From: Lachnospiraceae bacterium
Lineage (GTDB): Bacteria; Bacillota; Clostridia; Lachnospirales; Lachnospiraceae
Assembly (NCBI GenBank): GCA_024693225.1
Contig: JAILLI010000068.1
Span: 13,929-77,928, forward strand
Length of the DNA stretch: 64,000 bases
Direction of reading: 5' to 3'
Of this stretch, positions 1 to 64,000 are shown one piece after another. Made by a program: the position numbers and the translations under genes. The notes under the pieces were generated by a model. That model had not been told where the DNA came from. It was given only the letters and a program-made list of their open reading frames with translations, and made no database searches. Positions within the stretch are counted from its first letter, which is position 1; each line of letters begins with the position of its first letter.

Positions 1-126
1 ACGTATGTTATCGCTGTTCTGAAAGCTTATGCATTCACCGTTCTCCCTGAGTGAATATGCCCCGGAAAAGACCTTGTCGTAATCTGTTATCTCTCTTAAT
101 AAGTCTTCTGTTACTTTATCGATCAT
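1..126 (-). CDS. SufB/SufD-family Fe-S assembly protein, N-terminal fragment (runs off the window)
   Basis: The ATG at 126-124 overlaps the TGA of the upstream ATPase (ATGA junction). The frame stays open to base 1, giving MIDKVTEDLLREITDYDKVFSGAYSLRENGECISFQNSDNIR. The family call rests mainly on its position after a SufC-like ATPase. Confidence 0.45.
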   Translation of the reverse strand, partial: MIDKVTEDLLREITDYDKVFSGAYSLRENGECISFQNSDNIR

Positions 127-848
127 CCGTATATCTCCTGACCCTTCGGGCAATATACATTTTCCCTGTCCGCCAGCAGCGTCGGGAATATCTCCTCCCT
201 GGTCCCGCTCTTGGTTATGACCCCGTCTGCGATCACAACTATCTCATCGGCTATCTTTAATATCCTCTCCTGATGGGAGATGATGAGCAGGGCATGTTCC
301 GCATCCTTTTTAAGCTCTTCAAAGGTTTCTATCAGGCTTGTAAAGCTCCACAGGTCTATCCCCGCCTCCGGCTCGTCAAAGACCAGATATGAGGCCTTGC
401 GGCACAATACGGTCGCTATCTCTATCCTTTTCATCTCACCGCCGGACAGCTTGCCGTCAAGTTCCCTGTCCATATATTCCCTTGCGCACAGTCCGACCTT
501 TTCGAGGGTACGGCACATGTTCATTTCCGACATACCGGAGCCTGAAGCTATCTCCATTACCCGTCTTACGGTTATGCCCTTAAAGCTTACGGGCTGCTGA
601 AAAGCATAGGCTATACCCAGCTTTGCCCTTTCGGTGACACTAAGTCCCGTTATATCCTTATCATCAAGCATTATCCTGCCCGAAGTCGGGATATAAAGCC
701 CTGCGATCAGCTTGGCAAGGCTGGTCTTGCCTCCACCGTTGGGTCCCGTTACCACAGTGAGCTTCCCGGGTGCAACGGAAAGGGACAGGTCTTTTATCAG
801 ATTTTCCTTTTCAGGCAGATCAAGTTTTACATTCTCAAGTCTAAGCAT
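123..848 (-). CDS. Stand-alone ABC ATPase, SufC-like (Fe-S cluster assembly ATPase)
   Basis: Walker A GPNGGGKT, signature LSGGEMKR, Walker B LVFDEPEAGID and H-loop ISHQ are present. There is no fused membrane domain. AGGGGA lies upstream of the ATG at 848. Confidence 0.8.
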   Translation of the reverse strand: MLRLENVKLDLPEKENLIKDLSLSVAPGKLTVVTGPNGGGKTSLAKLIAGLYIPTSGRIMLDDKDITGLSVTERAKLGIAYAFQQPVSFKGITVRRVMEIASGSGMSEMNMCRTLEKVGLCAREYMDRELDGKLSGGEMKRIEIATVLCRKASYLVFDEPEAGIDLWSFTSLIETFEELKKDAEHALLIISHQERILKIADEIVVIADGVITKSGTREEIFPTLLADRENVYCPKGQEIYG

Positions 849-860
849 ATCATTCCCCTA

Positions 861-899
861 AACAAAAGCCTCAAGGCTTGCTTGGCAATCCCTGAGGCT
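861..899 (-). terminator. Hairpin plus U-rich tail downstream of tRNA-Glu
   Basis: The minus-strand RNA reads AGCCUCAGGG-(13 nt)-CCUUGAGGCU, a 10-bp stem with one G.U pair, followed by UUUGUUU. It sits only about 12 nt before the SD of the SufC-like gene. Confidence 0.55.
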
Positions 900-917
900 C
901 TTCTCTTCTCAAAAAGA

Positions 918-989
918 CAGCTCGTAGGGGAATCGAACCCCTGTTTCCGCCGTGAGAGGGCGGCGTCTTAACCGCTTGACCAACGAGCC
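918..989 (-). tRNA. tRNA-Glu (anticodon CUC)
   Basis: The reverse complement is GGCTCGTTGGTCAAGCGGTTAAGACGCCGCCCTCTCACGGCGGAAACAGGGGTTCGATTCCCCTACGAGCTG. The acceptor stem is 7 bp. The anticodon stem CCGCC/GGCGG carries loop CU-CUC-AC. The T-arm is AGGGG-TTCGATT-CCCCT. No CCA is encoded. Confidence 0.9.
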
Positions 990-1001
990 GTACCTGACCA
1001 T

Positions 1002-1029
1002 ATTATACGAATTGGGACAAAAAAGCAAG
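1002..1029 (-). promoter_or_regulatory. Putative sigma-A promoter for tRNA-Glu
   Basis: On the minus strand, CTTGCT is followed by a 16-nt spacer and a perfect TATAAT. The TATAAT ends 12 nt before the first tRNA base. Confidence 0.3.
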
Positions 1030-1057
1030 CATAATATTTATTAGGTCAGGAAAATTT

Positions 1058-3880
1058 TTACTTGTTAATGGTCACAGGCAGTCCGGCTGCCTTTATCTGC
1101 TCGATATACTGGTCAAGAGCAGCTCTTACATCAACCCCCAGAAGTTGCGACAATCCGTTGATCGTGGCGTCATCCATCTCATTGAGCGTTATGACGACAT
1201 CTATATCGGCGTCGGTAAGATCTGCGAGATCGGCAAGCTTGGCCTCACCAAGTCCCATGGCATCCTTATCGATCACACCATACTCATCGAGAACATCGAG
1301 AGCATCATCGATCTCACCGAGTGTTTCCTTCATTTCCTCCTTTGGAGGGATGTTCTCCTTAACGTTCTGGGCCGCTTCCATGGCAGCACCTGATGCCGCT
1401 TCGACATATGCATTTACAACGCCTTCGATATCCGTTGCCGCCTCGTTAAGTATCTTTACGGCTCCATCCTGGCTCAGTCTTCCTGATACCACATCTCCTG
1501 TCACGTCTTCTGCAAGAGAGTTGAAATAGTTGCCAAGAAGGCCCGATACGAAGTAGCCGATATTGGTAAGGTCTCCGCCGGCTTTTGCTATATCCTGATC
1601 GTTTGCCACTTCGGTTGCCAGCTCATTTGCAGCCTGATTGGGATCTATGCTCATGATCTTCTCGACATCCTCAAAGTCACCGTTAAGGTCGCCAAGGTAT
1701 TTCTCTGCATATGCATTTATATACTTGGCAAGTATTGCCGAGACATCATTTGAAACATCCGCAAGCTCTGTGGCTATCTCGTTTTCAGCCCATCCGTCCC
1801 TGGGAACGTTGGCTATCTTCTCTGTAAAGTAGGCCTGAAGTTCCGAGATCGTATCTACCTGGGTGGGATCCTCGCCGACAGATACAGGGGCAGGTGCAGG
1901 CTCCTCGGCCGGCTTTGCAGCTTCTTCAGCCTTCTCGGGCTCTGCGGCTTCTTCTGTCTTCTCAGGCTCTGCGGCTTCTTCTGTCTTCTCAGGCTCTGAA
2001 GCTTCTTCTGTCTTCTCAGGCTCTGCAGCTTCTTCTGCAGGCTCTTCTGTCTTTTCAGTCTCTGTAGCTTCCTGTGCAGGCTCTTCTGCGGCATCCTCCA
2101 CATTAGCTTCGTCATCATCGGCGATCTCTATGCCAAGGCCGTCATCGTTTCCTTCTATATCATCAAGTTCTATGACAAAATCATCATTTTCGGCGAACAG
2201 GTCACCGATCAGGCTGTCATTATCAAATCCTGTAAGCTTAACGCTGTTCTCTCCATCATCGGCAAGTGAGAACTCTATGGTCTTGCCGTCCTTTACGGCC
2301 TTGACGGCATCGCCCTCAGCGGTTATATCCCAGCCGTTTGCAAATGCATCTCCGAGGGTCGCGTATGAAGACTCGATCTCGAAGGGCATGATATCCTCAT
2401 CCGGTATATCATCCTTTACCACACCGTTTCTGAAGATGAACCAGTCAAGCTGTTCTGCGATCGAGCGGCCTGTCTCGTGCTCTTCTTCCACACATGCGGC
2501 TGTGAATTCATCTGCAATGCCTGCAGCTTTCTCGGGTGATGATGCATATGCATCCTTCCAGTCACCTCTTAAATGACCCAGAAGATCCGATACTCTTACT
2601 ATCTCACCGCCCTCCAGGAAACTCCTGACGGAAGATCCGTAAGCATCCCTGCGTTTTACTATCTTTGAAGCAAGCATGGCATAATCATACTGGATGCTGT
2701 CCTCGGCATTTCCATCTTCCTCGATATCGCCGGCTATTGACTGCGGAAGGCTGTTTGCTACGACCGGTATGGGAATGAAGGGTGATGAAACAGGCTGCTG
2801 TGGTGTCGTCCATATAACGGTTGACATCTGAGCGGGAACATCTCCCAGTATCTGTATCACGTTGACGTTTGAAACAAACTGGTTGTCGATACCGCCGTAT
2901 CCGATCTTATCGCCCAGTACCGTTTCATATTCCGTTCCTTCATATCTGCTTCTGAAGAAGTCAAATACCTTGTTGATGGAAACCTTATCAGTCGGTGTGA
3001 AGAAAACATCAAAAGATGCTTCGGGATCATACTTGTCTTCCTCTTCATCACAGAAGAAAGCATGTCCTGCCCATTCGCGAAGATCCATCTCTTCTATATT
3101 GGGATCCTCACCAACGTATGTCTTTATAAGATCCAGCTTCTTGTCATCATCATATACGGCAAAACCTTTTTCCTCGGGGAGGTCTAAAAGGTCTTCAGAA
3201 CAGAACTGACCGTATGCTTCAAAATCAGCTAAAGTGATGACAGGTTTTGCGGAAAAGATCGCAACCTTATCTGCCGGAAGCTTGACTGCGGCATACTGAT
3301 GTCCGCTGTAGTTTTCAACCAGCCACGCTTCATTCTGGTCGGCAATAAGGACCGTCTCGCAGGCGTCAGCACCTATGTTGGCATATTCATCGCACAGGAT
3401 ATCCGCTGCTTCTTCCGCGGTCTTTGCAGTTGAAGCAAGTATGAGCGCCAGTTTCTCCTCGCAGACACCGCAGGCCTCAAAAGGATCGGCTTCGATCGCT
3501 GCAGTATTGGGAATCGGCTGGATACCAGTCACTATGCTGACACCGTTTTCATTGGATGCACAGCAGTTCCACTCGCCGTAACCCAGATAAGTCATGTATC
3601 TTTCAAGTGTCAGCTTGACACTGTCATCGGGCAGCGTGTATTTGTAACCGTTCGCGCACTCGATAACGTCCCCCTTCTTGTATGCGCCCTTCTCAATGAC
3701 TACCGGTACGACACATGCTCCCGTGCCGGGCTCATTGGAAGCGCCGATCAGCGTGGTATTCTCCGCGCTGACATCCTTTCCGACATACACAGCGGTCCCC
3801 GCCAGGATGTCGTTCGATGCGCATGCAAGAAATACGCATCCCAGTAAGATTCCTGTTAAACCCTTGAATAATACCTTCAT
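1058..3880 (-). CDS. Large secreted (possibly lipo-) protein: C69 dipeptidase-like N-terminal domain, acidic repeat linker, unknown C-terminal domain
   Basis: The N-terminal signal is MKVLFKGLTGILLGCVFLACA. GTAVYVGKDVSAENTTLIGASNE and IADQNEAWLVENYSGHQYAAVKLPADKV resemble the ACT..LVGK.AS.DGS and IAD.NE.W..E blocks of peptidase family C69 (recalled from memory). SD GGGAGAGGAAAG precedes the ATG. Confidence 0.6.
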   Translation of the reverse strand: MKVLFKGLTGILLGCVFLACASNDILAGTAVYVGKDVSAENTTLIGASNEPGTGACVVPVVIEKGAYKKGDVIECANGYKYTLPDDSVKLTLERYMTYLGYGEWNCCASNENGVSIVTGIQPIPNTAAIEADPFEACGVCEEKLALILASTAKTAEEAADILCDEYANIGADACETVLIADQNEAWLVENYSGHQYAAVKLPADKVAIFSAKPVITLADFEAYGQFCSEDLLDLPEEKGFAVYDDDKKLDLIKTYVGEDPNIEEMDLREWAGHAFFCDEEEDKYDPEASFDVFFTPTDKVSINKVFDFFRSRYEGTEYETVLGDKIGYGGIDNQFVSNVNVIQILGDVPAQMSTVIWTTPQQPVSSPFIPIPVVANSLPQSIAGDIEEDGNAEDSIQYDYAMLASKIVKRRDAYGSSVRSFLEGGEIVRVSDLLGHLRGDWKDAYASSPEKAAGIADEFTAACVEEEHETGRSIAEQLDWFIFRNGVVKDDIPDEDIMPFEIESSYATLGDAFANGWDITAEGDAVKAVKDGKTIEFSLADDGENSVKLTGFDNDSLIGDLFAENDDFVIELDDIEGNDDGLGIEIADDDEANVEDAAEEPAQEATETEKTEEPAEEAAEPEKTEEASEPEKTEEAAEPEKTEEAAEPEKAEEAAKPAEEPAPAPVSVGEDPTQVDTISELQAYFTEKIANVPRDGWAENEIATELADVSNDVSAILAKYINAYAEKYLGDLNGDFEDVEKIMSIDPNQAANELATEVANDQDIAKAGGDLTNIGYFVSGLLGNYFNSLAEDVTGDVVSGRLSQDGAVKILNEAATDIEGVVNAYVEAASGAAMEAAQNVKENIPPKEEMKETLGEIDDALDVLDEYGVIDKDAMGLGEAKLADLADLTDADIDVVITLNEMDDATINGLSQLLGVDVRAALDQYIEQIKAAGLPVTINK
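1931..2038. repeat. Four tandem 27-bp coding repeats (EPEKTEEAA units) inside the 940-aa gene
   Basis: The units are cttctc[g/a]ggctctg[cg/aa/ca]gcttcttctg[t/c] at 1931-1957, 1958-1984, 1985-2011 and 2012-2038. Degenerate copies extend to about 1915 and 2090. Confidence 0.9.
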
Positions 3881-3996
3881 CTTTCCTCTCCCTTTTAATT
3901 ATATTGTATGTGTTTTGGAATGATCTTCAGAGTATAAGACCCTCATCTTTATTTAATTTACCCCTATTGATATGTTATGTCAACAGAAACATTATG

Positions 3997-4866
3997 TTAA
4001 CAGATAATTTTTTTCTCCTTGTGGACTCTGTAACTGACCACATCGGTCACCGTCTCCCCGTCTATCTGCAGGGCGGTCGGCCGGTCAAATTCAACCTCGA
4101 CATCACTGCCCATGATCTCGGTAACCAGTTTTTTGTATTTGATATGCTTTCCCTTAAACACAGATGAAAAGGCAAGGAGCAGGCCCATTCTTAACCTTGA
4201 ATGCACCACTATGACCGACACCAGGCCGTCTTCGTTCATGCGGTCCTGATTGGGTGCACACATCATGCCTCCGCCCATGTATCTCCCGTTCATGGCAGGC
4301 GACATCCAGACATCCTTATACTCCTTTGTCACACCGTCAACGGTGACCTTTGCATTGACACGGTGAAAATCATAGAGCAGCCCCTTTAATGCGATCGTGG
4401 AGTAGTTCACCCTTTTGCCGGGGCTGGTGATCCTTTTCTTGTCGCCTTCCTCGCAGCAGTATCCGTCTATGCCGTAGCCTACATTGTTGAGGAAGAGCTT
4501 CGTCATGCCCTTTACCGTGACAGTGGGTATGCACTTTAAGTACATGTTGATCCGGCACACCCCTTTTGTCCCGGCTTCATCTATGTCCCTGAAGAAATCG
4601 TTTCCGCTCCCGGCGGGAAAATAATATATATCCTGCTCCAGCTCGGAAGTATCGATGGCGTTGATCAGATAGTTAAGGGTACCGTCACCGCCGCAGACAA
4701 CTATCATGTCCTCCGGCCGGAAGCCCCTGATATACCCTTCAAGATCATCGATCGAGAGCATATCCATATATTTGATCTCATCGGATGAAAATATCTCTCC
4801 TATGTCCCTGCAGCTTTCTTCGCAGGTGCTGTTTCCCGCAAGCGGATTGTATAACACGTAGATCAT
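3997..4866 (-). CDS. Diacylglycerol kinase-family lipid kinase (YegS/BmrU-like)
   Basis: The N-terminus is MIYVLYNPLAGN. The protein carries the GGDGT motif (VVCGGDGTLNYLINAI) and has a typical length of 289 aa. Confidence 0.8.
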   Translation of the reverse strand: MIYVLYNPLAGNSTCEESCRDIGEIFSSDEIKYMDMLSIDDLEGYIRGFRPEDMIVVCGGDGTLNYLINAIDTSELEQDIYYFPAGSGNDFFRDIDEAGTKGVCRINMYLKCIPTVTVKGMTKLFLNNVGYGIDGYCCEEGDKKRITSPGKRVNYSTIALKGLLYDFHRVNAKVTVDGVTKEYKDVWMSPAMNGRYMGGGMMCAPNQDRMNEDGLVSVIVVHSRLRMGLLLAFSSVFKGKHIKYKKLVTEIMGSDVEVEFDRPTALQIDGETVTDVVSYRVHKEKKIIC

Positions 4867-4878
4867 GATCTTCTATCC

Positions 4879-6267
4879 TCAGACCGCCTCTTTTTCGCCG
4901 GATTTCCTGACTATATCCCTTGCCACATATACACCGCTGGCCGAAGCATGGGACAGGGAATGCGTAACCCCGCTTCCGTCACCGATTATATAGAGGCCCT
5001 TATATTCGGTTTCAAGGTTTTCATCAACTTTTACTTCCATATTATAGAACTTGACTTCCACCCCGTAGAGGAGGGTATCGTCATTGGCCGTGCCCGGCGC
5101 TATCTTGTCAAGGGCATGTATCATCTCCATTATGCCGTCAAGTATCCTCTTGGGCAAAACCAGTGAAAGATCTCCGGGAGTTGCGGCAAGGGTGGGATGC
5201 ACCATACCTTCCGCTATCCTCTTCTCGTTGCTCCGTCTTCCCCTCATAAGGTCTCCGAAACGCTGCACGATGACGCCCCCGCCGAGCATGTTGGACAGTC
5301 TTGCTATGCTCTCGCCGTATCCGTTCGAATCCTTGAAGGGCTCCGAAAAATGCTTGGCCACAAGGAGAGCGAAGTTGGTGTTCTCTGTCTGCTTTTCCTT
5401 TGATTCATAGCTGTGGCCGTTGACCGTGATGATACCGTTGGTATTCTCGTTGACCACTATACCATGCGGGTTCATGCAGAAGGTCCTGACATTGTCTTCA
5501 AACTTTTCCGTCCTGTAGACTATCTTGCTCTCATAAAGTTCATCGGTCAGATGTGAAAAGATGACAGCCGGAAGCTCTACCCTTACCCCTATGTCGACAC
5601 GGTTGCTCTTAGCGCTGATGCCGAGCTTTTCACATACGCTCTCCATCCACTTGCTGCCGCTCCTGCCGACGGATATTATGCATTTACTGCAGGTTGACCT
5701 TCCACCCTTGTGGCTTACGGCATAACCTCCGTCTATGACCTCGACATCGGTCACGTCAGTCATAAAGTGAAAGTCGACCGCATCCTTCATCTGGGCATAA
5801 AGGTTTTCAAGCACCACATAATTGATGTCGGTACCCAAATGCCTTACGGATGCCTCAAGGAGCTTAAGCTTGTTCTGCATGCATATCTTCTTTAGATTGG
5901 TCCCGGCGGTCGAATACAGCCTGCATCCTTCTCCCCCGTTCTCAAGGTTGATAGCGTCGACATATTTCATCAGCTCTATCGCCTTATCCCTTCCGATATG
6001 CTCATAGAGGGTTCCGCCGAAGTCATTCGTTATGTTGTACTTGCCGTCGGAAAATGCTCCCGCTCCACCGAATCCGCTCATTATGGAACAGGACTTGCAC
6101 CGTATGCAGTTTTTGATCTTGTCCCCGTCTATGGGGCAATGCCTCTTTGCAAGCTCTGCTCCCGCTTCAAATACCCCTATCTTCAGTCCGGGGCTGGTCT
6201 TCATCAGCTCATATGCCGAGTATATACCGCCGGGTCCCGCCCCGACGATGATCACATCATAATCCAT
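4879..6267 (-). CDS. FAD-dependent oxidoreductase (COG2509-like NAD(FAD)-utilizing dehydrogenase)
   Basis: The N-terminal Rossmann motif is DVIIVGAGPGGIYSAYEL. The protein is 462 aa. Confidence 0.7.
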   Translation of the reverse strand: MDYDVIIVGAGPGGIYSAYELMKTSPGLKIGVFEAGAELAKRHCPIDGDKIKNCIRCKSCSIMSGFGGAGAFSDGKYNITNDFGGTLYEHIGRDKAIELMKYVDAINLENGGEGCRLYSTAGTNLKKICMQNKLKLLEASVRHLGTDINYVVLENLYAQMKDAVDFHFMTDVTDVEVIDGGYAVSHKGGRSTCSKCIISVGRSGSKWMESVCEKLGISAKSNRVDIGVRVELPAVIFSHLTDELYESKIVYRTEKFEDNVRTFCMNPHGIVVNENTNGIITVNGHSYESKEKQTENTNFALLVAKHFSEPFKDSNGYGESIARLSNMLGGGVIVQRFGDLMRGRRSNEKRIAEGMVHPTLAATPGDLSLVLPKRILDGIMEMIHALDKIAPGTANDDTLLYGVEVKFYNMEVKVDENLETEYKGLYIIGDGSGVTHSLSHASASGVYVARDIVRKSGEKEAV

Positions 6268-6321
6268 ATCTGTCCCTTTCGATCCTCAAAGCCTTTCAGG
6301 TTTTACCCCATCCGGCCTTTA

Positions 6322-6627
6322 TCACTCTTTTACGTAGTCCATACAGGTCCTGGCTGCCACATAAGGCCTTACCTTTCCGGTCGCCACGGCAACATGCAGG
6401 GGATTGGCCTGATATCTTGTCAGTGATTCTTTGTCCTTAAAGGTGGAATCAAGCATCAGGTCACAGTTTGAACTGGCAAGAGGCTCTGTGTTTACTTTTA
6501 TGTCCACAAGGCCTTCTATCTTTCCCTCAAGTCCCTCAAGACCTTCCTTGATGCCCTTCTTTATGTCTTCCTTCTCTTCATCCGAGTATTCTTCCTTGAG
6601 TATCCATAAGATAATGTGCTTTACCAT
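6322..6627 (-). CDS. Dabb (stress-responsive alpha/beta barrel) family protein
   Basis: The protein is 101 aa. It starts MVKHIILW, and the LTRYQANPLHVAV block is typical of the Dabb domain. Confidence 0.7.
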   Translation of the reverse strand: MVKHIILWILKEEYSDEEKEDIKKGIKEGLEGLEGKIEGLVDIKVNTEPLASSNCDLMLDSTFKDKESLTRYQANPLHVAVATGKVRPYVAARTCMDYVKE

Positions 6628-6641
6628 CTCTTCCCTCCGAT

Positions 6642-8417
6642 CTAGTTATGCTTTCCCTTCCTTCTCCTGTCATTTCCTTCTTTCATGTAATAGTCCGATT
6701 TCTGTGCGTTCATGCGCTGCTCTGCTTCCCGTCTCATATCTTCCACGGTCATCCCCTCCTTTTCCGAAGCACACACATAGCCCATTGAAACCGAAAGAGA
6801 GGGATGCAGCTTTCCTTTCCATCTGTCAAACCTGTCGCGAAGCTCCGATACTATCTCGGCCCTCTTTTCCGACGGGATCACGACAAGGGCAGAGAATTCA
6901 TCCCCACCGGTCCTGTATATGTCCCCGTAAGGTCCGAGAACGTCCTTGATACACTTGGCCGCACCTATTATCAGCTCGTCACCCGCCTCATGGCCGTGGC
7001 TGTCATTTGCCTCCTTGAGACGGTTCAAGTCAAAGGAAAAGAAGGTAAGGTCAGCTTCTATATCCTTTGCCGCGCGGCCGTCCATATGCTCATCAAAAGT
7101 CCTTCTGTTGTTGACATTGGTCATATGATCGATATGGGCCGTGGTGTTGAGGCTGTTCCTTGTCTTTTCTTCCTCCATAAGAGAATCTATGTTCCTGAAG
7201 CCGCAAACAAAGCGGACAACTCCCATATCATCCGTGACCCTTGCAAAACACAGCTGTATGTAATTCCTTGAGCCTTCCGGGTCCACCCTGAAGTAGTTCA
7301 CATGATATATCTCATCATCCTTTGTGGTGCGCATGAGGCTGTCTATGGATGTCATCAGATAGACCCGCTCACGGTCCTCAGGTACCACATAATGATCTAT
7401 ATAATTGCCGACGATCGTATCGTAGCTTCCTTCTTTTAACCTGTACATCTCGTCAGCAGCAGCCGACGGTTTGGTATTGTTGCGGATGAGCTTGGCATGG
7501 TGTATTGCCGCATCCACCAGCCAGATCGATTCATACTCGCATGAAAGTCCGGCCAGAAGGGTCATCTGGGTCTCGCGTTCACTCTCTCTCGCCAGCTTTT
7601 CACGGATCTGGGCATCATAATGTTCAAATCCGTATACTATCTTCCTCCCGTTGTCGAAGGGGATTATCTTCAGCCTGTAATATACTATCTTCCCGTCTCT
7701 TATGGTCCGGTAGGTATGGAAGACCGGATTGGTCTCCCTAAGGCGTTCCATAACGTAATCAAAATCCCCGAACCGTCTGACACCCTCGGCATCATCCCTG
7801 TATACGAACGCATTCACATAAACATCTATCACATTCTTAAGATAGGGATCACGGCTCAGCTCATCCTCAAGGGTCTTGCCATATCTGTTGAGTCTTACGG
7901 CACTTACCTTCCGGTCGCTCGTATCAACATATAAGACAGAGGTATAGGATCTTGCAATGGCATCATCTATCTCATAGAGGAGCTTCTGATGTTCCTTGAT
8001 CTCCTTCTCCTCCTCTCGGAAAAGAAAGCGGCGGGAACTGTCGGATATCTCATCATAGCGGACTATGCTGTATCTTCTCCCGTCCCTTGTGAATTCGTGT
8101 TTTCCGACGCAGTGTATGGTAAGGAGCTTTTTGTCCTTCCCCACAGCTTCATGGTATACCACATTGTAGTCTTCGTCTTTTTCGGAAAAAGCCTTTACAG
8201 CTTTTAGCATCTCTTCCTTTTCCGGCATGTTCACAAAAGGATCCGGTCCGTTAAGTCGGGACATCATCTCCTCGCGGGTCGCTTCGTACATGCTGCAGGC
8301 TCCCTCGGAGACAAGATATGCGCGAAACCTTCCGGTCTCATCAACATAGTAGATGGCCAGAGGGATCGGGGTATGCTCGTAAAACACGTGAATGTCGGGT
8401 GAAAATAATGGCTCCAT
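6642..8417 (-). CDS. Diguanylate cyclase (GGDEF) with large cytoplasmic N-terminal sensor region
   Basis: The C-terminal domain contains THIDHMTNVNNRRTFDEH and RTGGDEFSALV. A strong SD (AGGAGGAAGTT) precedes the ATG. Confidence 0.8.
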   Translation of the reverse strand: MEPLFSPDIHVFYEHTPIPLAIYYVDETGRFRAYLVSEGACSMYEATREEMMSRLNGPDPFVNMPEKEEMLKAVKAFSEKDEDYNVVYHEAVGKDKKLLTIHCVGKHEFTRDGRRYSIVRYDEISDSSRRFLFREEEKEIKEHQKLLYEIDDAIARSYTSVLYVDTSDRKVSAVRLNRYGKTLEDELSRDPYLKNVIDVYVNAFVYRDDAEGVRRFGDFDYVMERLRETNPVFHTYRTIRDGKIVYYRLKIIPFDNGRKIVYGFEHYDAQIREKLARESERETQMTLLAGLSCEYESIWLVDAAIHHAKLIRNNTKPSAAADEMYRLKEGSYDTIVGNYIDHYVVPEDRERVYLMTSIDSLMRTTKDDEIYHVNYFRVDPEGSRNYIQLCFARVTDDMGVVRFVCGFRNIDSLMEEEKTRNSLNTTAHIDHMTNVNNRRTFDEHMDGRAAKDIEADLTFFSFDLNRLKEANDSHGHEAGDELIIGAAKCIKDVLGPYGDIYRTGGDEFSALVVIPSEKRAEIVSELRDRFDRWKGKLHPSLSVSMGYVCASEKEGMTVEDMRREAEQRMNAQKSDYYMKEGNDRRRKGKHN

Positions 8418-8426
8418 AACTTCCTC

Positions 8427-9011
8427 CTAGTATCTGCTGCCACATGACGGCAGAGCGCTCTGAAGAAGGGGATCCGTTTTGAATCTCCCCCTGAATTCCG
8501 CCGTATATGTCCTGGCATTATGATTTTTTATGCCCCTGGCATTGACGCAGCTGTGGCTGGCTTCTATGGTCACAGCAACATCGCTGCTTCCTGTTATCTC
8601 ACTGATGATATCGGCTATGTCACGGCCCAACCGTTCCTGAAGCTGCAGTCTCCTCGAAGCCATGTCGCATACCCTGACGATCTTGGAAAGGCCTATGACC
8701 TTCCCGTTCGGTATGTAAGCAACGGCAGCCTTCATGTCATACATGAGGGCCATGTGGTGCTCGCAGTAGGAAAAAAGGTCTATATCCTTCATCACGACGA
8801 CCCGGTCGGAATCGGTCTCATAGTCATCCTCAAAAGTCCGGTCAAACATCCGGGCTATCTCATGGTTTGTATGGTTCATCCCCTCGAAGACTTCTTCATA
8901 CATGGCGGCGACACGCCTTGGTGTATCAACAAGTCCGGGACGGTCGGGATCATCTCCCAATGCCTCGATAATCCCCCTTATATGTCCTTCTATGGCTTCT
9001 TTGTCTATCAT
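8427..9011 (-). CDS. folE: GTP cyclohydrolase I
   Basis: The blocks [15 protein letters not shown] and [22 protein letters not shown] are present, at a typical length. Confidence 0.9.
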
Positions 9012-9012
9012 T

Positions 9013-9840
9013 TCATTCCTTTCTGCAGGAGAGTCCCGTCTCCTTGAAAAGCTTCATCATCTCGTTGGTAAGGCTTAAGTCATTGGGCTGGAGCTCTATG
9101 TCGGACCGCTCTACCCAGCTGGCATACTTGAGCTCACCCTCATCCATCCTGATCGTATCATCCCCGTCAACGTCACAGAAAAAACCCGCAAGTATATCCT
9201 GGGCCATTCCCCAGGGCTGGGACTTGTAATACCTGATGTTTTTGACCCTTATGCCGGCCTCTTCCATGACTTCACGCTCCACAGTCTCCTCAAGGGTCTC
9301 ACCGATCTCGGTAAATCCCGCTATCAGTGCACTGTGGGCATATCCTGTCCTGTACTTCGTTATCAGTATCCTGTCCTTGTTTATGACCCCGACAATGACT
9401 GCCGGATTGATGCGCGGATATATAATTTTACCACATCCTTTGCACTTTTGCGCCCTTTCTTTGTCATCCGGCACAAGCTCCTTCCCACAGACGCCGCAGT
9501 ACCTGTTGTCACTGTACCATCTCCACAGATGATATGCGGTAAAAGCGGCAAAAAGCTCCTTGCCGCAGCCTTCGTCGCGAAGCTGCCTGACGGACCGGTA
9601 CTCATATCCTTCTAAAACGGGCGTGGCTGACAATGACATAAAATACCTGTCCTCATCCACCGAAAAAAAATATATGGCATCATATCCCGCAAGGTCTGCC
9701 CGCGTAAATTCAAGGCCCTCTTCGGAAACTTTTGTCAGTATCTTCCCTTCTTTATCAAAGGCAAGTACCAGATCTTCTTCCGAAGGCTTTATATTCTTGT
9801 ATTGGTTGTGCAGCCTGCTCGGCCCTATGTCCTGTATCAT
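9013..9840 (-). CDS. nudC: NAD(+) diphosphatase (NADH pyrophosphatase), Nudix with zinc ribbon
   Basis: The zinc ribbon is CGVCGKEL...[17 protein letters not shown]. It is followed by the Nudix box [23 protein letters not shown]. Confidence 0.8.
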
Positions 9841-9842
9841 CT

Positions 9843-11159
9843 CTAATGCTTCTTCATTATGCTCTTATAGGCGGGGCGGACGATCTTGGTACCGCTCACC
9901 AGTTCCTCGATCCTGTGGGCACTCCAGCCCGCTACCCTTGCTATGGCAAATATGGGGGTAAAGAGTTCCCTTGGGATGTCCATCATGTCATAGGCAAAAC
10001 CGGAGTAGAAATCCACGTTGGGTGACACGCCCTTATATATCTTCCGCTTGTGGTTGATGACATCCGGAGCCAGGCTTTCCACCTTCTTGTAAAGAGCCAG
10101 GTCATCCATCCTTTTCTTCTCCTTTGACAGTCTTTCGACATACTTCCTGAAGATGACCTCTCTGGGATCCGACATGGAATATACCGCGTGTCCCATACCG
10201 TAGATAAGGCCCTGCCTGTCAAAAGTCTCCCCGTTCAGTATCTTCGTAAGATATGCTCGGATCTCATCATCATCATTTTGATCCTTCACGTTGGACCTGA
10301 TATCCTCCATCATCTCCATGACCTTGAGGTTGGCTCCGCCGTGCCTGGGTCCTTTAAGGGAGCACATGGCAGCCGCTATGGTGGCGTATGTATCCGAGCC
10401 CGATGATGTGACCACCCTTGTGGTAAAGCTCGAATTGTTGCCGCCCCCGTGCTCCATGTGAAGCGACAGGGCAACGTCAAGCGCCTTTGCCTCGGTCTTG
10501 GTGAACTTACTGTCAGGCCGGAGCAGGTTTAATATGTTCTCTGCGGTCGAAAGTTCCGGCATGGGTCTGTGTATATACATGCTGTCCATGTTCTCGTAAT
10601 GGTTGTATGCATGATAGCTGTATACTGCCAGCATGGGGAATACGGCTATGAGCTGCATACACTGGCTGACCACGTTTTCTATGGATGTGTCTGCAGCATT
10701 GGCATCATATGAGGCCAGGGTCAGGATGGACCTTGTCATAGAGTTCATGACATCCCTGGTGGGTGCCTTCATTATGACATCCCTGGTAAAGTTGGTCGGC
10801 AGCTCCCTTACTTCGGCCAGCGTCGTGATGAATTCTTCGGATTCGGCATCATCCGGCAGATCCCCGAAGAGGAGCAGGTAGGCCAGATTCTCATACCCGA
10901 AATCATTCTTTATATATCTCTTTATAAGGTCCTCGATCCGGTACCCCCTGTACCAGAGCTGTCCGTCGCAGGGATTGCCGTCCGGATCCCTTGCTATGAT
11001 GTTGGAAACATTGGTAAGTCCCGCCAGAACACCCCTACCGTTAAGGTCCCTAAGGCCCCGCTTTACATCATACTGCTCATAATATTCGGACGGTATACTG
11101 TCATTTTGTCTTATCAGCTCGGAATATGCCGAGGTATCAATGCTTTCTCTTGTCTTCAA
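9843..11159 (-). CDS. Citrate synthase
   Basis: The protein is 438 aa with citrate synthase blocks (GPRHGGANLKVMEM, GMGHAVY, DFYSGF). The start codon is TTG (plus-strand caa at 11157-11159), with AGGAGG 8 nt upstream. Confidence 0.85.
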   Translation of the reverse strand: MKTRESIDTSAYSELIRQNDSIPSEYYEQYDVKRGLRDLNGRGVLAGLTNVSNIIARDPDGNPCDGQLWYRGYRIEDLIKRYIKNDFGYENLAYLLLFGDLPDDAESEEFITTLAEVRELPTNFTRDVIMKAPTRDVMNSMTRSILTLASYDANAADTSIENVVSQCMQLIAVFPMLAVYSYHAYNHYENMDSMYIHRPMPELSTAENILNLLRPDSKFTKTEAKALDVALSLHMEHGGGNNSSFTTRVVTSSGSDTYATIAAAMCSLKGPRHGGANLKVMEMMEDIRSNVKDQNDDDEIRAYLTKILNGETFDRQGLIYGMGHAVYSMSDPREVIFRKYVERLSKEKKRMDDLALYKKVESLAPDVINHKRKIYKGVSPNVDFYSGFAYDMMDIPRELFTPIFAIARVAGWSAHRIEELVSGTKIVRPAYKSIMKKH

Positions 11160-11160
11160 T

Positions 11161-11189
11161 AAAATAACCTCCTAAGGCAGACTTAGGAG
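11161..11189 (-). terminator. Hairpin plus U-tract after the pilin-like gene; the 3' arm contains the citrate synthase SD
   Basis: The minus-strand RNA reads CUCCUAAG-UCUGC-CUUAGGAG, followed by GUUAUUUUA and then the TTG start. Confidence 0.45.
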
Positions 11190-11240
11190 ATTATTTTATT
11201 ATAATCATAAGGTTTCGGTCAAGTTATGTGCCTTAACTAT

Positions 11241-11921
11241 CTATTTCCTGTACAGGTCATCCGGCTTCGGCCAGAGTCTGTATACGGGATATCCCCCGTA
11301 GGGATCCGGCTGAGCCGCCCAGATTTCCATGGAGCCATTATCCCGTCGCTTACATATACGATAGCGGTCAAGGTCCTGATAAGGAAAGCCTCCCATCCTA
11401 TCGCCTATGGGGCCCTCTTTTTTCTTCGTATATGCCGGTATAATGGAACTGTTCATTTCTGTGGTGGAAAGTCCCAGCTCACGGTTAATAACGCCGTAAA
11501 ACCCGTCACTACCACGCTTATCGCGCACATAAAACGCCCTTGCGCCTCCGTTGAAACAATTTGATGCAGTATTTGTACTCTGTTTACCGCTTGATGCAAC
11601 CAGATCCACGGCATAACGTTCCGTAACCCCGTTTACAGTGGCAGAAACATTAAGATTAAGACCCCCCTCTGTCACACCCCACGCTTTGTATGCCTCATAA
11701 GCCTCCGGGTTTTCCGCAAATGCAACATTAACGGCTCTTGCTATCTGATCGGCCGTATATACATCCTTTGATTTTCTGGCCCTGTCTACATACTTTATGA
11801 ACATGGGGGTTAATACCCCTACCAGGATCGCCATTATGGCGATCACTATGATCAGCTCGATCAGAGACAACCCCCTCTTGTCCTTTGCTGCCTTGTAAAA
11901 CTCCCGCTTCATTGCATCCAC
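11241..11921 (-). CDS. Prepilin-type N-terminal cleavage/methylation domain protein (type IV pilin / pseudopilin-like)
   Basis: KRGLSLIELIIVIAIMAILVGVL matches the class III signal: G, a short spacer, E at +5, then a hydrophobic helix. The gene lies 20 nt downstream of atpC and has SD GAAGGTGG. Confidence 0.75.
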   Translation of the reverse strand: MDAMKREFYKAAKDKRGLSLIELIIVIAIMAILVGVLTPMFIKYVDRARKSKDVYTADQIARAVNVAFAENPEAYEAYKAWGVTEGGLNLNVSATVNGVTERYAVDLVASSGKQSTNTASNCFNGGARAFYVRDKRGSDGFYGVINRELGLSTTEMNSSIIPAYTKKKEGPIGDRMGGFPYQDLDRYRICKRRDNGSMEIWAAQPDPYGGYPVYRLWPKPDDLYRK

Positions 11922-11941
11922 CTTCGTTTCATTGCATATAT

Positions 11942-13749
<1,808 letters not shown>

Positions 13750-14634
13750 CTATTTTTTCTTTTTCTTTTTAAGGGCCCGTGCTCCGGCGGATATCTCGGT
13801 TATCTCCCTTGTTATCCTGCTCTGACGGGCGTGATTGTATTCGAGATTGAGAGCCGTCATCAGCTCATTGGCATTCCTGTCGGCCTCATCCATGGCGTTC
13901 ATCCTGGCGCTCTGTTCACAGCAGTAGCTGTCAACAAGGGCCGAGTAGAGGTACTCCGCGACATAGCTTCGTACAATGTTTTCGAGCACGCTTTCCGCCG
14001 AAGGGAAAAAGTCAAAAGTGACATTGGTCCTGTCCTTTTCATCGGTAAAGTCCATCCTGTGAAAAGGCAGGAGCCTGACTGTCTTGGCCTTCTGTACGAT
14101 GCTGTTCTCCATGTCCGTATATATGAGGAATATCTTGGATATCCTGCCCTCATCATACTCGGAGAGTATATATTCCGCCATTTCCCTTGTCCGCCTCATG
14201 GTAGGGTTGTCGGCCGAATAACGGAATTTCTCGTCATATTCGATAGACCGCGCGTCACAGTATTTGCACCCGTAATCCCCGACCATGAAGTATCTGCTCT
14301 CGTGGTCGGTCATCTGGCTTTCAAACTCCTTTATGACCGCGTGGTTGTAAAAGCCGGCAAGGCCCTTATCCGAGGTGACGACTATGTAAGCATATGCACC
14401 AGGAAGGTCATGGGACCCGTCGGCCGGATACATATAGGGGCTCTTGATCCCGGGCTTGGATCTAAATATCCTCTTTATCTCATTGTTGAGAGCGTCAAAA
14501 TGAGGGCGCGTGCGTTCAAGCTCGGCCCTTGCCCTTCGCATCTTGCTCGAGGAGATCATATACATGGCCTTGGTGATCTTCTCGGTATCCGCGACGGATT
14601 TCATTCTCGATCTTATCTCTCTTATATCAGACAT
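13750..14634 (-). CDS. atpG: F1 ATP synthase gamma subunit
   Basis: The N-terminus is IRSRMKSVADTEKITKAMYMISSSKMRRA and the C-terminus is ITREITEISAGARAL. Confidence 0.9.
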   Translation of the reverse strand: MSDIREIRSRMKSVADTEKITKAMYMISSSKMRRARAELERTRPHFDALNNEIKRIFRSKPGIKSPYMYPADGSHDLPGAYAYIVVTSDKGLAGFYNHAVIKEFESQMTDHESRYFMVGDYGCKYCDARSIEYDEKFRYSADNPTMRRTREMAEYILSEYDEGRISKIFLIYTDMENSIVQKAKTVRLLPFHRMDFTDEKDRTNVTFDFFPSAESVLENIVRSYVAEYLYSALVDSYCCEQSARMNAMDEADRNANELMTALNLEYNHARQSRITREITEISAGARALKKKKKK

Positions 14635-16348
14635 CTATGCTCTTTACCGTTTCGTATATCCTCTTTTTGTCATCATCGGTAATGGTACCTTCATTTTCTA
14701 TCCTAAGGACTATATCGTGGCACCTGTCCATGCACTCTTTTACAAGTTTCCTGATCACCTCGTCCGCAGTTTCGGGCTCTATGGTCTCGAACCTGTCCAT
14801 GGTCGCGATGACCAGCATGAAGACCTGCTCGGTAAGGGTCAGGGGGCTGTTGGACTTCTGCTTTAATATCTTCATGAGTCCTTCACCGTATCTGATCAGC
14901 TTCTTGGTGGCCTGATCCATGTCACCCGAGAACTGGGAAAAGGTCTCCATCTCCCTGTACTGGGCCAGGTCAAGACGCAGGGTCCCGGAAGCTTTTTTCA
15001 TGGCTTTGGTCTGAGCGTCTCCGCCAACACGTGATACGGAAAGGCCCACGTTTATGGCCGGCCTCTGTCCCAGTCTGAAAAGGCCGCTTGACAAAAATAT
15101 CTGTCCGTCCGTTATGGATATCACGTTTGTCGGGATATAGGATGAAACATCCTCTTCCTGGGTCTCTATGATAGGCAGTGCGGTAAGGCTTCCGCCTCCC
15201 TTTTCATCCGACAGGTGGGCCGCCCTTTCAAGGAGCCTGGAATGGAGATAGAAAACATCTCCCGGATAGGCCTCACGTCCTGGTGCCCGCTCCAGCAGAA
15301 GGCTTATGGACCTGTAGGCTATGGCATGCTTTGTAAGGTCATCATATATGATCAGGACATCACGTCCCTTTTCCATAAAGTATTCGCCCAGAGCGCAGCC
15401 CGCAAAGGGGGCTATATACTGCAAAGGCGCCGGTTCGGCGGCAGATGCGTTTACAACGATGGTATAGTCAAGTGCCACGTTCTTGCGGAGCGTATCCACA
15501 AGCCGGGCGACACTGCTGGTCTTCTGTCCTATGGCAACATATATGCAGATGACATCCTTGCCCTTCTGGTTGATTATGGTATCGGTGACTATGGTACTCT
15601 TACCGGTCTGACGGTCACCGATTATGAGCTCTCTCTGGCCCCTTCCTATGGGGAACATACTGTCTATGGCCAGTATACCCGTCTCGAGCGGTACATTGAC
15701 GGCCTGTCTGTCTATAACGGCAGGCGCCTCATTCTCGACCGGCCGGTAGTCATCGGCAATGATCTCGTATCCGCCGTCTATGGGAACACCCAAGGGGTCG
15801 ACCACACGGCCAAGAAAGCCTTCCCCGACAGGTACGCCTGCCACTCTTCCGGTACGTCTTACCGTGCTTCCCTCACGGACCTCTTCCTCGGCATCAAAGA
15901 GAATGCAGGCCACTTCATCCATCCGAAGGTCAAGTGCCATACCCCTTACACCGCCCGAAAAGAGGAGGATCTCCCCGTATGTCGTATCATCAAGGCCCGA
16001 TACTATCGCGATACCGTCTCCCACGCCGGTGACCGTCCCTATCTCGTCGACCATAACGGTAGGGGTCCAGTTCTCAAGCGTCTCCTTGATGAGGGGGATC
16101 ACATCGGTACGTTCATGCTTAAGTGCAAGAAGGGCATCCTGAAGCTGACGCAGTCTGCCCTGCCTGTTCCAGTCATATACATTCTGACCGGCAACAAGCC
16201 TGAAACCGCCCGTGATCGCCGGATTATGCTTCCATCCTATGGAGTAGTGCTCGCCGTATTTTTCTTCCAAAAAAGCCGACAGCCGTTCAAGATCCTTCTG
16301 CGTCGGTTTGTCGCTGCTGTACAGCAGCGCCGTTCTGGTCTCACTCAT
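14627..16348 (-). CDS. atpA: F1 ATP synthase alpha subunit with an N-terminal delta(OSCP) C-terminal-domain-like fusion
   Basis: I place the start at MSETRT (ATG at 16348-16346, overlapping the atpF stop) rather than the ORF-track start at 16405. Residues about 1-75 contain ITGGFRLVAGQNVYDWNRQGRLRQLQDAL, which is delta-like. The canonical alpha sequence follows (GTVTGVGDGIAIVSGL, GDRQTGKS). Confidence 0.85.
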   Translation of the reverse strand: MSETRTALLYSSDKPTQKDLERLSAFLEEKYGEHYSIGWKHNPAITGGFRLVAGQNVYDWNRQGRLRQLQDALLALKHERTDVIPLIKETLENWTPTVMVDEIGTVTGVGDGIAIVSGLDDTTYGEILLFSGGVRGMALDLRMDEVACILFDAEEEVREGSTVRRTGRVAGVPVGEGFLGRVVDPLGVPIDGGYEIIADDYRPVENEAPAVIDRQAVNVPLETGILAIDSMFPIGRGQRELIIGDRQTGKSTIVTDTIINQKGKDVICIYVAIGQKTSSVARLVDTLRKNVALDYTIVVNASAAEPAPLQYIAPFAGCALGEYFMEKGRDVLIIYDDLTKHAIAYRSISLLLERAPGREAYPGDVFYLHSRLLERAAHLSDEKGGGSLTALPIIETQEEDVSSYIPTNVISITDGQIFLSSGLFRLGQRPAINVGLSVSRVGGDAQTKAMKKASGTLRLDLAQYREMETFSQFSGDMDQATKKLIRYGEGLMKILKQKSNSPLTLTEQVFMLVIATMDRFETIEPETADEVIRKLVKECMDRCHDIVLRIENEGTITDDDKKRIYETVKSIDV

Positions 16349-16838
16349 TTGAACCGTCCTTATTTGCCGACACGCCTTCGAAGAATGTGTCGAAATCGTC
16401 CTCAAGGGTATCTTCCTTCATGACTATCTTCTCGGCTGCCCTTGATACATACTCCGTTATCTCATTCTGTGCTCTGGCTATGAGTCTGTCATGCTCCTTC
16501 TGCGCCTTTTCGCGGGCATCGTTCACTATATCCGAAGCCCTCTCATGTGCCTCGGATATTATGATCTCCCTGTCGGCTTCCGCTTTGGCCCCAAGGTTTG
16601 CGCGTTCTATCGCTATATCCTTTTCGGCCCTGGCTATCTTGTCCTCATACTCCGCTTTAAGGGCCTGCGCCTGCTCGAGGGCATCCTTTGTATCCTTTTC
16701 CCTCTTCCTGTACTCTTCTTCACGATTTTCCATGAAATCGTGAACAGGCTTGTACAGAAGGACATAGAGTATGCCAAAAAGGAGTACGAGATTGAACAAA
16801 TGCAGCAGTATTTGCTGCGGATCGATATTAAGTGGCAT
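16341..16838 (-). CDS. atpF: F0 ATP synthase subunit b
   Basis: The protein is 165 aa, with one N-terminal TM segment followed by a long charged helix. Its operon position also fits. Confidence 0.85.
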   Translation of the reverse strand: MPLNIDPQQILLHLFNLVLLFGILYVLLYKPVHDFMENREEEYRKREKDTKDALEQAQALKAEYEDKIARAEKDIAIERANLGAKAEADREIIISEAHERASDIVNDAREKAQKEHDRLIARAQNEITEYVSRAAEKIVMKEDTLEDDFDTFFEGVSANKDGSNE

Positions 16839-16861
16839 TATTATCTCCCTGAAAATCTATC

Positions 16862-17218
16862 CTATAATACAAATATGATCAGTATGGCCACGATAAGGGC
16901 ATAAATGATGGCTGTCTCCACGAACACAAGACCCAGCATCATGGCTGTCCTGATCTTGCCCTCGGCCTCGGGCTGTCTTGCAATGCCCTCGATCGTCTTC
17001 CAAATGACAAGCCCCATCGACACAGCGCCCAGTCCCGCCGCAACGGCGATGGTAAGGGCCGCTGCCATTGACTTGGATTTGATGTTCTGTGCCTCATCAC
17101 TGATGGACACCTGAACTTCCCCGTTTTCGGCAGCATATGTCTGCTTTGGTGCTGCTACCATCCCAAGTACGAGAATAAGCATCAGTGCTGCTGCGCTCCT
17201 GACTAAGATCCTGTTCAT
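16862..17218 (-). CDS. atpE: F0 ATP synthase subunit c with about 50-aa N-terminal extension
   Basis: The C-terminal 68 aa form a typical c-subunit hairpin (GLGAVSMG ... ARQPE ... VFVETAIIYAL). AGGAGG lies 8 nt upstream of the ATG at 17218. The internal ATG at 17068 has no SD. Confidence 0.8.
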   Translation of the reverse strand: MNRILVRSAAALMLILVLGMVAAPKQTYAAENGEVQVSISDEAQNIKSKSMAAALTIAVAAGLGAVSMGLVIWKTIEGIARQPEAEGKIRTAMMLGLVFVETAIIYALIVAILIIFVL

Positions 17219-17283
17219 TTTTGTTCCTCCTGAATTAAATAAAAATTGTAATTACCATACCCGCTCAGTCCTCGCCGGACGGC

Positions 17284-17342
17284 ATCTTGCGACTTCGTCA
17301 CAAGATATTCGGCGCTCCACCTGTCATGATCGAGGATCATGA
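17284..17342 (-). other. Two stable hairpins in the atpB-atpE intergenic region
   Basis: One hairpin is UCAUGAUC-CUC-GAUCAUGA, an 8-bp stem at 17324-17342. The other is AUCUUGUGAC-GAA-GUCGCAAGAU, a 10-bp stem with one G.U pair at 17284-17306. Confidence 0.6.
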
Positions 17343-17345
17343 CAT

Positions 17346-18140
17346 TTACTCCGATACCTCTCCGTAGAAGAGGGCCGTCAGCATGGTCAGCACGTATGCC
17401 TGAATGAGGGCATGAAGCATGGTGAACATGACGGCGACAAATATCGGGATTATAAAGCTTGTTGTTATATAATAGTAAACAAGTTCGGTCACAAGGGCTC
17501 CCGACAGCAGGGCTCCGAACAGTCTGAAGCTCATGGATATGGGAAGGGAGAAGTCCTTTAAGGTATTAAGGGCACCCTTGAAACGGTTGCCTGCTATACC
17601 GCCCGACAGTATCACGCAGTATGAGAAGACGCCCATGGAGATGGCGCCATTTATATCCGCAAGGGGAGCCGGAAGGGCTATGGGATGTCCTGATACCGTG
17701 GGCACCATGACACCCAGAAGCTCAAACATGGTCCCGACAAATATATATGTGCCGGCCGTGAAGACATATGCCGAAAGAAACCTGTGCCTGTGCGGGCTGT
17801 TCGACTTTGCAAGGCCGTCAAAAATACCCACGGCCTGTTCCAGCAGGAGCTGAAACTTTCCGGGGGCGTCGGTAAAATGCGGTATGACAAATATCCGAAC
17901 GATGAGTGAAAAAACAAGTATTATCCCTGTAACGGTAAAAGCCGAGATAAGGGCCGGATTGACCGCAATAAGTCCGAACAGGGATATCTTTCCTTCCTCA
18001 TGAAGCACGGCATCCTTCATGACAAGCCCTATGGACTCTTCGGTATCGCCGCCCCCATTGGTCAGGAAGATCAGTACCAGCAATATGACAAGGATGGCCG
18101 ATACTGTTATGATAAAACGGTTTCTCTTTTTTTTCTCCAT
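17346..18140 (-). CDS. atpB: F0 ATP synthase subunit a
   Basis: This is a 264-aa polytopic membrane protein and the first gene of the operon. It contains SFRLFGALLSG, the region carrying the conserved Arg. Confidence 0.85.
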   Translation of the reverse strand: MEKKKRNRFIITVSAILVILLVLIFLTNGGGDTEESIGLVMKDAVLHEEGKISLFGLIAVNPALISAFTVTGIILVFSLIVRIFVIPHFTDAPGKFQLLLEQAVGIFDGLAKSNSPHRHRFLSAYVFTAGTYIFVGTMFELLGVMVPTVSGHPIALPAPLADINGAISMGVFSYCVILSGGIAGNRFKGALNTLKDFSLPISMSFRLFGALLSGALVTELVYYYITTSFIIPIFVAVMFTMLHALIQAYVLTMLTALFYGEVSE

Positions 18141-18150
18141 TTCATATACC

Positions 18151-19602
18151 CTAGACGCGTATCTGCGCTCTTAAGCCGAGAAGATCTTTGTTTGCATCAA
18201 GAAGAGGTCTTACTTCCTTTTCAAGGTATCCTGCCACCTGCCGGGCGCTTCTGCCTGTGTAATCACCCGGTTTCATGTAGCCCTCAAGTTCTTCGAGCGT
18301 AAGGTCAAAATCATCCGACTTCGCTATAAGCTCAAGCAGATCGTTATCGGCTCCCTCTTCCTTGATATGGCGGCCGGCTTCCATCGAAAGTCTTCTGATG
18401 GCCTCATGAAGCTCCTGGCGGTTCCCTCCGGCACGTGTTGCATCCATCATTATGTTTTCCGTTATCATGAAGGGAAGCTCACTCATGATATGCTTTTCTA
18501 TTACCTTACTGTTAACGACAAGGCCGTCCGTAACATTGATGCACAGATCCAGTATACCATCCGTGGCAAGAAAGCCTTCTGCGACCGACAGCCTCTTGTT
18601 GGCCGAATCGTCCAGCGTCCTCTCGAACCACTGGGTCGCTGAGGTGATGGCGGGATTAAGGGCATCTATCATGACATATCTGGACAGGGATGCTATCCTC
18701 TCCGACCTCATGGGATTGCGCTTGTATGCCATGGCGGATGATCCTATCTGGTTTTTTTCGAAGGGTTCTTCTATCTCTTTGAGATGCTGCAGCAGCCTTA
18801 TGTCATTGGACATCTTGTGGGCACTGGCTGCTATGCCGGCAAGAACGTTTAAGACTCTTGTATCGACTTTTCTGGAATAAGTCTGTCCGCTGACCGGGTA
18901 GCAGGCCTCAAATCCCATCTTGGACGCGATCAGCTCATCGATCCGGTCAAGCTTTTCATCATCATTGTCAAAGAGTTCCTTGAATGAAGCCTGGGTTCCC
19001 GTCGTTCCCTTGCATCCGAGGAGCTTTAAGGATCCCGATACATATTCAAGATCCGACAGATCCATCATGAACTCGTTGATCCACAGGCTTGCCCTCTTCC
19101 CCACAGTCGTGGGCTGGGCGGGCTGGAAGTGGGTGAAGGCAAGTGTCGGCTCATCCTTGTACCTGTCTGCAAAATCGGCAAGGATTGAAATGACGTTAAG
19201 GAGTTTCTTCCTGATAAGGTCAAGACCCTCCTTCATGATTATTATGTCCGTGTTATCCCCCACATAACAGCTTGTCGCACCGAGATGGATGATGCCCGCT
19301 GCCTTGGGGCACTGTTTGCCGTAAGCATACACATGACTCATGACGTCATGTCTTACTTCCTTTTCCCTCTCCTGTGCGACTTCGTAATTGATGTCATATA
19401 TGTGAGCCTTCATCTCCTCTATCATCTCATCGGTGATGACGCTCTTTCCCCCTGAGGACAGCCCCAGTTCCTTTTCCGTTTCGGCAAGTGCTATCCACAG
19501 CTTTCTCCAGGTGGAGAACTTCTTGTCCTGTGAAAAAATGTACTGCATCTCCTTTGATGAGTAACGTTCCGATAAAGGACTGGTATATGTATCTGTGCTC
19601 AT
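18151..19602 (-). CDS. purB: Adenylosuccinate lyase
   Basis: The protein is 483 aa with the fumarate-lyase signature GSSAMAYKRNP. The N-terminus is SPLSERYSSKEM. Confidence 0.9.
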   Translation of the reverse strand: MSTDTYTSPLSERYSSKEMQYIFSQDKKFSTWRKLWIALAETEKELGLSSGGKSVITDEMIEEMKAHIYDINYEVAQEREKEVRHDVMSHVYAYGKQCPKAAGIIHLGATSCYVGDNTDIIIMKEGLDLIRKKLLNVISILADFADRYKDEPTLAFTHFQPAQPTTVGKRASLWINEFMMDLSDLEYVSGSLKLLGCKGTTGTQASFKELFDNDDEKLDRIDELIASKMGFEACYPVSGQTYSRKVDTRVLNVLAGIAASAHKMSNDIRLLQHLKEIEEPFEKNQIGSSAMAYKRNPMRSERIASLSRYVMIDALNPAITSATQWFERTLDDSANKRLSVAEGFLATDGILDLCINVTDGLVVNSKVIEKHIMSELPFMITENIMMDATRAGGNRQELHEAIRRLSMEAGRHIKEEGADNDLLELIAKSDDFDLTLEELEGYMKPGDYTGRSARQVAGYLEKEVRPLLDANKDLLGLRAQIRV

Positions 19603-19636
19603 GCTGTATATCTTCCTCCCGGGGTGTCTTAATGGT

Positions 19637-20506
19637 CTATATCTCTTTTCCTGTCAGCATCTTATATCCCTGAAGATACTTGTCGATGGTGATCTTTGTG
19701 ATATCAGCAGGAAGACACCAGGAATGATCCGGATTGGCCTTGAGCCAGTCTCTTGCGAACTGTTTGTCAAAGGACAGCTGCGACCTTCCGGGCTCGTACT
19801 TCTCTTTGTCCCAGAATCTCGACGAATCCGGTGTGAGCACTTCATCGCCCAATACAACGTTGCCCTCTTCATCCAGCCCGAATTCAAACTTGGTATCGGC
19901 TATTATTATACCACAATTTTTTGCATAGTCGGCACACTTATTATAGATCGCCAGAGAATAATCCCTGATCTTTGCCGCATACTCCTCGCCTTTGCCGGGA
20001 AATCTCTTTTCAAGATATGCTATGCATTCCTCAAAGGAAACATTCTCGTCATGCTCCCCTATCTCCGCCTTTGTTGAAGGAGTGAATATGGCCTCGGGGA
20101 ATTTCTGTGATTCGACAAGACCCTCGGCCACCTTTGTCTTGCAGACCGTACCCGACTTCTGATATTCGGCCCAGGCGGTACCCGTGATATATCCTCTGAC
20201 TATGCACTCTATGGGGAGCATTGTAAGCTTCTTTACCAGCATGCTCCTGTCTTTAAAGTCATCATTCCTGAAGTATTCGGGCATGTCACCGGTATCTGTC
20301 GATATCATATGGTTGGGTACTATATCCTTTGTATAGTCGAACCAGAACTTTGACATCTGGGTCAGGACCTTGCCCTTGCCGGTGATCTCGTTCTTAAGGA
20401 TCACATCGAAGCAGCTGATCCTGTCTGTTGCGACTATGACCAGGTTGTCTCCGACATCGTATATCTCCCTGACTTTTCCCTCTTTTACCGGACTGTATTC
20501 TGTCAT
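19637..20506 (-). CDS. purC: Phosphoribosylaminoimidazole-succinocarboxamide (SAICAR) synthase
   Basis: The blocks GKVREIYD, VATDRISCFD and LADTKFEFG-type IIADTKFEFG are present. Confidence 0.9.
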   Translation of the reverse strand: MTEYSPVKEGKVREIYDVGDNLVIVATDRISCFDVILKNEITGKGKVLTQMSKFWFDYTKDIVPNHMISTDTGDMPEYFRNDDFKDRSMLVKKLTMLPIECIVRGYITGTAWAEYQKSGTVCKTKVAEGLVESQKFPEAIFTPSTKAEIGEHDENVSFEECIAYLEKRFPGKGEEYAAKIRDYSLAIYNKCADYAKNCGIIIADTKFEFGLDEEGNVVLGDEVLTPDSSRFWDKEKYEPGRSQLSFDKQFARDWLKANPDHSWCLPADITKITIDKYLQGYKMLTGKEI

Positions 20507-20571
20507 CTTGCCTGTTTCCTTTCTCTTTATTACCTGCCCCTGCCGACCTGCAGGCCCGGGCTCATGTCATA

Positions 20572-22446
20572 TTACTCCACTGTGACGGATTTTGCAAGGT
20601 TCCTGGGTTTATCAACATCCAGTCCCTTTGACACGCTCAGGTAATAGCCCAGCAGCTGAAGGGGTATTATGGCAAGGCTTCCTATGAAGTGTTCGTCAAC
20701 CTTGGGAACATATACCGCAAAGTTGACGGAATCTTCAACATCATACTTGCCGTAGGAGGTAAGTCCCATAAGGTAGGCTCCCCTGCTCTTGCATTCCATC
20801 ATATTGGACAGGGTCTTCTCATAGAGGTCCGTCTGGGTCAGGACACCAATTACAAGGGTACCGTCCTCTATAAGGGATATGGTCCCGTGCTTCATCTCGC
20901 CCGCTGCATAAGCCTCCGAGTGGATGTAGCTTATCTCCTTCATCTTAAGGGACCCTTCAAGGCAGATGGCATAATCTATACCCCTTCCGATAAAGAATAT
21001 ATCCTTTGCGTTGGAATACTTGGAGGCAAACCACTGGATCCTCTCCTTGTCATCAAGGACCTTTTCCATCTTTTCGGGTATGGATAAAAGCTCATCGATA
21101 TAAGTATCGTACTCTTCTATACAGCCCCTTACCAAGGCGAACTTAAGTGCCAGTATATAGGCACATACCAGCTGGCAGCTGTAGGCCTTGGTAGTAGCTA
21201 CCGATATCTCGGGGCCGGCAAGCGTGTACATGGTATGATCCGCTTCACGGGCTATGGATGAGTCGATGACGTTTACTATAGCAAGTGTCGAAACCCCCTT
21301 CTCCTTTGCCATACGAAGGGCTGCAAGGGAATCGGCCGTCTCCCCCGACTGGGATATCACTATCACCAGGGAATCGGACGGCAGCCGGTTCTTCCTGTAG
21401 CGGAATTCCGAAGCCAGCTCGACCCTTACCTGCAGGTCGCACAGCTCCTCAAGGACATACTGGGCTTCCATGCCCACATGCCACGCAGACCCGCATGCGA
21501 CTATATAGATGGAAGGGTAGGATCTTATCATATCATCGGTAAGCCCGACCTCACCCAGATCGATATCGCATCCTTCATCGGTCTTTCTTATGTACTTATG
21601 AAGGGTATCAAGGACGACCTTGGGCTGTTCATGTATCTCCTTCATCATGAAATGCTCGAACCCGCCCCTTTCGGCAGCCTCGGCATCCCACTCTATGGTG
21701 GTGATCTCCTTTTGTATTTTGTCACCGTCAAGGTTGTAGAAGGATACCTCCCCGGCGCTGATCTCGGCCATCTCAAGATTGCCTATATAGTATACCTGCC
21801 TGGTATGGGACAATATGGCCGGAACGTCAGATGCTATGAAGGATTCCCCATCATTTACCCCTATGATCATGGGGGATTCTTTTCGGGCCACGTATATCTT
21901 GCCGGGATGATCCGAGAACATGACGGCAAGGGCATAGGACCCGCGGACCCTGACTATGGTCTTTGCCAGAGCATCTATGGGGCCCATCTTGTACTTATGA
22001 TAATAATAATCCACCAGCTTGATCAGAACTTCCGTATCCGTCTCCGAATAGAAGCGGTAATCGTGACGCTCCATCTTGGCCTTCAGTTCCTGGTAGTTCT
22101 CTATTATGCCGTTATGGACACCGACGACCTCGGATTCAACGACCCCCGACCCTGAATTGGTGCAGTTGCCCGACACATGGGGATGTGCATTGGTCTGGCT
22201 GGGGCCTCCGTGGGTCGCCCACCTTGTGTGGCCTATGCCGCATGTACCCGTAAGGGCTCTTCCCTCATCGGTCTTCTCTATAAGGTTGTTGAGCTTTCCG
22301 GTAGTCTTGACCACGACTGCAGGGTTTTCCCCGTCCCGGACTGCCAGCCCGGCAGAATCATATCCCCTGTATTCAAGCTTTGCCAGTCCCCCAAGCAGCA
22401 CAGGAGCCGCCTGCTCTCCTCCAACATATCCTACTATACCGCACAT
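20572..22446 (-). CDS. glmS: Glutamine--fructose-6-phosphate aminotransferase
   Basis: The N-terminal nucleophile is in MCGIVGY. Two SIS domains follow, and the C-terminus is KPRNLAKSVTVE. Confidence 0.95.
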   Translation of the reverse strand: MCGIVGYVGGEQAAPVLLGGLAKLEYRGYDSAGLAVRDGENPAVVVKTTGKLNNLIEKTDEGRALTGTCGIGHTRWATHGGPSQTNAHPHVSGNCTNSGSGVVESEVVGVHNGIIENYQELKAKMERHDYRFYSETDTEVLIKLVDYYYHKYKMGPIDALAKTIVRVRGSYALAVMFSDHPGKIYVARKESPMIIGVNDGESFIASDVPAILSHTRQVYYIGNLEMAEISAGEVSFYNLDGDKIQKEITTIEWDAEAAERGGFEHFMMKEIHEQPKVVLDTLHKYIRKTDEGCDIDLGEVGLTDDMIRSYPSIYIVACGSAWHVGMEAQYVLEELCDLQVRVELASEFRYRKNRLPSDSLVIVISQSGETADSLAALRMAKEKGVSTLAIVNVIDSSIAREADHTMYTLAGPEISVATTKAYSCQLVCAYILALKFALVRGCIEEYDTYIDELLSIPEKMEKVLDDKERIQWFASKYSNAKDIFFIGRGIDYAICLEGSLKMKEISYIHSEAYAAGEMKHGTISLIEDGTLVIGVLTQTDLYEKTLSNMMECKSRGAYLMGLTSYGKYDVEDSVNFAVYVPKVDEHFIGSLAIIPLQLLGYYLSVSKGLDVDKPRNLAKSVTVE

Positions 22447-22493
22447 ACTGTCTCCTCCTTCTTAAGTCCCCTTTTATCCTCTCCGCAAAAACT

Positions 22494-23708
22494 TTACAGC
22501 CTGCATATCCTGTCAACGGCCTCCCGTGTATTCTCATGACTTCCGAAAGCCGTCAGGCGAAAGTAGCCTTCCCCGCATGAACCAAAGCCCACACCCGGTG
22601 TTCCCACAACATTTGCCTCCCGGAGGAGATAGTCAAAGAAATCCCAGCTCGACATACCCTCGGGTGTCTTCATCCATATATAAGGAGAGTTCACACCTCC
22701 ATAGGCCTCATATCCCGCCTTCTCAAGTCCCGACCTGATCACGCGGGCATTTTCCATGTAATAGTCAACAAGGCCTCTTATCTCCTTCCTGCCTTCATAG
22801 GAGTATACCGCCTCGCCTGCCCGCTGTACTATGTAGGGAGCCCCGTTATACTTGGTGGCATGGCGTCTTGCCCAGAGTGTATTAAGGCTTACCCCTTCTC
22901 TTTTCAAGTCCTTGGGAACCGTGGCATATCCCAGCCGCAGCCCGGTAAAGCCCGCATTTTTTGAAAATGAATGAAGCTCTATGGCACATTCTCTTGCCCC
23001 CTCACATTCATAGATGGAATGAGGGACATCCTCATCACTTATATAAGCCTCGTAGGCCGCATCAAATATGATGACAGACCCCTTCTTATTGGCATAGTCC
23101 ACCCAGTCCTGAAGCCGGTCCTTTGTAAGGGCCGTACCCGTCGGATTGTTGGGTGAGCACAGATAAATGATATCGCAGTCCTCTTCGGGAAGATCCGGGC
23201 AAAATCCGTTCTCTTTTGTACAGTCAAGATATACCACTCCGGCGTATCTTCCGCTTTTTATGTCATAGTCGCCTGTCCGCCCGGCCATAACGTTTGAATC
23301 GATATAGACAGGATATACCGGATCGCATACCCCTATCCTGTCATCTTTTGCGAATATCTCCTGTATGTTCCCGGAATCGGGCTTTGCCCCATCGGATACG
23401 AAGATTTCATCCTGTCCTATATCGCAGCCTCTTGATCTGTAATCATTGTCGCATATGGCCTTTCGCAGGAAATCATAACCAAGGTCCGGCGCATAGCCCC
23501 GGAAGGTCTTCTCTTCTCCCATCTCGTCAACGGCCTCATGAAGGGCCTTTATCACGGCCGGTGTCAGCGGTCTTGTCACATCACCTATACCCAGCCTTAT
23601 TATCTTCCTGTCCGGCTGCTCCTCACTGTACTGACCCACCTTCTTCGCTATCGTCGAAAAAAGGTAGCTTCCCTGTAGTTTCCCGTAATCACTGTTGATC
23701 CTGACCAT
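22494..23708 (-). CDS. dapL: LL-diaminopimelate aminotransferase
   Basis: The N-terminus [21 protein letters not shown] is typical of DapL. An aminotransferase class I fold is indicated ([14 protein letters not shown]). Confidence 0.85.
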
Positions 23709-23765
23709 TTTTCCCTCCGATCCAAACTCTCTTATCCGGCCCTTTCGCTCCCTGCATTCCCTGTC

Positions 23766-24305
23766 CTAATGTTCTCCCAATGACAATATCATATGGGCCG
23801 TCTCCGCCATAGTCCGTCCCATATCCATGCTGTTCTTCTGAAGATACCTGTATGCCTCGGGCTCCGTCATGTTGTTCCTGTCCATAAGAAGCCGCTTGGC
23901 TTCATCTATGGTAAGCCTGTCACCGTCTGAACGTACGGTCTTTTTCCTGTCATGTCTCCTGTATGAGACCGGCAGCTGCATCCTTATGCTGTTGACAAAA
24001 TCCGCCGTCTTAAAGGGAAGTGAAAGCATAATGATGTTGCCCGAATACAGACCCGCCTCCATGTTTTTCGTAAGCAGAAGCATGTTGATATTTGCGGGCA
24101 GATAGTTGTAGAGTTCCTCATACCCCATATCCCGCATTCTCCGCGTACAGACCACAAGGCTTATATCCATATCCTCGATCTTTCTCAAGACTTCGGACGC
24201 GGTATCGCATATGTAGACTTCTTCCCAGATATCGCTTCTTTTAATGATATCGGCTATCCGGCAAGAGTCGTCATGTTTGGGCATTGCCACCAGAATTGCG
24301 CCCAT
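23766..24305 (-). CDS. ANTAR-domain RNA-binding antiterminator with receiver-like N-terminal domain
   Basis: The C-terminal block IDEAKRLLMDRNNMTEPEAYRYLQKNSMDMGRTMAETAHMIL matches ANTAR. The gene lies directly downstream of glnA. Confidence 0.8.
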   Translation of the reverse strand: MGAILVAMPKHDDSCRIADIIKRSDIWEEVYICDTASEVLRKIEDMDISLVVCTRRMRDMGYEELYNYLPANINMLLLTKNMEAGLYSGNIIMLSLPFKTADFVNSIRMQLPVSYRRHDRKKTVRSDGDRLTIDEAKRLLMDRNNMTEPEAYRYLQKNSMDMGRTMAETAHMILSLGEH

Positions 24306-24343
24306 ATCGTCTCCTTATCTGACTTATCGTGATCACTGCCTTA

Positions 24344-25630
24344 TCATATCCTGGTCAGATAATTGTCGATCTCCCACCGGGTGACCCTGCTCATGAAGTC
24401 TCTCCACTCATCCCTTTTGATCCTGGTGTATATCCTGATGAAATCAGGTCCCAATGCACTGACCAGCACCTGGTCTTTGCCCAGTTCCGTAACGGCTTCC
24501 TTGAGGTCTTCGGGAAGGGCTTCGACCTCCTCTGTTGACACCTTGTCAGCCCTGCATCCGGGTGCCGTCTTTTTGCTGATTCCGTCAATTCCGGCCGCAA
24601 GGGCTGCGGCAAAGAGAAGGTAGGGATTGGCGGACCCGTCGGGGAATCTTAACTCTATGCTCACATCATCGGGCTCTTTGTTTATAACAACAAGGGCTCT
24701 TTCCCCGTGATCTGCCCATGTCACCAGATCCGGAGCCCAGTTGCCCGCAAGTATCCTCTTGTAAGAATTCACGGAAGGATTACTAATGGCACACATGGCT
24801 CTTGCATGCGTCATGATACCGCCCGTGAACCAGTAGGCCTCGTCCGAAGGCTCCCCGTCGCTGCCTTTAAAGACGTTTACCCCGTCCTTCATGAGCTTTA
24901 AGTGTATATGCATGCCGGAGCCCGCCACATCCTGCCTGGGCTTAGGCATGAAAGTCGCATACATGCCGAACCTTTTTGCTATGCTCCTTACGGCGAACTT
25001 GAAGGTCTGTATGCTGTCCGCCATAGCCATGGCCTCATCTTCCTTAAAGTCGATCTCATGCTGGGCAGGGGCATATTCGTGGTGCGAGGACTCGATATCA
25101 AATCCCATGTCTTCAAGCATAAGGACTATATCGCGCCTGGCGTTCTCACCGAAATCCGAAGGTCCCACATCAAGGTATTCCGCTATCTCATGTGACGTCG
25201 TGGTCGGAAGTCCGTTGTCATCCACATGGAAAAGGAAGAATTCACACTCCGGATATGCATTCATGGTATAACCCTTCTGTGCCGCATATGCTACTGCATT
25301 TGAAAGTATGTACCTGGAGCTGTACTCGAAAGGGTCCCCGTTCTTTTTGCAAACATCGCAGACTATCTTGGCTACCTTGCCCTGCTGGGGTCTCCACGGT
25401 AATATAGAGAAAGTCTCTAAGTCGGGATGGAGATAGAGCTTGTCATCATATTCATACCGGTCTGCAAACATGGCAGACCCGTAAAAAGAATACCTGTTGG
25501 CAAAGACCTTATCCATCTGCCCCGGTGTTACCGCAATGTTCTTCAGTCTTCCGAATATATCGGTAAACTGCAGCCTGATAAACTCAACGCCTTCCTCTTC
25601 TATCATCCTGATTATGTCTTCTTTTCGCAT
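24344..25630 (-). CDS. glnA: Glutamine synthetase, type I
   Basis: I place the start at MRKEDIIRMIEEEGVEFIRLQFTDIFG (ATG at 25630-25628, SD AAGGAGAAGAAT) rather than the ORF-track start at 25714. GS blocks are present, including SGMHIHLKL. Confidence 0.9.
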   Translation of the reverse strand: MRKEDIIRMIEEEGVEFIRLQFTDIFGRLKNIAVTPGQMDKVFANRYSFYGSAMFADRYEYDDKLYLHPDLETFSILPWRPQQGKVAKIVCDVCKKNGDPFEYSSRYILSNAVAYAAQKGYTMNAYPECEFFLFHVDDNGLPTTTSHEIAEYLDVGPSDFGENARRDIVLMLEDMGFDIESSHHEYAPAQHEIDFKEDEAMAMADSIQTFKFAVRSIAKRFGMYATFMPKPRQDVAGSGMHIHLKLMKDGVNVFKGSDGEPSDEAYWFTGGIMTHARAMCAISNPSVNSYKRILAGNWAPDLVTWADHGERALVVINKEPDDVSIELRFPDGSANPYLLFAAALAAGIDGISKKTAPGCRADKVSTEEVEALPEDLKEAVTELGKDQVLVSALGPDFIRIYTRIKRDEWRDFMSRVTRWEIDNYLTRI

Positions 25631-25690
25631 ATTCTTCTCCTTAGATCCTTTACCGGTGTCGCCGCAAGATATGCGGCAGCTTCCACATTT

Positions 25691-25730
25691 AATAAAAAAG
25701 GGCATCATGAACACAATTACCCATGACGCC
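25691..25730 (-). terminator. Intrinsic-terminator-like hairpin inside the glnA 5' region
   Basis: The minus-strand RNA reads GGCGUCAUG-(12 nt)-CAUGAUGCC, a 9-bp stem with one G.U pair, followed by CUUUUUUAUU. It lies about 60 nt upstream of the glnA ATG. Confidence 0.55.
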
Positions 25731-25743
25731 TTTGTCCGTTGGT

Positions 25744-25772
25744 ATTATAATTCAAAAACGGAAGTAAATCAA
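25744..25772 (-). promoter_or_regulatory. Putative sigma-A promoter upstream of glnA
   Basis: On the minus strand, TTGATT (25772-25767) is followed by a 17-nt spacer and TATAAT (25749-25744). Confidence 0.45.
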
Positions 25773-25778
25773 TCGGTC

Positions 25779-25867
25779 TGTAACCGAGGTTGTAACCGAG
25801 GATCCTTTAGTTGTGATCAGAGCTTAAATCCGTGCTTAATTCCGAACTTAATTCCGAACTTAAATCC
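25779..25867. repeat. Two sets of 12-bp tandem direct repeats upstream of the glnA promoter
   Basis: On the plus strand, tgtaaccgagg[t/a] occurs twice (25779-25802). Four contiguous 12-mers follow at 25820-25867: gagcttaaatcc, gtgcttaattcc, gaacttaattcc, gaacttaaatcc. Confidence 0.9.
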
Positions 25868-25922
25868 GGATCCGATCCCGGCGCCGATACCCCGGCCAAC
25901 GGTGATGTTTTCGCATTGGTAT

Positions 25923-25955
25923 AAGAAACAGCCGGTTATTACCCGGCTGTTTCTT
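25923..25955 (-). terminator. Strong hairpin terminating the peptide-export operon
   Basis: The hairpin is AAGAAACAGCCGG-(7 nt)-CCGGCUGUUUCUU, a 13-bp perfect stem. It starts 20 nt after the stop of the 48-aa peptide gene. The U-rich run lies within the 3' arm (UGUUUCUU) rather than after it. Confidence 0.6.
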
Positions 25956-25974
25956 ACTGCCCGCTCCCACGGTC

Positions 25975-26121
25975 TTATTGAAATCTCTCATTATCTATTC
26001 TTGGCATCTGTACACTAAGGCCTCCTGATGCATTATCCATCACTTCGTCCGAGATCATCTCTTCTGTCGTATTATCTTCTTCGTTATCAACCTCTGTCTT
26101 ATTCTTATTATTTTCTTCCAT
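25975..26121 (-). CDS. 48-aa double-glycine-leader precursor peptide B (not in the ORF track)
   Basis: Hand translation gives MEENNKNKTEVDNEEDNTTEEMISDEVMDNASGG/LSVQMPRIDNERFQ, then TAA. SD AAGGAGGG lies 7 nt upstream of the ATG at 26121. The leader is paralogous to that of the neighbouring 81-aa peptide. Confidence 0.7.
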   Translation of the reverse strand: MEENNKNKTEVDNEEDNTTEEMISDEVMDNASGGLSVQMPRIDNERFQ

Positions 26122-26146
26122 TTGAATTCCCTCCTTATCCCGAGTA

Positions 26147-26392
26147 TCAAGCCGGCCCCAGATATTCTCTTCCGCATCCGCCGCATTCGTAGAGATGATA
26201 TCCTTCAGGTCCGTATCCTATTCTGTCTGCGTCGTCTGCTCCGCAAAACGGACAGTGACCACTATGCACTTTACACAGGCTGATCAGATTATCCCAGTCC
26301 ACCTTGTCCCAGTCAAATCCCCCACCGGCTTCATTGAGTTCTTCATCCGACAACATCTCTTCGCCCGTTTGCCCTTTTTTATTATATGTCAT
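26147..26392 (-). CDS. 81-aa double-glycine-leader precursor peptide A with Cys/His-rich zinc-ribbon-like core
   Basis: The product is MTYNKKGQTGEEMLSDEELNEAGGG/FDWDKVDWDNLISLCKVHSGHCPFCGADDADRIGYGPEGYHLYECGGCGREYLGPA. I prefer the second ATG (26392) because GGAGGG lies 7 nt upstream. The ORF-track start at 26407 has no properly spaced SD. Confidence 0.7.
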   Translation of the reverse strand: MTYNKKGQTGEEMLSDEELNEAGGGFDWDKVDWDNLISLCKVHSGHCPFCGADDADRIGYGPEGYHLYECGGCGREYLGPA

Positions 26393-26503
26393 AGCATAAC
26401 CCTCCATTTTCCTTTACATATTTTCACCCGGAAGATCAAAAATCCCATATCTCATTTTCGAAATCCGATCTTTTAAGTTATCTTTATTATACACAAAATA
26501 ATA

Positions 26504-28708
26504 TCACAAACATGTCACACTAAGCGCGAGCATTGTTATATCATCCGCCTGTTCGGCACCATCCGAATACGATGCGATATCATCTCTTACAAGTTTCAAT
26601 AAGCCTTTGCAATCCCTGTATCCATTACCGTTTAACAGTTTTTGAAGTCTTTCTTCTTCGTAAAATCCGCCCCCGCTGTCCCTTGCCTCGGTAACACCGT
26701 CCGTGTATATAAAGATCGCATCACCCGGACACAGCTTTATAGTGAACGTTTTGTATCCGGTATCCGCAAAAAGGCCGAGTATACGTCCTGATCTGTTCCT
26801 GACATACTCCCACCCGCCGTCATGATAAACAAGCGGCGGATTATGGCCGGCATTTACGCATTGAAGGATACCGGTTTTATGATCGAATACCCCGGCAAAT
26901 ACCGTAACAAACATATTCGCGTCATTGCCTTCACACAGTTTGAGGTTGGCATTCTTTATTGCTTCATCTATCCCGATACCGGACTCCATACATGAGTGTA
27001 TCTCGGTCTTGGCCGCCATCATGAACAGTGCAGCCGGGATCCCTTTACCTGATACATCGCCGACCACTATCCCTATCTTATCCTTTCCTATCCTGAAGAA
27101 ATCGTAAAAATCTCCCCCTACCTCCCTTGCAGGATCCATAGATGCATATATATCCATCGATCCGATATCAGGGAAAGCCGGAAAATCGGTCGGGAGTGCA
27201 TTTCCCTGGATATCCGCAGCTATAGACAGCTCGCGTTCGATACGCTCACTGATCTCATCCATGGACCGCTCCAGCGACTCCACGGTCTTATTGATGCCTT
27301 CCGAAAGTGCTGAAAACTCGACTAACCCGCCTACACCTACCCGTTCATCAAGAGCACCTTCCGTTATCTTATGAAGAGAAGCATTTGCTTTATCGATCCT
27401 GCTTACTATTACATGTTCAAGAAGCAGCCGGGTTGTGATAAGTGTAAGTGCAAGGATCGAGAAAGTGATCAGAAGTGACCAGTAAAGTGAAGCAGTTCTG
27501 CCCTTCAGGACCTTTTTCGAATCACACACGACAATATAGTACATGTCATCGAACTTTCTTACTACGCTGTACGTATATATATTTTTTCCTTCATCCGCAA
27601 AATCCTCGGAATAAATGGTGAAGTACTTCTGCCCGGACAGATGATCAAAGAATTCACCGGCAGTAGGAAATCCCCCAAAATAATATCCCCCGCAGAATTC
27701 TTCCAGGGTCCGCCCCAGATGGTAATCCGAATTGGCCCCTACGGCAATACCGTCTTTGAAAACAGCCACTCCGAAATCATTTACAGGATCATATCCTTTT
27801 GCCACTTCATCAATATCTATCCCAAACTCTTTAATATACCTCCTCATCCGGCTGATATCGTACTCCGCATCGCTCACGCTCTGTTCTATGAGCCGGTCAG
27901 TGATCATGAAAAACTGAACGGCAGCAGCGATCATAAAGACATTAAAGGCGATAAGAAACAGCCGGGTTGTGAAGATCTGTCGGACACTTCGCTCGGCGGA
28001 AGCTCTTTGGTCATCGCCTATCAGGCGGTACAGCACCACAGCAGCCGTTCCGGCAAAAAGGGTTTCCAAACCGGCCGTAACGAACGCATAGCTTTTGATA
28101 TATTCCCCCCTGACGTAGGAAAGGACCTGGGGGATCGTCATCTGCCTGTTCATATATTCAGGGGCCATGATAAACAGGTATTCAAAATACAGGGTCAGAT
28201 CTGCTGCCATAAACACTGCCAGGATGGAACATACCATGGCAATGCATTTCTTTGTATCGCTTTTGATCCTGCTCACGATCAGATAAAAGATCATTCCGAG
28301 CAGAAATCCGGCAACAGCAAACGCAACAACGAACCCTATCGGATTAACATGGTTTTTTTCCTCTTCGTCCAGCGGTATATAATACGCGTGAAGAAGCGAT
28401 ACGGTTCCGACAAAGAGGCCGAATATCCCGCCCCGGATCGGGCCAAACAAAAGTGCGCCCACAGCTACCGATACTATCACAAGCCTCAGGTTAAACTCGA
28501 ACAATACCGTCCCGGCTGAGATCTCAAAATGCCTGAAGTCCGCTCCCATCATGATCATTGATAGGCTGAAAACCACCAAGGTTGCGGCAACGGCCCGTTT
28601 CATATTATCACCATGGAGCCGCATTAAGCCTGCCCAATGTATGATGTTTTCTTTTTCTTCTTTTTCCCGACTGTCCATCACCTGTTCACTGTACAAACGT
28701 GAATGCAT
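26504..28708 (-). CDS. Polytopic membrane sensor phosphatase: multi-TM N-terminus, extracytoplasmic domain, HAMP-like linker, PP2C (SpoIIE/RsbU family)
   Basis: The first 280 aa or so contain about 8 hydrophobic segments. A soluble segment of about 110 aa follows, bounded by a further TM (LYWSLLITFSILALTLITTRLLL). The PP2C blocks are GGDFYDF, VVGDVSGKGIPAALFM, NAGHNPP, YTDGVTEA and DDITMLAL. The start is uncertain between 28708 and 28678 (MDSREKEE). Confidence 0.8.
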   Translation of the reverse strand: MHSRLYSEQVMDSREKEEKENIIHWAGLMRLHGDNMKRAVAATLVVFSLSMIMMGADFRHFEISAGTVLFEFNLRLVIVSVAVGALLFGPIRGGIFGLFVGTVSLLHAYYIPLDEEEKNHVNPIGFVVAFAVAGFLLGMIFYLIVSRIKSDTKKCIAMVCSILAVFMAADLTLYFEYLFIMAPEYMNRQMTIPQVLSYVRGEYIKSYAFVTAGLETLFAGTAAVVLYRLIGDDQRASAERSVRQIFTTRLFLIAFNVFMIAAAVQFFMITDRLIEQSVSDAEYDISRMRRYIKEFGIDIDEVAKGYDPVNDFGVAVFKDGIAVGANSDYHLGRTLEEFCGGYYFGGFPTAGEFFDHLSGQKYFTIYSEDFADEGKNIYTYSVVRKFDDMYYIVVCDSKKVLKGRTASLYWSLLITFSILALTLITTRLLLEHVIVSRIDKANASLHKITEGALDERVGVGGLVEFSALSEGINKTVESLERSMDEISERIERELSIAADIQGNALPTDFPAFPDIGSMDIYASMDPAREVGGDFYDFFRIGKDKIGIVVGDVSGKGIPAALFMMAAKTEIHSCMESGIGIDEAIKNANLKLCEGNDANMFVTVFAGVFDHKTGILQCVNAGHNPPLVYHDGGWEYVRNRSGRILGLFADTGYKTFTIKLCPGDAIFIYTDGVTEARDSGGGFYEEERLQKLLNGNGYRDCKGLLKLVRDDIASYSDGAEQADDITMLALSVTCL

Positions 28709-28988
28709 CTGTAAGTCCCGTCATATTAAATAACTCATATATTTTTTCCTGAGGATGCAAAAGTCTGAACTTTCCTCCTCTTGAAGTTGTCATTCTGGCT
28801 GTACCGACAAATACACGTATTCCCGCGGATGAAATATAATCCGTCAAGGTAAGATCGATATCTATATCGACTACTTCCGCCGGGAGCGCGTTTACTTCAT
28901 CCTGAAGCTCGCTTGCGGTCATGGCATTCAGTTCCCCTTCCATCCTTATCGTCGCTTTGCTTCCTTCAATAATGCTTTCAACTGTCAT
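28686..28988 (-). CDS. STAS-domain protein (anti-sigma-factor antagonist, SpoIIAA/RsbV-like)
   Basis: The protein is 100 aa. The DYISSAGIRVF block contains the Ser normally phosphorylated in this family. Confidence 0.8.
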   Translation of the reverse strand: MTVESIIEGSKATIRMEGELNAMTASELQDEVNALPAEVVDIDIDLTLTDYISSAGIRVFVGTARMTTSRGGKFRLLHPQEKIYELFNMTGLTDAFTFVQ

Positions 28989-29009
28989 TATTCTTCCTCC
29001 GTTTTTGCT

Positions 29010-31199
29010 TTAGTCGCCTTCAACCTGCTGTCTCTTTACAAGATCGGCAAATGCGCCGTTTTGTGCGATAAGTTCATCGTAAGTACCGTCTTCTGCGATA
29101 TGTCCTTCATCAAGAACTATGATCCGGTCACAATTCTTTATTGTTGAAAGTCTGTGTGCGATAACTATACGTGTGCAGTTAAGAGATGAAAGGGAATCCG
29201 AAACCTTCTTCTGGGTGATATTGTCGAGTGCACTCGTTGCCTCATCAAACAGCAGTATCTTCGGTTTCGGTGCTATAGCTCTTGCTATCATGATGCGCTG
29301 CTTCTGTCCGCCTGAAATACCTCCGCTTCCTTCGGAAATAAGCGTAAACATACCCATCGGCATTTCTCTTATGTCATCTTCCATTCCTGCAAGCCTTGCA
29401 GCCTCCATGGCTTCTTCGAGGGTCAGCCCCGGAGCGGATATGGCTATATTTGTGAACAGGTCTCCGGAGAAGAGTTTTCCGTCCTGCAGCACGGTTCCGA
29501 TACGGCTGCGAAGAGATTTCTGATCGATGTTTCTCAGATCTTTTCCGTCATAATACACAGAACCCTTCTGCGGTGTCTCAAAACCGAGAAGTATCCTGAG
29601 CAGCGTCGATTTACCGCAGCCGGTCTTACCGGTTATCGCAACATACTGTCCGGGCTTTATCTTCAGAGTGATATTGTCAAGGACATTCGGCATATCATTG
29701 CGATAGCGAAACGTTACATTATTCAGTTCGATAGCTCCGCTCAGGTTTTCCAGGACGGGCTTATCCTCTGCTATCTCCGGTACGGTTTCCATGATCGGCT
29801 GTACCATTTTGATCGTCGAGATTATCTGCGAGATGCTCCCGGCTATACCTGCAAGCGAAAGGATCGCCCCGCTCATCATCCCGTATGCCGAATTGAAAGC
29901 ATAGTACTCCGATACCGAAACGCCGGAACCGATGGCCACCGCATAAAGGAGGATAGTCCCGAACAGGGATATAGTCATATTGATGATAGCTGTATACCTG
30001 ACAAACAGGGGCGGATTATATTTGATCTCCGAATTCTTCGCATAAAGATTTCCCCATTTTGCAAATGCCCGCCTCTCGGAACCGGACAGCCTTATCTTCT
30101 GGATACCGGATACAAGTGCAAAAGACATACCGCTCTCAACCGTCTCGGTCTCCATAAGCTTTCTGTTCTTACGTGTGGAGGCAAGGATCGACATTGTCGC
30201 AACAGCAAGTGTCACAAGTGTCAATATGACCGCAGGGGCTGCAAGTGCCGGGGTATAATGAAATATCTGAAAAACATAAACCACGGAGAAAAGCGCGGTC
30301 ACACTTGTTGACATACCTATGTCGACGACCTTTGTTATAAGAACATTCATATATCCCACACGGTTTGTCAGATCACCCGTCGAATACTTTTTGAAGAATG
30401 ATGAAGGCAGGGACAATATCCTCATCATGGTAGCTGCCTCCACACTCTGGTCAAGTTTTACGGATATCTTTCCCAGGACCAGGCTTTTGATCCCGCCGAA
30501 CAGGATCACGCTCACGGATACACTTATCATAAATACCGCTATGGCTATAAGCGCCCGGATACTTCCGCTCTCAATGACATCGGAGAACAGCATCCTGTTT
30601 ATCCAGGGCAGGAGCATACCGATAAGGGATACCAGGCCCGCAAAGGCGAGATATGTGATAAAGGCTCCTCTGTTTATGTTGTCAAATATATAGATCAGTA
30701 TTTCCTTAAACCCCAGCTTCTTTAACGGAAAGGGCTTATAAAAAGCGACCGCCTCATCGGAAAAGAGACTTTCCGTATGCGAGGTTACTTTTTTATATGC
30801 TCCGGTTACGGGATCAAGGTATTTGTAGCCGGTAAACTCCCTCGGGATAAGCGCAACAGGCTGCCCGTCAGCCGAATATGTTGTAAGCAATGCCCCCGAA
30901 GCGTCTTTGCGCCAGCCGCGTGCCAGTCTGACGGTCCTTGTCATTATCCCATGCGGGCGAAGCAGGTATTCGAGCACTTCATCAACTTTCTTTAAGGCGC
31001 CGGGGATCTCGATCATTTTGACATGATAATAATTCAGGATGTTTCCGATAGCATCCTTTGTCCGCTCCCTCTCATCATTAAGGGCGAGCGAAAGGCGCCT
31101 TCCCATAACGGATCCCGCGATCCTGATACAGGAAGCCTCAAAAGCCTCCCGGTCCGCCTTCTCTCTTGAATTTATCTGTTCTTCAACCCAATTGATCAT
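29010..31199 (-). CDS. ABC exporter (TMD-NBD) without active peptidase domain, NHLM/NHLP-bacteriocin-system type
   Basis: The N-terminal domain of about 150 aa has no catalytic Cys motif. Six TM segments follow. Walker A is GKTGCGKST, the signature is ISGGQKQR, and Walker B is LLFDEATSALD. Confidence 0.8.
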   Translation of the reverse strand: MINWVEEQINSREKADREAFEASCIRIAGSVMGRRLSLALNDERERTKDAIGNILNYYHVKMIEIPGALKKVDEVLEYLLRPHGIMTRTVRLARGWRKDASGALLTTYSADGQPVALIPREFTGYKYLDPVTGAYKKVTSHTESLFSDEAVAFYKPFPLKKLGFKEILIYIFDNINRGAFITYLAFAGLVSLIGMLLPWINRMLFSDVIESGSIRALIAIAVFMISVSVSVILFGGIKSLVLGKISVKLDQSVEAATMMRILSLPSSFFKKYSTGDLTNRVGYMNVLITKVVDIGMSTSVTALFSVVYVFQIFHYTPALAAPAVILTLVTLAVATMSILASTRKNRKLMETETVESGMSFALVSGIQKIRLSGSERRAFAKWGNLYAKNSEIKYNPPLFVRYTAIINMTISLFGTILLYAVAIGSGVSVSEYYAFNSAYGMMSGAILSLAGIAGSISQIISTIKMVQPIMETVPEIAEDKPVLENLSGAIELNNVTFRYRNDMPNVLDNITLKIKPGQYVAITGKTGCGKSTLLRILLGFETPQKGSVYYDGKDLRNIDQKSLRSRIGTVLQDGKLFSGDLFTNIAISAPGLTLEEAMEAARLAGMEDDIREMPMGMFTLISEGSGGISGGQKQRIMIARAIAPKPKILLFDEATSALDNITQKKVSDSLSSLNCTRIVIAHRLSTIKNCDRIIVLDEGHIAEDGTYDELIAQNGAFADLVKRQQVEGD

Positions 31200-31211
31200 A
31201 TTATTATCCGA

Positions 31212-33398
31212 TCATTCGCATGTTACCAGTTCTTTGTATCTTCCGTTATTATTCATAAGCGTCTCATGCCGGCCCCGTTCTATGACCTTTCCGCGATCAA
31301 GAACGATTATCTCATCACAGTCTCTTATGGTTGAAAGTCTGTGGGCAATGACGATGCAGGTTATTCCACGTCTTTTGATGGAACGGATGACTTCATACTC
31401 GGTCTTGCCATCAAGAGCACTTGTTGCTTCGTCAAGTATTATCAGTCTGGGATCCTGGGCAAGTACACGTGCTATCTCTAGACGCTGCCGCTGTCCGCCC
31501 GAAAGATCCCTTCCGTTTTCGCAGAGCCTGTAATTGTAACCGCCATCCCTGTTCATTATGTGCTCATGCAGCTGTGCATCTTTGGCTGCCATGATCATTT
31601 CATAATCTTCAATGGTGTCGTCCCACATTTTAATATTTGCTGATATCGTATCCTCAAAAAGGATGACATCCTGATCAACAACAGCAACTGATCCGGTAAA
31701 GATATTTCTGTCTATTTCCTTAATGTGTTTTCCGTCATACAGTATCTGTCCGCTCCACGGTTGATAAAGGCCGCTTATCAGCTTCCCGATGGTGGATTTC
31801 CCGCACCCTGAAGATCCGACTATAGCCACACTTTTTCCGCTTTTAAGTTCAAGGTTAAAATCTTCTATGAGCGGAGGTGCAAGCCTGGCATATCCGAACG
31901 TGACATGTTGTATTGAAATGTTTCCGGAAAGCTTGTCTTTAGGCTCCGAGGTGGAAGGATTTACATCAACGGCCAGGTTTTCGTCTCTCGGATATTCCAT
32001 TACATCCTCGATACGCTCCATCTGGCTCCTCATTTCCTGAATACTCTTACCGGCATTGACGAATGATCTGGCCGGAGCAAGAAAGCCTGACAGAAATCCC
32101 TGAAATGCAATGACCATACCGGGTGTATACTTACCCTTTATCACAAGATACACTCCCATGATGAGGATGATATCATTGACTACCGCTGTTGCGATCTCCG
32201 GAATGGTACCGATAGATGCCCCAAGCCTCTCAAATCTGACGTTCTGGGTGTTAACACTTGCCTGATAACCTGCCCATTTGCGGAAATACCCGTTTTCAGC
32301 CCCACTGCTCTTTATTGTATCTATCATATTGATACCGCTGGAGGTGGCCGATATCAGTTTTGATTCATCCCGCATCTGAACACGGGTTATATTTACCCTC
32401 TTTTTGCTGATTATCCTTGTCAGAATGAAGTTTATCAGTATCGAAGATATGCCGACCATTGTCATGCTTACGGAATACCGGAGCATTACCACCAGATAGA
32501 AAACAAGCATTGCCGAATCGATAAACAAAGGAGCGATCATATTTATGAGCGAGTCCGCGATCCCGGCATTGCTGCGGCGTCTGCCCTCTATGTCTCCGGC
32601 CATCCTCTGCGAGAAGAACTCCATCGGAAGACACAGCACATGCCAGAAATATGTCGCATTTCCTATAGCTGCGAACTTTCCGCTTATGCGAAGTGAATAT
32701 ATTGTCCTTATCCATTCGGAAACTATCTGAAGAAAAGCAACAGAACTGATCAGAATAAGAAAAGGGATCACAAGTGCGGGATTTTCGCCCGAAAGGAGAT
32801 CATCCATAAAGAATCTCGACAGTCCCGACATCAGGATCGAAAAAAAAGCAGCCAAAGCCGTTGTTATTGTAACAAAAGCAACGGCACCGCCGGTCCCCTT
32901 CAGTCGTTTTGCGGCAAACGCTTTCACACTTGCAGGTTTTCCCGAAGGTTCAAATCCCTCATCGGGCTCGAATATTATACATATGCCTGTGAAAGAGGTG
33001 TTGAATTCTTCCTCTGAAACGGTAACGGTCCCCCGGGCAGGATCATTAAGATATGCATTGCCGCCTTTAAAGCCTTTTAAGACCACAAAGTGATTCATGT
33101 TCCAGTGGATCACACAGGGGAAATTACCTTTTTCCTTCAGCCTCTGCGGACTGTACCTGTATCCCTGGGCTTTGAGGCCGTATGCTCTCGCCGCACGTGC
33201 AATATTTCCGGCCCTGGACCCGTCCCTTGATACCCCACAGTCCTTACGGGTCTGCTCAAGCGGGATCCACTTCCCGTAATATGCCAGTACCATGGCAAGG
33301 CAGGCGGCTCCGCATTCAAGGGCCTCCATCTGCATGATCACGGGTACTTTTGCAACACCATTTGCTATGGGCGCGTTGTTTGCTTTACGTCTGAACAT
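31212..33398 (-). CDS. Peptidase-C39-containing ABC exporter (PCAT)
   Basis: The N-terminal C39 domain has the catalytic Cys context QMEALECGAACLAMV, plus HFVVL and NDPA. The TMD follows. The NBD has GSSGCGKST, LSGGQRQR and IILDEATSALD. Confidence 0.9.
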   Translation of the reverse strand: MFRRKANNAPIANGVAKVPVIMQMEALECGAACLAMVLAYYGKWIPLEQTRKDCGVSRDGSRAGNIARAARAYGLKAQGYRYSPQRLKEKGNFPCVIHWNMNHFVVLKGFKGGNAYLNDPARGTVTVSEEEFNTSFTGICIIFEPDEGFEPSGKPASVKAFAAKRLKGTGGAVAFVTITTALAAFFSILMSGLSRFFMDDLLSGENPALVIPFLILISSVAFLQIVSEWIRTIYSLRISGKFAAIGNATYFWHVLCLPMEFFSQRMAGDIEGRRRSNAGIADSLINMIAPLFIDSAMLVFYLVVMLRYSVSMTMVGISSILINFILTRIISKKRVNITRVQMRDESKLISATSSGINMIDTIKSSGAENGYFRKWAGYQASVNTQNVRFERLGASIGTIPEIATAVVNDIILIMGVYLVIKGKYTPGMVIAFQGFLSGFLAPARSFVNAGKSIQEMRSQMERIEDVMEYPRDENLAVDVNPSTSEPKDKLSGNISIQHVTFGYARLAPPLIEDFNLELKSGKSVAIVGSSGCGKSTIGKLISGLYQPWSGQILYDGKHIKEIDRNIFTGSVAVVDQDVILFEDTISANIKMWDDTIEDYEMIMAAKDAQLHEHIMNRDGGYNYRLCENGRDLSGGQRQRLEIARVLAQDPRLIILDEATSALDGKTEYEVIRSIKRRGITCIVIAHRLSTIRDCDEIIVLDRGKVIERGRHETLMNNNGRYKELVTCE

Positions 33399-33410
33399 CC
33401 ACGCCCCTTC

Positions 33411-33635
33411 CTATCTGATGATATAGGTGATCGGTGCAACAGTTTTTCTTCCGGTATCCGTATTGATCGTGACCGTACCGAAAACTGCCCAGATAAATAT
33501 ACCTGCAAGAAGGATGATGACCGCCGTAAGGATCATCCACATTGAGGGCGTGGTGACTTTTATATAATCATCGAGTTGCTCCGGTGACTGTAATTTATCA
33601 AGAGTTTCCTTACGGAACAGTTTTTGTCGGTCCAT
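33411..33635 (-). CDS. 74-aa membrane protein resembling only the N-terminus of NHLM/NHLP-type HlyD secretion proteins
   Basis: The product is MDRQKLFRKETLDKLQSPEQLDDYIKVTTPSMWMILTAVIILLAGIFIWAVF... A strong SD (AGGAGGG) precedes the ATG. The gene lies 12 nt upstream of the PCAT gene. Confidence 0.65.
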   Translation of the reverse strand: MDRQKLFRKETLDKLQSPEQLDDYIKVTTPSMWMILTAVIILLAGIFIWAVFGTVTINTDTGRKTVAPITYIIR

Positions 33636-33657
33636 ATACCCTCCTGTAATATACGGG

Positions 33658-34860
33658 TTAATCCCTATAGATCAACGAGAACGCATAGCCCTCAAAGTTG
33701 ACGGCCGCGGTAACTGTGGCAGGGTTCATATCAGTATCGGCATATGTCCGGGTCCTGCCGTTCTTGTCGAGTGCCATGACGGCGAATGCTCTGCCGCCCT
33801 TCCGGTACTCCATGGGAACGATGATCGTCAGCACTCCGTTCTTTACGGTATCGTCAACCTTGCCGTTTATGGCCATGTTGAAAGAAAATACTTCCTTCCA
33901 TCCGGCTGTACGGTCAGCATTAAAGACTGCCTGTGCGGCAGGACCCTGTTTGGTCTTCCCCATCGCAAGCCCGTATACCGGCTGTCCGTTTATGGCCATA
34001 AACCCTTCAACGGTATCGGGGTTGACTGCTGCAGCTTTGATCTCTTTATCATCATCGTCATCATGTCCGGGCTCGGGCGAAGGATGAGGATCATCTTCAA
34101 TAACAACATCATTTATAGTGATAATATCCTTCAGGCCCTGTATCCTCCAGACACCTTTCCCCCGTTTGCTTATACACTCAGGGTGATCTGACGATCCGAG
34201 CTTTGTGATGATCTTACCCCTGTCTCTGGCAGAAACATCAATGTATCCGCCCTCCCATACCCAAACTTTCCAGTCGGGCAGCTGTTCACTATGATATGCT
34301 GCTTCGGGACCGCTGACCTTCATATCATCCCATTCTTCTCCGTTGTCCGAATCTTCGATAGCGATCTCAAACATTTCCTTTGAAGCGCTCTTACCTGTAA
34401 CGGTGCCTGCACTGCCATCGCTGTTGTGAAGATTTGCTTCCACCGTTCCGCTGTTATTTGTTACCTCTGCACCGGCATAATTGATCTTGACCCTGCCTCC
34501 GTCATTAACAACCTTTGCGTAGTTTCTTGTTACCTTACCGGCATTGGAGCCGACCACCTCTCTGTTGATCAGAATATCACCGTCTTCGGCATTTTCTTTG
34601 ACGGTGCCCAGATTATTTGTGATATCCCCCTTGTTTGTTGTGACCGTGCTTTTTTCGGAAACCTCACTGATGCTTCCGTTGTTGGTCCCGACATTATGAC
34701 CGTTCGTACTGTTGATCACTTCGTTTGCAGCGATCACATCAACATCCTTTGTGAGATTGTCGTGATCATCGACCGGCAGGGCCGCAGATACACTTATCGG
34801 GGCTGCTATAACGACAGCACACGTTAGAGAGATCATCTTTTTCAATATTGATCTATACAT
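33658..34860 (-). CDS. Secreted protein of unknown function (Asn/Gly/Val-rich repeat N-terminal half, acidic linker, beta-rich C-terminal half)
   Basis: I prefer the start at MYRSILKKMISLTCAVVIAAPISVSA/ALP (ATG 34860, AAGGAGG 12 nt upstream). The ORF track starts at 34887. This is a Sec-type signal peptide with no double-glycine leader. Confidence 0.6.
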   Translation of the reverse strand: MYRSILKKMISLTCAVVIAAPISVSAALPVDDHDNLTKDVDVIAANEVINSTNGHNVGTNNGSISEVSEKSTVTTNKGDITNNLGTVKENAEDGDILINREVVGSNAGKVTRNYAKVVNDGGRVKINYAGAEVTNNSGTVEANLHNSDGSAGTVTGKSASKEMFEIAIEDSDNGEEWDDMKVSGPEAAYHSEQLPDWKVWVWEGGYIDVSARDRGKIITKLGSSDHPECISKRGKGVWRIQGLKDIITINDVVIEDDPHPSPEPGHDDDDDKEIKAAAVNPDTVEGFMAINGQPVYGLAMGKTKQGPAAQAVFNADRTAGWKEVFSFNMAINGKVDDTVKNGVLTIIVPMEYRKGGRAFAVMALDKNGRTRTYADTDMNPATVTAAVNFEGYAFSLIYRD

Positions 34861-34992
34861 AAAACAAATATACCTCCTTGACGACATGGTTTAAGCCAAA
34901 GACCTGACTCGGTTATTATACAATATACAGGCTTTATACGTCTATATCATTAGATAAGTACCGGCCATTTCTTTACTTATTCATTTCTTATG

Positions 34993-35021
34993 TTGACTTT
35001 TATATCTTCGAAGTATATATT
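34993..35021 (+). promoter_or_regulatory. Putative sigma-A promoter for purA
   Basis: TTGACT (34993-34998) is followed by a 17-nt spacer and TATATT (35016-35021), about 100 nt upstream of the purA ATG. Confidence 0.4.
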
Positions 35022-35123
35022 TCTTTTTGGGCAAAGGGGCCATAGCTGTGTTTATGGTACTCTTTTTTATTTTTGTCAAAAGTCCGGTATTTTATGACGG
35101 ACCGGCCATAAGGAGGATATGTC

Positions 35124-36419
35124 ATGGTAAAAGCTGTTGTCGGAGCCAACTGGGGTGATGAGGGAAAAGGAAAGATCACGGACATGCTCGCCCAGAACGC
35201 AGATGTTGTCGTTCGCTTTCAGGGCGGTGCCAATGCCGGCCATACCATAAAGAACAAATACGGGAAGTTCGCTCTCCATACCCTTCCCTCCGGAGTATTT
35301 AACGAGAATACCGTAAACGTCATAGGAAACGGCGTTGCTCTTAACATACCCATCCTGATGGATGAGATTGATACCATAGTGGGAAAAGGGGTTCCCAAGC
35401 CCATCATCCTCATATCCGAAAGGGCCCAGATGATCATGCCATACCATATAGCCTTTGACAGATATGAAGAGGAACGTCTCGGGGGCAGATCCTTCGGCTC
35501 GACAAAGTCCGGCATAGCTCCCTTCTATTCGGACAAGTTTGCCAAGATCGGCTTTCAGGTAAGTGACCTGTGGGACAGTGAGGACAACCTCAAGGAAAAG
35601 ATCCGGAATGTGACCGTCCAGAAGAACATCCTTCTTGAACACCTCTATCATAAAGACCCCATAGACGTTGATGATACATACAGGACACTCATGCAGTACC
35701 GTGATATGATAGCCCCTTACGTCTGCGATGTTTCCTCATACTTAAGGGATGCCTTAAAAGAAGGCAAGACTATCCTTCTCGAGGGCCAGCTCGGAACCTT
35801 AAAGGACTGCGACCACGGTATATATCCCATGGTGACCTCATCAAATACAATTGCGGCATACGGGGCCGTCGGCTGCGGAATACCGCCCTATGAGATAAAA
35901 CAGGTCATCTCGGTCTGCAAGGCTTATTCTTCATCAGTCGGTGCAGGTGAATTTGTCAGTGAGATAAAAGACGAAGCCGTTGCCGATGAACTGCGCCGCC
36001 GCGGAGGCGATGGCGGTGAATACGGTGCCACGACTGGAAGGCCCAGGCGCATGGGCTGGTTCGACTGCGTGGCATCAAAGTACGGATGCGCCCTCCAGGG
36101 TACGACCGATGTTGCATTTACGGTTCTTGATGTTCTGGGTTATCTGGACGAGATACCGGTATGTGTCGGTTATGAGATAGACGGTCAGGTAACGACCCGT
36201 TTCCCCGTAACAAGGCTTCTGTCCCGGGCAAAGCCGGTCTACGAAACCCTTCCCGGCTGGAAGTGCGATATAGCCGGCATACGCGACTATGATGCTCTTC
36301 CCGAAAACTGCCGCAGATACATAGAGTTCATAGAAAAGAAGATCGGATACCCCATCACCATGATAAGCAACGGTCCTTCAAGAGACGATATAATCTACCG
36401 CAAGTCCCCTATCGGATAA
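35124..36419 (+). CDS. purA: Adenylosuccinate synthetase
   Basis: The N-terminus is VVGANWGDEGKGKITD, followed by RFQGGANAGHT. SD AAGGAGGA precedes the start. Confidence 0.95.
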   Translation: MVKAVVGANWGDEGKGKITDMLAQNADVVVRFQGGANAGHTIKNKYGKFALHTLPSGVFNENTVNVIGNGVALNIPILMDEIDTIVGKGVPKPIILISERAQMIMPYHIAFDRYEEERLGGRSFGSTKSGIAPFYSDKFAKIGFQVSDLWDSEDNLKEKIRNVTVQKNILLEHLYHKDPIDVDDTYRTLMQYRDMIAPYVCDVSSYLRDALKEGKTILLEGQLGTLKDCDHGIYPMVTSSNTIAAYGAVGCGIPPYEIKQVISVCKAYSSSVGAGEFVSEIKDEAVADELRRRGGDGGEYGATTGRPRRMGWFDCVASKYGCALQGTTDVAFTVLDVLGYLDEIPVCVGYEIDGQVTTRFPVTRLLSRAKPVYETLPGWKCDIAGIRDYDALPENCRRYIEFIEKKIGYPITMISNGPSRDDIIYRKSPIG

Positions 36420-36936
36420 TGCCGCGGACCCTGAGGACTCCGGACAGGACCTGGATCAGGGCATTGGCAAGTATAAGGGATACCGCAGCCTGAATGGCAT
36501 TGCCCGGTATGGCGGCTACAGCCCCCATGCCGTATCCCATAAAGGTACTCTCGAAGAGAAAATATCCGGCTATCATGATAAGCTCCGCTACTATGCTGCT
36601 GACAAGATAAACCGCAAACCTGTGGACGTTTTTATCCGTCATGGCCCGGCAGACCACAAAGCCCAGCCATGCCATGGCAAACTTTATGATGGCAGTTGCG
36701 GGAGCGTAGATCACATAACCGGACAGTATATCCGCAAGGGCAGATCCCAGCGCGGCGGCAGCTGCCCCGTAGGGATTGCCCAGTATCCAGGCCGACAGCA
36801 GGACTGCCGTATCCCCTATATTAACGTAACCGCCTGTTGCAGCGATCGGGATCCTGATCACCATGGTCGCTATGCAGACGATGGCGGCAAACATTGCCGA
36901 TCTTACAAAAAGCTGCAGTTTCTCATTCATTTCCAA
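36409..36936 (-). CDS. ECF-transporter S (substrate-binding membrane) component, substrate unknown
   Basis: This is a 175-aa hydrophobic protein with a GGYVNIGDTAVLLS block, typical of small ECF S-components. Its 3' end overlaps the purA 3' end by 11 nt (convergent). Confidence 0.55.
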   Translation of the reverse strand: MEMNEKLQLFVRSAMFAAIVCIATMVIRIPIAATGGYVNIGDTAVLLSAWILGNPYGAAAAALGSALADILSGYVIYAPATAIIKFAMAWLGFVVCRAMTDKNVHRFAVYLVSSIVAELIMIAGYFLFESTFMGYGMGAVAAIPGNAIQAAVSLILANALIQVLSGVLRVRGIIR

Positions 36937-36975
36937 TCTCCTCTTATATGCCCTGCATATCAGACATTTATGATC

Positions 36976-38247
36976 TTACTCTTCGGGCAGCATTATAATG
37001 CTCGCAAGGCTTCCCCGGTTCCCCTTCATCCCCCTGTGGGAGAAAAACCTGTCGGGACGGCACATGGTACATTCCCCTAGTATGTTAATATGTTTTTCGG
37101 AAATGTCAAGCATTTTCATTCTTTCCTTTACAACTCCCTTAAGATCCAGCATGAACTTATCGCCTCGTGCCCTGTAATATTTACCGGCTTCATCCCCTAT
37201 AAGGGCAGCTGCAGCATCAACCACCTCGCCCCCGACTTCAAAGCAGCATTTATCTATGGCGGGACCTATTGCCGCATGTATGTCCTCCGGTCTTGAGCCC
37301 AGAGATACGAAAGCATCCACTGCATTTTTTATTATATCGGCAACGACACTTCTCCACCCGCAGTGTATGGCTCCCACGATGCCGGCTCTTACATCCTCCA
37401 TGAGCAAAGGTATACAGTCGGATGAAAATATGGCAAGGGGCAGGCCCCTTGTGGCTGTTACATAACCGTCGCATACATTCTTAAAGCTGTCCGAGTATAT
37501 ACATACGGCATCATCCCTGCCGGCAATGCACACCGTATTTTCATGCACCTGCCTGCCGCACACGATCCTGTCCTTATATATACCGGCAGATGCCAGAAAC
37601 CTCCTCCAGTTCTCGGCAACCCTGGCCTTCTCATCGCCCCTGTAAAGACCAAGGTTCAGTGTTGCGAACATGCCGCTGCTCACTCCGCCCCTCCGGGTCG
37701 AAAACCCGTGCGGACATGACAGATTATCAGACCTTATGGTTTCGATCTTCTCGGTAAGATCTTCGCATCTTACAAGCTCATCTCCCCTGTATTCAACAAC
37801 CATGTCTATCTGCTTCCTGCCTTCTAAAAGGGGGCCAACGAAATACCTGTCACCTTCCCAGGTAGGAAGAGTAAGTACCTTATCGGCCGGCACCCAGCTA
37901 AGCTCTCCTTCATCACATGAACTTCTGGCCTCTCCTTTGTATCCGTCCGCATAGTAAAGATACATATCCTCATCTTCCCAGGTGTCTGATATGAACTTGA
38001 CAAGGCCGCACAGCCTGTACCGGGTAAGTGTCAGGCCGGTCTCCTCGAAGACCTCGCGACAGACACACTCATCGGCAGTCTCGCCCTCCTCGAACTTACC
38101 ACCTACCCCTATCCACTTGCCCCCGTTAAGGTCGTTCTCCTTTCCGGTCCTGTGGATGAGCAGATATTCGTTCTTTTCATTCTTTATATAGCATAATGTT
38201 GTATTCATAGGGCATATTATACCACAGTCCGGCCGGTCGTCATACAT
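36976..38247 (-). CDS. Fusion protein: Nudix hydrolase (MutT-like) + PgeF/YfiH (DUF152, purine nucleoside phosphorylase / peptidoglycan editing factor family)
   Basis: The Nudix box is GGKFEEGETADECVCREVFEETGL. The PgeF blocks are HGFSTRRGGVS, GRQVHENTV, SSDCIPLL, AIHCGWRS and FFSHRG. The start may instead be the ATG at 38208 (MNTTLCY). Confidence 0.8.
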   Translation of the reverse strand: MYDDRPDCGIICPMNTTLCYIKNEKNEYLLIHRTGKENDLNGGKWIGVGGKFEEGETADECVCREVFEETGLTLTRYRLCGLVKFISDTWEDEDMYLYYADGYKGEARSSCDEGELSWVPADKVLTLPTWEGDRYFVGPLLEGRKQIDMVVEYRGDELVRCEDLTEKIETIRSDNLSCPHGFSTRRGGVSSGMFATLNLGLYRGDEKARVAENWRRFLASAGIYKDRIVCGRQVHENTVCIAGRDDAVCIYSDSFKNVCDGYVTATRGLPLAIFSSDCIPLLMEDVRAGIVGAIHCGWRSVVADIIKNAVDAFVSLGSRPEDIHAAIGPAIDKCCFEVGGEVVDAAAALIGDEAGKYYRARGDKFMLDLKGVVKERMKMLDISEKHINILGECTMCRPDRFFSHRGMKGNRGSLASIIMLPEE

Positions 38248-38426
38248 TATCTTCGGCCGGACAGAGTGTTTCCGCAGGGACCATGTGGAGGCGCCGGTAC
38301 TTGGCCGGTGTATTTTGCCGGCTTATGTACCGCTGCGCCGGAACACGAGCGGGAGCGCGTCCCGGCGGGAATGCTCTGGCCGGCCGTCTCCCCCGTCCCT
38401 TGCCATACTGTGCTATAATATCCTTT

Positions 38427-39836
38427 ATGAGTACGACAGACACCTCAAAAGCCCAATATGACATGATGACAAAGCGTCCCATCCCCCGCCTTATCATCAC
38501 CCTCGCAATCCCCACCATCTTGAGCATGATGGTGACGACCATATACAATCTCGTTGATACCGCCTTCGTTGGAACCCTGGGGACCTCCCAGAGTGGAGCA
38601 GTAGGCATAGTCTTCGGTTTCATGGCCATCATGCAGGCCTTCGGCTTCATGTTCGGCCAGGGTGCCGGAAGCCTTGTGGCAAGAAAGCTCGGAGCCAGGG
38701 ATAAGGGGGCGGCCGACATAGTCGCATCCACAGGCTTTGCCGCATCTTTTACCTGCGGCATACTGATAGCCGTTTTCGGTTTTATATTTGAAGACCCCCT
38801 CATAAACATGCTGGGCAGCACTCCTACCATTGCCCCGCATGCCAAAGCCTATCTGAACAACATAATGTTTGTGGCCCCCTTCTGCACCTCCAGTTTCACC
38901 CTGAACAACCTCCTTCGTTACGAGGGCAAGGCAAAGCTGGGTATGATAGGCCTCCTTACCGGAGGTATACTAAACATAGGCGGCGATGCCCTCTTCATCT
39001 TCGGCATGGGCATGGGAACGGCCGGCGCCGGACTGTCCACGGCCATTTCCCAGTTCATAGGCTTTACCATACTCTTCTACATGTTCATATCCGGCAGAAC
39101 CCAGGCAAGACTGTCCTTTTCCTTTATAAGGCCGCTTGGCGGGGTTCTCCTTGAGATAACGGAGATCGGCTTTCCTTCTCTCCTGCGTCAGGGCCTTGGC
39201 AGCTTTACGACCATACTTGTCAATTTCAAGGCGGCGGAGTATGCAGGGGATGCGGGTGTATCCGCCATGACCATAGTTACCCGCATAGCCTTCTTCCTCT
39301 TTGCCATAGCGCTTGGTATCGGCCAGGGCTTTCAGCCCGTATGCGCCTTCAATTACGGAGCCGGCAAATTCAGACGTCAGCGCCAGGCATACAGATTTAC
39401 CCTTATACTTTCCATGGTGGTCCTTGCGGTTCTTACCGTATTTGCCATGGTATTCTCGGGAGGACTGATCCGGGTATTCAGGGATGACCCGGCAGTTATA
39501 GAGATAGGTACAAGGGCTTTGCAGCTCCAGTGCGTATCCCAGCTCTTTATGCCCATTGTCATGATCACGGAGATGCTCATGCAGTCAAGCGGCAAAAAAA
39601 TCCCCGCGACCGTGCTGTCATCACTTCGCGGGGGTGTAATCCTTGTTCCTCTTTTATTTATCCTGCCTCTTATCCGGGGACTTGCCGGTGTTCAGGAGGC
39701 CCAGCCTCTTGCCTACATCCTGTCGGTGCCTCCGGCCATCTACGTGGCAAAGCGTTTCTTCGCTTCAACTCCCAATGAAGACCTACCTTCCGTTCGCGAG
39801 GAAGAAAAGAGCGATGGTACCGGGTCCGGCATGTGA
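38427..39836 (+). CDS. MATE-family efflux transporter
   Basis: I place the start at MSTTDTSKAQYDMMTKRPIPRLIITLAIPTILSMMVTTIYNLVDTAFVG. The protein has 12 predicted TM segments. A perfect TATAAT (38414-38419) ends 7 nt before this ATG. The Arg-rich 48-aa extension in the ORF track is implausible. Confidence 0.8.
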   Translation: MSTTDTSKAQYDMMTKRPIPRLIITLAIPTILSMMVTTIYNLVDTAFVGTLGTSQSGAVGIVFGFMAIMQAFGFMFGQGAGSLVARKLGARDKGAADIVASTGFAASFTCGILIAVFGFIFEDPLINMLGSTPTIAPHAKAYLNNIMFVAPFCTSSFTLNNLLRYEGKAKLGMIGLLTGGILNIGGDALFIFGMGMGTAGAGLSTAISQFIGFTILFYMFISGRTQARLSFSFIRPLGGVLLEITEIGFPSLLRQGLGSFTTILVNFKAAEYAGDAGVSAMTIVTRIAFFLFAIALGIGQGFQPVCAFNYGAGKFRRQRQAYRFTLILSMVVLAVLTVFAMVFSGGLIRVFRDDPAVIEIGTRALQLQCVSQLFMPIVMITEMLMQSSGKKIPATVLSSLRGGVILVPLLFILPLIRGLAGVQEAQPLAYILSVPPAIYVAKRFFASTPNEDLPSVREEEKSDGTGSGM

Positions 39837-40643
39837 CCCTATTATCATTCCTATCTCGGTTATAAGGGCACATTCGCTCCCGCCCTCGGCAACGATCATG
39901 CTCTCAAGAAGCTTTGCATCCTCAAAGCAGTCTCCATGTGAAATGAAATATTTTCCCTTGGGATCGAGTGCGTTCTCAATATACTTTTTGGCAATGGCTT
40001 TAAGTGACTGCTCTCTTCCACGGACCTTCATCATATTGATCAGACGTCCGTCATCATCAACATGAAGGACGGGCTTGATGCCCAGTACTCCGCCTGCAAA
40101 AGCCGCAGCAGCGCTCACTCTTCCGCCCCGCTTTAGGTATACCAGGTCTTCCACAGTGAACCAGTGTGCGAGCTTGGGTATCATCTCCCTTATATACTGT
40201 GCGTTTTCCTCTATACCTGCCCCGGCCTTCTTCTTCTCGACCGCATAGTAGAGCATCAGTCCCTGGCCTGCCGAAGCCGACAGTGTATCTATGGTTATCA
40301 GCTTACGGTCCGGGTATTCATCCCTCAGCTCATTGGCCGCCATTTCAGCGGAATTGGACGTGGCACTTATACCCGATGAAAATCCTATGTAAAGGATGTC
40401 ATGTCCCTTCTTGAGGTCCTCCTCGAAGAGTTCCTTAAAGCTCTGTGAGTTGACGGCGCTCGTCCTGCTCACCTCTCCGGCTCTCATCCTGGTGTAGAAT
40501 TCCTTCTTGGACATATCTCCTTCCTTGTGCTCCTGATCTCCTTCAAAATGGAAGGTCAGCCCGCGAAATCCTACTTCCCACTCCTTAAGGGTATCGAACT
40601 CTATATCGCATCCGGTATCCGACATGATCACATAATTATTCAT
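39783..40643 (-). CDS. DegV-family fatty-acid-binding protein
   Basis: The protein is 286 aa. The N-terminus is IMSDTGCDI, and the DegV blocks ISATSNSA and LKRGGRVS are present. Its 3' end overlaps the MATE gene 3' end by 54 nt (convergent). Confidence 0.8.
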   Translation of the reverse strand: MNNYVIMSDTGCDIEFDTLKEWEVGFRGLTFHFEGDQEHKEGDMSKKEFYTRMRAGEVSRTSAVNSQSFKELFEEDLKKGHDILYIGFSSGISATSNSAEMAANELRDEYPDRKLITIDTLSASAGQGLMLYYAVEKKKAGAGIEENAQYIREMIPKLAHWFTVEDLVYLKRGGRVSAAAAFAGGVLGIKPVLHVDDDGRLINMMKVRGREQSLKAIAKKYIENALDPKGKYFISHGDCFEDAKLLESMIVAEGGSECALITEIGMIIGSHAGPGTIALFFLANGR

Positions 40644-40798
40644 ATTTCCTCCAACTTATACAAGTCAAGCACACCATCTAATCTACTACATTAGATTATC
40701 AAGTGTGCATAACTATGTCAATAGAAAAAAATAGATGAAATCTAGACTTTATCTTGGTATAATGTAATCTATAAAAATATATGACCGGAGAATATGAA

Positions 40799-41407
40799 AT
40801 GAATTTTGACAAAGAACTTGTTGCGGGAAAGCTCCGCCGCTGGGAAAAATATCTGGAGGACTTCAAGCTTCCGGGCTGGAACGAAATACCTGACATCGGC
40901 CTTTATATGGAGCAGGTCATAATACTCCTTAAGGAATATCTTGATTACCTGCCTCCGGAACTTAAGGACGAGCAGATCATCACGGCCGCCACCATCAACA
41001 ATTACGTCCGTACCAAGATCATGCCCGAGCCCATCAAGAAGAAATACTACAGGGAGCATATAGCTTATCTTGTTATGATATGTACCATGAAGCAGATACT
41101 CCCGATAGCGGTCATATCCCGCATAATACCCATGAACATCCCGGGTGATGAGGTCCGCGCCATATATGACAGATACTCTGACAAGCACCAGCAGACAAAG
41201 GGATATTTCCTCAAGCAGATCCGTCTGGTCGCAGGACCCATACTCGACCATGCCGAGATCATCGAAGAAAGTGCGACCGACACTTCGGATCTTATCATCA
41301 TGTGCACGATCTTCGCCGGCTTCTCAAGGCTTCTGGCCGAAAAGCTCCTCCTGCTCGACGGCAGGGATCTGACAAACGGAGGCAGTATAGAGATAAGAAA
41401 GAGGTGA
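40799..41407 (+). CDS. DUF1836-family protein
   Basis: The blocks IGLYMEQVIILLKEYL and ITAATINNYVRTKIMPEP are present. I prefer the ATG at 40799 (GGAGAA 6 nt upstream) over the ORF-track start at 40781. Confidence 0.65.
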   Translation: MNFDKELVAGKLRRWEKYLEDFKLPGWNEIPDIGLYMEQVIILLKEYLDYLPPELKDEQIITAATINNYVRTKIMPEPIKKKYYREHIAYLVMICTMKQILPIAVISRIIPMNIPGDEVRAIYDRYSDKHQQTKGYFLKQIRLVAGPILDHAEIIEESATDTSDLIIMCTIFAGFSRLLAEKLLLLDGRDLTNGGSIEIRKR

Positions 41408-41412
41408 CAGCG

Positions 41413-43257
41413 TCACCTCTTGTGTTTTGCCCTTTTTTCCTTGTACATTTCCTGGTCCGCCAGCTCTATCAGGCTGGAAAGCGGCTTGTTATTGTTATAG
41501 GGGACCATGTGATAGCCTATGCTGGCATCAAGGGTGTACCTTCTTTCCTCATCATCAATTTCGTTCAGCTCACGCATGGCCTTCCGTATCCTCTCGATGC
41601 TCTCCTCAACTTCACTGTCACTCCTGCCCTTGCCGAACATGACAAATTCATCTCCGCCGTACCTCATAAGGAGCTCGTCCTTATTGCGTATCTTGCGCAA
41701 TACATCAGCCATGTCGCATATCATCCTGTCTCCCATCTCATGTCCGAGCGCATCATTTACCTTCTTGAGGCCGTCAAGATCCAGGAAGATAAAGTACATG
41801 TTCTCACGTAAGGTGGCGGCTTCCTGCATGATCTTCTCGGAGAACTTGAAAAAGCCCGCACGGTTATAAACGTGTGTCATGGGATCGAACACCCACATCT
41901 CGTCAAGGGTCTTGATCATCTTCTGCATCTTGCGCACGTTGTGGACCTGCTCAAAGGCTGATGAAAGGGTCATCATAAGGACCCTGTAGAACTCCGAAAA
42001 GAGAGGCATCGTGGAATTGCGTATGGATGCCAGACCGTAGAACCGGTCCCTGTAATGGAGTGAATATACTATAAAGAGATTGCCGCCCTTATCCGGATCG
42101 AACTTGGGGTGGCGTTCGAGAGCCGTCTCATTTACTATGTTAAGGAACTCCCCGTTCCTGTATGATATACCGCTTACGGGTGAAGTTGTAAGATCCGTAC
42201 TCTCCGGGTCATCAAACATGCTGATCACAAAGGCATCCCCTCCAAGCTCCGGTATACGGCTCTTTAGCGAGGTGCATATCTCCTCAATGGACACTGCATT
42301 TGTCAGCTCAACCGTCAGCTCGCTTATCATCTCCGCATATCTTGCCTCGCGGAGCTTGTTGCGCGAATACTGGTTTACGACAAGCCGGTGGTTGACCGGA
42401 CGCACGGCATTGCATCCGCAGCTCTCGGCAAAAACAGCCTGGGATGATATCACGGGATCGGCATCATATCTCTTTTTTTCTATGGCACGGATAACGTTCT
42501 TGTAGGCGGTCTCACCTATCTTCTTTTCAAAGCGGTTGACACTGGTGATACGGGGGTAATGGTTGGCAGCCTCGAAGATGTTGTCGTATCCGGACAGTAT
42601 GGTGTTTTCCGGAACGCGTATCCCCCTGTCGTTGAGGGCATAAAATGCTCCGAGGGCCATCTGGTCATTGGCACATACGTATGCATCGGCTTCGAGAAGA
42701 CCCATGGACTCAAAATGCCTTACAGCAGCCCTTCCGCTCCTGGCATAGTAATCTCCCGAATAGCACCGTCTCTCGTCAAGCACCATTCCCGCCTTCTCCA
42801 TCTCCTCCGAGAAGACCCGCTTACGGATGACGGCATCTATCGAATCCTCCGGACCGCCTATGTAATTGACGATCCTGATGCCGTGTTCCTCGATCAGATG
42901 CTTTGAAAGGGCCCGCATGGCGCTCTCGTTGTCACTGCTGACATTTATCATGCCGTCTATGGGAAAATCTATGGAGGCACACGGCTTGTTCTGGCTTAAT
43001 ATCTTGTCGATGACTACCTGCCTGATCTTCTCCGAGTAGATGCTCTCCGCATAGATGATAAAGCCGTCATAGACCGAAAAATCATCATGGAGCATGGCAG
43101 CGCTCTCACCCTCGTTGAAATCATCATCGACCGAGAGTGTCAGACAGTAAACGACAATATTGTTGCCGTCTTCCTTTGCCGCCTCGGCTATTCCTTCAAG
43201 GACCTTACGCTGCGTATCTAATTGTAGTTCACCAAGAAAAAAAGCTATATTACGCAT
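41413..43257 (-). CDS. Cytoplasmic diguanylate cyclase with LacI/periplasmic-binding-protein-like sugar-binding N-terminal domain
   Basis: The N-terminal half resembles a Peripla_BP ligand domain (IVNYIGGPEDS, CANDQMALGAF). The C-terminal GGDEF domain contains RYGGDEFVMF. I place the start at MRNIAFFLG (43257) to avoid overlapping the patatin gene. Confidence 0.75.
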   Translation of the reverse strand: MRNIAFFLGELQLDTQRKVLEGIAEAAKEDGNNIVVYCLTLSVDDDFNEGESAAMLHDDFSVYDGFIIYAESIYSEKIRQVVIDKILSQNKPCASIDFPIDGMINVSSDNESAMRALSKHLIEEHGIRIVNYIGGPEDSIDAVIRKRVFSEEMEKAGMVLDERRCYSGDYYARSGRAAVRHFESMGLLEADAYVCANDQMALGAFYALNDRGIRVPENTILSGYDNIFEAANHYPRITSVNRFEKKIGETAYKNVIRAIEKKRYDADPVISSQAVFAESCGCNAVRPVNHRLVVNQYSRNKLREARYAEMISELTVELTNAVSIEEICTSLKSRIPELGGDAFVISMFDDPESTDLTTSPVSGISYRNGEFLNIVNETALERHPKFDPDKGGNLFIVYSLHYRDRFYGLASIRNSTMPLFSEFYRVLMMTLSSAFEQVHNVRKMQKMIKTLDEMWVFDPMTHVYNRAGFFKFSEKIMQEAATLRENMYFIFLDLDGLKKVNDALGHEMGDRMICDMADVLRKIRNKDELLMRYGGDEFVMFGKGRSDSEVEESIERIRKAMRELNEIDDEERRYTLDASIGYHMVPYNNNKPLSSLIELADQEMYKEKRAKHKR

Positions 43258-43267
43258 ATATATGATT

Positions 43268-44116
43268 TTATCCCAAACCGAGAAAACGTTCAAGGGCAGG
43301 CATGAGTTCCGTTGCTTCGCTTCTTCCAAGCTCATAGGCCTCTCTCATGACAAGAGGATCATGGCACAGGTGTCCTAATGGCAGGGGGGATTTGGGACAT
43401 ATGACGAAGTTGTCCCCCTCCTTTTCCCGCCTTAAGCAGTATTCGAACTGGTCGTTATAACTTATATGTCTTATCTGCATCGCATGGACGAGAGCCGGGT
43501 ATGCCCTGTATTTGAGCCTTACAAGGGGCATGGTCCTGTCCGGGCTCTTCCTGTAGCCCCGGGGCTTTGTAAGAACGGTCACGTTCCGCTTGCACCCCAG
43601 TGCCTCCGAAGCCTTAAGGGGGATCGAATCCGATACTCCTCCGTCAAGATAATTTCCTCCGCCTATATGGACTATGTTGGACACAAGGGGCATGGAGGAA
43701 CTAGCCCTCATCCACTCAAGCTCCTCATAGGAGGCATCCTTCATCAGGTGATATCCCGCTTCACCGGTATCAACATCGGTGACCACAACATAAAAGGGAA
43801 TGCCCGAGGCCACAAAAGCCTCCTCGTCAAACCTGTCAAGCTCCACGGGAAGGGTATGATAGCAAAACTCGGCCCCGAAGATATCCCCGGTCTTTATAAG
43901 AGATGAAAAACTGCAGTACCTCTTATCCTTTGCGTACTTCATGTTATAACGGATGGTCCTGCCGGTCTGTCCGGATACATAATTGCATCCGAAGCAGGCG
44001 CCCGCGCTCACTCCGATAACATTATCAAACCTTATCCCGTTTTCCATGAGGACATCGAGCACTCCCGCGGTAAAAAGGCCCCGCATGGCTCCGCCCTCGA
44101 GAACAAGTCCCGTCAT
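43268..44116 (-). CDS. Patatin-like phospholipase
   Basis: The oxyanion motif is LEGGAMRG, the nucleophile motif is GVSAGA, and a catalytic-dyad Asp is present in DGG. Confidence 0.85.
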   Translation of the reverse strand: MTGLVLEGGAMRGLFTAGVLDVLMENGIRFDNVIGVSAGACFGCNYVSGQTGRTIRYNMKYAKDKRYCSFSSLIKTGDIFGAEFCYHTLPVELDRFDEEAFVASGIPFYVVVTDVDTGEAGYHLMKDASYEELEWMRASSSMPLVSNIVHIGGGNYLDGGVSDSIPLKASEALGCKRNVTVLTKPRGYRKSPDRTMPLVRLKYRAYPALVHAMQIRHISYNDQFEYCLRREKEGDNFVICPKSPLPLGHLCHDPLVMREAYELGRSEATELMPALERFLGLG

Positions 44117-44994
44117 ATGACAAACTCCGCTGCTTCATGCATGTTGATTATCTCTGCCCTGTCCGCCATCCCTCCGAACTCACCGTCGAGGTTCCATGGA
44201 ATGGGCTCATCGGATTCGAAGGACAGCCTTGAGCACTTAAAACAGATGACATTATCCGATCTTATCCTTCTGTCGAGTATCGCCGGCCCTATGAGGTTAT
44301 AATCCAGTATGCTGTCCGGCTCTCTTATGAGCATGACCTCAAATATGCCGTCATCAAGTTCCACATCGGGTCCCGGTATGGCCTTCATGCCGCCGACCGA
44401 ATCCGAATTGGTGACAAGTCCCACTATAAAGCTGTCCTTTATGACCTTGTCGTCATAGGTGATCCGTAAAGGGATGGACCTTGCTGCCGGCAACCTTCTG
44501 ATGGCTTCTGCCACGTATGCCGTATAGCCGAATATGTTCTTCATACCCTGATCCGTCTCATAGGTAACATCCGTAAAGAGACCGAAAGCCGCAACGTATA
44601 CAAAGTACCTGTCATTGAACTTCCCCAGATCGCATTTGAAGAGATTGTCCGAAACAGCCCTTTGGGCCGCTCTCTTTGGAGTCCTGGGAATGCCTATGCT
44701 CCTTGCGAAATCATTCGTTGATCCCGTCGGCAGATAGCCTATTGGGATCCTGACGCCGGACGTCATAAGACCCGTTACTATCTCGTCAAGGGTACCGTCT
44801 CCGCCGGCACATACTATCCTGTCAAAATCCTTTGACCACTCTCTTGCCGTCACCTCACCGTCTCCCCGGCACTGGGTGGGATATATGGTCACTCTGTAGC
44901 CGGCCTTTGTAAAGATGTCTACAATGGCATCGAGATGGTTTGCAATATTCCCCTTACCGGCCTTTGGATTGTATATGAACAGAAGGTTCCTCAT
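44113..44994 (-). CDS. Diacylglycerol kinase-family lipid kinase (second copy)
   Basis: The sequence runs MRNLLFIYNPKAGKG ... CAGGDGTLDEIVTG. The ORF-track start at 45030 is a TTG. The stop overlaps the patatin start (ATGA). Confidence 0.8.
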   Translation of the reverse strand: MRNLLFIYNPKAGKGNIANHLDAIVDIFTKAGYRVTIYPTQCRGDGEVTAREWSKDFDRIVCAGGDGTLDEIVTGLMTSGVRIPIGYLPTGSTNDFARSIGIPRTPKRAAQRAVSDNLFKCDLGKFNDRYFVYVAAFGLFTDVTYETDQGMKNIFGYTAYVAEAIRRLPAARSIPLRITYDDKVIKDSFIVGLVTNSDSVGGMKAIPGPDVELDDGIFEVMLIREPDSILDYNLIGPAILDRRIRSDNVICFKCSRLSFESDEPIPWNLDGEFGGMADRAEIINMHEAAEFVI

Positions 44995-45139
44995 ATGCGA
45001 AATACTACCATATTTACCCCTCAAAAACAAGGAAGGGCAAAAAGAGGGAAAACAGTTAAAAATCCACCTCTCTTATGGTATAATGTCAAAGGCCTCTTAT
45101 AGGGCCGTATGATCATGTTACATGTGAAAGGAGTATAAA

Positions 45140-46030
45140 ATGACCGGTTTGTTCCTTCTATTAATTCTTGTTGTCCTGTTCATCATCTTATGTGTCAGGA
45201 TAATATGCATAGTTCCCCAGGCAAACGCCTGGGTCATCGAGTTCCTCGGCAAATACCACAGTTCATGGGCCGCAGGTCTCCACCTCAAGGTTCCCTTCTT
45301 CTTCAGGATAGTCAAAAAGGTTTCCCTGAAGGAGCAGGTCGCCGATTTCGAACCCCAGCCCGTTATCACCAAGGATAACGTAACGATGATGGTCGACTCG
45401 GTGGTATTCTTCTCCGTATTTGATGCCAAGCTCTTCACTTACGGGGTTGAGCGTCCCATAGCCGCCATCGAGAACCTGTCGGCAACAACACTTCGAAACA
45501 TAATCGGCAGCATGACCCTTGACGAGACCCTGACCAGCCGTGACGACATCAACTCACAGATCACAGTGATCCTTGATGAAGCAACGGATAAGTGGGGCAT
45601 CAAGGTCAGCCGTGTTGAGGTCAAGAACATAATGCCTCCCCAGTCCATACAGGATGCCATGGAGAAGCAGATGCGTGCCGAACGCGAAAAGCGTGAAGCC
45701 ATACTTACCGCCGAAGGTAAGAAGCAGTCGGCCATCACTCTTGCGGAAGGTGAGAAGCAGGCAGCCATCCTTCGTGCGGAAGCCGTCAAGGAACAACGTA
45801 TCCGCGAGGCGGAAGGTGAAGCGGAAGCCCTCCTTGCCGTACAGCGTGCCAAGGCCGAAGGTATCAGGCTCATCAATGAAGCCAATCCCACACAGCAGTA
45901 TCTTACCCTGCAGTCCTTTGATGCCGTAGCCAAGATGGCTGACGGACAGGCCACCAAGGTCATCGTTCCTTCGGATCTTGCAAATCTCGCAGGAGCCATT
46001 ACCGCTCTTTCGGAAAGTGCCAGACATTAA
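45140..46030 (+). CDS. SPFH/band-7 (stomatin/prohibitin-like) membrane protein
   Basis: An N-terminal TM segment is followed by an SPFH core (TKDNVTMMVDSVVFF) and a C-terminal Ala/Glu-rich coiled coil. Confidence 0.85.
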   Translation: MTGLFLLLILVVLFIILCVRIICIVPQANAWVIEFLGKYHSSWAAGLHLKVPFFFRIVKKVSLKEQVADFEPQPVITKDNVTMMVDSVVFFSVFDAKLFTYGVERPIAAIENLSATTLRNIIGSMTLDETLTSRDDINSQITVILDEATDKWGIKVSRVEVKNIMPPQSIQDAMEKQMRAEREKREAILTAEGKKQSAITLAEGEKQAAILRAEAVKEQRIREAEGEAEALLAVQRAKAEGIRLINEANPTQQYLTLQSFDAVAKMADGQATKVIVPSDLANLAGAITALSESARH

Positions 46031-46067
46031 CCGGACGGACTTGTTCAATGATATGTGAGGAAAATAT

Positions 46068-46475
46068 ATGGCTGAATTATTATCGACTGTCATCGTCGTT
46101 GTTGCGTTAGGTTTCGTGTTTAAAAAGATAAAGGAGCAGGGTACGGCCGCAGGAAAGAGCGGCACAAACAAGGGAGCTTCGGGCCCGTCCCGGTCCCGCA
46201 CCTTTACAAATTACAGACCCCATAAGGACATCATAAGTGTCAGCCGTGACATGAATGACAGGAACAATTCAGTCCTTCGGGATGATAAGACCAACGACTG
46301 GCTGGCAAGACAGCTCCGTGAAGAGCACAGGGCTTTCAAAGCGACAAGCGAGATGTTCGATCTGAAGATAGAGCATGCAAGTCATTGCGATGCACGCCTG
46401 CTCGAGCAGTTCCACAAAAGGAACTGTGATGCAAACGGGATAGATCTGGCAAACGGATCAACTCTTAGCAGATAA
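46068..46475 (+). CDS. Hypothetical small membrane-anchored protein
   Basis: SD GAGGAAAA is present. The N-terminal TM is LLSTVIVVVALGFVF. I recognised no family. Confidence 0.5.
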   Translation: MAELLSTVIVVVALGFVFKKIKEQGTAAGKSGTNKGASGPSRSRTFTNYRPHKDIISVSRDMNDRNNSVLRDDKTNDWLARQLREEHRAFKATSEMFDLKIEHASHCDARLLEQFHKRNCDANGIDLANGSTLSR

Positions 46476-47492
46476 ACCTGATAACTTCAATATCTTCGAT
46501 ACACAGTATCTGAATATCAGGGAAGATACATAGGCAGCTATGAAACTTAAAGGGACCGTTACGAAGAAGAACCAGAAGGCTTCGGACGGTTCCTTTATGT
46601 ATCTCTTGACATAGGCGTAGATAAGGGCATCATATGCCCCGGAAAAAAGATATATCTCAAAGGAGACAGAGCTTACGGACGAAAGAAAGGCCCTGACCGC
46701 CCTCCCCTTTACACCGGCATCATAGAAAAGTACAAATACGCAGACCGTGCATATCATGACAAAAAATGACCCGTATGCCCCGTCCGTGGTCGATATGAGA
46801 TTCCAGTCAAACGTCCCTGTAGATGTAAACCTTATACTGATGAAGGTTTCCAGGATGACCACGCCAAAAAGCACAGCAGTTGCCGCAGCCTTTGACACCT
46901 TTGGTCTTCTCTGCCTTACCGTCGCCCCCAGCAGATAAAAGAGGACGGGATAAAGGCCGGTAAAGTATGAAGGTCCTATGTACTTAAAGACCGGATATAT
47001 GGTACACAGTCCCGTAAGTGTTATGAGCAGTATATCCTGCTCTCTTCTGTCAAGGGCTTCCCACCCCCTGTTGATAAAGGGTATCAGAAGAAAGAGACAC
47101 AGATAGATACCCATATACCAGGCTATCTGGTAGTTGGCAAGGTTCTCTAGCATCTCCCGTATCCCATATATCTTACCGAAGATCCTGTTATAAAGGATCA
47201 TCTTGGCGACCGATATGACAAGGTATGATATGAGAAGGGGTATAAGGGCACGATAGTGGGCCCCATCCATCTTCTTGTGACATTTGAAATAGCCAGTCAG
47301 CATGAAGAACAGCGGGACTGCCGTCATGAAGAGCCACCTCGCCCCTGTCATGATATACATCTTAACTTCTGTAAGAGGTGCGTCATAGTATCCGATATTG
47401 AGGTAGAAATGCAGTCCGACGACAAATATGCATGCGATCGTTCTTACCAGATCCGGCCCGCTCTCCCTGACCCTTAGGTTCTTATCCGTCAC
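46458..47492 (-). CDS. Acyltransferase-3 family membrane protein
   Basis: This is a 344-aa polytopic protein with an N-terminal DLVRTIACIFVVGLHF motif. The start is GTG, with GAGGGAG upstream. Confidence 0.75.
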   Translation of the reverse strand: MTDKNLRVRESGPDLVRTIACIFVVGLHFYLNIGYYDAPLTEVKMYIMTGARWLFMTAVPLFFMLTGYFKCHKKMDGAHYRALIPLLISYLVISVAKMILYNRIFGKIYGIREMLENLANYQIAWYMGIYLCLFLLIPFINRGWEALDRREQDILLITLTGLCTIYPVFKYIGPSYFTGLYPVLFYLLGATVRQRRPKVSKAAATAVLFGVVILETFISIRFTSTGTFDWNLISTTDGAYGSFFVMICTVCVFVLFYDAGVKGRAVRAFLSSVSSVSFEIYLFSGAYDALIYAYVKRYIKEPSEAFWFFFVTVPLSFIAAYVSSLIFRYCVSKILKLSGLSAKS

Positions 47493-47493
47493 T

Positions 47494-49869
47494 TTACTTC
47501 TCCCTCAACTGGTATTCCTTATCTTCGTCCATGATCTCTATCATGATATCGGCAAAGACCGGATCGAACTGGGTACCCCGGCACCTGACAAGCTCCTCGC
47601 GCACCTTGTCCTGGGGGAGGGTGGCACGGTAGCTCCTGTGACTGGTCATGGCATCATAGGCATCGGCTACGGCTATGATCCTGGCCACCTCGGGTATCTT
47701 CTCACCTGCAAGTCCGTCCGGATATCCTTTTCCGTCATACCTTTCATGATGCCACCTGGCTCCCTTGCCAAGATCCGGCATCTCCTTTATGGTATCAAGT
47801 ATCTGGGTCCCTATGACCGGATGGGTCTTGATGATCGCATATTCCTCATCGGTCAGCTTATCCTTTTTGTTGATTATGGCATCCGCTATCCCGATCTTTC
47901 CAACATCATGCAGGAGTCCTGTTATATATACTTCGTTCTGTTTGCTCTCGCTGTAACCGTATATTGCAGCTATGTCCCTTGAATACTCCGCCACCCTGCT
48001 GGAATGGCCGTTGGTGTACTTATCCTTGGCATCTATTGCATAGGCAAGGGCCTGGATGATGTGGATGGAAAGCTGCTCATTCTCCTCTGTCTTCCTCTCC
48101 ACCTCCTGGTTGAGATGGGCCTGCAGGTGGGACATCTTCAGGATGTTACCGATACGCAGGGCCAGTTTTTCCCTTAACATGGGCATGGTTATAAAATCCG
48201 CCGCTCCAAGTTCAAGCCCTCTTTGCTCAACTGCCGGATCCTCGTTTGCAATGAGGATGACCGGTACCCGTCTTAATGCTCCCCCCTGTTTGCGTATGGC
48301 AACAAGTACATCAAGCCCGCTCATGCCCTCGGTGGAAGCCCCCACGATCATAATGGCCGGCATGTTGTCGGTCAGGTAGCCGATAAGATCCTCTCCCTTT
48401 GCAAAGTCGGTCACATCATGGTCTTTTGATGCAAGGGCACTTTTTATCTGCTCTATATCCTCCGGCCTGTCTGTGCATACGGCTATAACGGATGATCCGT
48501 CGCCGGCAGCGGCTGCGCCCTCATGCATCTCCGAATCGGTAGAGGCCGTCTCGACCTCCAGGTCGACCAGTCCGCTGTACTCGTTATTCCTCCAGGCGTG
48601 CATGACCCGGTCCGTTACCCTGGCAACATTGTAATCGCTTATCTCCGGGAGCATGAGGAAAAAGTGGTTATCTCCTATCTGCATCATGATATCGCTGTTT
48701 CTAAGCGACTCCTGCAGCAGTTCACGGAGGCTTACCATTATCTTTTCCTTCTCCGATTCGGACAGGCCTTTCATCTTGAATCTGGCGGTAAAGAGCATCT
48801 TGTAGGCCGTACCCCTGTACCTGTCCATATAGCGTATCATGTACCTGTATACGTTCCCGAAGGCTTCTTTTCCCATCCACATGGCACTCTGGGGTATGCT
48901 TCTTTCCTCCAGTATGGTGGTGAGCATGGCCAGGCTTATGTCAATCGGTATGGACGATTCCGCATCCTCATCAAGATAGAGGGAATAGCCGTGCTTGCCG
49001 TTGTTCTTGATAGTATAGAGGGCCCTGTCGCACAGCCTGAAGAGCTCGTTGAACGCAGTCCCCTGGGCGGGCACGAATACAGCCCCTAAGGATGCGCCGA
49101 GCGGGATGCTCATATCATCTCCCATCATCCTGCGGGCTTCCCTTATCAGATCGGAATTAACGATCTCCGAATACTTGGCGACCTCCTTCTCCTCTTCCAT
49201 ATTTTCCGCGAAGATGAGGAATTCATCGCCTCCTATCCTTCCGAAGGTAGCCGGATACTTCATGTTGTCCCGCAGTATCCCGGCAAATGTCCCGAGAACC
49301 CTGTCCCCCATATCGTGGCCGTAAATATCATTTACCAGCTTGAAGGAATCAAGATCGACGATCATGAGGGTCCCCCTTTTGGAAAGACACTTGTCCGTTA
49401 TCAGTTCGTTGGCATTATACTTGTTGTAAAAGCCGGTCAGCTTGTCTATGGTCGCTTCTTCTTCATACATGAGCATCTGGCCGTGGCTTCTGACTATATT
49501 CTCTACCCTTCTTACAAGGACATCGGGATCGAAGGGCTTGCGGATATAGTCTGAAACACCCATTTCAAATCCCCTGCTCTCGTTGGCCCTGTCCTCATCC
49601 GCGGTCAGCATGACTATCGGAGTTTCCCCTATTCCAAGCTCTTTTTCAAGCTCGCGGAATCTCCCGTAGGTTTCAAATCCGTCCATCTCCGGCATCTTTA
49701 TATCAAGAAGGATCAGGTCCGGAGCACCCTTCTGTCTGACATAGTCCAAAAGGCTCTGTCCTGATTTTACAGCCGTTACGCGCATATTGTTCTTTGACAG
49801 TATCTGTCCTGCCATCTTAAGATTGGTAACATCATCATCAACAACGATTATCCAACTCGACATGGTCAT
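47494..49869 (-). CDS. Multidomain c-di-GMP protein: REC - GGDEF - unknown - REC-like - HD-GYP
   Basis: The first REC is IVVDDD...LILLDIKMPEMDG. The GGDEF domain contains RIGGDEFLIF. The second receiver-like segment is IMIVGASTEGMSGLDV. The HD-GYP blocks are HSSRVAEY, GLLHDVGKIGI and HHERYDGKGYPDG. Confidence 0.85.
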   Translation of the reverse strand: MTMSSWIIVVDDDVTNLKMAGQILSKNNMRVTAVKSGQSLLDYVRQKGAPDLILLDIKMPEMDGFETYGRFRELEKELGIGETPIVMLTADEDRANESRGFEMGVSDYIRKPFDPDVLVRRVENIVRSHGQMLMYEEEATIDKLTGFYNKYNANELITDKCLSKRGTLMIVDLDSFKLVNDIYGHDMGDRVLGTFAGILRDNMKYPATFGRIGGDEFLIFAENMEEEKEVAKYSEIVNSDLIREARRMMGDDMSIPLGASLGAVFVPAQGTAFNELFRLCDRALYTIKNNGKHGYSLYLDEDAESSIPIDISLAMLTTILEERSIPQSAMWMGKEAFGNVYRYMIRYMDRYRGTAYKMLFTARFKMKGLSESEKEKIMVSLRELLQESLRNSDIMMQIGDNHFFLMLPEISDYNVARVTDRVMHAWRNNEYSGLVDLEVETASTDSEMHEGAAAAGDGSSVIAVCTDRPEDIEQIKSALASKDHDVTDFAKGEDLIGYLTDNMPAIMIVGASTEGMSGLDVLVAIRKQGGALRRVPVILIANEDPAVEQRGLELGAADFITMPMLREKLALRIGNILKMSHLQAHLNQEVERKTEENEQLSIHIIQALAYAIDAKDKYTNGHSSRVAEYSRDIAAIYGYSESKQNEVYITGLLHDVGKIGIADAIINKKDKLTDEEYAIIKTHPVIGTQILDTIKEMPDLGKGARWHHERYDGKGYPDGLAGEKIPEVARIIAVADAYDAMTSHRSYRATLPQDKVREELVRCRGTQFDPVFADIMIEIMDEDKEYQLREK

Positions 49870-49946
49870 CTCCTCTTAATCTTTGCGCTCACTGTTAAAC
49901 ACCGTCTTATCTGAATATTTTATCACAATAGTTTGTACATATCACT

Positions 49947-49981
49947 AAAAAAAAGACCCTGCCGGATTTACCGCAGGATCT
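49947..49981 (-). terminator. Rho-independent terminator after the 75-aa gene
   Basis: The minus-strand RNA forms a GC-rich hairpin, GAUCCUGCGG-UAAAU-CCGGCAGGGUC, with one bulge. Eight U residues follow. Confidence 0.8.
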
Positions 49982-50001
49982 TTATGATCTGTATCTGTAT
50001 A

Positions 50002-50229
50002 TCATGCTGTTGTTTCAAAGAAGCAGCCCATCTGTCCGAACTCTTCCTTTACCTCCTTTTCCATCAGTTCTTTAAATACAGGTTTCTTTTTGCCGCCCGT
50101 GTCACCCTTTTTCCTGTCCCGGTTACGTCCGGGTTTTCTGTTGGGCGCCACCGATGCCACTGTCGGGATCTGACCCGAAACCTGGGGTGGAGGTAATACA
50201 TAATCCATTGAAGTCATTATATTGAACAT
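50002..50229 (-). CDS. Small basic hypothetical protein (75 aa)
   Basis: SD GGAGAGGTG is present and the gene has its own strong terminator. The Lys/Arg-rich centre reads NRKPGRNRDRKKGDTGGKKKP. I recognised no family. Confidence 0.5.
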   Translation of the reverse strand: MFNIMTSMDYVLPPPQVSGQIPTVASVAPNRKPGRNRDRKKGDTGGKKKPVFKELMEKEVKEEFGQMGCFFETTA

Positions 50230-50370
50230 GATAACACCTCTCCTGCACTGCCAAACTTCCTTTCACTTTATATATCGGAAAGTTATGTAAATTACTTTAG
50301 ATATATGTGAATTGTAAAGCGCTGGCAGTCCGATGGCAGGAGAGGTTCTTTATCCGCAGGTTTATGTCCT

Positions 50371-52362
50371 TTATGCGAAGGGTCCCGGTACAGGCGGATC
50401 CGTTCTCTTTTTTCCGTAATGATCCCTGTCAAAGACTATATCGCTGCCGTCGGGGTTTTCAAATCTTTCTTCGGGCTCGAAGGCCATCCCCAGCGTATCG
50501 GAACTTATGAGCTTTACCTTTGGAAGATACTTCATCATGTCCGTCTCGACCCTGTAGGATCCGTCATCCTTTTTCAATGTGACGGTGACCCTGTGGTCCG
50601 TATCTTCGGTATAGTCTTCCTCTGTATCACAGGGTTTGGCTCCGTTAAAGAATACGTTGCCGCCGGTCCATACGGGAAGGGGCATGTAATAGCGGTCCCT
50701 TGAGACCTCGGATCCTTCTCCGCAGTATCCCTCAAACATGCTCTTCCACTCATCTTCCTTCATGAAGCCGTTATATTCACATGTCCCGGCCTTAAGGTTC
50801 ATATCATCCCACTCGTTGGTATCGTCCTCACAGAGCTTTACAAGGCCTTCCTTTACATCCGGCTGGATGAAGACATTGTTGTAAAATCTCACATCACCGT
50901 GAAGGACGGTCATAAAGCCTGTGATATCCGTACTGTGCGGGGCATGTATAGGGGTATATCTGGGTGAAGGATGATCATTCGTACCGTTACAGACACCTCT
51001 GCCTACTCCCGTTATGGCTCCGTACATAAGGTTATGAACAAATGCCACACCCTGGGTTCCCAGCTTCACACAGCGTTCGGACAGCATTATGTTGTTATCT
51101 ACAAGGGTCGGTCCGTGAGCTATCTCTATCCACAGGTCCTCGCCCATGCCAAGTCCCCGGGCACATTCCTCGCTGAGCAGATGGTCCCTTGACATACAGT
51201 TGTCATGAAAGAGATTGGAAGTCACCCTTGTCCCCTGACACTGCCAGTCAAGCCAGATACCTCTTACACAGTCGTGTATGTGGTTGTTACGGATGATGAC
51301 GTCAATGGCCGCATGCAGCTTGATGCCGCCCGTCTCCGCTCCGGCAAGATCCCTCATATTGTTGATGTTATATATATGATTGTTCTCGATCAGGGAAAAT
51401 GCACAGCCCAGGTTCCCCACTATACCGGTCTGTCCGCAGTCATGTATATCACAGTTGCGAATGATGTGGGATCCTATCTTTTCCTTTGTCCAGCCTTCAA
51501 GCCTGGCGATCAGCGCACAGTCCCTCTGGGTCTGGGCTCCGTCCTTGTATTTGTAATGAAGCCACTTGTTGTCATTATTCTGCTGTCTGTACTTGCCCAG
51601 TGATATCCCGGCACACCTCGAGCCGGAAATGTCGCAGTCCTCTATGATCCAGCCCCTGGACCAGTGAGGCCCTATCATACCTTCCTGAAGGGCTGTCGGT
51701 GGAGCCCACTGCGTCGCTGCCTTTGTGACGGTAAAGCCCGACAGGGTGATATTATCCACATGCTCCTGCACAGGCCAGAAACAGTGTGGCCTGACGCTTA
51801 TCTCAACCGTCTCTTTGTTGGGGTCCATCCCGCGAAAGTTCGCAAAAATGAGCGTCGTGTCATTTTCATGATCCTGACATGTATACCAGCAGTACAGGGT
51901 GTTCTCGCGGTCCCAGGAGCAGTCATAGTAAACCGGGTCCATGACCTTATCCTTCGTATCCTTTTCATACATGGCGCGTCCGTTAATGAACACGGCTCCC
52001 GTGTGGACCGGGACGGTTATGTCCAGCCAGTCTCCCGAAACCTGCGTGATGTAGGGATTATATGCTCCGAAATAAGAGTTGGGAACTGTCAGTACCCATA
52101 CGTCTCCTTCATGATGCTTCCAGTCCTTAAATACATCCGCACCGGTTATCACTGCCTTACGGCGCTTTGCTGCCCTGTATATTATCCTCTCACGGGTCCG
52201 TCCCGCATTTCTCGGATCCACATCCTCCCTGTATATGCCGGGGTACACTACTATCTCGTCACCGCTTTTTGCAAGGGCGGCGGCGTCATTGATCCTTCTG
52301 AAGGGGGCATCGGCACTTCCGTCTCCGCCATATGCCGCATTGCAATTTACATGATATATCAC
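50371..52362 (-). CDS. Cytoplasmic right-handed parallel beta-helix repeat protein (pectin-lyase-fold; enzyme class unknown)
   Basis: There is no signal peptide. The N-terminus is GDGSADAPFRRINDAAALAKSGDEIVVYPGIY. Repeated IxNCDIHDC and NNHIHDC turns follow. The start is GTG, with AAGGAGAA upstream. Confidence 0.6.
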   Translation of the reverse strand: MIYHVNCNAAYGGDGSADAPFRRINDAAALAKSGDEIVVYPGIYREDVDPRNAGRTRERIIYRAAKRRKAVITGADVFKDWKHHEGDVWVLTVPNSYFGAYNPYITQVSGDWLDITVPVHTGAVFINGRAMYEKDTKDKVMDPVYYDCSWDRENTLYCWYTCQDHENDTTLIFANFRGMDPNKETVEISVRPHCFWPVQEHVDNITLSGFTVTKAATQWAPPTALQEGMIGPHWSRGWIIEDCDISGSRCAGISLGKYRQQNNDNKWLHYKYKDGAQTQRDCALIARLEGWTKEKIGSHIIRNCDIHDCGQTGIVGNLGCAFSLIENNHIYNINNMRDLAGAETGGIKLHAAIDVIIRNNHIHDCVRGIWLDWQCQGTRVTSNLFHDNCMSRDHLLSEECARGLGMGEDLWIEIAHGPTLVDNNIMLSERCVKLGTQGVAFVHNLMYGAITGVGRGVCNGTNDHPSPRYTPIHAPHSTDITGFMTVLHGDVRFYNNVFIQPDVKEGLVKLCEDDTNEWDDMNLKAGTCEYNGFMKEDEWKSMFEGYCGEGSEVSRDRYYMPLPVWTGGNVFFNGAKPCDTEEDYTEDTDHRVTVTLKKDDGSYRVETDMMKYLPKVKLISSDTLGMAFEPEERFENPDGSDIVFDRDHYGKKRTDPPVPGPFA

Positions 52363-52394
52363 GAGCTATTCTCCTTCCTCCTCTTAGGGTCCTG

Positions 52395-53348
52395 TCATCT
52401 CTTGTCCCTGTCTATATATTCCAGGAATACCACGGTGATCACAGCAAATACCAGAATGAACATTGTAAGTGCAAACCAGGATGTTAGGATATTTTCATAG
52501 GTTGACGCGAAATCATCCCTGGCACTGGCTTCTCCCAGTTTATTCAGCACGGTATCCCTCATTCCCTGTTCCTCGATCATGGCCATGACTTCCTTCAGGG
52601 TCGTAAAGCCGCCTATATCGATCCTGTCTCCGCTTGCCGCCATCTTGTTCCATATCATGACCGCAGGCAGGTCGTTGTAATGGGACAGGGTGCACAGGCT
52701 CTGTACTCCCCACTTTGATATCATGAGCTTGGTGACATCGGAGATCGCTCCGGGTAGGGCCAGAAATCCGGAAAAGACCAGCTGTACGATCAGCATAAAT
52801 GGCATTACCGTCATGGCGGACATCTGTGTCTTCACGATAGCCGAAACGGCAAGCGCCATCATATCCGCCGCATAGGTTATAAGGACCAGCGTTATGAAAA
52901 ATTCCGGTATAAAGCTCTCCTCTCCAACTCCCGTCGCGGGATATTTCATTCCAAGGGCACCGCATACAAGTATCGTTATGATGACCTGGGCATTGCACAA
53001 AAAAAGCTGATAGATCATATGGGCCGCCACGTATGAAGTTATATGCATTCCGGCCCGGTGCTCACGCTTGATGATGGGTCTTTCCCGGCATATAGACTGG
53101 ATCGAATTGAAAAAGCCGTTCCATATACATACGCAGGTCACGGCAAAAGTCCCCTGGAATGTCCCTTCCATACTGATAAACAGTCCCCTGCCCACAGCCA
53201 TTGTCACCAGAGCGGCTATGACGGCGGACATGGGAAGGACCTTCCAGTCTCCCTGAAAAACAAAGAGGCGAAAGAGCCTGAACAGATAAATTCGTAGCTG
53301 GCCAAAGTGGCCTGTATATTTAAGATCAACGGTTTTTTCCATTTCCAT
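52395..53348 (-). CDS. ABC-2-type transporter permease
   Basis: This is a 317-aa polytopic protein immediately downstream of the ATPase gene, with a 2-nt gap. Confidence 0.7.
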   Translation of the reverse strand: MEMEKTVDLKYTGHFGQLRIYLFRLFRLFVFQGDWKVLPMSAVIAALVTMAVGRGLFISMEGTFQGTFAVTCVCIWNGFFNSIQSICRERPIIKREHRAGMHITSYVAAHMIYQLFLCNAQVIITILVCGALGMKYPATGVGEESFIPEFFITLVLITYAADMMALAVSAIVKTQMSAMTVMPFMLIVQLVFSGFLALPGAISDVTKLMISKWGVQSLCTLSHYNDLPAVMIWNKMAASGDRIDIGGFTTLKEVMAMIEEQGMRDTVLNKLGEASARDDFASTYENILTSWFALTMFILVFAVITVVFLEYIDRDKR

Positions 53349-53350
53349 CT

Positions 53351-54730
53351 TCAGACCTCCCTGTTGTCGGCACCGGCTTCGCTTTCCGTTCTGTTCCGGC
53401 TGATCAGTTCTGCGTATTTTTCAACAAATTCATCGGCTCTTCCTTCGCCGCCTTCATCGGTCTGGTTGACAGACAGCAGTATATCTTCCATCGAAGTCTT
53501 GCCGAAGAATTCATATGCTTCCTTTACCGGGCCGTAGTAGGCCAGTCTTCCGGTCCTGGATGCGTCCTTAGCCAGCACGATCACATCATCAAACATGTCT
53601 ATGACCCTGTCCGGGGTATGGGTTATTACCACAACTATCTTGCCTTCGTCGGCTATACCCCGAAGGCTTGTAAAGAGATTTCGGGCCACCACCCCGTCAA
53701 GTCCCGAATCGGGCTCATCCAGTATAAAGAGTGTGGGATCCGATATAAGCTCAAGGGCGATCGACAGCCTCTTCCTCTGTCCTCCCGAAAGCTTGACGAC
53801 CTGCGAAGAGGCGACCGACTGCAGACCGAATTTGTCAAGGACCTCATTTATACGCTTTTTCTTTTCTTCCCTTGTCATGCTCTTGGGCAGCCTGACCGAT
53901 GCCGCATCCTTCAAGGTCATGATAACGGTATCACTCTGTCTCATCAGATCCTGCTGGGGCACAAATCCCAAGCTGTATTTCATGCTCTCGTAATTGTTAT
54001 AGAGATTCTTTCCGTCTATGATTATCTCGGCATCTGCCTTCTCATAACCTGTGACCGCATTGAGAAAGGTGGTTTTGCCCGCACCGGATCCTCCAAGGAG
54101 CAATACCATGTGGCCCGTAGGTATTGACAGGTGGATATCCCGCAGCAGGTATATCTTCCTGCCAAGGCTCGTCAATGTCCTTTCGTTGATATTGACCGTA
54201 AGTCCATGGCGCAGCTCTTCAACGGTTGTATTGCTCACGGCAGCCGCAGCAGAATAATCGATATCGGTCAGTTCATGATCGGGCTGATAATCCTTTCCAA
54301 ATCCCCATATGATACTTGCCACGGGCTGCAGTATGATCCAGACCGCTACCCATTTTTTCGGCTTCTTGAACACCCTGCATAAGGAGGCAAATATACGGAT
54401 GGAAATGGGTATGATGGCTATGGCCAGAGACAGCTCGACCACTATCCAGAATCTGCTCACCAAAGATCCCTCTTCGAATAAGTCTTCGAGCATTTTGGCA
54501 AGGTAATAACATATGTTCAGGATCAGGTATGTCCTTCCATCTTCCTCCCGTTCAGCCATTTTGGACAGCTGATATTCACGTAATCCCGGTATGAAGGCAT
54601 ATATCCTCCTTATCCCGTCCTTCTTAAAGAGCATAAATGAGCCTATGGCAGTACATATCCATGAGATGCTGTCCAATATATCCACGACTCCCAAAGAGCC
54701 TGCCAATAAGATGAAGCTGTTACCGTCCAT
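53351..54730 (-). CDS. ABC transporter ATP-binding protein with about 160-aa N-terminal membrane domain
   Basis: Walker A is GGSGAGKTT, the signature is LSGGQRKR, and Walker B is LFILDEPDSGLD. I place the start at MDGNSF (ATG 54730, AAGGAGAA upstream) rather than the GTG at 54757. Confidence 0.75.
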   Translation of the reverse strand: MDGNSFILLAGSLGVVDILDSISWICTAIGSFMLFKKDGIRRIYAFIPGLREYQLSKMAEREEDGRTYLILNICYYLAKMLEDLFEEGSLVSRFWIVVELSLAIAIIPISIRIFASLCRVFKKPKKWVAVWIILQPVASIIWGFGKDYQPDHELTDIDYSAAAAVSNTTVEELRHGLTVNINERTLTSLGRKIYLLRDIHLSIPTGHMVLLLGGSGAGKTTFLNAVTGYEKADAEIIIDGKNLYNNYESMKYSLGFVPQQDLMRQSDTVIMTLKDAASVRLPKSMTREEKKKRINEVLDKFGLQSVASSQVVKLSGGQRKRLSIALELISDPTLFILDEPDSGLDGVVARNLFTSLRGIADEGKIVVVITHTPDRVIDMFDDVIVLAKDASRTGRLAYYGPVKEAYEFFGKTSMEDILLSVNQTDEGGEGRADEFVEKYAELISRNRTESEAGADNREV

Positions 54731-54888
54731 ATAGGTATTCTCCTTCTGTAAAAACACGATCCCTACCGCCTCTTTGGCAGCATGAACGTCTTGTTATAAA
54801 GTATAACATACCCACACTGGGTTTGTGCATAAATTATTCACATGGATCGCCCGCAAAAACTGATATGGTTTTCCTGCAAAATGATCAT

Positions 54889-54921
54889 AAAAAACGGCAG
54901 GCCCACCCGGGCATCTGCCGT
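54889..54921 (-). terminator. Rho-independent terminator after cysK
   Basis: The hairpin is ACGGCAG-AU-GCCC-GGGU-GGGC-CUGCCGU, followed by UUUUUU. Confidence 0.8.
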
Positions 54922-54970
54922 CTTATCTTTACAGTCCAAACTCCGGCCGGGCCGGATAAGCTCCTTCCCC

Positions 54971-55903
54971 TTACTGGGCAAAAAGAGCCGTGGAATAGTA
55001 CCTGTCCCCGCTGTCGGGAAGGAGTGCCACTATGACCTTTCCTGCGTTCTCGCTCTTTTTCGCGTATTCTATGGCTGCAAAGAGTGCCGCTCCCGATGAT
55101 ATACCGACCGATATACCCTCTTTCTTTGCAAGGAGCTTTGCGGTCTCAAAAGCGTCATTGTTCGATGCCTTGAAGACCTCATCATAGATCTTTGTGTTAA
55201 GGACATCGGGAACAAAGCCTGCACCTATACCCTGGATCTTGTGGGATCCTGCCTTTCCTTCGGAAAGAACGGGAGAATCTTCGGGCTCAAGAGCTACGAT
55301 CTTTATATCCGCTTTCTGCCCCTTAAGATACTCTCCAACTCCTGTGACCGTTCCGCCGGTCCCGACACCTGCGATGAATATGTCAACATTGCCGTCGGTA
55401 TCAGCCCATATCTCGGGTCCTGTCGTGGCCCTGTGAATGGCAGGATTGGCGGGGTTAACGAACTGGCCGGGTATAAAACCTCCGGGGATCTCCTTTGCCA
55501 GCTCTTCTGCCTTTGCTATGGCTCCCTTCATACCCTTGGGGCCTTCCGTGAGGACTATCTCGGCACCGTAGGCCTTAAGGATGCTCCTGCGCTCAACGCT
55601 CATGGTCTCGGGCATGGTCAGGATGACGCGGTATCCCTTTGATGCGGCGATCGCTGCAAGTCCTATACCCGTGTTTCCGCTCGTGGGCTCTATGATGACC
55701 GACCCTTCCTTCAGGAGGCCCTTTTCTTCGGCATCCTCGATCATGGCCTTGGCGATACGGTCCTTTACGCTTCCGGCCGGATTGAAGTATTCCAGCTTGA
55801 CAAGGACGGTTGCCGCAAGTCCCAGTTCCTTTTCAATGTTTACCACCTCAACAAGGGGGGTGTTTCCTACAAGACCAAGTGTTCCTTTATATATCTTTGA
55901 CAT
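54971..55903 (-). CDS. cysK: Cysteine synthase A (O-acetylserine sulfhydrylase)
   Basis: The blocks [28 protein letters not shown] and GVGTGGT are present. Confidence 0.9.
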
Positions 55904-55926
55904 TTTTATTCTCCTTTCGCATTCCT

Positions 55927-57207
55927 TTATACTGCCGCAAATCCTTTTTCAAGATCCGCGATGATATCGTCTATATGTTCCGTTCCTATGGAAAGCCGGA
56001 TGGTGTTGGCATTGATACCCTGATCCGCCAGTTCTTCCTTTGTCAGCTGTGAATGTGTCGTTGATGCCGGATGGATCACAAGGCTCTTGACATCCGCCAC
56101 ATTTGCCAGCAGTGAGAATATCTCCAGGGCATCGATGAACTTCCATGCTTCCTCCTGACCACCCTTTACATCAAAGGTAAAGATGGAACCGCCTCCGTTG
56201 GGGAAGTACCTGGTGTAGAGTTCATGATCGGGATGATCCGCAAGTGAGGGATGGTTGACCTTTTCCACCTTGGGATGTTTGTTCAAGAATTCAACCACCT
56301 TCTTTGTGTTCTCCACATGCCTCTCAAGACGGAGAGAAAGTGTCTCAACTCCCTGCAGGAGAAGGAAGGCATTGAAGGGGGATATGGTCGCACCCGTATC
56401 ACGAAGGAGTATGGCCCGGATATAGGTCACGAAAGCTGCAGGGCCTACCACATCATAAAACGATACGCCGTGATAGCTGGGATTGGGCTCGGCTATGTTG
56501 GGATATTTCCCGCTTGCTTTATAATCAAACTTACCTGACTCGACTATTATGCCACCCAATGTGGTACCGTGTCCACCGATGAATTTTGTTGCCGAATGTA
56601 CGACTATATCGGCGCCATGCTCTATGGGACGGATCAGGAAAGGTGTTCCGAAGGTGTTGTCCACTACAACGGGAAGTCCGTGCTTATGGGCTATGGCTGA
56701 AACGGCATCGATATCGGGGATATCACTGTTGGGATTGCCAAGAGTCTCCAGATAGACCGCCCTGGTATCATCCTTTATGGCCGCCTCTACCTCCTCGAGG
56801 TTATGTATATCGACAAAAGTCGTATCGATACCATACAGGGGAAGTGTGTGTGCCAGGAGGTTGTATGATCCTCCGTAGATGGTCTTCTGGGCAACTATGT
56901 GGCCGCCGCCCGAAGCTAATGCTTCAATGGTATAGGTTATAGCTGCCGCACCCGATGCAAGGGCAAGCGCTGCGCTTCCGCCCTCAAGAGCTGCCAGTCT
57001 CTTTTCCAGAACATCCTGGGTTGAATTGGTAAGCCTTCCGTAGATGTTTCCCGCATCCGCAAGACCGAAGCGGTCTGCCGCATGCCTGCTGTTCTTAAAC
57101 ACATAGGATGTTGTCTGATAGATGGGGACCGCACGTGCATCAGATGCGGGATCGGCCTCCTCCTGGCCTACGTGTAACTGCAGTGTCTCAAATCTGTACT
57201 TACTCAT
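55927..57207 (-). CDS. metY: O-acetylhomoserine aminocarboxypropyltransferase (sulfhydrylase)
   Basis: The blocks [19 protein letters not shown] and [11 protein letters not shown] (PLP lysine) are present. The protein is 426 aa. Confidence 0.85.
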
Positions 57208-57285
57208 AATATAGCCTCCTCTCTTATTGACGTTTGGCCCTTTTGGTTCCGGCTTGTCAAGGGCCCCAGTTTCCTGTTGAAAAAG

Positions 57286-57314
57286 ACTATAACTCTATTT
57301 CCCTAGTATGTCAA
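57286..57314 (-). promoter_or_regulatory. Putative sigma-A promoter for metY-cysK
   Basis: On the minus strand, TTGACA (57314-57309) is followed by a 17-nt spacer and TATAGT (57291-57286). Confidence 0.5.
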
Positions 57315-57342
57315 TAGGTTTTATTCCTTTTTTTGATCTTTT

Positions 57343-57376
57343 TATAAAATAGGGCCCCGGGATCATCCCGGAACCC
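57343..57376 (-). terminator. Terminator-like hairpin after gltD
   Basis: The hairpin is GGGUUCCGGG-AUGAU-CCCGGGGCCC, a 5+3 bp stem with an internal loop, followed by UAUUUUAUAAAAA. Confidence 0.45.
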
Positions 57377-57431
57377 TTGTGTTTCCTGTGTTTTATAGTG
57401 AATGCAATTATTTATTGCGTTTACGATAAGC

Positions 57432-58943
57432 TCAGACCGTCAGGTTGGTATAGCCCATGAGGGATTTGTCCACAGCCGCAGCCGCTGCCCTTCCTTCGGC
57501 TATGGCCCAGACCACCAGTGACTGGCCCCTGTGAACATCTCCCGCCGTAAAGACATTCCCGCGGCTGGTTTCGTAATCGGCCGGCGCCGTATCGACATTC
57601 CCTCTGGGGCTGACCTTTATGCCGAAAGCATCGGTGACATATTCCTCACTGCCAAGGAAGCCTGCCGCTATCAGGACATAGTCTGCGTCCATCTTATCTT
57701 CCGACCCCTTGACATGTTCAAAGCTCACCCTGCCGTCTTTGCCTGCTTTTCGCTCAAGCTTTACCGTCTTAAGCCCGGTCAGGTTTCCATCTTTATCCTT
57801 TATGAACTGGGTGACCGTTGTGGAAAAGATCCTGGGATCCTGCCCGAAGCAGCTGATGGCCTCCTCCTGGCCGTAATCGGTCTTAAGGACCTTGGGCCAC
57901 TCCGGCCAGGGATTGGATGCAGCCCTTTCTTTGGGGGCAGGCGGCATCATCTCTATCTGGACAACAGATGCAGCACCAAGTCTGATGGCGGTTCCCACGC
58001 AGTCATTTCCCGTATCTCCTCCGCCTATGACAACGACCTTTTTACCTTTCATGGAACCGAAGCTGTAGTCCTGTGTCCCCATGACCTTCTTATAGTCATA
58101 ACCACTGTCCATGATCTTTTGGGATACTTCCCGAAGGAAGGGAACGGCGAACATTATATTCTTTGCATCCCTTCCGGGTACATCTATGTCCCTTGGCTTT
58201 GAAGCACCGCAGCAGATGACGACCCGGTCGTATGCGGCACACAGCTCATCCGCCGATAAGTCAATTCCGACATTGACATTGCACTTAAAACTGATCCCGG
58301 CCTCTTCCATGACCTTTATCCGCCTGTCAACTATCCTCTTGTCAAGCTTCATGTTGGGTATACCGTAGCGAAGGAGGCCCCCCGGCCGGTCAAAGCGTTC
58401 ATATACCGTGACCTCATGTCCTCTTTTATTAAGGAGCTGTGCACATGCAAGTCCCGATGGTCCGCTTCCTATGACGGCAACCTTCTTTCCGGACCTGACC
58501 TTGGGACCCGAACTGTCAACAAGACCGTGCTCAAAGGCATATTCGATGATATCCTTTTCATTGTCCCTTGTCGTTACCGGAGATGAGACGTGGCCGCAGG
58601 TACAGGCCGCTTCACAAAGGGCAGGGCAGACCCTTCCCGTAAATTCGGGAAAGCTGTGGGTCTTTTCCAGCCTTCTGTATGCCATTTCATAGTTTCCCCT
58701 GTAAAGTAGCTCATTGGTCTCGGGGACCAGGTTATGAAGAGGACATCCCGATGCCATGCCGCTTATCATAACGCCCGCCTGACAGAAAGGCACTCCGCAG
58801 GCCATGCATCTTGCCGCCTGCTGCTGCCGCTCCTTTGCCGAAAGGCCGATGTGGAACTCGTCAAAGTTCTTTATCCTCTCTTTCGGCCCTATATCCTTAA
58901 GGTCACATCTTTCATATTCGATAAAGCCTGTTGGTTTTCCCAT
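57432..58943 (-). CDS. gltD: Glutamate synthase (NADPH) small subunit
   Basis: The N-terminal Fe-S Cys clusters are CMACGVPFC and CPALCEAAC. The dinucleotide motifs are VAVIGSGPSGLA and VVVIGGGDTGND. Confidence 0.9.
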   Translation of the reverse strand: MGKPTGFIEYERCDLKDIGPKERIKNFDEFHIGLSAKERQQQAARCMACGVPFCQAGVMISGMASGCPLHNLVPETNELLYRGNYEMAYRRLEKTHSFPEFTGRVCPALCEAACTCGHVSSPVTTRDNEKDIIEYAFEHGLVDSSGPKVRSGKKVAVIGSGPSGLACAQLLNKRGHEVTVYERFDRPGGLLRYGIPNMKLDKRIVDRRIKVMEEAGISFKCNVNVGIDLSADELCAAYDRVVICCGASKPRDIDVPGRDAKNIMFAVPFLREVSQKIMDSGYDYKKVMGTQDYSFGSMKGKKVVVIGGGDTGNDCVGTAIRLGAASVVQIEMMPPAPKERAASNPWPEWPKVLKTDYGQEEAISCFGQDPRIFSTTVTQFIKDKDGNLTGLKTVKLERKAGKDGRVSFEHVKGSEDKMDADYVLIAAGFLGSEEYVTDAFGIKVSPRGNVDTAPADYETSRGNVFTAGDVHRGQSLVVWAIAEGRAAAAAVDKSLMGYTNLTV

Positions 58944-58955
58944 GACATCACCCCC

Positions 58956-61900
58956 TCACTGTGCTTTCCCGGTCTCTTTTGCTTCCGAGATCACCCTCTT
59001 GTATTCTTCGGGGATGATCTTCTTGAACCTGCCTATATAGTCCTCGAAAGAAGCAAGGATCGTCTCGGCCTTCTTTGAACCTGTAAGCTCATGGTGCTTT
59101 CGGATCATGGCAAGGATCTCCTCCTTATCCTCATCCCCGGTAATGCTTTCCATGAGTACCAGTTCCTTGTTGAGATTGCGGTAGAGCGTGGACTTCTCAT
59201 CGAGCACATATGCTATACCGCCGCTCATACCGGCCGCAAAATTCTTACCGACAGGTCCTAGGATCACTGCTATCCCACCGGTCATATATTCGCATCCGTG
59301 CTCGCCCACTCCTTCGACTACAGCCTTTGCTCCCGAGTTCCTGACACAGAACCTCTCTCCGGCCATTCCGGCTATATATGCTTCTCCGCCTGTTGCACCG
59401 TAAAGGGCCACATTTCCTATGATGATATTGTTCTCGGCATCATATGCCGCATCTTTTGGAGCCTTTATGATCAGCTTTCCGCCCGAAAGGCCCTTGCCGA
59501 AGTAATCGTTGGCATCCCCTGTAAGGATGATGGTCTCGCCCTTTGGCATAAAGGCACCGAAGCTCTGACCGCCGGCACCCCGGCATTTTATCATCACGGC
59601 ATCATCCCTTAAGCCCTTATGATGGTATCCGGTTATACAGGATCCGATCATGGTCCCAAAGGCCCTGTCTGTATTTGTGACAAGGCATGAAACATCAACG
59701 GCCGCACCTGTTTCTATGGACTTTTGGATCCCCTTTGTCCCGGTCAGTATCTTCGCATCCTTGCGCCTGTCAAGACCGAAATCAAATTCCCTCTTTTTAT
59801 CGTAGGTGGCCCCTATGGGCATGCTCTCGCATATCATCCTGGAAAGATCCAGCTTGTCCGCATGTCCGCTAAGGCCTTCTTTTACCTTCAGCAGATCGTA
59901 TCTGCCGACCAGCTCGTCCACAGACCTTACTCCCAGTTTAGCCATGTATTCACGCAGCTGTCTGGCAATAAAGAACATGAAGTTCTCAACATATTCGCTC
60001 TTACCGGCAAAGTTTTTTCTAAGCTCCGGGTTCTGGGTCGCTATCCCCATGGGGCAGGTGTCGAGATTGCATACCCGCATCATGACACAGCCCAGTGCCA
60101 CAAGGGGCGCTGTCGCAAATCCGAATTCCTCCGCTCCGAGTATCGCGGCTATGGCAACATCCTTTCCGCTCATGAGCTTGCCGTCGGTCTCGACCACAAC
60201 GCTGTCCCTCAGTCCATTCATCATAAGGGTCTGATGGGTTTCCGCAAGACCCAGCTCCCAGGGCAGTCCGGCATTGTGTATGGAGCTTATGGGGGCTGCT
60301 CCCGTACCTCCGTCATAGCCGGAGATGAGCACCACCTGGGCTCCCGCCTTTGCAACACCTGCCGCAATGGTCCCGACCCCCGCTTCCGACACCAGCTTTA
60401 CCGATATCCTGGCCTTTTTGTTGGCGCACTTGAGATCATATATGAGCTGGGCCAGATCCTCTATCGAATAGATGTCATGATGGGGCGGCGGAGATATAAG
60501 GGATACACCGGGTGTGGAATGCCTGGTCTTTGCTATCCAGGGATAGACTTTTTTGCCCGGCAGATGACCGCCTTCTCCGGGCTTTGCCCCCTGGGCCATC
60601 TTGATCTGTATCTCCTTTGCGCTCATAAGGTAACGGCTGGTCACACCGAACCTTCCGGATGCCACCTGCTTTATGGCAGAGCTGATATCGTGATCCGTTC
60701 CCGCGCTCTCAAGGCGCTCGTCACTTTCTCCCCCTTCTCCGCTGTTGGATTTTCCATGAATATGGTTCATGGCCCGGGCCAGGGCTGTATGGGCTTCCTC
60801 GGATATGGATCCGTAGGACATGGCTCCGGTCTTGAACCTGCGTACTATATCTTTCTCACTCTCCACCTCGGACAGATCAAGGGGTTCATCGGCATACTTA
60901 AGGTCCAGAAGGCTTCTGATATAGCCTGTTTCCTCCCTGTCGATCATATCCGTATAGAGTCTGAACTTTTCATAAGAGTTTTCACGGGTGGCACTCTGCA
61001 GCATGTGGATGGTCTGCGGATTGTACCTGTGGACCTCACCTCCGCTTCTCATCTTGTGGAAGCCCACCGAATCTATGCCCATATCCGCATCAAGTCCCAG
61101 AGGATCGAAGGCTCTTGAATGCTGGCGGTCTGTTGCAGCCGCTATATCATCCATATCTATGCCTCCGATACGGGATATGGTTCCCGCAAAATACTTATCT
61201 ATCACCGAGGAAGCTATGCCCACAGCCTCAAATATACGGCTGCCCTGATAAGACTGTATCGTTGATATACCCATCTTGGAGGCTATCTTTACTATGCCGT
61301 CGAGCACCGCCCTGTCATAGTCCGATACCGCAGCATAATAATCCTTGCCGAGGATCCCGTCATCGATCAGCTCCCTGATGGTCGCATGGGCAAGATAAGG
61401 GTTTACCGCACAGGCTCCGAAGCCGAGCAGGGTGGCAAAATGATGCACGTCCCTGGGCTCTCCGGTCTCAAGTATCAGGGACATGGCCATACATTTTTTT
61501 GTAGAAACAAGATAATTGTGTACGGCTGACACACACAAAAGCGACGGTATAGCTACATGGTTTTCATCCACTCCCCGGTCGGAAAGGATCAGTATCGCAG
61601 CCCCCTTCCTGTATGCCCTGTCAACCTCCACAAAGAGGTTTGACAAAGCCCGGTCAAGTGGCGTCCCCTTGTAATAGAGGGTGGATACAGTTGCAACTTC
61701 TATCCCGTGGCTTTTAAGATGTTTTATCTTCATAAGATCAAGGTCAGACAGGATGGGATTGTTGATCCGAAGGACATTGCAGTTGGACGCCTTATCGGAC
61801 AGGAGGTCACCGTTCTTTCCAGCATAGACGCATGTGGCCGTGACTATCCTCTCCCTTACCGCATCTATGGGCGGGTTGGTCACCTGGGCAAAGAGCTGTT

Positions 61901-63422
61901 TAAAATAGTCAAAGAGGGGCCTGTACTGTTTTGACAGGACAGCAAGGGGAATATCGGTACCCATTGACCCTATCTGCTCGGAACCATTAAGGGCCATCGA
62001 ATATATCCTCTCCCGGCACTCTTCGTATGTGTAACCGAAAGCCCTCTGAAGCCTTTCAAGGCTCTCTTCTTTTATGGCAGGCACGGTCTCGTTGGGGACC
62101 TTGAGCCCGGACAGCCTGACCAGATTGGCATCAAGCCACTCCCCGTATGGTTCGCGCTTTGCATACCGGTCCTTGATCATCCTGTCGGTATAGAGTTTCT
62201 TTTCTTTTGTATCCGCTACAAGTATCTTTCCCGGATACAGGCAGCCTTTTTCCTTTATCTTTGACTCATCCAGATCCAGCACACCTGCCTCGGATGAAAG
62301 GATCAGCCTTCCGTCATCCATGACACAGTAGCGTGACGGGCGAAGGCCGTTACGGTCCAGTATGGCCGCCAGGATATCCCCGTCCGACAGCATGATGGAT
62401 GCGGGTCCGTCCCAGGGTTCCATCATGGTTGCGTAGTACTGATAGAAGTCCCTCTCCTCGACCGATAGGGTATCATTGTTCTCCCAGGGTTCGGGGATCA
62501 TTATCATGGCCGCAAGAGCCGGATCCATGCCGCCCATGATCATGAACTCCAGGGCATTGTCAAGCATTGCGGAATCGGATCCCGACCCGTCGATCACAGG
62601 CAGGACCTTTCCAAGCTCCTCATCGGTAAAACTGCTTTCCTGTATGGTCTCCTCCCTTGCGATCATCTTGTCCGCGTTCCCGCGTATGGTGTTGATCTCG
62701 CCGTTATGGACTATATACCTGTTGGGATGTGCCCTTCTCCAGCTGGGCTGGGTGTTGGTCGAAAATCTCGAATGGACTATGGCAAGAGCCGATTCGTAAT
62801 CGGGATCCCGAAGGTCGGCGAAAAAGGTCCGAAGCTGTCCCACAAGGAACATCCCCTTGTATACTATGGTCCTGCATGAAAGGGATACCACATATGTATC
62901 TTCGTTCGAATGCTCGAATACCCGCCTTATGATATAGAGCCTTCTGTCAAAATCCCGGTCGGTCTTTATGTCTTCGGGACGCTTTAAAAAGCACTGGTAT
63001 ATTGCCGGGCACGCATCTTTTGCCCTCTGTCCCAGCACATCGCGGTCTGCGGGAACGCATCTCCATCCGAGAAACTTAACCCCCTCCTTTGCGGATATCA
63101 TCTCGAACATCTTCATGGCCTGCATCCTTGCAAGCTCTTTTGCGGGGAAAAAGAAGGTCCCTACGGCATACTGCCTTCTTTCACCAAGGCTTATCCCCAG
63201 GCCCTGCGCAGCTTTTTTCATGAGCTTATGGGGGATCTGGGTCAGTATCCCGACCCCGTCCCCGGTCATGCCTTCGGCATCCTTTCCCGCACGGTGCTCT
63301 AAGTTTTCCACTATGGAAAGGGCATCATCCACTATGTCATGGCTTGCCGTACCATTTATGTTTATTATGGAGCCTACTCCGCAATTATCGTGTTCAAATT
63401 CTTTCTCATACAAAGTCTTCAT
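58956..63422 (-). CDS. gltB: Glutamate synthase large subunit
   Basis: The propeptide [13 protein letters not shown] is followed by the Ntn nucleophile in CGVGSI. FMN, Fe-S and GXGXG domains are present. The ATG is at 63422-63420. The ORF track begins one codon earlier, at GTG 63425. Confidence 0.95.
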   Translation of the reverse strand: MKTLYEKEFEHDNCGVGSIININGTASHDIVDDALSIVENLEHRAGKDAEGMTGDGVGILTQIPHKLMKKAAQGLGISLGERRQYAVGTFFFPAKELARMQAMKMFEMISAKEGVKFLGWRCVPADRDVLGQRAKDACPAIYQCFLKRPEDIKTDRDFDRRLYIIRRVFEHSNEDTYVVSLSCRTIVYKGMFLVGQLRTFFADLRDPDYESALAIVHSRFSTNTQPSWRRAHPNRYIVHNGEINTIRGNADKMIAREETIQESSFTDEELGKVLPVIDGSGSDSAMLDNALEFMIMGGMDPALAAMIMIPEPWENNDTLSVEERDFYQYYATMMEPWDGPASIMLSDGDILAAILDRNGLRPSRYCVMDDGRLILSSEAGVLDLDESKIKEKGCLYPGKILVADTKEKKLYTDRMIKDRYAKREPYGEWLDANLVRLSGLKVPNETVPAIKEESLERLQRAFGYTYEECRERIYSMALNGSEQIGSMGTDIPLAVLSKQYRPLFDYFKQLFAQVTNPPIDAVRERIVTATCVYAGKNGDLLSDKASNCNVLRINNPILSDLDLMKIKHLKSHGIEVATVSTLYYKGTPLDRALSNLFVEVDRAYRKGAAILILSDRGVDENHVAIPSLLCVSAVHNYLVSTKKCMAMSLILETGEPRDVHHFATLLGFGACAVNPYLAHATIRELIDDGILGKDYYAAVSDYDRAVLDGIVKIASKMGISTIQSYQGSRIFEAVGIASSVIDKYFAGTISRIGGIDMDDIAAATDRQHSRAFDPLGLDADMGIDSVGFHKMRSGGEVHRYNPQTIHMLQSATRENSYEKFRLYTDMIDREETGYIRSLLDLKYADEPLDLSEVESEKDIVRRFKTGAMSYGSISEEAHTALARAMNHIHGKSNSGEGGESDERLESAGTDHDISSAIKQVASGRFGVTSRYLMSAKEIQIKMAQGAKPGEGGHLPGKKVYPWIAKTRHSTPGVSLISPPPHHDIYSIEDLAQLIYDLKCANKKARISVKLVSEAGVGTIAAGVAKAGAQVVLISGYDGGTGAAPISSIHNAGLPWELGLAETHQTLMMNGLRDSVVVETDGKLMSGKDVAIAAILGAEEFGFATAPLVALGCVMMRVCNLDTCPMGIATQNPELRKNFAGKSEYVENFMFFIARQLREYMAKLGVRSVDELVGRYDLLKVKEGLSGHADKLDLSRMICESMPIGATYDKKREFDFGLDRRKDAKILTGTKGIQKSIETGAAVDVSCLVTNTDRAFGTMIGSCITGYHHKGLRDDAVMIKCRGAGGQSFGAFMPKGETIILTGDANDYFGKGLSGGKLIIKAPKDAAYDAENNIIIGNVALYGATGGEAYIAGMAGERFCVRNSGAKAVVEGVGEHGCEYMTGGIAVILGPVGKNFAAGMSGGIAYVLDEKSTLYRNLNKELVLMESITGDEDKEEILAMIRKHHELTGSKKAETILASFEDYIGRFKKIIPEEYKRVISEAKETGKAQ

Positions 63423-64000
63423 CACATGTCACCCCTTTCATCTTCCCGATACTGTCCGCTTCTTTTAAGCGCCGCCTTGATCAGCCCCGCAAAGAGGGGA
63501 TGCGGCTGATCCGGTCTTGACTTGAATTCCGGATGGGCCTGGGTCGCAACAAAATAAGGATGGTCGGAAAGCTCGATCATCTCCACTATATGACCGTCGG
63601 GTGAGAGGCCCGACAGGACCATCCCCTTTCGGGCAAGTATATCCCTGTAATCGTTATTGACCTCATACCTGTGGCGGTGTCTTTCCATTATCCGGTCCGT
63701 CTGATAGAGTTCAAAAGCCTTAGTACCCTTTTTTATGACACAGGGATATGCCCCCAGCCGCAGCGTCCCGCCTATATCCGTAAGGCCCTCCTTGTCGGGC
63801 ATTATATGTATCACGGGATCGGGCGTATCAGGGTCAAATTCAGCTGATGCGGCTTCCTTCAGTCCGCACACGTTCCTGGCAAACTCGATTATGGCAACCT
63901 GCATCCCCAGACATATGCCAAGGTAAGGAAGTCCTGCGCGCCTTGCATATCCTGCGGCCGCGATCTTGCCTTCCGTTCCCCGTCCTCCGAAGCCTCCCGG
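63422..64000 (-). CDS. pyrG: CTP synthase, C-terminal glutamine amidotransferase part (partial, continues beyond the window)
   Basis: The frame is open to base 64000. [34 protein letters not shown] contains the catalytic Cys, and HRHRYEVN the His. The stop TGA is at 63424-63422. Confidence 0.9.

Follow-up and report, generated by a model that had tools for sequence, protein, structure and literature searches.

A STAS protein and a membrane PP2C phosphatase accompany a double-glycine peptide exporter in a Lachnospiraceae bacterium and in distant relatives: a tentative case for partner-switch control

In a 64,000-nucleotide stretch of DNA from a Lachnospiraceae bacterium (the whole of which we call the window), a STAS protein and a membrane-bound SpoIIE-type phosphatase (PP2C) are encoded within the operon-like array of a double-glycine peptide exporter. 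Comparison with related loci suggests that in this exporter family the STAS–PP2C pair has been conserved as a true regulatory accessory, an interpretation that we hold tentatively, together with the partner-switch explanation as a whole, at a little below an even chance. The pair probably acts through partner switching to control both the making and the export of the peptides, under the direction of an extracytoplasmic PAS/Cache-like sensor. The window carries a trimmed variant of the module, which is reproducible in a second assembly.

All eight minus-strand open reading frames listed in the preliminary description were found at the positions it gave (Table 1), and the tight packing it reported holds, with gaps of 12–25 nt and one overlap of 23 nt, except for a single gap of 111 nt. 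From the first gene onwards, the intervals are 22 nt (SEC/HlyD stub), 12 nt (stub/PCAT), 12 nt (PCAT/ABC2) and 21 nt (ABC2/STAS), followed by the overlap of the STAS and PP2C genes, the 111-nt gap between PP2C and PEP1, and 25 nt between PEP1 and PEP2. The starts proposed at 34860, 26392 and 26121 are backed by Shine-Dalgarno sequences (AAGGAGG precedes the ATG of SEC at 34860), and NCBI protein lengths agree with them. Reading of the flanking translations points to glnA and purA on either side of the array.

Table 1. Features of the minus-strand array, in order of transcription; positions are counted from the first nucleotide of the window.
Feature	Position	Strand	Basis
Sigma-70-like promoter candidate, TAGACG-18-TATAAT, 5' of the first gene	34915..34944	-	Consensus scan, 10/12 matches
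SEC, first gene, 400 aa, N-terminal hydrophobic signal-peptide-like stretch	33658..34860	-	ORF
HlyD-family short subunit (stub), 74 aa, N-terminal helix and one TM segment	33411..33635	-	TIGR03794, partial match
PCAT, peptidase-containing ABC exporter	31212..33398	-	TIGR03796, 881.6 bits (cut-off 853.3)
ABC2, second ABC exporter subunit	29010..31199	-	TIGR03797, 720.5 bits (cut-off 709.4)
STAS, single domain, anti-sigma-antagonist type, phospho-acceptor Ser54	28686..28988	-	PF01740, TIGR00377
PP2C: polytopic helical bundle, extracytoplasmic PAS/Cache-like domain, HAMP, SpoIIE-type PP2C	26504..28708	-	Pfam
TATAAT hexamer, perfect, PP2C–PEP1 gap	26486..26491	-	Read from sequence; consensus scan did not list it
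PEP1, 81-aa precursor, double-glycine leader, 56-aa core with CPFCG...CGGCG	26147..26392	-	ORF
PEP2, 48-aa precursor, double-glycine leader, 14-aa hydrophilic core LSVQMPRIDNERFQ	25975..26121	-	ORF
Terminator-like hairpin at array end	25923..25955	-	Folding and sequence reading

The perfect TATAAT hexamer upstream of PEP1 may possibly provide the peptide genes with a separate promoter, its −35 element being poor. At the other end of these genes, the hairpin previously read as a terminator lies in a 71-nt stretch (25905–25975) that folds at −32.4 kcal/mol (z = −5.6); the hairpin itself has no clean T-tract. An Rfam scan found no leader RNA in the cluster, its sole match being a distant tRNA. 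The first gene product, SEC, whose signal peptide was judged by eye from its sequence, has no Pfam or NCBIfam match and no homolog in any of the related loci, and its membership of the export system is uncertain.

An exporter set of the NHLM/NHLP type had been proposed, and in HMM searches both ABC subunits exceed the NCBIfam cut-offs. PCAT has a Pfam match to Peptidase_C39 (117.8 bits), its peptidase domain aligns with LahT150 (PDB 6MPZ) at 233 bits over 143 aa, and its Cys29 and the His of its NHFVVLK motif align with the catalytic Cys and His of LahT. ABC2 has no C39 match in Pfam or NCBIfam, and its N-terminal 175 aa have no relative in the PDB. The 74-aa stub matches only model positions 1–45 of 421 in TIGR03794, at 34.1 bits against a cut-off of 156.2, and so falls short of a full-length HlyD. 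This short form (74–180 aa) is, however, conserved across 25 Firmicutes-type loci, and for that reason we do not regard the stub as a pseudogene. We conclude that the exporter is of the NHLM/NHLP type, pairing a LahT-like PCAT with a second ABC subunit and a much shortened HlyD.

The products of the two small genes had been put forward as double-glycine cargo, and the leader that they share, EEM(L/I)SDE(E/V)(L/M)(N/D)(E/N)A(G/S)GG, makes both credible. LahT reads its leaders at −4, −7 and −12, where it recognises hydrophobic residues (PMC6363468); PEP1 and PEP2 have A at −4, L/M at −7 and L/I at −12, and their leaders, as read from sequence, fit a LahT-like PCAT protease. Neither peptide matches an NHLP or Nif11 leader in NCBIfam. 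The PEP1 core is Zn-ribbon-like, with weak Zn-ribbon matches in NCBIfam, and no PEP1 homologs were found beyond its own 90% cluster. PEP2 weakly matches a 64-aa peptide located upstream of the exporter in locus L007. We also observed that locus L058 encodes a peptide of a type similar to PEP1. Short double-glycine peptides adjoin STAS or PP2C genes in loci L021, L011, L087 and L085. In L096, the two small genes that follow a kinase-less PP2C were considered as a parallel to PEP1 and PEP2, which we rejected: they encode membrane peptides, not double-glycine precursors.

Both putative signalling proteins appear equipped for partner switching. The STAS protein scores 66.9 bits against TIGR00377 (cut-off 53.45), and in alignment its Ser54 falls on the serine that is phosphorylated in RsbV and SpoIIAA. 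PP2C has a SpoIIE match of 177 bits and a weak HAMP match in Pfam, and is without a kinase domain. Residues D536, D551, D670, D722 and D723 of PP2C are invariant in alignment A1 and its catalytic motifs align with those of Rv1364c and RssB; judged by these alignments, the catalytic residues are intact. The second assembly also encodes a PP2C of 734 aa. In Foldseek searches with the AF2 model (pLDDT 86.7), PP2C structures were matched with TMt up to 0.84, against RssB and SiaA, while the insert gave WalK/Cache-type matches. The outward-facing sensor suggested by the preliminary description thus has a counterpart in the model, as a predicted extracytoplasmic PAS/Cache-like domain between TM helices. 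The closest catalytic-domain homolog of PP2C (P0002, 44% identity) has unrelated neighbours; we set this candidate aside as uninformative, the word search being saturated by the common SpoIIE domain.

The preliminary description had named co-conservation of the STAS/PP2C pair with the exporter as one test of its proposal, and co-conservation holds in comparisons anchored on ABC2, on STAS and on PP2C. Among 72 ABC2-anchored loci from species-representative genomes, examined for neighbours within 10 kb, 21 contain partner-switch genes, nearly all co-oriented with the exporter (PP2C in 16 of 16 cases, STAS in 16 of 17), and 12 of the 72 contain both STAS and PP2C. The two non-identical STAS homologs in the protein database, P0183 (70% identity) and P0184 (45%), are both encoded directly after ABC2; STAS has that position in the window, L081, L082, L085, L092, L025 and four Robinsoniella loci. 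The order PCAT-ABC2-STAS-PP2C is kept in L081, and L092 retains ABC2-STAS-PP2C. In metagenomic loci anchored on PP2C the gene order HlyD(short)-PCAT-ABC2-STAS-PP2C appears again, at only 33–52% protein identity; in L085, from a lineage of 61% GC, a sigma factor gene precedes this same order, and the proteins are 52, 46, 44 and 33% identical to those of the window. The association, often contiguous, was found in Lachnospiraceae, Oscillospiraceae, Robinsoniella, Treponema, Chloroflexia and the 61%-GC lineage. It is important to note that the module is optional, since the closest exporter relatives (L005, L070 and L006, ∼61% identity) have neither STAS nor PP2C.

The window was also said to lack an RsbW-type kinase and a sigma factor, and we find none of the cluster-associated families within its 64 kb. 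No RsbW-type HATPase_c_2 kinase was detected, even at E ≤ 10 with filters off, nor any trace of a kinase domain, whether beyond the stop codon of PP2C or elsewhere in the window, nor a homolog of the cluster-associated sigma family. A search of the window for the cluster-sigma promoter gave no match of at least 8 bits, compared with 31–50 bits for true sites, using a PWM built from 18 sites of a distant lineage, Treponema, so that this negative carries little weight. Histidine kinase and receiver domains are absent from the eight cluster proteins in Pfam and NCBIfam. Such a partner switch without kinase and sigma factor is, however, not the rule for the arrangement. An RsbW-type kinase gene is present in 10 of the 12 genome loci that have STAS together with PP2C, and 34 of the 72 exporter loci include an ECF-like sigma factor (both families assigned by Pfam); the full trio is present in 10 loci. 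The kinase is fused to the C-terminus of PP2C in 9 of 10 close metagenomic relatives, and to PP2C in 5 of 10 members of the sensor family. In Treponema loci a conserved TTAGCC-N16-CGTATAAAT element precedes both the peptide-sigma pair and bacteriocin-like genes. In the Robinsoniella loci PP2C-RsbW-sigma lies ∼8 kb upstream, with STAS still directly after ABC2. Because relatives carry kinase and sigma factor, the family looks like an ordinary sigma-feeding partner switch of which the window holds a trimmed copy, and since the kinase is present in those relatives closest in the catalytic domain, its lack in the window is probably a derived state. The trimmed copy is under purifying selection: in comparison with L081, dN/dS is 0.33 for STAS and 0.06–0.08 for the exporter, STAS being the less constrained. 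This value for STAS and the 734-aa PP2C of the second assembly both speak for a copy that still functions.

The mechanism that we propose begins with PP2C responding to an extracellular cue, for which the exported peptides would be the prime candidates and envelope perturbation the alternative. PP2C would then dephosphorylate STAS at Ser54, and unphosphorylated STAS would capture an RsbW-type anti-sigma kinase, with the putative release of an ECF-like sigma factor that would transcribe the peptide and export genes. As the window copy has lost both kinase and sigma factor, these would have to lie elsewhere in the genome, which we assume, given 64 kb alone. A precedent is offered by a preprint on Anabaena HenR/All4160, a PP2C paired with a STAS protein whose kinases are unlinked. 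Against this explanation stand the lack of kinase, kinase remnant and sigma factor in 64 kb, the missing match to a cluster-sigma promoter in the window, the optional nature of the module, and the lower constraint on STAS than on the exporter. We therefore put a partner-switching module built into the export operon, with the sigma output just outlined, slightly short of an even bet.

That an exported peptide is the signal for PP2C is plausible. In its specific form, in which a double-glycine peptide, with PEP2 the best candidate, is an autoinducer read at the cell surface by the PAS/Cache-like or polytopic sensor of PP2C, and serine dephosphorylation of STAS carries the signal, we consider the idea rather unlikely. 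On this autoinducer reading, the STAS output of the trimmed copy might act on the exporter itself.

Alternatively, PP2C may detect a perturbed envelope or membrane, or some foreign compound (a competitor's bacteriocin, for example), and induce peptide production in response. The sensor parts of exporter-linked PP2Cs are diverse (2 TM segments with a 170–350-aa loop, polytopic bundles, 5TMR_LYT), and the insert of the window PP2C resembles the extracellular domain of WalK, which is a cell-envelope sensor. Yet diverse sensors beside hypervariable neighbouring peptides are also the picture given by co-evolving pheromone–receptor pairs, and peptide genes adjoin the sensor genes in several loci, so that we regard a signal of this other kind as unlikely.

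A different output is conceivable, namely direct post-translational control in which STAS, its state set by PP2C, binds the NBDs of ABC2 or PCAT and gates ATPase activity or export, with no sigma factor involved here. Such control would resemble that of MlaB on MlaF, or of Bordetella BtrU/V/W over type III secretion, and the position of STAS directly after ABC2 in many loci, including those of Robinsoniella with their distant PP2C-RsbW-sigma, would suit it, as would a window without kinase or sigma factor. Partner switches are reported to govern secretion through some as yet unidentified route, not by transcription alone (PMC7498569), and the Anabaena preprint describes one that regulates an enzyme directly. 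However, STAS scores only 17.7 bits against the MlaB family model (NF033618), far under its cut-off of 90, and lies outside that family; a phospho-serine with no kinase has still to be explained; and a STAS gene at the end of an export operon fits autoregulatory feedback equally well. Direct control of the exporter thus seems to us quite unlikely.

The trimmed copy could also be a decaying remnant, in which kinase domain and sigma factor have been lost and the STAS–PP2C pair is signalling-dead baggage in an export operon. The probably derived absence of the kinase, the relaxed constraint on STAS relative to the exporter, and the lack of a sigma-type promoter in the window (by the distant-lineage PWM) are what decay would leave behind. 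But both reading frames are intact and every catalytic and phospho-site residue is retained, the dN/dS of STAS is well under 1, half of the sensor family is kinase-less, and the arrangement occurs in two assemblies with its order retained in L081; we find decay very doubtful. Finally, that a bacteriocin exporter and an unrelated STAS/PP2C pair became neighbours by chance, a reading for which the missing module in L005, L070 and L006 might speak, is barely credible, because the two are co-conserved: the co-oriented association recurs across distant lineages, and the nearest relatives of STAS and of PP2C are linked to exporters as well, so that the comparative data already contradict it.

Gut and rumen communities are shaped by bacteriocins and pheromones that leave the cell through double-glycine peptide exporters, and the known control of these exporters is by two-component systems and Rgg or RRNPP regulators. 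The partner-switch explanation would add an alternative conserved across several phyla, in which a membrane PP2C and STAS, usually with an RsbW-type kinase and an ECF-like sigma factor, sit within the export cluster. The preliminary description considered the arrangement undescribed, and in the open-access literature we likewise found nothing that connects STAS, SpoIIE or partner switching with PCAT or with the export of double-glycine peptides, RiPPs or bacteriocins. Were the link between module and exporter regulatory, it would offer a new handle for activating silent RiPP and bacteriocin clusters of anaerobes and a new class of extracytoplasmic sensor whose ligands could be sought in adjacent genes, and Robinsoniella peoriensis, which is culturable and carries a complete version of the module, would be a possible test organism. 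Should the autoinducer reading be true, peptide quorum sensing would gain a third architecture, beside the histidine kinase and the cytoplasmic RRNPP receptor, in a circuit spread over gut and rumen Firmicutes, Treponema and Chloroflexi. The kinase-less copy in the window poses the question of what STAS and a phosphatase can do alone.

Among known systems, the lah cluster of Lachnospiraceae bacterium C6A11, with nine Nif11-type precursors, encodes LahT (PDB 6MPZ; Bobeica et al. 2019, PMC6363468), whose PCAT peptidase domain is very similar to that of the window, comes likewise from a rumen Lachnospiraceae, and also acts on double-glycine leaders. The paper on that cluster does not mention STAS or a phosphatase, and the window leaders are short and not of the Nif11 or NHLP type. 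The NHLP/NHLM trio (TIGR03794/03796/03797) has the same HlyD-PCAT-ABC2 order (Haft et al. 2010, PMC2887384), but the HlyD of the window is only 74 aa, with no NHLP/Nif11 precursor or modification enzyme nearby; that paper mentions no sigma factor or STAS (PMC2887384).

With the Bacillus switches RsbU-RsbV-RsbW-sigmaB and SpoIIE-SpoIIAA-SpoIIAB-sigmaF, the window shares a SpoIIE-family PP2C and a phospho-serine STAS. It differs in that its PP2C appears to be a membrane receptor with an extracytoplasmic domain and its module lies inside a peptide-export operon, and the sigma factor of its relatives is two-domain and ECF-like, not group-3. Rv1364c of Mycobacterium tuberculosis is a cytoplasmic protein that also carries PAS and STAS domains. 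With its fused RsbU and RsbW domains (PDB 3KE6), it matches the PP2C domain in sequence better than any other solved structure does, and such phosphatase-kinase fusion is the norm among relatives of the window PP2C, whereas the latter sits in the membrane and lacks a kinase domain. Bordetella btr, in which the BtrU/BtrV/BtrW partner switch, the ECF sigma factor BtrS and the secreted anti-sigma BtrA operate (PMC7498569, PMC8256260), similarly wires a partner switch and an ECF sigma factor to a secretion apparatus; there, however, the apparatus is type III secretion rather than a PCAT, the kinase is present, and the host is a Gram-negative pathogen. SiaA of Pseudomonas aeruginosa (a HAMP-PP2C membrane phosphatase acting with SiaB and SiaC) is related to the window PP2C domain in structure as well as in sequence, but its output is c-di-GMP and biofilm. 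The output of HenR, which is not a sigma factor, is polysaccharide synthesis, and neither system is tied to peptide export. In the streptococcal Com and Blp systems, a histidine kinase serves as sensor and has a LytTR response regulator as its partner. In ComABCDE and BlpABCRH, as proposed for the window, a PCAT cleaves and exports a double-glycine peptide, and the peptide genes adjoin that of a polytopic sensor, but the output of the window sensor would be that of a PP2C acting on STAS, with peptide sensing as its candidate role.

The preliminary description had staked its proposal, that a peptide-export array is wired to a STAS protein and a membrane PP2C phosphatase, on the co-conservation of the two parts, and such co-conservation is what we find from the exporter, STAS and PP2C sides alike. 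When ABC2, the peptidase-less ABC subunit, was used as the query, with one genome per species and subsequent profile searches of the flanks, 72 loci were obtained, of which 17 hold STAS, 16 PP2C and 12 an RsbW-like kinase; at least one of the three occurs in 21 loci, and STAS and PP2C occur together in 12. Both are often contiguous with the exporter and co-oriented with it (PP2C in 16/16 loci, STAS in 16/17), and the lineages with exporter-linked partner-switch loci include Lachnospiraceae, Oscillospiraceae, Ruminococcaceae, Robinsoniella, Treponema and Chloroflexia. From the STAS side, a search of 5.8 billion proteins retrieved only two non-identical homologs, each directly 3' of ABC2. Among the related loci (numbered L0xx, from genomes and metagenomes), L081 has the order PCAT (the C39-peptidase ABC exporter, 87% identical to that of the window) - ABC2 (84%) - STAS (70%) - PP2C N-terminus, and L082 has ABC2 (68%) - STAS (45%). 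A metagenome scan from the PP2C side gave 13 loci, several with full-length alignment. In L085, whose host has 61% GC, the order is sigma - HlyD(short) - PCAT - ABC2 - STAS - PP2C, and identities with the window proteins are 52, 46, 44 and 33%; the order ABC2-STAS-PP2C is seen in L092, and sigma-STAS-PP2C in L083 and L093. Because all three search sides agree, we regard the adjacency as a conserved functional linkage rather than chance. The module is nonetheless optional, being absent from the nearest exporter relatives (L005, L070 and L006). At two loci other genes sit nearby: a flagellin gene between ABC2 and PP2C in L014, and, 5' of the exporter in L053, an FGE-sulfatase-like gene adjoining a 200-aa STAS-domain protein.

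The eight minus-strand ORFs described for the array are indeed present where they had been placed, and correspond to K6F28_04395-04430 of the source Lachnospiraceae MAG, where they are annotated singly and not as a system. Gaps from the first gene to STAS are 22, 12, 12 and 21 nt; STAS and PP2C overlap by 23 nt, and gaps of 111 nt (PP2C-PEP1) and 25 nt (PEP1-PEP2) follow. The ATGs at 34860, 26392 and 26121 each have a Shine-Dalgarno sequence in front, and the protein lengths from these starts match those of NCBI. A sigma-70-like promoter candidate lies 5' of the first gene, and since the PP2C-PEP1 gap holds a single perfect TATAAT, the two peptide genes may have a promoter of their own. The closing hairpin has no clean T-tract. 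GC content is 0.455-0.484 across window positions 26000-36000, against about 0.48-0.53 in most of the window, which, together with flanking genes whose translations look like housekeeping glnA and purA, is compatible with acquisition of the cluster as an island. The first gene's product has a signal-peptide-like N-terminus; it matches no Pfam or NCBIfam family and has no counterpart in any related locus, and its membership of the system is doubtful.

Both exporter subunits score above their family cut-offs (PCAT 881.6 bits against the TIGR03796 equivalog cut-off of 853.3; ABC2 720.5 against 709.4 for TIGR03797). The PCAT peptidase domain aligns over 143 residues (233 bits), including the catalytic Cys and His, with LahT150 (PDB 6MPZ), a characterised double-glycine protease from the rumen Lachnospiraceae bacterium C6A11 that recognises hydrophobic residues at leader positions -4, -7 and -12 (PMC6363468). 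The leader common to PEP1 and PEP2, EEM(L/I)SDE(E/V)(L/M)(N/D)(E/N)A(G/S)GG, has A, L/M and L/I at these positions; judged by this fit, the peptides are credible substrates, as had been claimed. Their predicted cores are FDWDKV... (56 aa, with a Zn-ribbon-like CPFCG...CGGCG) and LSVQMPRIDNERFQ (14 aa), cleavage being predicted at GGG|F and GG|L, respectively. A double-glycine-leader peptide in L058 has a core with CPRCG...CPRCG resembling that of PEP1, and Zn-ribbon-like peptides may recur as exported cargo. The 74-aa HlyD matches its model over the first 45 positions only. Short forms of 74-180 aa (an N-terminal helix and one TM segment) are conserved in 25 Firmicutes-type loci and occur throughout the exporter's Firmicutes clade (window; L005-L031), so that we regard it as a miniature subunit and rule out a pseudogene; HlyD is about 370 aa in diderms such as Treponema, which also have a TolC-like gene.

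STAS is of the typical anti-sigma-antagonist type, its Ser54 aligning with the serine that is phosphorylated in RsbV and SpoIIAA, while PP2C keeps all metal-binding motifs. In the AlphaFold2 model of PP2C (mean pLDDT 86.7), the catalytic domain groups by Foldseek with RssB, Rv1364c, SiaA and SpoIIE. For the compact alpha/beta insert, modelled alone (pLDDT 87.3), the closest structures are extracellular receptor domains of PAS/Cache type, from WalK (9a5d, E 1.2e-4; 4ywz) and from chemoreceptors and histidine kinases; E-values are modest, yet the fold class is one throughout, and this predicted fold supports the earlier call of an outward-facing sensor. The NCBI start (MCR5474426) gives 682 aa and leaves the N-terminal span 28553-28708 in dispute; it is probably too short, since both L081 and a 42-sequence alignment preserve the W25-x-G27 motif. 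Either upstream start (ATG 28708 or Met11) makes the gene overlap STAS or adjoin it directly.

Clustering of neighbour genes, followed by annotation of the clusters, returned an ECF-like sigma factor with regions 2 and 4 only (34 of the 72 ABC2 loci), an RsbW-type HATPase_c_2 kinase, radical-SAM/SPASM maturases (10 loci) and, in diderm lineages, a periplasmic binding protein and a TolC-like protein; double-glycine precursors are many among these neighbours. Of the 12 loci in which STAS and PP2C occur together, ten have a kinase, and seven of these ten a sigma factor as well. The Robinsoniella array reads PP2C - RsbW - sigma - rSAM - precursors - HlyD - PCAT - ABC2 - STAS. The culturable Robinsoniella peoriensis CCUG 48729 (L028) has the module in full, within an array of 13 genes. 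The kinase is fused at the phosphatase C-terminus in 9/10 closer relatives of the window PP2C; the best ten sensor-region homologs from an exhaustive search are all sensor-HAMP-SpoIIE, five with a fused kinase and five with none. L085 carries tandem sensor-HAMP-PP2C-kinase paralogues whose membrane sensors differ, one window-like and the other 5TMR_LYT, and two STAS genes beside one exporter, which suggests that several inputs feed one switch. In L096, tandem fusions of MatE (a MATE-type membrane domain) to an RsbW-type HATPase_c_2 kinase lie directly 3' of the STAS and PP2C-kinase genes. Short hydrophilic double-glycine peptides are found in the orders peptide-STAS-PP2C (L021) and peptide-STAS (L011), 3' of PP2C-kinase (L087), close to the second STAS gene (L085) and divergent from PP2C (L096).

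A conserved bipartite element, TTAGCC-N16-CGTATAAAT, occurs at 18 sites in Treponema loci, 5' of a peptide-sigma pair and also of bacteriocin-like genes present in several copies, and weaker versions lie 5' of leader-peptide genes in Lachnospiraceae. We consider that the cluster sigma factor may use it as a promoter, its placement in Treponema being what would be expected if that sigma factor were autoregulated. The Treponema-derived matrix, which comes from a distant phylum and is to that extent a weak test, gave no match over the window. At least 10 loci have, directly 5' of their ECF-like sigma gene, a member of a conserved family of precursors (64-77 aa, matching nothing in Pfam or NCBIfam) in which an N-terminal part of ~55 aa (KLKQLFDFQKFEGNS...YIDSL...ELSDDELDMVNAAG) is followed by a short variable tail. 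A speculative parallel to this fixed pairing is offered by anti-sigma factors that are exported, BtrA and FlgM among them.

Positions of features in the window and in related loci (L0xx)
Feature	Sequence	Position	Strand	Remark
Closing hairpin	window	25923-25955	-	within 71-nt stretch, fold -32.4 kcal/mol, z = -5.6
Short HlyD	window	33411-33635	-	74 aa
tRNA gene	window	918-989	-	sole Rfam match in window
Polytopic helical bundle	PP2C	residues 34-239		AlphaFold2 model
Long helix	PP2C	residues 242-293		AlphaFold2 model
Compact alpha/beta domain	PP2C	residues about 299-400		AlphaFold2 model
Return helix and HAMP-type coiled coil	PP2C	residues 404-504		AlphaFold2 model
Catalytic domain	PP2C	residues 518-731		AlphaFold2 model
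TTAGCC-N16-CGTATAAAT, examples	L041	16446
	L043	13324/14882/15657/19386
	L050	14641/15575/17885
	L066, L067, others
Weaker versions	L005	1388
	L009	4502
	L070
64-77-aa precursor	L005	1464-1658
	L050	17932-18147
	L055	5324-5551
	L043	19451-19675
	others
Sensor-HAMP-PP2C-kinase paralogues	L085	6111-8735, 9368-11941
MatE-kinase fusions	L096	7573-9357, 9374-11233
Peptide with CPRCG...CPRCG core	L058	10890-11273
Flagellin gene	L014	12306-13175
FGE-sulfatase-like gene	L053	5178-5939

Within the 64-kb window, whose copy of the module is thus a trimmed one, we find no kinase, kinase remnant or sigma factor of the cluster family, and to that extent the earlier statement that RsbW-type kinase and sigma factor are missing holds. 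Since the closest catalytic-domain relatives of PP2C carry a kinase, its absence here is probably a derived state. An assembly artefact is excluded by a second, independent assembly with a PP2C of 734 aa (98.9% identical) and identical peptide cores.

Our favoured reading is one of partner-switch control, in which an extracytoplasmic cue would act on PP2C, PP2C would remove the phosphate from Ser54 of STAS, STAS would then capture an RsbW-type kinase or anti-sigma factor, and the freed ECF-like sigma factor would switch on transcription of the genes for peptides and export. For the window copy, kinase and sigma factor would have to come from elsewhere in the genome; Anabaena HenR/All4160 offers a precedent for unlinked kinases and for non-sigma outputs. 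We hold this chain, drawn from sequence, tentatively, at a little short of an even chance. Quorum sensing of a peptide by a receptor phosphatase that signals through partner switching would be of high interest if true, and we rate it as possible, if somewhat unlikely. That the same module reads envelope stress instead of its own peptide seems to us unlikely. That STAS gates the exporter directly, for which the striking ABC2-STAS adjacency and the precedent of Bordetella BtrU/V/W speak, we judge distinctly unlikely. It is more improbable again that STAS and PP2C are a remnant without signalling function, decay being argued against by the dN/dS of STAS relative to L081 (0.33; ABC2 0.08, PCAT 0.055) and by the retention of all functional residues. 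Chance adjacency is scarcely credible, given recurrence, contiguity, co-orientation and reciprocal best relatives, on which, rather than on a genome-wide background count, the enrichment argument is based.

The partner-switch/exporter wiring finds no mention in the open-access full texts searched, and is absent from the founding NHLP paper (PMC2887384), the LahT paper (PMC6363468) and a 2021 review of STAS-only proteins. Compared with the NHLP export set, the window locus is without a full-length HlyD and without an NHLP or Nif11 precursor, both of which are defining; compared with a complete partner switch, it is without kinase and sigma factor. Each part is of a known kind, with a LahT-like PCAT, an NHLM-type ABC2, an RsbV-like STAS and a SpoIIE-type PP2C, while the wiring of a partner switch to a peptide exporter appears to be new.

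Follow-up and report, generated by a model that had tools for sequence, protein, structure and literature searches.

The streptococcal pheromone systems, ComC/CSP-ComAB and BlpC-BlpAB among them, are treated in a review (PMC7595303). Each of these two has a C39 ABC exporter that cuts a double-glycine (GG) leader and releases a linear peptide of 14-25 residues that carries no modification. Class II bacteriocins have a leader with hydrophobic residues at positions -4, -7 and -12, followed by GG, and a dedicated C39 exporter; a cationic or hydrophobic core, usually of at least 25 aa, and an adjacent immunity gene were taken here as the further marks of this class. The export systems for peptides with NHLP (nitrile-hydratase-like leader) or Nif11 leaders, treated by Haft et al. 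2010, are said to be made up of TIGR03796, TIGR03797 and TIGR03794.

The LahA1-9/LahT system of Lachnospiraceae bacterium C6A11 (PMC6363468) comes from the same bacterial family as the DNA studied here. LahT150, the double-glycine protease domain of this Lachnospiraceae exporter, cut all seven precursors tested, out of the nine with unrelated cores in its cluster, and required just the last 13 residues of the leader (PMC6363468). It tolerates changes at -3, at -8, and at -5 or -6 (the text and Table 1 of that paper label this Glu differently), and it cleaves the variants V-4T and L-7A, while a charged residue at -4, -7 or -12 stops cleavage (PMC6363468). Some of the LahA cores are short, namely those of LahA4 (2.35 kDa) and LahA7 (2.66 kDa) (PMC6363468).

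Herein we describe pepB, a small gene that looks genuine, from its sequence and setting, and whose product looks like a precursor with a double-glycine leader. As in the LahA/LahT locus, several precursor genes stand beside the exporter, and their products share conserved GG ends of the leader but have unrelated cores. The number of precursors is two rather than nine, however, and the leader of pepB has 34 residues and no Nif11 domain, whereas the LahA leaders are long and of the Nif11 type. The likeness to the NHLP/Nif11 export systems lies in the two transporter subunits, both above the cutoffs of the curated models, and in a leader end of the ...ELSDxEL..V/A.GG type. On the other hand, pepB and its neighbor pepA carry neither a Nif11 nor an NHLP domain, there is no maturase, the HlyD-like component is a 74-aa fragment, and the cluster includes an inserted STAS/PP2C pair.

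Results

The pepB gene and its signals

In the 64-kb window (the whole stretch of DNA that was analysed), pepB occupies positions 25975..26121 on the minus strand, with 48 codons and a stop, as judged from its translation, its GenBank entry and the leader matrix described below. The reverse complement of this segment encodes MEENNKNKTEVDNEEDNTTEEMISDEVMDNASGGLSVQMPRIDNERFQ*, exactly the product given by the sequence-only reading. On the same strand, codons 1-34 form the leader, with GG at its end (26121..26020), followed by a predicted 14-residue core, LSVQMPRIDNERFQ (26019..25978), and the stop codon (25977..25975). The Shine-Dalgarno site said to precede the ATG by 7 nt was found as AAGGAGGG at 26129..26136 of the minus strand, as read from the sequence. 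Since no ATG, GTG or TTG occurs among the 32 in-frame codons 5' of the ATG, the start of pepB is unambiguous. The gene had been called unannotated; it is indeed missing from the track of ORFs of at least 60 aa, but GenBank lists K6F28_04395, a "hypothetical protein" of a Lachnospiraceae MAG, at this place. No Pfam or NCBIfam family matched pepB, and no RNA family of Rfam matched the segment 25500..26600.

The strong hairpin reported downstream of the gene is present as well. It is a 15-bp hairpin with a GC-rich core (25921..25957, minus strand, located by fold energy) that begins 17 nt past the stop codon, and the 81-nt stretch around it folds with a dG of -32.4 kcal/mol (z = -6.3 vs shuffles). 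Its 3' arm closes with the U-rich run UUUCUUAU, which is part of the arm and not a free tail, and probably for that reason a scan for consensus terminators did not list the hairpin. It is a probable intrinsic terminator of the cluster.

The GC3 of pepB is 35%, against 46-51% in the neighboring genes, a deviation that we counted against our main explanation.

Gene cluster and exporter

A cluster of minus-strand genes has pepB as its final member and ends at the hairpin, the order being HlyD-like fragment, PCAT1, ABC2, STAS, phosphatase, pepA, pepB, hairpin; unless otherwise stated, the coordinates that follow are on that strand. The first ORF (74 aa, 33411..33635) matches just the N-terminal third of an HlyD-like membrane protein of about 158 aa (tblastn, 51% identity to residues 3-61 of 158), a family whose N-terminus matches TIGR03794 and a member of which precedes PCAT1 in 50 of the 80 related loci (the best 80 of 569; see below). 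The ORF in the window is thus probably truncated. PCAT1 (31212..33398) is a LahT-like protein with C39 peptidase, permease and ATPase parts (Pfam Peptidase_C39, E = 3.7e-34; TIGR03796, 881.6 bits, above cutoff). ABC2 (29010..31199), the partner permease/ATPase, is without an active C39 domain and scores 720.5 bits with TIGR03797, above the cutoff. It is followed by a STAS protein of the anti-sigma-factor antagonist type (28686..28988; Pfam STAS, E = 1.3e-12; TIGR00377, 66.9 bits, above cutoff) and by a membrane phosphatase of 734 aa (26504..28708), in which a HAMP domain and a PP2C domain (Pfam SpoIIE, E = 5e-52) follow a polytopic N-terminal part; Pfam also gave weak ECF_trnsprt matches to this protein. 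The phosphatase gene adjoins pepA and pepB on their 5' side. pepA (26147..26392; translation and GenBank K6F28_04400) ends 25 nt before the ATG of pepB and encodes 81 aa, with the short GG leader MTYNKKGQTGEEMLSDEELNEAGGG and a Cys-rich core of 56 residues of the zinc-ribbon type (weak matches to zinc-ribbon models). Downstream, the cluster is flanked by glnA and a gene for an ANTAR-domain protein (23766..24305); upstream, by a gene for an uncharacterised secreted protein of 409 aa and by purA.

PCAT1 lies 5 kb upstream of pepB on the same strand, which links the peptide gene to a C39 exporter, as the sequence-only reading had supposed. The first 150 residues of PCAT1 are identical to LahT150 (PDB 6MPZ) at 99 of 143 positions (69%; E = 8e-69), and in this alignment the Q..C motif (QMEALECGAA), the His region (HWN.NHF) and the Asp region (NDP) are all kept. 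By these signs, the C39 domain of PCAT1 is intact-looking.

A modifying enzyme in the cluster was taken as the mark of a RiPP precursor, and none was found beside pepB: the ORFs examined over about 20-39 kb include no modifying enzyme or maturase, and the radical-SAM/SPASM maturase of related loci has no tblastn homologue anywhere in the window. Neither a histidine kinase nor a DNA-binding response regulator appears among the annotations of about 22.5-38.2 kb.

The leader

The last 13 leader residues of pepB are M I S D E V M D N A S G G, which places Ile at -12, Met at -7, Ala at -4 and Ser at -3. The earlier claim that it is paralogous to the leader of the neighboring peptide was borne out: 10 of 17 residues are identical to those of pepA in a gap-free alignment, and BLASTP of pepA against pepB gave 11 identities in 23 (E = 5e-6 for this single comparison).

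Leaders were assigned to the double-glycine class if they ended in GG (or GA/GS) and had hydrophobic residues at -4, -7 and -12, all of which the pepB leader has. Its reported fit to this consensus was also evident in an independent matrix. This 13-column ungapped log-odds matrix was built from 95 unique leader ends, none of them from the window, taken from the loci of homologous exporters in other Clostridia (the best 80 of 569), and was scored on every 13-mer in six frames of the 64-kb window, a total of 79,755 positions. The pepA site ranked first (22.4 bits) and the pepB site second (16.9 bits), while the best unrelated site reached 7.0 bits and the background mean was -38. Thus, the leader match is no chance reading of an acidic stretch. 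An 18-column leader HMM was too weak for this purpose (hmmsearch E = 0.2 for pepA and 2.2 for pepB), and the matrix was used instead.

Neither pepA nor pepB matched TIGR03798, the Nif11-like leader model of about 68 positions, at E <= 0.01, and neither matched TIGR03793, the NHLP model, whereas long-leader peptides of related loci do match TIGR03798 (E = 3.4e-9 and 1.3e-5). On the evidence of these models, pepB is outside the Nif11 and NHLP leader families. What it has in common with a Nif11-type leader is just the last 13 or so residues.

The core peptide and related loci

The predicted core LSVQMPRIDNERFQ is Cys-free, with 14 aa and a monoisotopic mass of 1731.87 Da; it is hydrophilic (GRAVY -0.84) and roughly neutral (net charge about 0), with a Pro at position 6. 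For comparison, relatives of PCAT1 were collected from species-representative genomes and confirmed by tblastn (569 in all), and the best 80, with 61-66% identity, were kept. These come mostly from Clostridia MAGs, including Lachnospiraceae and Oscillospiraceae.

In the flanks of these best 80 of 569 exporters, small ORFs that encode GG leaders occur in arrays. The leaders are long and Nif11-like in some cases (...GELSDDELDNVAGG) and short in others, where they resemble those of pepA and pepB, e.g. MSEKNKKPLEPAELTDDELEQAAGG and MKETKKEVKKGKEQEVKLDSKKLTDEKIKDVSGG. Of the 171 GG peptides detected in these loci, 54 have a core of at most 25 aa, and the core lacks Cys in 58; short examples, of 7 to 22 residues, are MSIWTYH, VLLRPKIKL, NIFEKVKKILVDIMK and RRHGEGEFDDYHKEGTKERR. 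Short and Cys-free cores being common there, the 14-residue, Cys-free and presumably unmodified core of pepB is a normal variant in such loci. A radical-SAM/SPASM maturase is present in 28 of the 80 loci (best 80 of 569); it was found in none of the five loci with short cores only, vs 25 of the 45 with long, mostly Cys-rich cores.

These arrays bear on the possibility that pepB is an antimicrobial peptide, used like a bacteriocin against competitors as in class II bacteriocin loci. In favor of this, pepB has the GG leader and is linked to a C39 exporter, the hypervariable core arrays of homologous loci are typical of conflict systems, and many of their short cores are cationic and amphipathic. 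The core of pepB is of a different kind, being hydrophilic and neutral unlike most of these amphipathic short cores, and far shorter than a class II bacteriocin core. Moreover, the cluster has no ORF for a small membrane "immunity" protein and no modification enzyme. The size and neutrality of the core, the Pro within it and the missing immunity gene all argue against a pore-forming bacteriocin. pepB does not look like a bacteriocin, and we regard an antimicrobial role as unlikely.

Distribution of pepB and the divergent allele

A word-indexed search of 5.8e9 protein clusters returned pepB itself and one variant, P0002, that agrees with it at 45 of 48 residues. A profile search of 1.84e9 representatives gave no further homologue of pepB; an extra match, to a repetitive protein of 2,245 aa, covered profile positions 29-39 only and was rejected. 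JGI metagenome contigs and IMG/VR contained no copy of pepB, and three Logan contigs represent the same strain (99.6-99.96% identity). The sequence-only reading had made its call depend in part on conservation in homologous loci, and here it fared less well: in the databases searched, pepB is an orphan, with no homologue of its core beyond near-identical strains and one doubtful contig.

This contig, L001 of ENA, carries P0002, the only divergent allele. Of the 80 phage contigs retrieved from IMG/VR, at least 75 show synteny with the first ~2.62 kb of L001, including all five genes upstream of P0002, and the homology to phages breaks off 10-27 nt inside the P0002 ORF. The next gene of the phages themselves also opens with ATGGAAGAAAA..., which places the junction at a common word of about 20 nt. 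L001 is thus most simply read as an assembly chimera or, at best, a microhomology recombinant, and the notion of a phage-borne pepB was rejected on these grounds. Apart from a 287-aa protein, L001 did not match Butyrivibrio phage Ceridwen. The contig was used for its substitution pattern only, and not for genomic context.

P0002 differs from pepB at 8 of 147 nt, with four synonymous and four nonsynonymous changes (pN/pS ~0.22), and keeps the frame, the position of the stop, the recognition helix and 13 of the 14 core residues. These eight substitutions lend weak support to coding selection; one antisense frame gives the same 4/4 split.

Such a narrow distribution would fit with pepB being a leftover, in which a leader gained by duplication or acquisition is joined to a core that has degenerated; it may still be transcribed and even exported, with no selected function. 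Its atypical GC3 would fit, and so would the state of the locus, which is reduced beside the canonical architecture: the HlyD-like ORF is truncated, an RsbW-like kinase, a sigma factor and a maturase are missing, and the locus may be decaying. Yet the ribosome-binding site and its spacing are perfect, the leader keeps its recognition positions, and the divergent allele has held frame, stop and nearly all of the core at a low pN/pS. A leftover without function is therefore doubtful.

Partner-switching genes beside the peptide arrays

Clustering of all ORFs of the 80 loci revealed a recurrent gene order, in which a STAS protein, a PP2C phosphatase, an RsbW-like kinase (HATPase_c_2) and a short HlyD-like protein are followed by PCAT1, ABC2, an ECF-type sigma factor, the GG-peptide array and a radical-SAM/SPASM enzyme. 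The window has a rearranged and reduced form of this order, with STAS and PP2C downstream of the exporter genes. At least one of the STAS, PP2C and RsbW-like kinase genes occurs in 47 of the 80 loci (best 80 of 569), many contigs being truncated, and where this partner-switching module is present the ECF-type sigma factor often adjoins the peptide genes. The module was found in 15 of 18 loci with short cores, vs 12 of 32 with long cores only (Fisher p = 0.003, uncorrected for phylogeny or flank length). No paper that connects partner switching with PCAT, Nif11 or GG-peptide loci turned up in the literature searched.

This association raises the possibility that the 14-mer is a cell-cell signal, sensed by the HAMP-PP2C phosphatase, which would then dephosphorylate the STAS protein and so act on a partner-switching circuit. 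In the window, the exporter genes are separated from the peptide genes by those for STAS and PP2C, the core is hydrophilic and of the size of a pheromone, and the phosphatase has a sensor half that is no less an orphan than the peptides: the database relatives of the enzyme cover just its C-terminal 31-43%, the PP2C part, and none of the matches is a homologue of the sensor half. The argument is purely associative, however, and its statistic takes no account of phylogeny or truncated contigs. The module could equally well respond to envelope stress or nutrients and do no more than control how the peptides are produced. The circuit in the window would also be incomplete, as the whole 64 kb contains no RsbW-like kinase or dedicated sigma factor, and in related loci most of the short cores have the look of amphipathic helices and not of signals. 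We therefore consider a signal read by the phosphatase to be a long shot.

The phosphatase was also tried as a route to homologous loci and abandoned, as its relatives match the PP2C half only and the two contexts examined were unrelated.

It is hardly credible that pepB arose by chance as an ORF within the untranslated 3' tail of pepA and is no gene, for all its shortness and lack of a protein-family match, given a Shine-Dalgarno site, a hairpin that follows pepB and not pepA, a leader significantly similar to that of pepA, and the second-best GG-leader match of the window arising 25 nt after the best.

Discussion

We think it quite probable that pepB is translated, recognised by the LahT-like C39 domain through the last 13 residues of its leader, and cut, and that the resulting 14-mer is exported. 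On this reading it would behave as a LahA or class II GG-leader substrate does, a broad class to which its leader sequence and its linkage to a C39 exporter assign it. By homology to LahT and LahA, leader residues -12 to -4 would form a short helix, with Ile-12, Met-7 and Ala-4 seated in a hydrophobic groove of the C39 domain. The C39 Cys protease would then cut after Gly33-Gly34, and the PCAT1/ABC2 pair would export LSVQMPRIDNERFQ as an unmodified peptide, the 14-mer being taken as unmodified because no modifying enzyme is encoded nearby. None of the three recognition residues belongs to a class that blocked LahT150, although the LahT150 variants assayed did not include Ala-4 or Ile-12 (PMC6363468).

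For the exported 14-mer, a non-lytic extracellular role is favoured, signal-like or otherwise, with no particular receptor implied. The sequence-only reading found the core reminiscent of a competence pheromone, and the only features that point this way are its shortness and its lack of Cys. pepB does share with ComC and BlpC a GG leader, a C39 exporter and a linear peptide that is (for pepB, by prediction) unmodified. In contrast to those systems, it has no cognate histidine kinase/response regulator pair nearby, its exporter is of the NHLP/LahT type, with a match to the ComA peptidase domain at E ~1e-8 to 1e-9, and its core has no sequence similarity to theirs. Since the regulatory pair is lacking and the exporter differs in type, pepB is not, as far as its gene neighborhood tells, a pheromone of the ComC/BlpC type. 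It is a new orphan GG peptide that was already in GenBank as a hypothetical protein.

A more general proposal, that short unmodified GG peptides like pepB are the ligands of membrane PP2C phosphatases encoded beside LahT-like exporters, is speculative and on present evidence improbable. If true, these peptides would be sensed through a STAS protein, an RsbW-like kinase and an ECF-type sigma factor, and not through a two-component or RRNPP system, and gut and rumen Clostridia would have a new architecture of peptide quorum sensing based on neither histidine kinases nor RRNPP regulators. The window would then hold a reduced version, in which a unique polytopic sensor domain is matched to two orphan peptides.

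Whatever its role, pepB adds one orphan to the large and mostly uncharacterised repertoire of LahT-type GG peptides in Lachnospiraceae. With a leader of 34 residues, a core of 14, no maturase and a close LahT homologue at hand, it also makes a clean minimal test case. The wider lead is that a partner-switching module and an ECF-type sigma factor habitually accompany exporter loci of this kind, a coupling that suggests how the production of such peptides, or the response to them, is controlled in gut and rumen Clostridia.

Partner-switching genes and the exporter locus

In Clostridia, a partner-switching set habitually accompanies LahT-like exporter pairs, in which PCAT1, the C39 peptidase/ABC subunit, is joined by the partner ABC subunit ABC2. 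The set comprises a STAS protein (S), a membrane HAMP-PP2C phosphatase (P) and an RsbW-like kinase (W), often with an ECF-type sigma factor (E). Among the exporter loci L008-L087, the best 80 of 569 PCAT1 relatives, at least one of S, P and W was present in 47, and the recurring gene order was S-P-W-h-A-B-E-peptides-rSAM, where h is an HlyD-like protein, A and B are PCAT1 and ABC2, and rSAM is a radical-SAM protein. In raw locus counts, the module was commoner in short-core loci (15 of 18) than in loci with long cores only (12 of 32). No description of this linkage was found in the literature searched. The window members of the set, a STAS protein and the membrane phosphatase, lie on the minus strand at 26504..28988.

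The N-terminal ~430 residues of the window phosphatase (27400..28708, minus strand) are multi-transmembrane and gave a weak ECF-transporter S-component-like match. No homologue of this part was detectable; all 16 of the 16 non-self database matches were confined to the C-terminal 31-43%. The phosphatase of canonical exporter loci differs from it in N-terminal make-up, and no Pfam domain was found in the canonical protein ahead of the HAMP region.

A ~158-aa HlyD-like membrane protein precedes PCAT1 in 50 of the 80 related loci. In the window, a 74-aa ORF (33411..33635, minus strand) matches residues 3-61 only of this protein; the HlyD-like gene seems to be truncated here. The exporter cluster is immediately preceded, on its upstream side, by the gene for a 409-aa protein (33658..34887, minus strand) that has an acidic linker and whose N-terminus resembles a signal peptide; it had no Pfam or NCBIfam match, and no counterpart was present in the 80 related loci examined.

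At the other flank, the ~290-nt glnA leader (25631..25920, minus strand) carries tandem repeats with a 12-nt unit, 3.8 copies of it at 25823..25868 and 1.9 copies at 25779..25801, as well as a terminator-like hairpin of 13 bp with a T-run (25730..25701), ~60 nt upstream of the likely glnA start at 25630. Directly after glnA comes an ANTAR-domain protein gene (23766..24305, minus strand). From this arrangement, the glnA operon looks like one under antitermination control; the leader had no match in Rfam.

Peptide genes

The GC content of pepB, the 48-codon double-glycine (GG) leader peptide gene (25975..26121, minus strand), is 36% against 50% for the window, making it AT-richer than its own genome, and its GC3 of 35% is below that of pepA (46%) and of the phosphatase gene (51%). 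Recent acquisition could be the source of this low GC; alternatively, it could merely reflect a composition rich in Asn, Lys, Glu and Asp.

A divergent pepB allele occurs on the ENA contig L001, where positions 1..2784 are a widespread phage gene block fused to the allele. Of the 80 retrieved IMG/VR contigs (L089-L168), at least 75 show synteny for five genes of this block. The join coincides exactly with the word ATGGAAGAAAATAA..., common to pepB and the next gene of the phage, and L001 is probably an assembly chimera at this shared word. The case is a caution against inferring gene context from short metagenomic scaffolds.

The neighbouring pepA (26147..26392, minus strand) encodes a 56-residue core with the CPFC...CGGC spacing of the zinc-ribbon type, matched weakly by the Lar and IS1 zinc-ribbon models. 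CxxC...CxxC cores also occur in many GG peptides of related exporter loci. Together, these cores suggest that exported mini zinc-ribbon proteins form a class.

The 7-residue core MSIWTYH is identical across several paralogous Nif11-leader genes whose leaders have diverged, with two copies in L061 (19782..20313) and three in L062 (20103..21138), both exporter loci of Ruminiclostridium-labelled MAGs. Such repetition of identical cores suggests dosage selection on a very short peptide, predicted to be secreted.

Follow-up and report, generated by a model that had tools for sequence, protein, structure and literature searches.

The operon and its cargo genes

The window, meaning the whole 64-kb stretch of DNA analysed here, comes from a rumen-type Lachnospiraceae bacterium and carries an operon on its minus strand. 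In order, this operon encodes a short HlyD-like protein, a PCAT, a second ABC protein, a STAS protein, a membrane PP2C phosphatase and two double-glycine (GG) peptides. The gene under study, termed the precursor gene, lies at the 3' end of the operon and is transcribed in the same direction as the PCAT gene. Three genes stand between the PCAT gene and the precursor gene. The features of the locus are as follows.

33411..33635, minus strand: 74-aa membrane protein, HlyD-like, matching only the N-terminus of TIGR03794
31212..33398, minus strand: LahT-like PCAT with C39 peptidase, ABC permease and ATPase (TIGR03796, 881.6 bits against a cut-off of 853.3)
29010..31199, minus strand: second ABC permease/ATPase without a peptidase domain, NHLP-type (TIGR03797, 720.5 bits against a cut-off of 709.4)
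28686..28988, minus strand: STAS-domain anti-sigma-factor antagonist (TIGR00377, 66.9 bits, above the cut-off; Pfam STAS)
26504..28708, minus strand: membrane sensor phosphatase with about seven transmembrane helices (hydropathy scan), HAMP and PP2C/SpoIIE
26486..26517, minus strand: promoter-like element TGACA-N21-TATAAT, found by alignment and overlapping the phosphatase stop codon
26400..26405, minus strand: ribosome-binding site GGAGGG
26147..26392, minus strand: precursor gene, 81 aa by translation, plus the stop codon at 26147-26149
25975..26121, minus strand: second GG peptide, 48 aa, with a leader ending in EEMISDEVMDNASGG and the 14-aa core LSVQMPRIDNERFQ
25926..25952, no strand assigned: GC-rich terminator-like hairpin AAACAGCCGG-TTATTAC-CCGGCTGTTT, closing the cargo genes
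25832..25924, plus strand: third GG peptide, a convergent 3' remnant whose leader is deleted

The PCAT matches Peptidase_C39 of Pfam at 3.7e-34, and its C39 domain shares 69% identity over 143 residues (E = 1e-68) with LahT150 (PDB 6MPZ), a double-glycine protease with established biochemistry. The catalytic residues Cys29, His103 and Asp119, together with Gln23, are intact and align with their counterparts in LahT and PCAT1, with C29, H103 and D119 corresponding to Cys27, His101 and Asp117 of LahT. The 74-aa protein aligns with positions 1-45 of the 421 in TIGR03794, scoring 34 bits against a cut-off of 156, and small homologues of it adjoin the PCAT in three other loci (L014, L019 and L039).

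The STAS protein keeps the conserved Ser in DYISSAG. The phosphatase matches Pfam SpoIIE at 5e-52, with a weak HAMP match, and possesses an extracytoplasmic loop of about 140 aa (residues 264-405). The synteny of phosphatase and exporter is conserved, and no RsbW-like kinase that would complete a partner-switching set was found in the window.

The precursor gene starts at an ATG at 26390-26392 (minus strand), with GGAGGG upstream at a spacer of 7 nt; a counterpart of this ribosome-binding site is kept 5' of the homologous genes in two related loci (L007 and L008). A longer open reading frame, from 26407, has its start within this ribosome-binding site. The protein sequence given for 26147-26392 by the initial annotation, which was made from the DNA letters, is the exact minus-strand translation, and a Lachnospiraceae MAG carries an identical protein (P0001) under the annotation "hypothetical protein". 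A consensus sigma-70 scan upstream of the gene returned no convincing promoter. The aligned element TGACA-N21-TATAAT, with a spacing atypical for sigma-70, is kept 5' of three zinc-ribbon cargo genes, and the precursor gene may possess this promoter-like element of its own besides the operon. An Rfam scan of the 20-40 kb portion of the window yielded zero RNA family matches.

The second GG peptide, with the ribosome-binding site AAGGAGGG, lies 25 nt downstream of the zinc-ribbon gene and is kept in L007. The early description of a second cargo with a different core is accurate, as the 14-aa core is unrelated to the zinc-ribbon core while the leader signature is common to both. The terminator-like hairpin is also conserved in L007, where the third GG peptide is intact (60 aa) and a duplicated paralogue is found among the cargo genes; in the window, a deletion of about 146 bp has removed part of the third peptide.

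The leader and its predicted cleavage site

26318..26392, minus strand: double-glycine leader MTYNKKGQTGEEMLSDEELNEAGGG, residues 1-25, with a predicted cut after G25

The 25-aa leader terminates in LSDEELNEAGGG. Counting from G25, L(-12), S(-11), E(-8), L(-7), G(-2) and G(-1) agree with the double-glycine consensus, as had been claimed, and the leader also carries D-10 and A(-4). The cleavage register was obtained from the homologue alignment, in which A-x-G-G precedes the cut and F/Y-D-W follows it, so that G24-G25 occupy positions -2/-1. A cut after G24 was rejected: it would place Glu at -4 and -7, and the homologues align with A-x-G-G before the cut and F/Y after it.

All cargo candidates of the locus and its relatives have one leader signature at -12, -10, -7, -4, -2 and -1, namely [LMI]-[STN]-D-x-x-[LM]-x-x-A-x-G-G. 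Position -4 is A or V across the peptides of the locus and is Ala, a small and uncharged residue, in the precursor. With a double-glycine leader regex, the precursor ORF was the sole match among 1378 ORF-start variants in the window. A stricter regex gave 13 matches in related loci against 0 in a reversed-sequence control; among these 13, which include paralogues and are therefore not independent, nine contain at least two CxxC motifs, compared with 29 of 3196 background small ORFs (0.9%). The pairing of leader and CxxC exceeds chance.

Absence of the leader from orthologues, which the initial annotation had named as fatal to its interpretation, was not encountered: the leader and the GG site are retained in all four homologous clusters. 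In AlphaFold models, the leader is disordered (pLDDT <50). The precursor matched neither TIGR03798 nor TIGR03793, the NHLP/Nif11 leader domains, at E <=0.1, and its 25-residue leader is effectively the final third of a Nif11-type leader. Of a leader, LahT150 requires just the final 13 residues, among which positions -4, -7 and -12 are those it depends on (PMC6363468). The determinants for LahT150 and PCAT1 are hydrophobic residues at these three positions, and the precursor has Leu at -12 and -7. At -4, LahT150 was assayed with V, T, K and D, A not being among them (PMC6363468). The Ala of the precursor at this position is a residue outside the assayed set, a point against reading the precursor as cargo.

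The core and its putative metal-site signature

26150..26317, minus strand: core, residues 26-81, 56 aa, 6.2 kDa, pI 4.55, net charge about -6
26243..26254, minus strand: putative first zinc knuckle C47-P-F-C50, followed by G51, read from the sequence
26174..26185, minus strand: putative second zinc knuckle C70-G-G-C73, read from the sequence

The two motifs described at the outset are CPFC at residues 47-50 and CGGC at residues 70-73, with 19 residues separating C50 from C70. Each of the four clusters keeps their four cysteines, C47, C50, C70 and C73, and the G after each knuckle without change, and H43-x3-C47-x2-C50 is invariant in the four close homologues. The motif D-W-[DEN]-K, right after the GG site, is conserved as well. 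The extra Cys (C40) and the three His (H43, H46 and H66) noted earlier are present, but C40, replaced by F, F and H in homologues, and two of the His are not conserved and therefore fall outside the signature. To judge from their sequence, knuckles of the forms CPxCG and CxxCG represent canonical metal sites.

Two AlphaFold runs concordantly predict a disordered leader followed by a helix and a three-stranded sheet, with the helix at residues 33-43 and the strands at 55-60, 65-70 and 76-80, at moderate confidence for the core (pLDDT about 78-82). The zinc-ribbon fold proposed initially agrees with this predicted helix and sheet and with the best Foldseek neighbours of the core model, which are zinc ribbons (eL43, aIF2-beta, RPB9, NrdR, VdcD and Elf1), but no Foldseek match was significant (all E >=0.07). 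Outside the family, phmmer matched only InsA/IS1-type zinc-ribbon repeat proteins (E = 1e-6 to 1e-3). The scores for Zn_ribbon_InsA of Pfam (15.6 against 26.1 bits) and Lar of NCBIfam (18.4 against 39.6) were below their cut-offs, and the PDB sequences contained no significant match to the precursor.

The core resembles InsA/IS1-type proteins, Lar, eL43, RPB9/TFS and the N-terminus of NrdR in that a beta-hairpin with G-Y...Y-x-C spacing lies between CPxCG/CxxCG knuckles. By contrast, these small Cys4 zinc ribbons all work in the cytoplasm as modules that bind nucleic acids or proteins, and they have no export leaders; all matches to them are sub-threshold.

Homologues and selection

Exhaustive phmmer identified four related protein clusters in all among 5.8 billion database clusters; the homologues were recovered solely in this way, a word-indexed protein search having returned the precursor itself alone. 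The family is tiny, and its four clusters probably derive from one habitat type. Scans with the family alignment revealed no confirmed relative in GTDB representative genomes, JGI metagenome contigs or IMG/VR viral contigs, and tblastn against plasmids found none either. In L007 and L008, the homologous genes are located directly 3' of the phosphatase gene.

Compared with the homologues, the core displays a dN/dS of 0.1-0.3 and the leader one of 0.46-0.9, indicating that purifying selection is stronger on the core than on the leader. Hypervariable RiPP cores show the opposite pattern.

Relatives in rumen Coriobacteriia

The PCAT-ABC2-STAS-PP2C cassette is also found in rumen Coriobacteriia, where zinc-ribbon cores occur in other precursors with GG/Nif11 leaders (P0018, P0020, P0022, P0016, P0019 and P0021) and some related Nif11-leader precursors adjoin radical SAM enzymes. 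Three of them (P0016, P0019 and P0021, from rumen Coriobacteriia and others), referred to as CAATVE precursors, form an uncharacterised family with Nif11 leaders and associated radical SAM enzymes, and a literature search on the CAATVE motif found nothing relevant. According to hhalign, the window family and the CAATVE family are related with 95% probability (E = 3.5e-8). The alignment spans leader, GG site, D-W motif and the two zinc knuckles, and the cassette of exporter, STAS and PP2C is the same.

Certain features, in contrast, belong to the CAATVE precursors only: a Nif11 leader of 65-70 aa, which the window family lacks; a radical SAM/SPASM enzyme of 472-482 aa encoded next door; and a Cys-rich motif, invariant and some 15 residues long, GCAATVE-SWC-x-S-x-D-x-C, which hhalign places as an insertion relative to the window family. 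On these alignments, the window family appears to be the same scaffold as the radical-SAM-associated precursor family, minus the 15-residue Cys-rich target motif.

Comparison with known export systems

The NHLP/Nif11 bacteriocin export cassette (TIGR03794, TIGR03796 and TIGR03797) was reportedly described by Haft et al. in 2010, a work cited in PMC6363468. The locus resembles it in that both ABC components score above the equivalog cut-offs, an HlyD-like relative is adjacent and the cargo is of GG type. It differs in that the HlyD-like protein comprises only 74 aa, the cargo has no NHLP/Nif11 domain match, no maturase is present and a module of STAS protein and membrane PP2C is inserted in the operon.

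With LahT/LahA of Lachnospiraceae bacterium C6A11, the locus has in common the C39 domain at 69% identity with the same catalytic triad, several different cargo peptides under one leader type, and, as predicted for the locus, recognition through -12, -7 and -4 with GG. The LahA peptides combine full-length Nif11 leaders with short cores, whereas the precursor combines a 25-aa leader, in which -4 is Ala, with a 56-aa zinc-ribbon core; the cores of LahA4 and LahA7 have masses of about 2.4-2.7 kDa (PMC6363468). The paper on LahT/LahA (PMC6363468) mentions neither a STAS protein nor a phosphatase, whereas the window operon contains both.

PCAT1 of Clostridium thermocellum exports CtA, a cargo of 66 residues with a 24-residue leader, through a transporter with a 15,000 cubic-angstrom cavity and specificity from the leader alone; inside the transporter, CtA is described as lacking structure, and the report on it names no metal site (PMC6959990). 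The layout is comparable, 24 + 66 residues there and 25 + 56 here, and CtA is likewise a small unmodified protein, recognised through its leader only. In contrast, the C39 domain of PCAT1 is distantly related (E = 1e-15), and a single transporter serves there where two ABC proteins are found here. Since a 66-residue cargo is exported by PCAT1 with leader-only specificity, the 56-residue core would fit a PCAT, and by analogy with CtA its size as PCAT cargo is not unusual. PCAT cargo is thought to cross the membrane unstructured (PMC6959990), and a Cys4 site could load cytoplasmic zinc and resist export.

Competing explanations for the precursor

The leader, the conserved knuckles and the co-located exporter support reading the precursor as a zinc-ribbon cargo, and it is probably an exported, unmodified zinc-ribbon mini-protein, for which we infer cleavage, export and metal binding.

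Because the precursor is related to the radical-SAM-associated family with Nif11 leaders, a kinship that the initial annotation did not note, a modified peptide stays alive as a minor rival, though an unlikely one. In this explanation, the precursor would be a RiPP whose Cys or D-W-x-K motifs are modified by a radical SAM/SPASM maturase whose gene lies elsewhere in the genome, giving thioether-type or cyclophane-type crosslinks, and the CxxC motifs would be modification sites instead of metal ligands. Each homologous CAATVE precursor lies beside a radical SAM/SPASM enzyme, the D-W-[DEN]-K motif next to the GG site is conserved, and behind the L008 orthologue lies a C-terminal SPASM fragment with homology to the CAATVE enzymes (E = 1e-12 to 1e-14). 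This SPASM gene is, however, a truncated remnant of about 100 aa; the 64-kb window contains no radical SAM homologue, and no modifying enzyme was found in the operon or up to 20 kb away in either direction. The window family lacks GCAATVE-SWC-x-S-x-D-x-C, the motif most plausibly targeted by such an enzyme, and the CAATVE family retains the zinc ribbon in addition to this motif, so the ribbon is a separate module. The stronger conservation of the core than of the leader and the canonical metal-site form of CPxCG and CxxCG also argue against a modified peptide.

An unmodified class II bacteriocin, whose four Cys would form two disulfides after export and which would kill related bacteria, is also unlikely. 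The GG leader and the PCAT suit it, the four conserved Cys could pair in principle, and the number of cargo genes varies between strains, as shown by the duplicate in L007 and the third peptide deleted in the window, which is typical of bacteriocin loci. The core, however, is acidic and hydrophilic (GRAVY -0.46, with the pI of 4.55 and charge of -6 given above) in place of the cationic amphipathic type. No gene for an immunity-like small membrane protein was found between the phosphatase gene and the terminator or elsewhere in the window, and the precursor matched none of the NCBIfam bacteriocin families. In addition, CPxCG/CxxCG knuckles on the predicted beta-hairpin scaffold would constitute a metal-site geometry, and the low redox potential around a strict gut anaerobe would, from general knowledge, disfavour disulfides.

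A cytoplasmic zinc-binding regulator with a coincidental GG, such as a ZAS-like anti-sigma factor or a partner-switching component that acts together with STAS and PP2C, is very improbable and was rejected: H43-x3-C47-x2-C50 fits the ZAS motif HxxxCxxC, the gene lies directly 3' of the STAS and SpoIIE genes, and zinc ribbons known so far are mostly cytoplasmic, but the whole leader signature is conserved and common to unrelated neighbour peptides and Nif11-leader precursors, Pfam zf-HC2 and anti-sigma families gave no match, the predicted structure is a helix with a beta ribbon where an anti-sigma domain would be helical, the models show the first 25 residues as disordered, and the gene always accompanies the PCAT cassette.

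Proposed mechanism

If the precursor is an exported zinc-ribbon mini-protein, its 81-aa product would consist of a double-glycine leader and an acidic 56-residue mini-protein composed of a helix and a Cys4 zinc ribbon. Within the PCAT (31212-33398), the C39 domain would bind the leader through L-12, L-7 and A-4 and cut after G25, and the transporter would pass the unfolded, metal-free core through the membrane. Outside, the reducing gut environment would keep the four knuckle thiols reduced, allowing the core to fold around Zn or another metal. A modifying enzyme would not be required.

A soluble ligand or effector is favoured over a membrane-permeabilising bacteriocin because the core is acidic, hydrophilic and conserved and no immunity gene is adjacent. 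Encoded in the same operon, the sensor phosphatase and the STAS protein are the candidate that first suggests itself as receptor or export regulator. A further, rather unlikely possibility is that one or both of the zinc-ribbon mini-protein and the 14-residue peptide act as secreted signals and are sensed by the extracytoplasmic loop of the phosphatase, which would dephosphorylate the STAS protein and thereby control the exporter or a sigma factor.

Significance

Much is understood about double-glycine leaders and PCAT exporters. To our knowledge, PCAT cargo comprises short pheromones, amphipathic bacteriocins and enzymatically modified RiPPs, and we know of zinc ribbons otherwise as almost exclusively intracellular proteins. 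The initial annotation regarded a metal-binding mini-domain as unusual PCAT cargo, and this assessment agrees with the searches: no Pfam or NCBIfam family covers such a cargo, no paper describing one was found in the literature searched, and queries combining zinc ribbon with double-glycine, Nif11 or bacteriocin yielded nothing relevant. The protease domain of the window PCAT is a close relative of LahT150, a widely used reagent.

The analysis adds an undescribed set of related precursors, some beside radical SAM enzymes, and a conserved link, in rumen bacteria, of peptide export with a partner-switching module made up of STAS and PP2C. If the proposed export is true, PCAT-type transporters would also deliver metal-dependent mini-proteins outside strict anaerobes, raising the mechanistic question of how a high-affinity metal site is kept unfolded until export. 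Should the signalling proposal hold, it would represent peptide quorum sensing with a partner-switching module in place of a histidine kinase and response regulator, and the signal would be an extracellular metal-folded protein. The presence of the cassette in two phyla of the rumen would then point to a shared, horizontally spread module for communication or competition.

The putative zinc-ribbon precursor and its locus

Translation of 26147-26392 (-) yields 81 residues, MTYNKKGQTGEEMLSDEELNEAGGGFDWDKVDWDNLISLCKVHSGHCPFCGADDADRIGYGPEGYHLYECGGCGREYLGPA, identical to the sequence quoted in the initial annotation. The start codon lies at 26390-26392, with GGAGGG upstream at a 7-nt spacing. A longer ORF from 26407 was rejected; since its start falls within the ribosome-binding site of the 81-aa ORF, the 81-aa reading is correct. 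With a cut after G25, the leader carries L-12, S-11, D-10, E-8, L-7, A-4 and G-G, so that every residue of the double-glycine consensus that had been claimed (L-12, S-11, E-8, L-7, G-2 and G-1) is present. Of the window's 1378 ORF-start variants, only this ORF matches a double-glycine leader regular expression, and the observation of a double-glycine precursor is confirmed. As annotated, the translated core contains two knuckles, CPFC (residues 47-50) and CGGC (residues 70-73), with 19 residues between them, one further cysteine (C40) and three histidines (H43, H46 and H66). It is acidic and hydrophilic (pI 4.55, charge about -6, GRAVY -0.46). Within the core (26150-26317, -), the conserved H43-x3-C47-x2-C50 corresponds to the ZAS anti-sigma motif.

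The gene is the penultimate one of a minus-strand block of ~9 kb inserted among housekeeping genes, with the glnA/ANTAR/aminotransferase/glmS/pur genes plus ATP synthase to one side and purA to the other.

Features of the minus-strand block, with the basis of each assignment
33411-33635 (-), 74-aa membrane protein, matched only by the N-terminus of an NHLP-system HlyD-like protein (family assignment)
31212-33398 (-), PCAT, an exporter with C39 peptidase, ABC permease and ATPase (reaches the TIGR03796 equivalog cut-off)
29010-31199 (-), second ABC protein (reaches TIGR03797)
28686-28988 (-), STAS anti-sigma antagonist (family assignment)
26504-28708 (-), 734-aa membrane protein with HAMP and SpoIIE/PP2C domains (family assignment)
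26147-26392 (-), zinc-ribbon GG peptide (translation)
25975-26121 (-), 48-aa GG peptide (follows the zinc-ribbon gene)
25926-25952, GC-rich hairpin at the end of the block (read from the sequence)

A hydropathy scan of the phosphatase predicts an extracellular loop of about 140 residues (264-405) between an N-terminal helix bundle and the helix preceding HAMP. The STAS protein retains a phosphorylatable serine context, DYISSAG, and weakly matches the NCBIfam mlaB model. Neither the operon nor the rest of the window contains a modifying enzyme, an immunity-like gene or an RsbW-type kinase.

The paired second cargo described earlier is borne out: the 48-aa GG peptide starts 25 nt downstream of the zinc-ribbon gene, and its core, LSVQMPRIDNERFQ, is unrelated to the zinc-ribbon core. 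A third, convergent GG peptide survives in the window only as a 3' remnant (25832-25924, +), its leader having been removed by a deletion of about 146 bp; it is intact in the near-identical strain L007 (2041-2223, -) as MSEEIKNENDETILNDKTLDQASGG|VAHRPELKSELKSELKSGSDPGADTPANGDVFALV. Upstream of three zinc-ribbon cargo genes, a TGACA-N21-TAT(A/T)AT element is conserved (window 26486-26517, -; related locus L008, about 1425-1460; L007, about 1445-1480). Its 21-nt spacing is atypical and at odds with a standard sigma-70 promoter; the element may combine an activator site with a -10 box, or may be an alternative-sigma promoter.

Two further observations concern the surroundings. Directly upstream of the export cassette, a 409-aa protein (33658-34887, -) begins with a signal-like segment and contains repeated N-x-G-T-V-like motifs and a stretch rich in Asp, with no significant family match and no homologue at the related loci. 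The window also encodes two GGDEF diguanylate cyclases (41413-43335, -, and 6642-8417, -), one with a periplasmic-binding-protein-like sensor domain; enzymes of this class are under the control of STAS/PP2C modules such as SiaABCD, which may make them relevant here.

Conservation and predicted fold of the core

A word-indexed search of 5.8 billion clusters returned only the protein itself (P0001), which is annotated as hypothetical in a Lachnospiraceae MAG. Exhaustive phmmer against 1.84 billion representatives added two true homologues, the rest being repeated InsA/IS1-type zinc-ribbon proteins only, and a profile search contributed one more. The four homologous clusters (P0001, P0002, P0015 and P0003) are 50-63% identical, and the database members are without exception hypothetical proteins with no name. 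The leader, the GG site, D-W-x-K just after it and K41-x-H43 are kept in 4/4 clusters, so the leader is not lost in orthologues. Of the claimed signature residues, the four CxxC cysteines (C47, C50, C70 and C73) are likewise retained in all four, whereas the extra cysteine is not, C40 being replaced by F or H. The conserved D-W-[DEN]-K (residues 27-35) directly after the cleavage site resembles the aromatic-x-x motifs on which cyclophane-forming radical SAM enzymes rely. In pairwise comparisons dN/dS lies at 0.1-0.3 in the core against 0.46-0.9 in the leader, which marks the core as a constrained folded unit, unlike hypervariable RiPP cores.

L007 carries the gene in duplicate, with P0002 (61% identical), a second paralogue absent from the window, alongside copy 1. 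In L008 the orthologue again directly follows the phosphatase gene, and downstream of it lie a truncated SPASM fragment, a Nif11-leader peptide and P0017, a more distant GG peptide with the motif CPVC...CNNGH.

AlphaFold was run twice, on a 4-sequence and an 11-sequence alignment. Both runs left residues 1-25 disordered (pLDDT below 50) and predicted a helix (33-43) with a sheet of three strands (55-60, 65-70 and 76-80) at pLDDT about 78-82. Foldseek found no significant match in the PDB (best E-value 0.07), and zinc ribbons dominate its top list (eL43, aIF2-beta, RPB9, NrdR, VdcD, Elf1 and Trm112); the Pfam/NCBIfam zinc-ribbon matches (InsA, IS1595, Lar and L37ae) are all sub-threshold. The zinc-ribbon fold proposed for the core is well supported by knuckle motif, conservation and predicted topology, as a prediction rather than a proven structure.

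Exporter and leader recognition

The first 150 residues of the PCAT share 69% identity (E = 1e-68) with LahT150 (PDB 6MPZ), and C29, H103 and D119 correspond to its catalytic Cys27, His101 and Asp117; judged by sequence, the exporter is a close relative of this characterised enzyme. LahT150, a double-glycine protease excised from a Lachnospiraceae C6A11 protein, cuts very diverse substrates, for which the last 13 leader residues suffice; it requires hydrophobic residues at -4, -7 and -12, while -3, -5 and -8 are unconstrained (PMC6363468). L-12 and L-7 are present in the window leader, whereas its -4 residue, Ala, lies outside the LahT150 variants tested.

The signature [LMI]-[STN]-D-x-x-[LM]-x-x-A-x-G-G is common to all candidate cargos of the window locus and its two closest relatives, including those with unrelated cores, as is expected of substrates using one peptidase pocket. 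The size of the 56-aa core is no obstacle to export, because PCAT1 handles a substrate of 24 + 66 residues in a cavity of about 15,000 cubic angstroms, with specificity in the leader alone (PMC6959990).

Wider class and family history

Phosphatase homologues in GTDB genomes all come from ruminant-gut Coriobacteriia (31-37% identity). Unlike the window protein, these membrane HAMP-PP2C phosphatases end in a fused RsbW-like kinase domain (whole proteins of about 870-890 aa; L014 9923-12586, L033 9989-12607 and most of L010-L055). The PCAT-ABC2-STAS-PP2C cassette also occurs in L014, L019, L033, L034, L039, L049 and L062. A strict leader expression detected 13 GG/Nif11-leader peptides at related loci and 0 in a reversed control; at least two CxxC motifs occur in 9/13, which include paralogues and are non-independent, against 0.9% of background small ORFs. 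Short-core (12-25 aa) GG/Nif11-leader peptides recur beside STAS/PP2C and exporter cassettes in Coriobacteriia (L014 12701-13021, L033 19890-20075, L010 14362-14550 and L034 15836-16042, all -); they are pheromone-sized counterparts of the 48-aa peptide.

Profile searches also retrieved Nif11-leader precursors with short zinc-ribbon cores (P0018, P0020 and P0022) and 135-157-aa precursors with a C-terminal zinc ribbon (P0016, P0019 and P0021). The latter, an undescribed family termed CAATVE, share the invariant D-R-D-W-L-T-x-G-C-A-A-T-V-E-x-x-S-W-C-x-S-x-D-x-C ahead of the ribbon. Together with paralogues they occur in several tandem copies (L058 3211-4693; L062 9442-15260; also L049), and each adjoins a 472-482-aa radical SAM/SPASM enzyme that reaches no NCBIfam equivalog cut-off. 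The L008 SPASM fragment is homologous to these enzymes. An hhalign comparison of the window and CAATVE families (95% probability, E = 3.5e-8) spans leader, GG site, D-W motif and both knuckles, the Cys-rich motif being an insertion missing in the window family. The simplest history derives the window family from a precursor that carried a zinc ribbon and was modified by a radical SAM enzyme; leader and ribbon would have been retained, the enzyme and its target motif lost. This ancestry favours a RiPP precursor modified by an enzyme encoded elsewhere, a reading that is nonetheless unlikely given that the window contains no such enzyme, the family lacks the target motif and the core is strongly conserved.

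Proposed mechanism and function

The homologue family is tiny, and every functional step is one that we infer. The best-supported explanation is a four-step export mechanism, with docking, cleavage, export and folding modelled on LahT and PCAT1. The precursor would be produced from the exporter operon's end, and perhaps in addition from a promoter-like element of its own (TGACA-N21-TATAAT). Its leader would dock in the C39 domain of the PCAT, the chain would be cut after G25, and the unfolded, metal-free 6.2-kDa core would be expelled and then fold around metal outside the cell.

A disulfide-stabilised class II bacteriocin would suit the variable multi-cargo locus, yet charge, missing immunity gene, anaerobic habitat and knuckle geometry make it quite improbable; an acidic, hydrophilic core and the lack of an immunity gene also render a pore-forming bacteriocin unlikely. 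HxxxCxxC in the core would fit a zinc regulator of the cytoplasm, ZAS-like or otherwise, in which the GG is a coincidence. This is very unlikely, as the full leader signature is conserved and recurs in neighbours that are unrelated, and the predictions show no anti-sigma domain and no helical fold.

Candidate roles for the exported core are to bind the sensor phosphatase encoded alongside it as a ligand, to act as a specific antagonistic effector, or to serve as a metal-binding factor. A sigma factor is one possible target of the STAS protein; a more speculative one, based on analogy with MlaB (also a STAS protein), is the ABC ATPases themselves.

No Pfam or NCBIfam family covers the zinc-ribbon cargo, and a full-text literature search found nothing relevant linking zinc ribbons with double-glycine, Nif11 or bacteriocin. 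The kind of system, a GG-leader substrate of a LahT-like, NHLP-type exporter, is already known; what is new is the zinc-ribbon cargo, which would surprise RiPP and bacteriocin specialists and is directly testable with an existing reagent.
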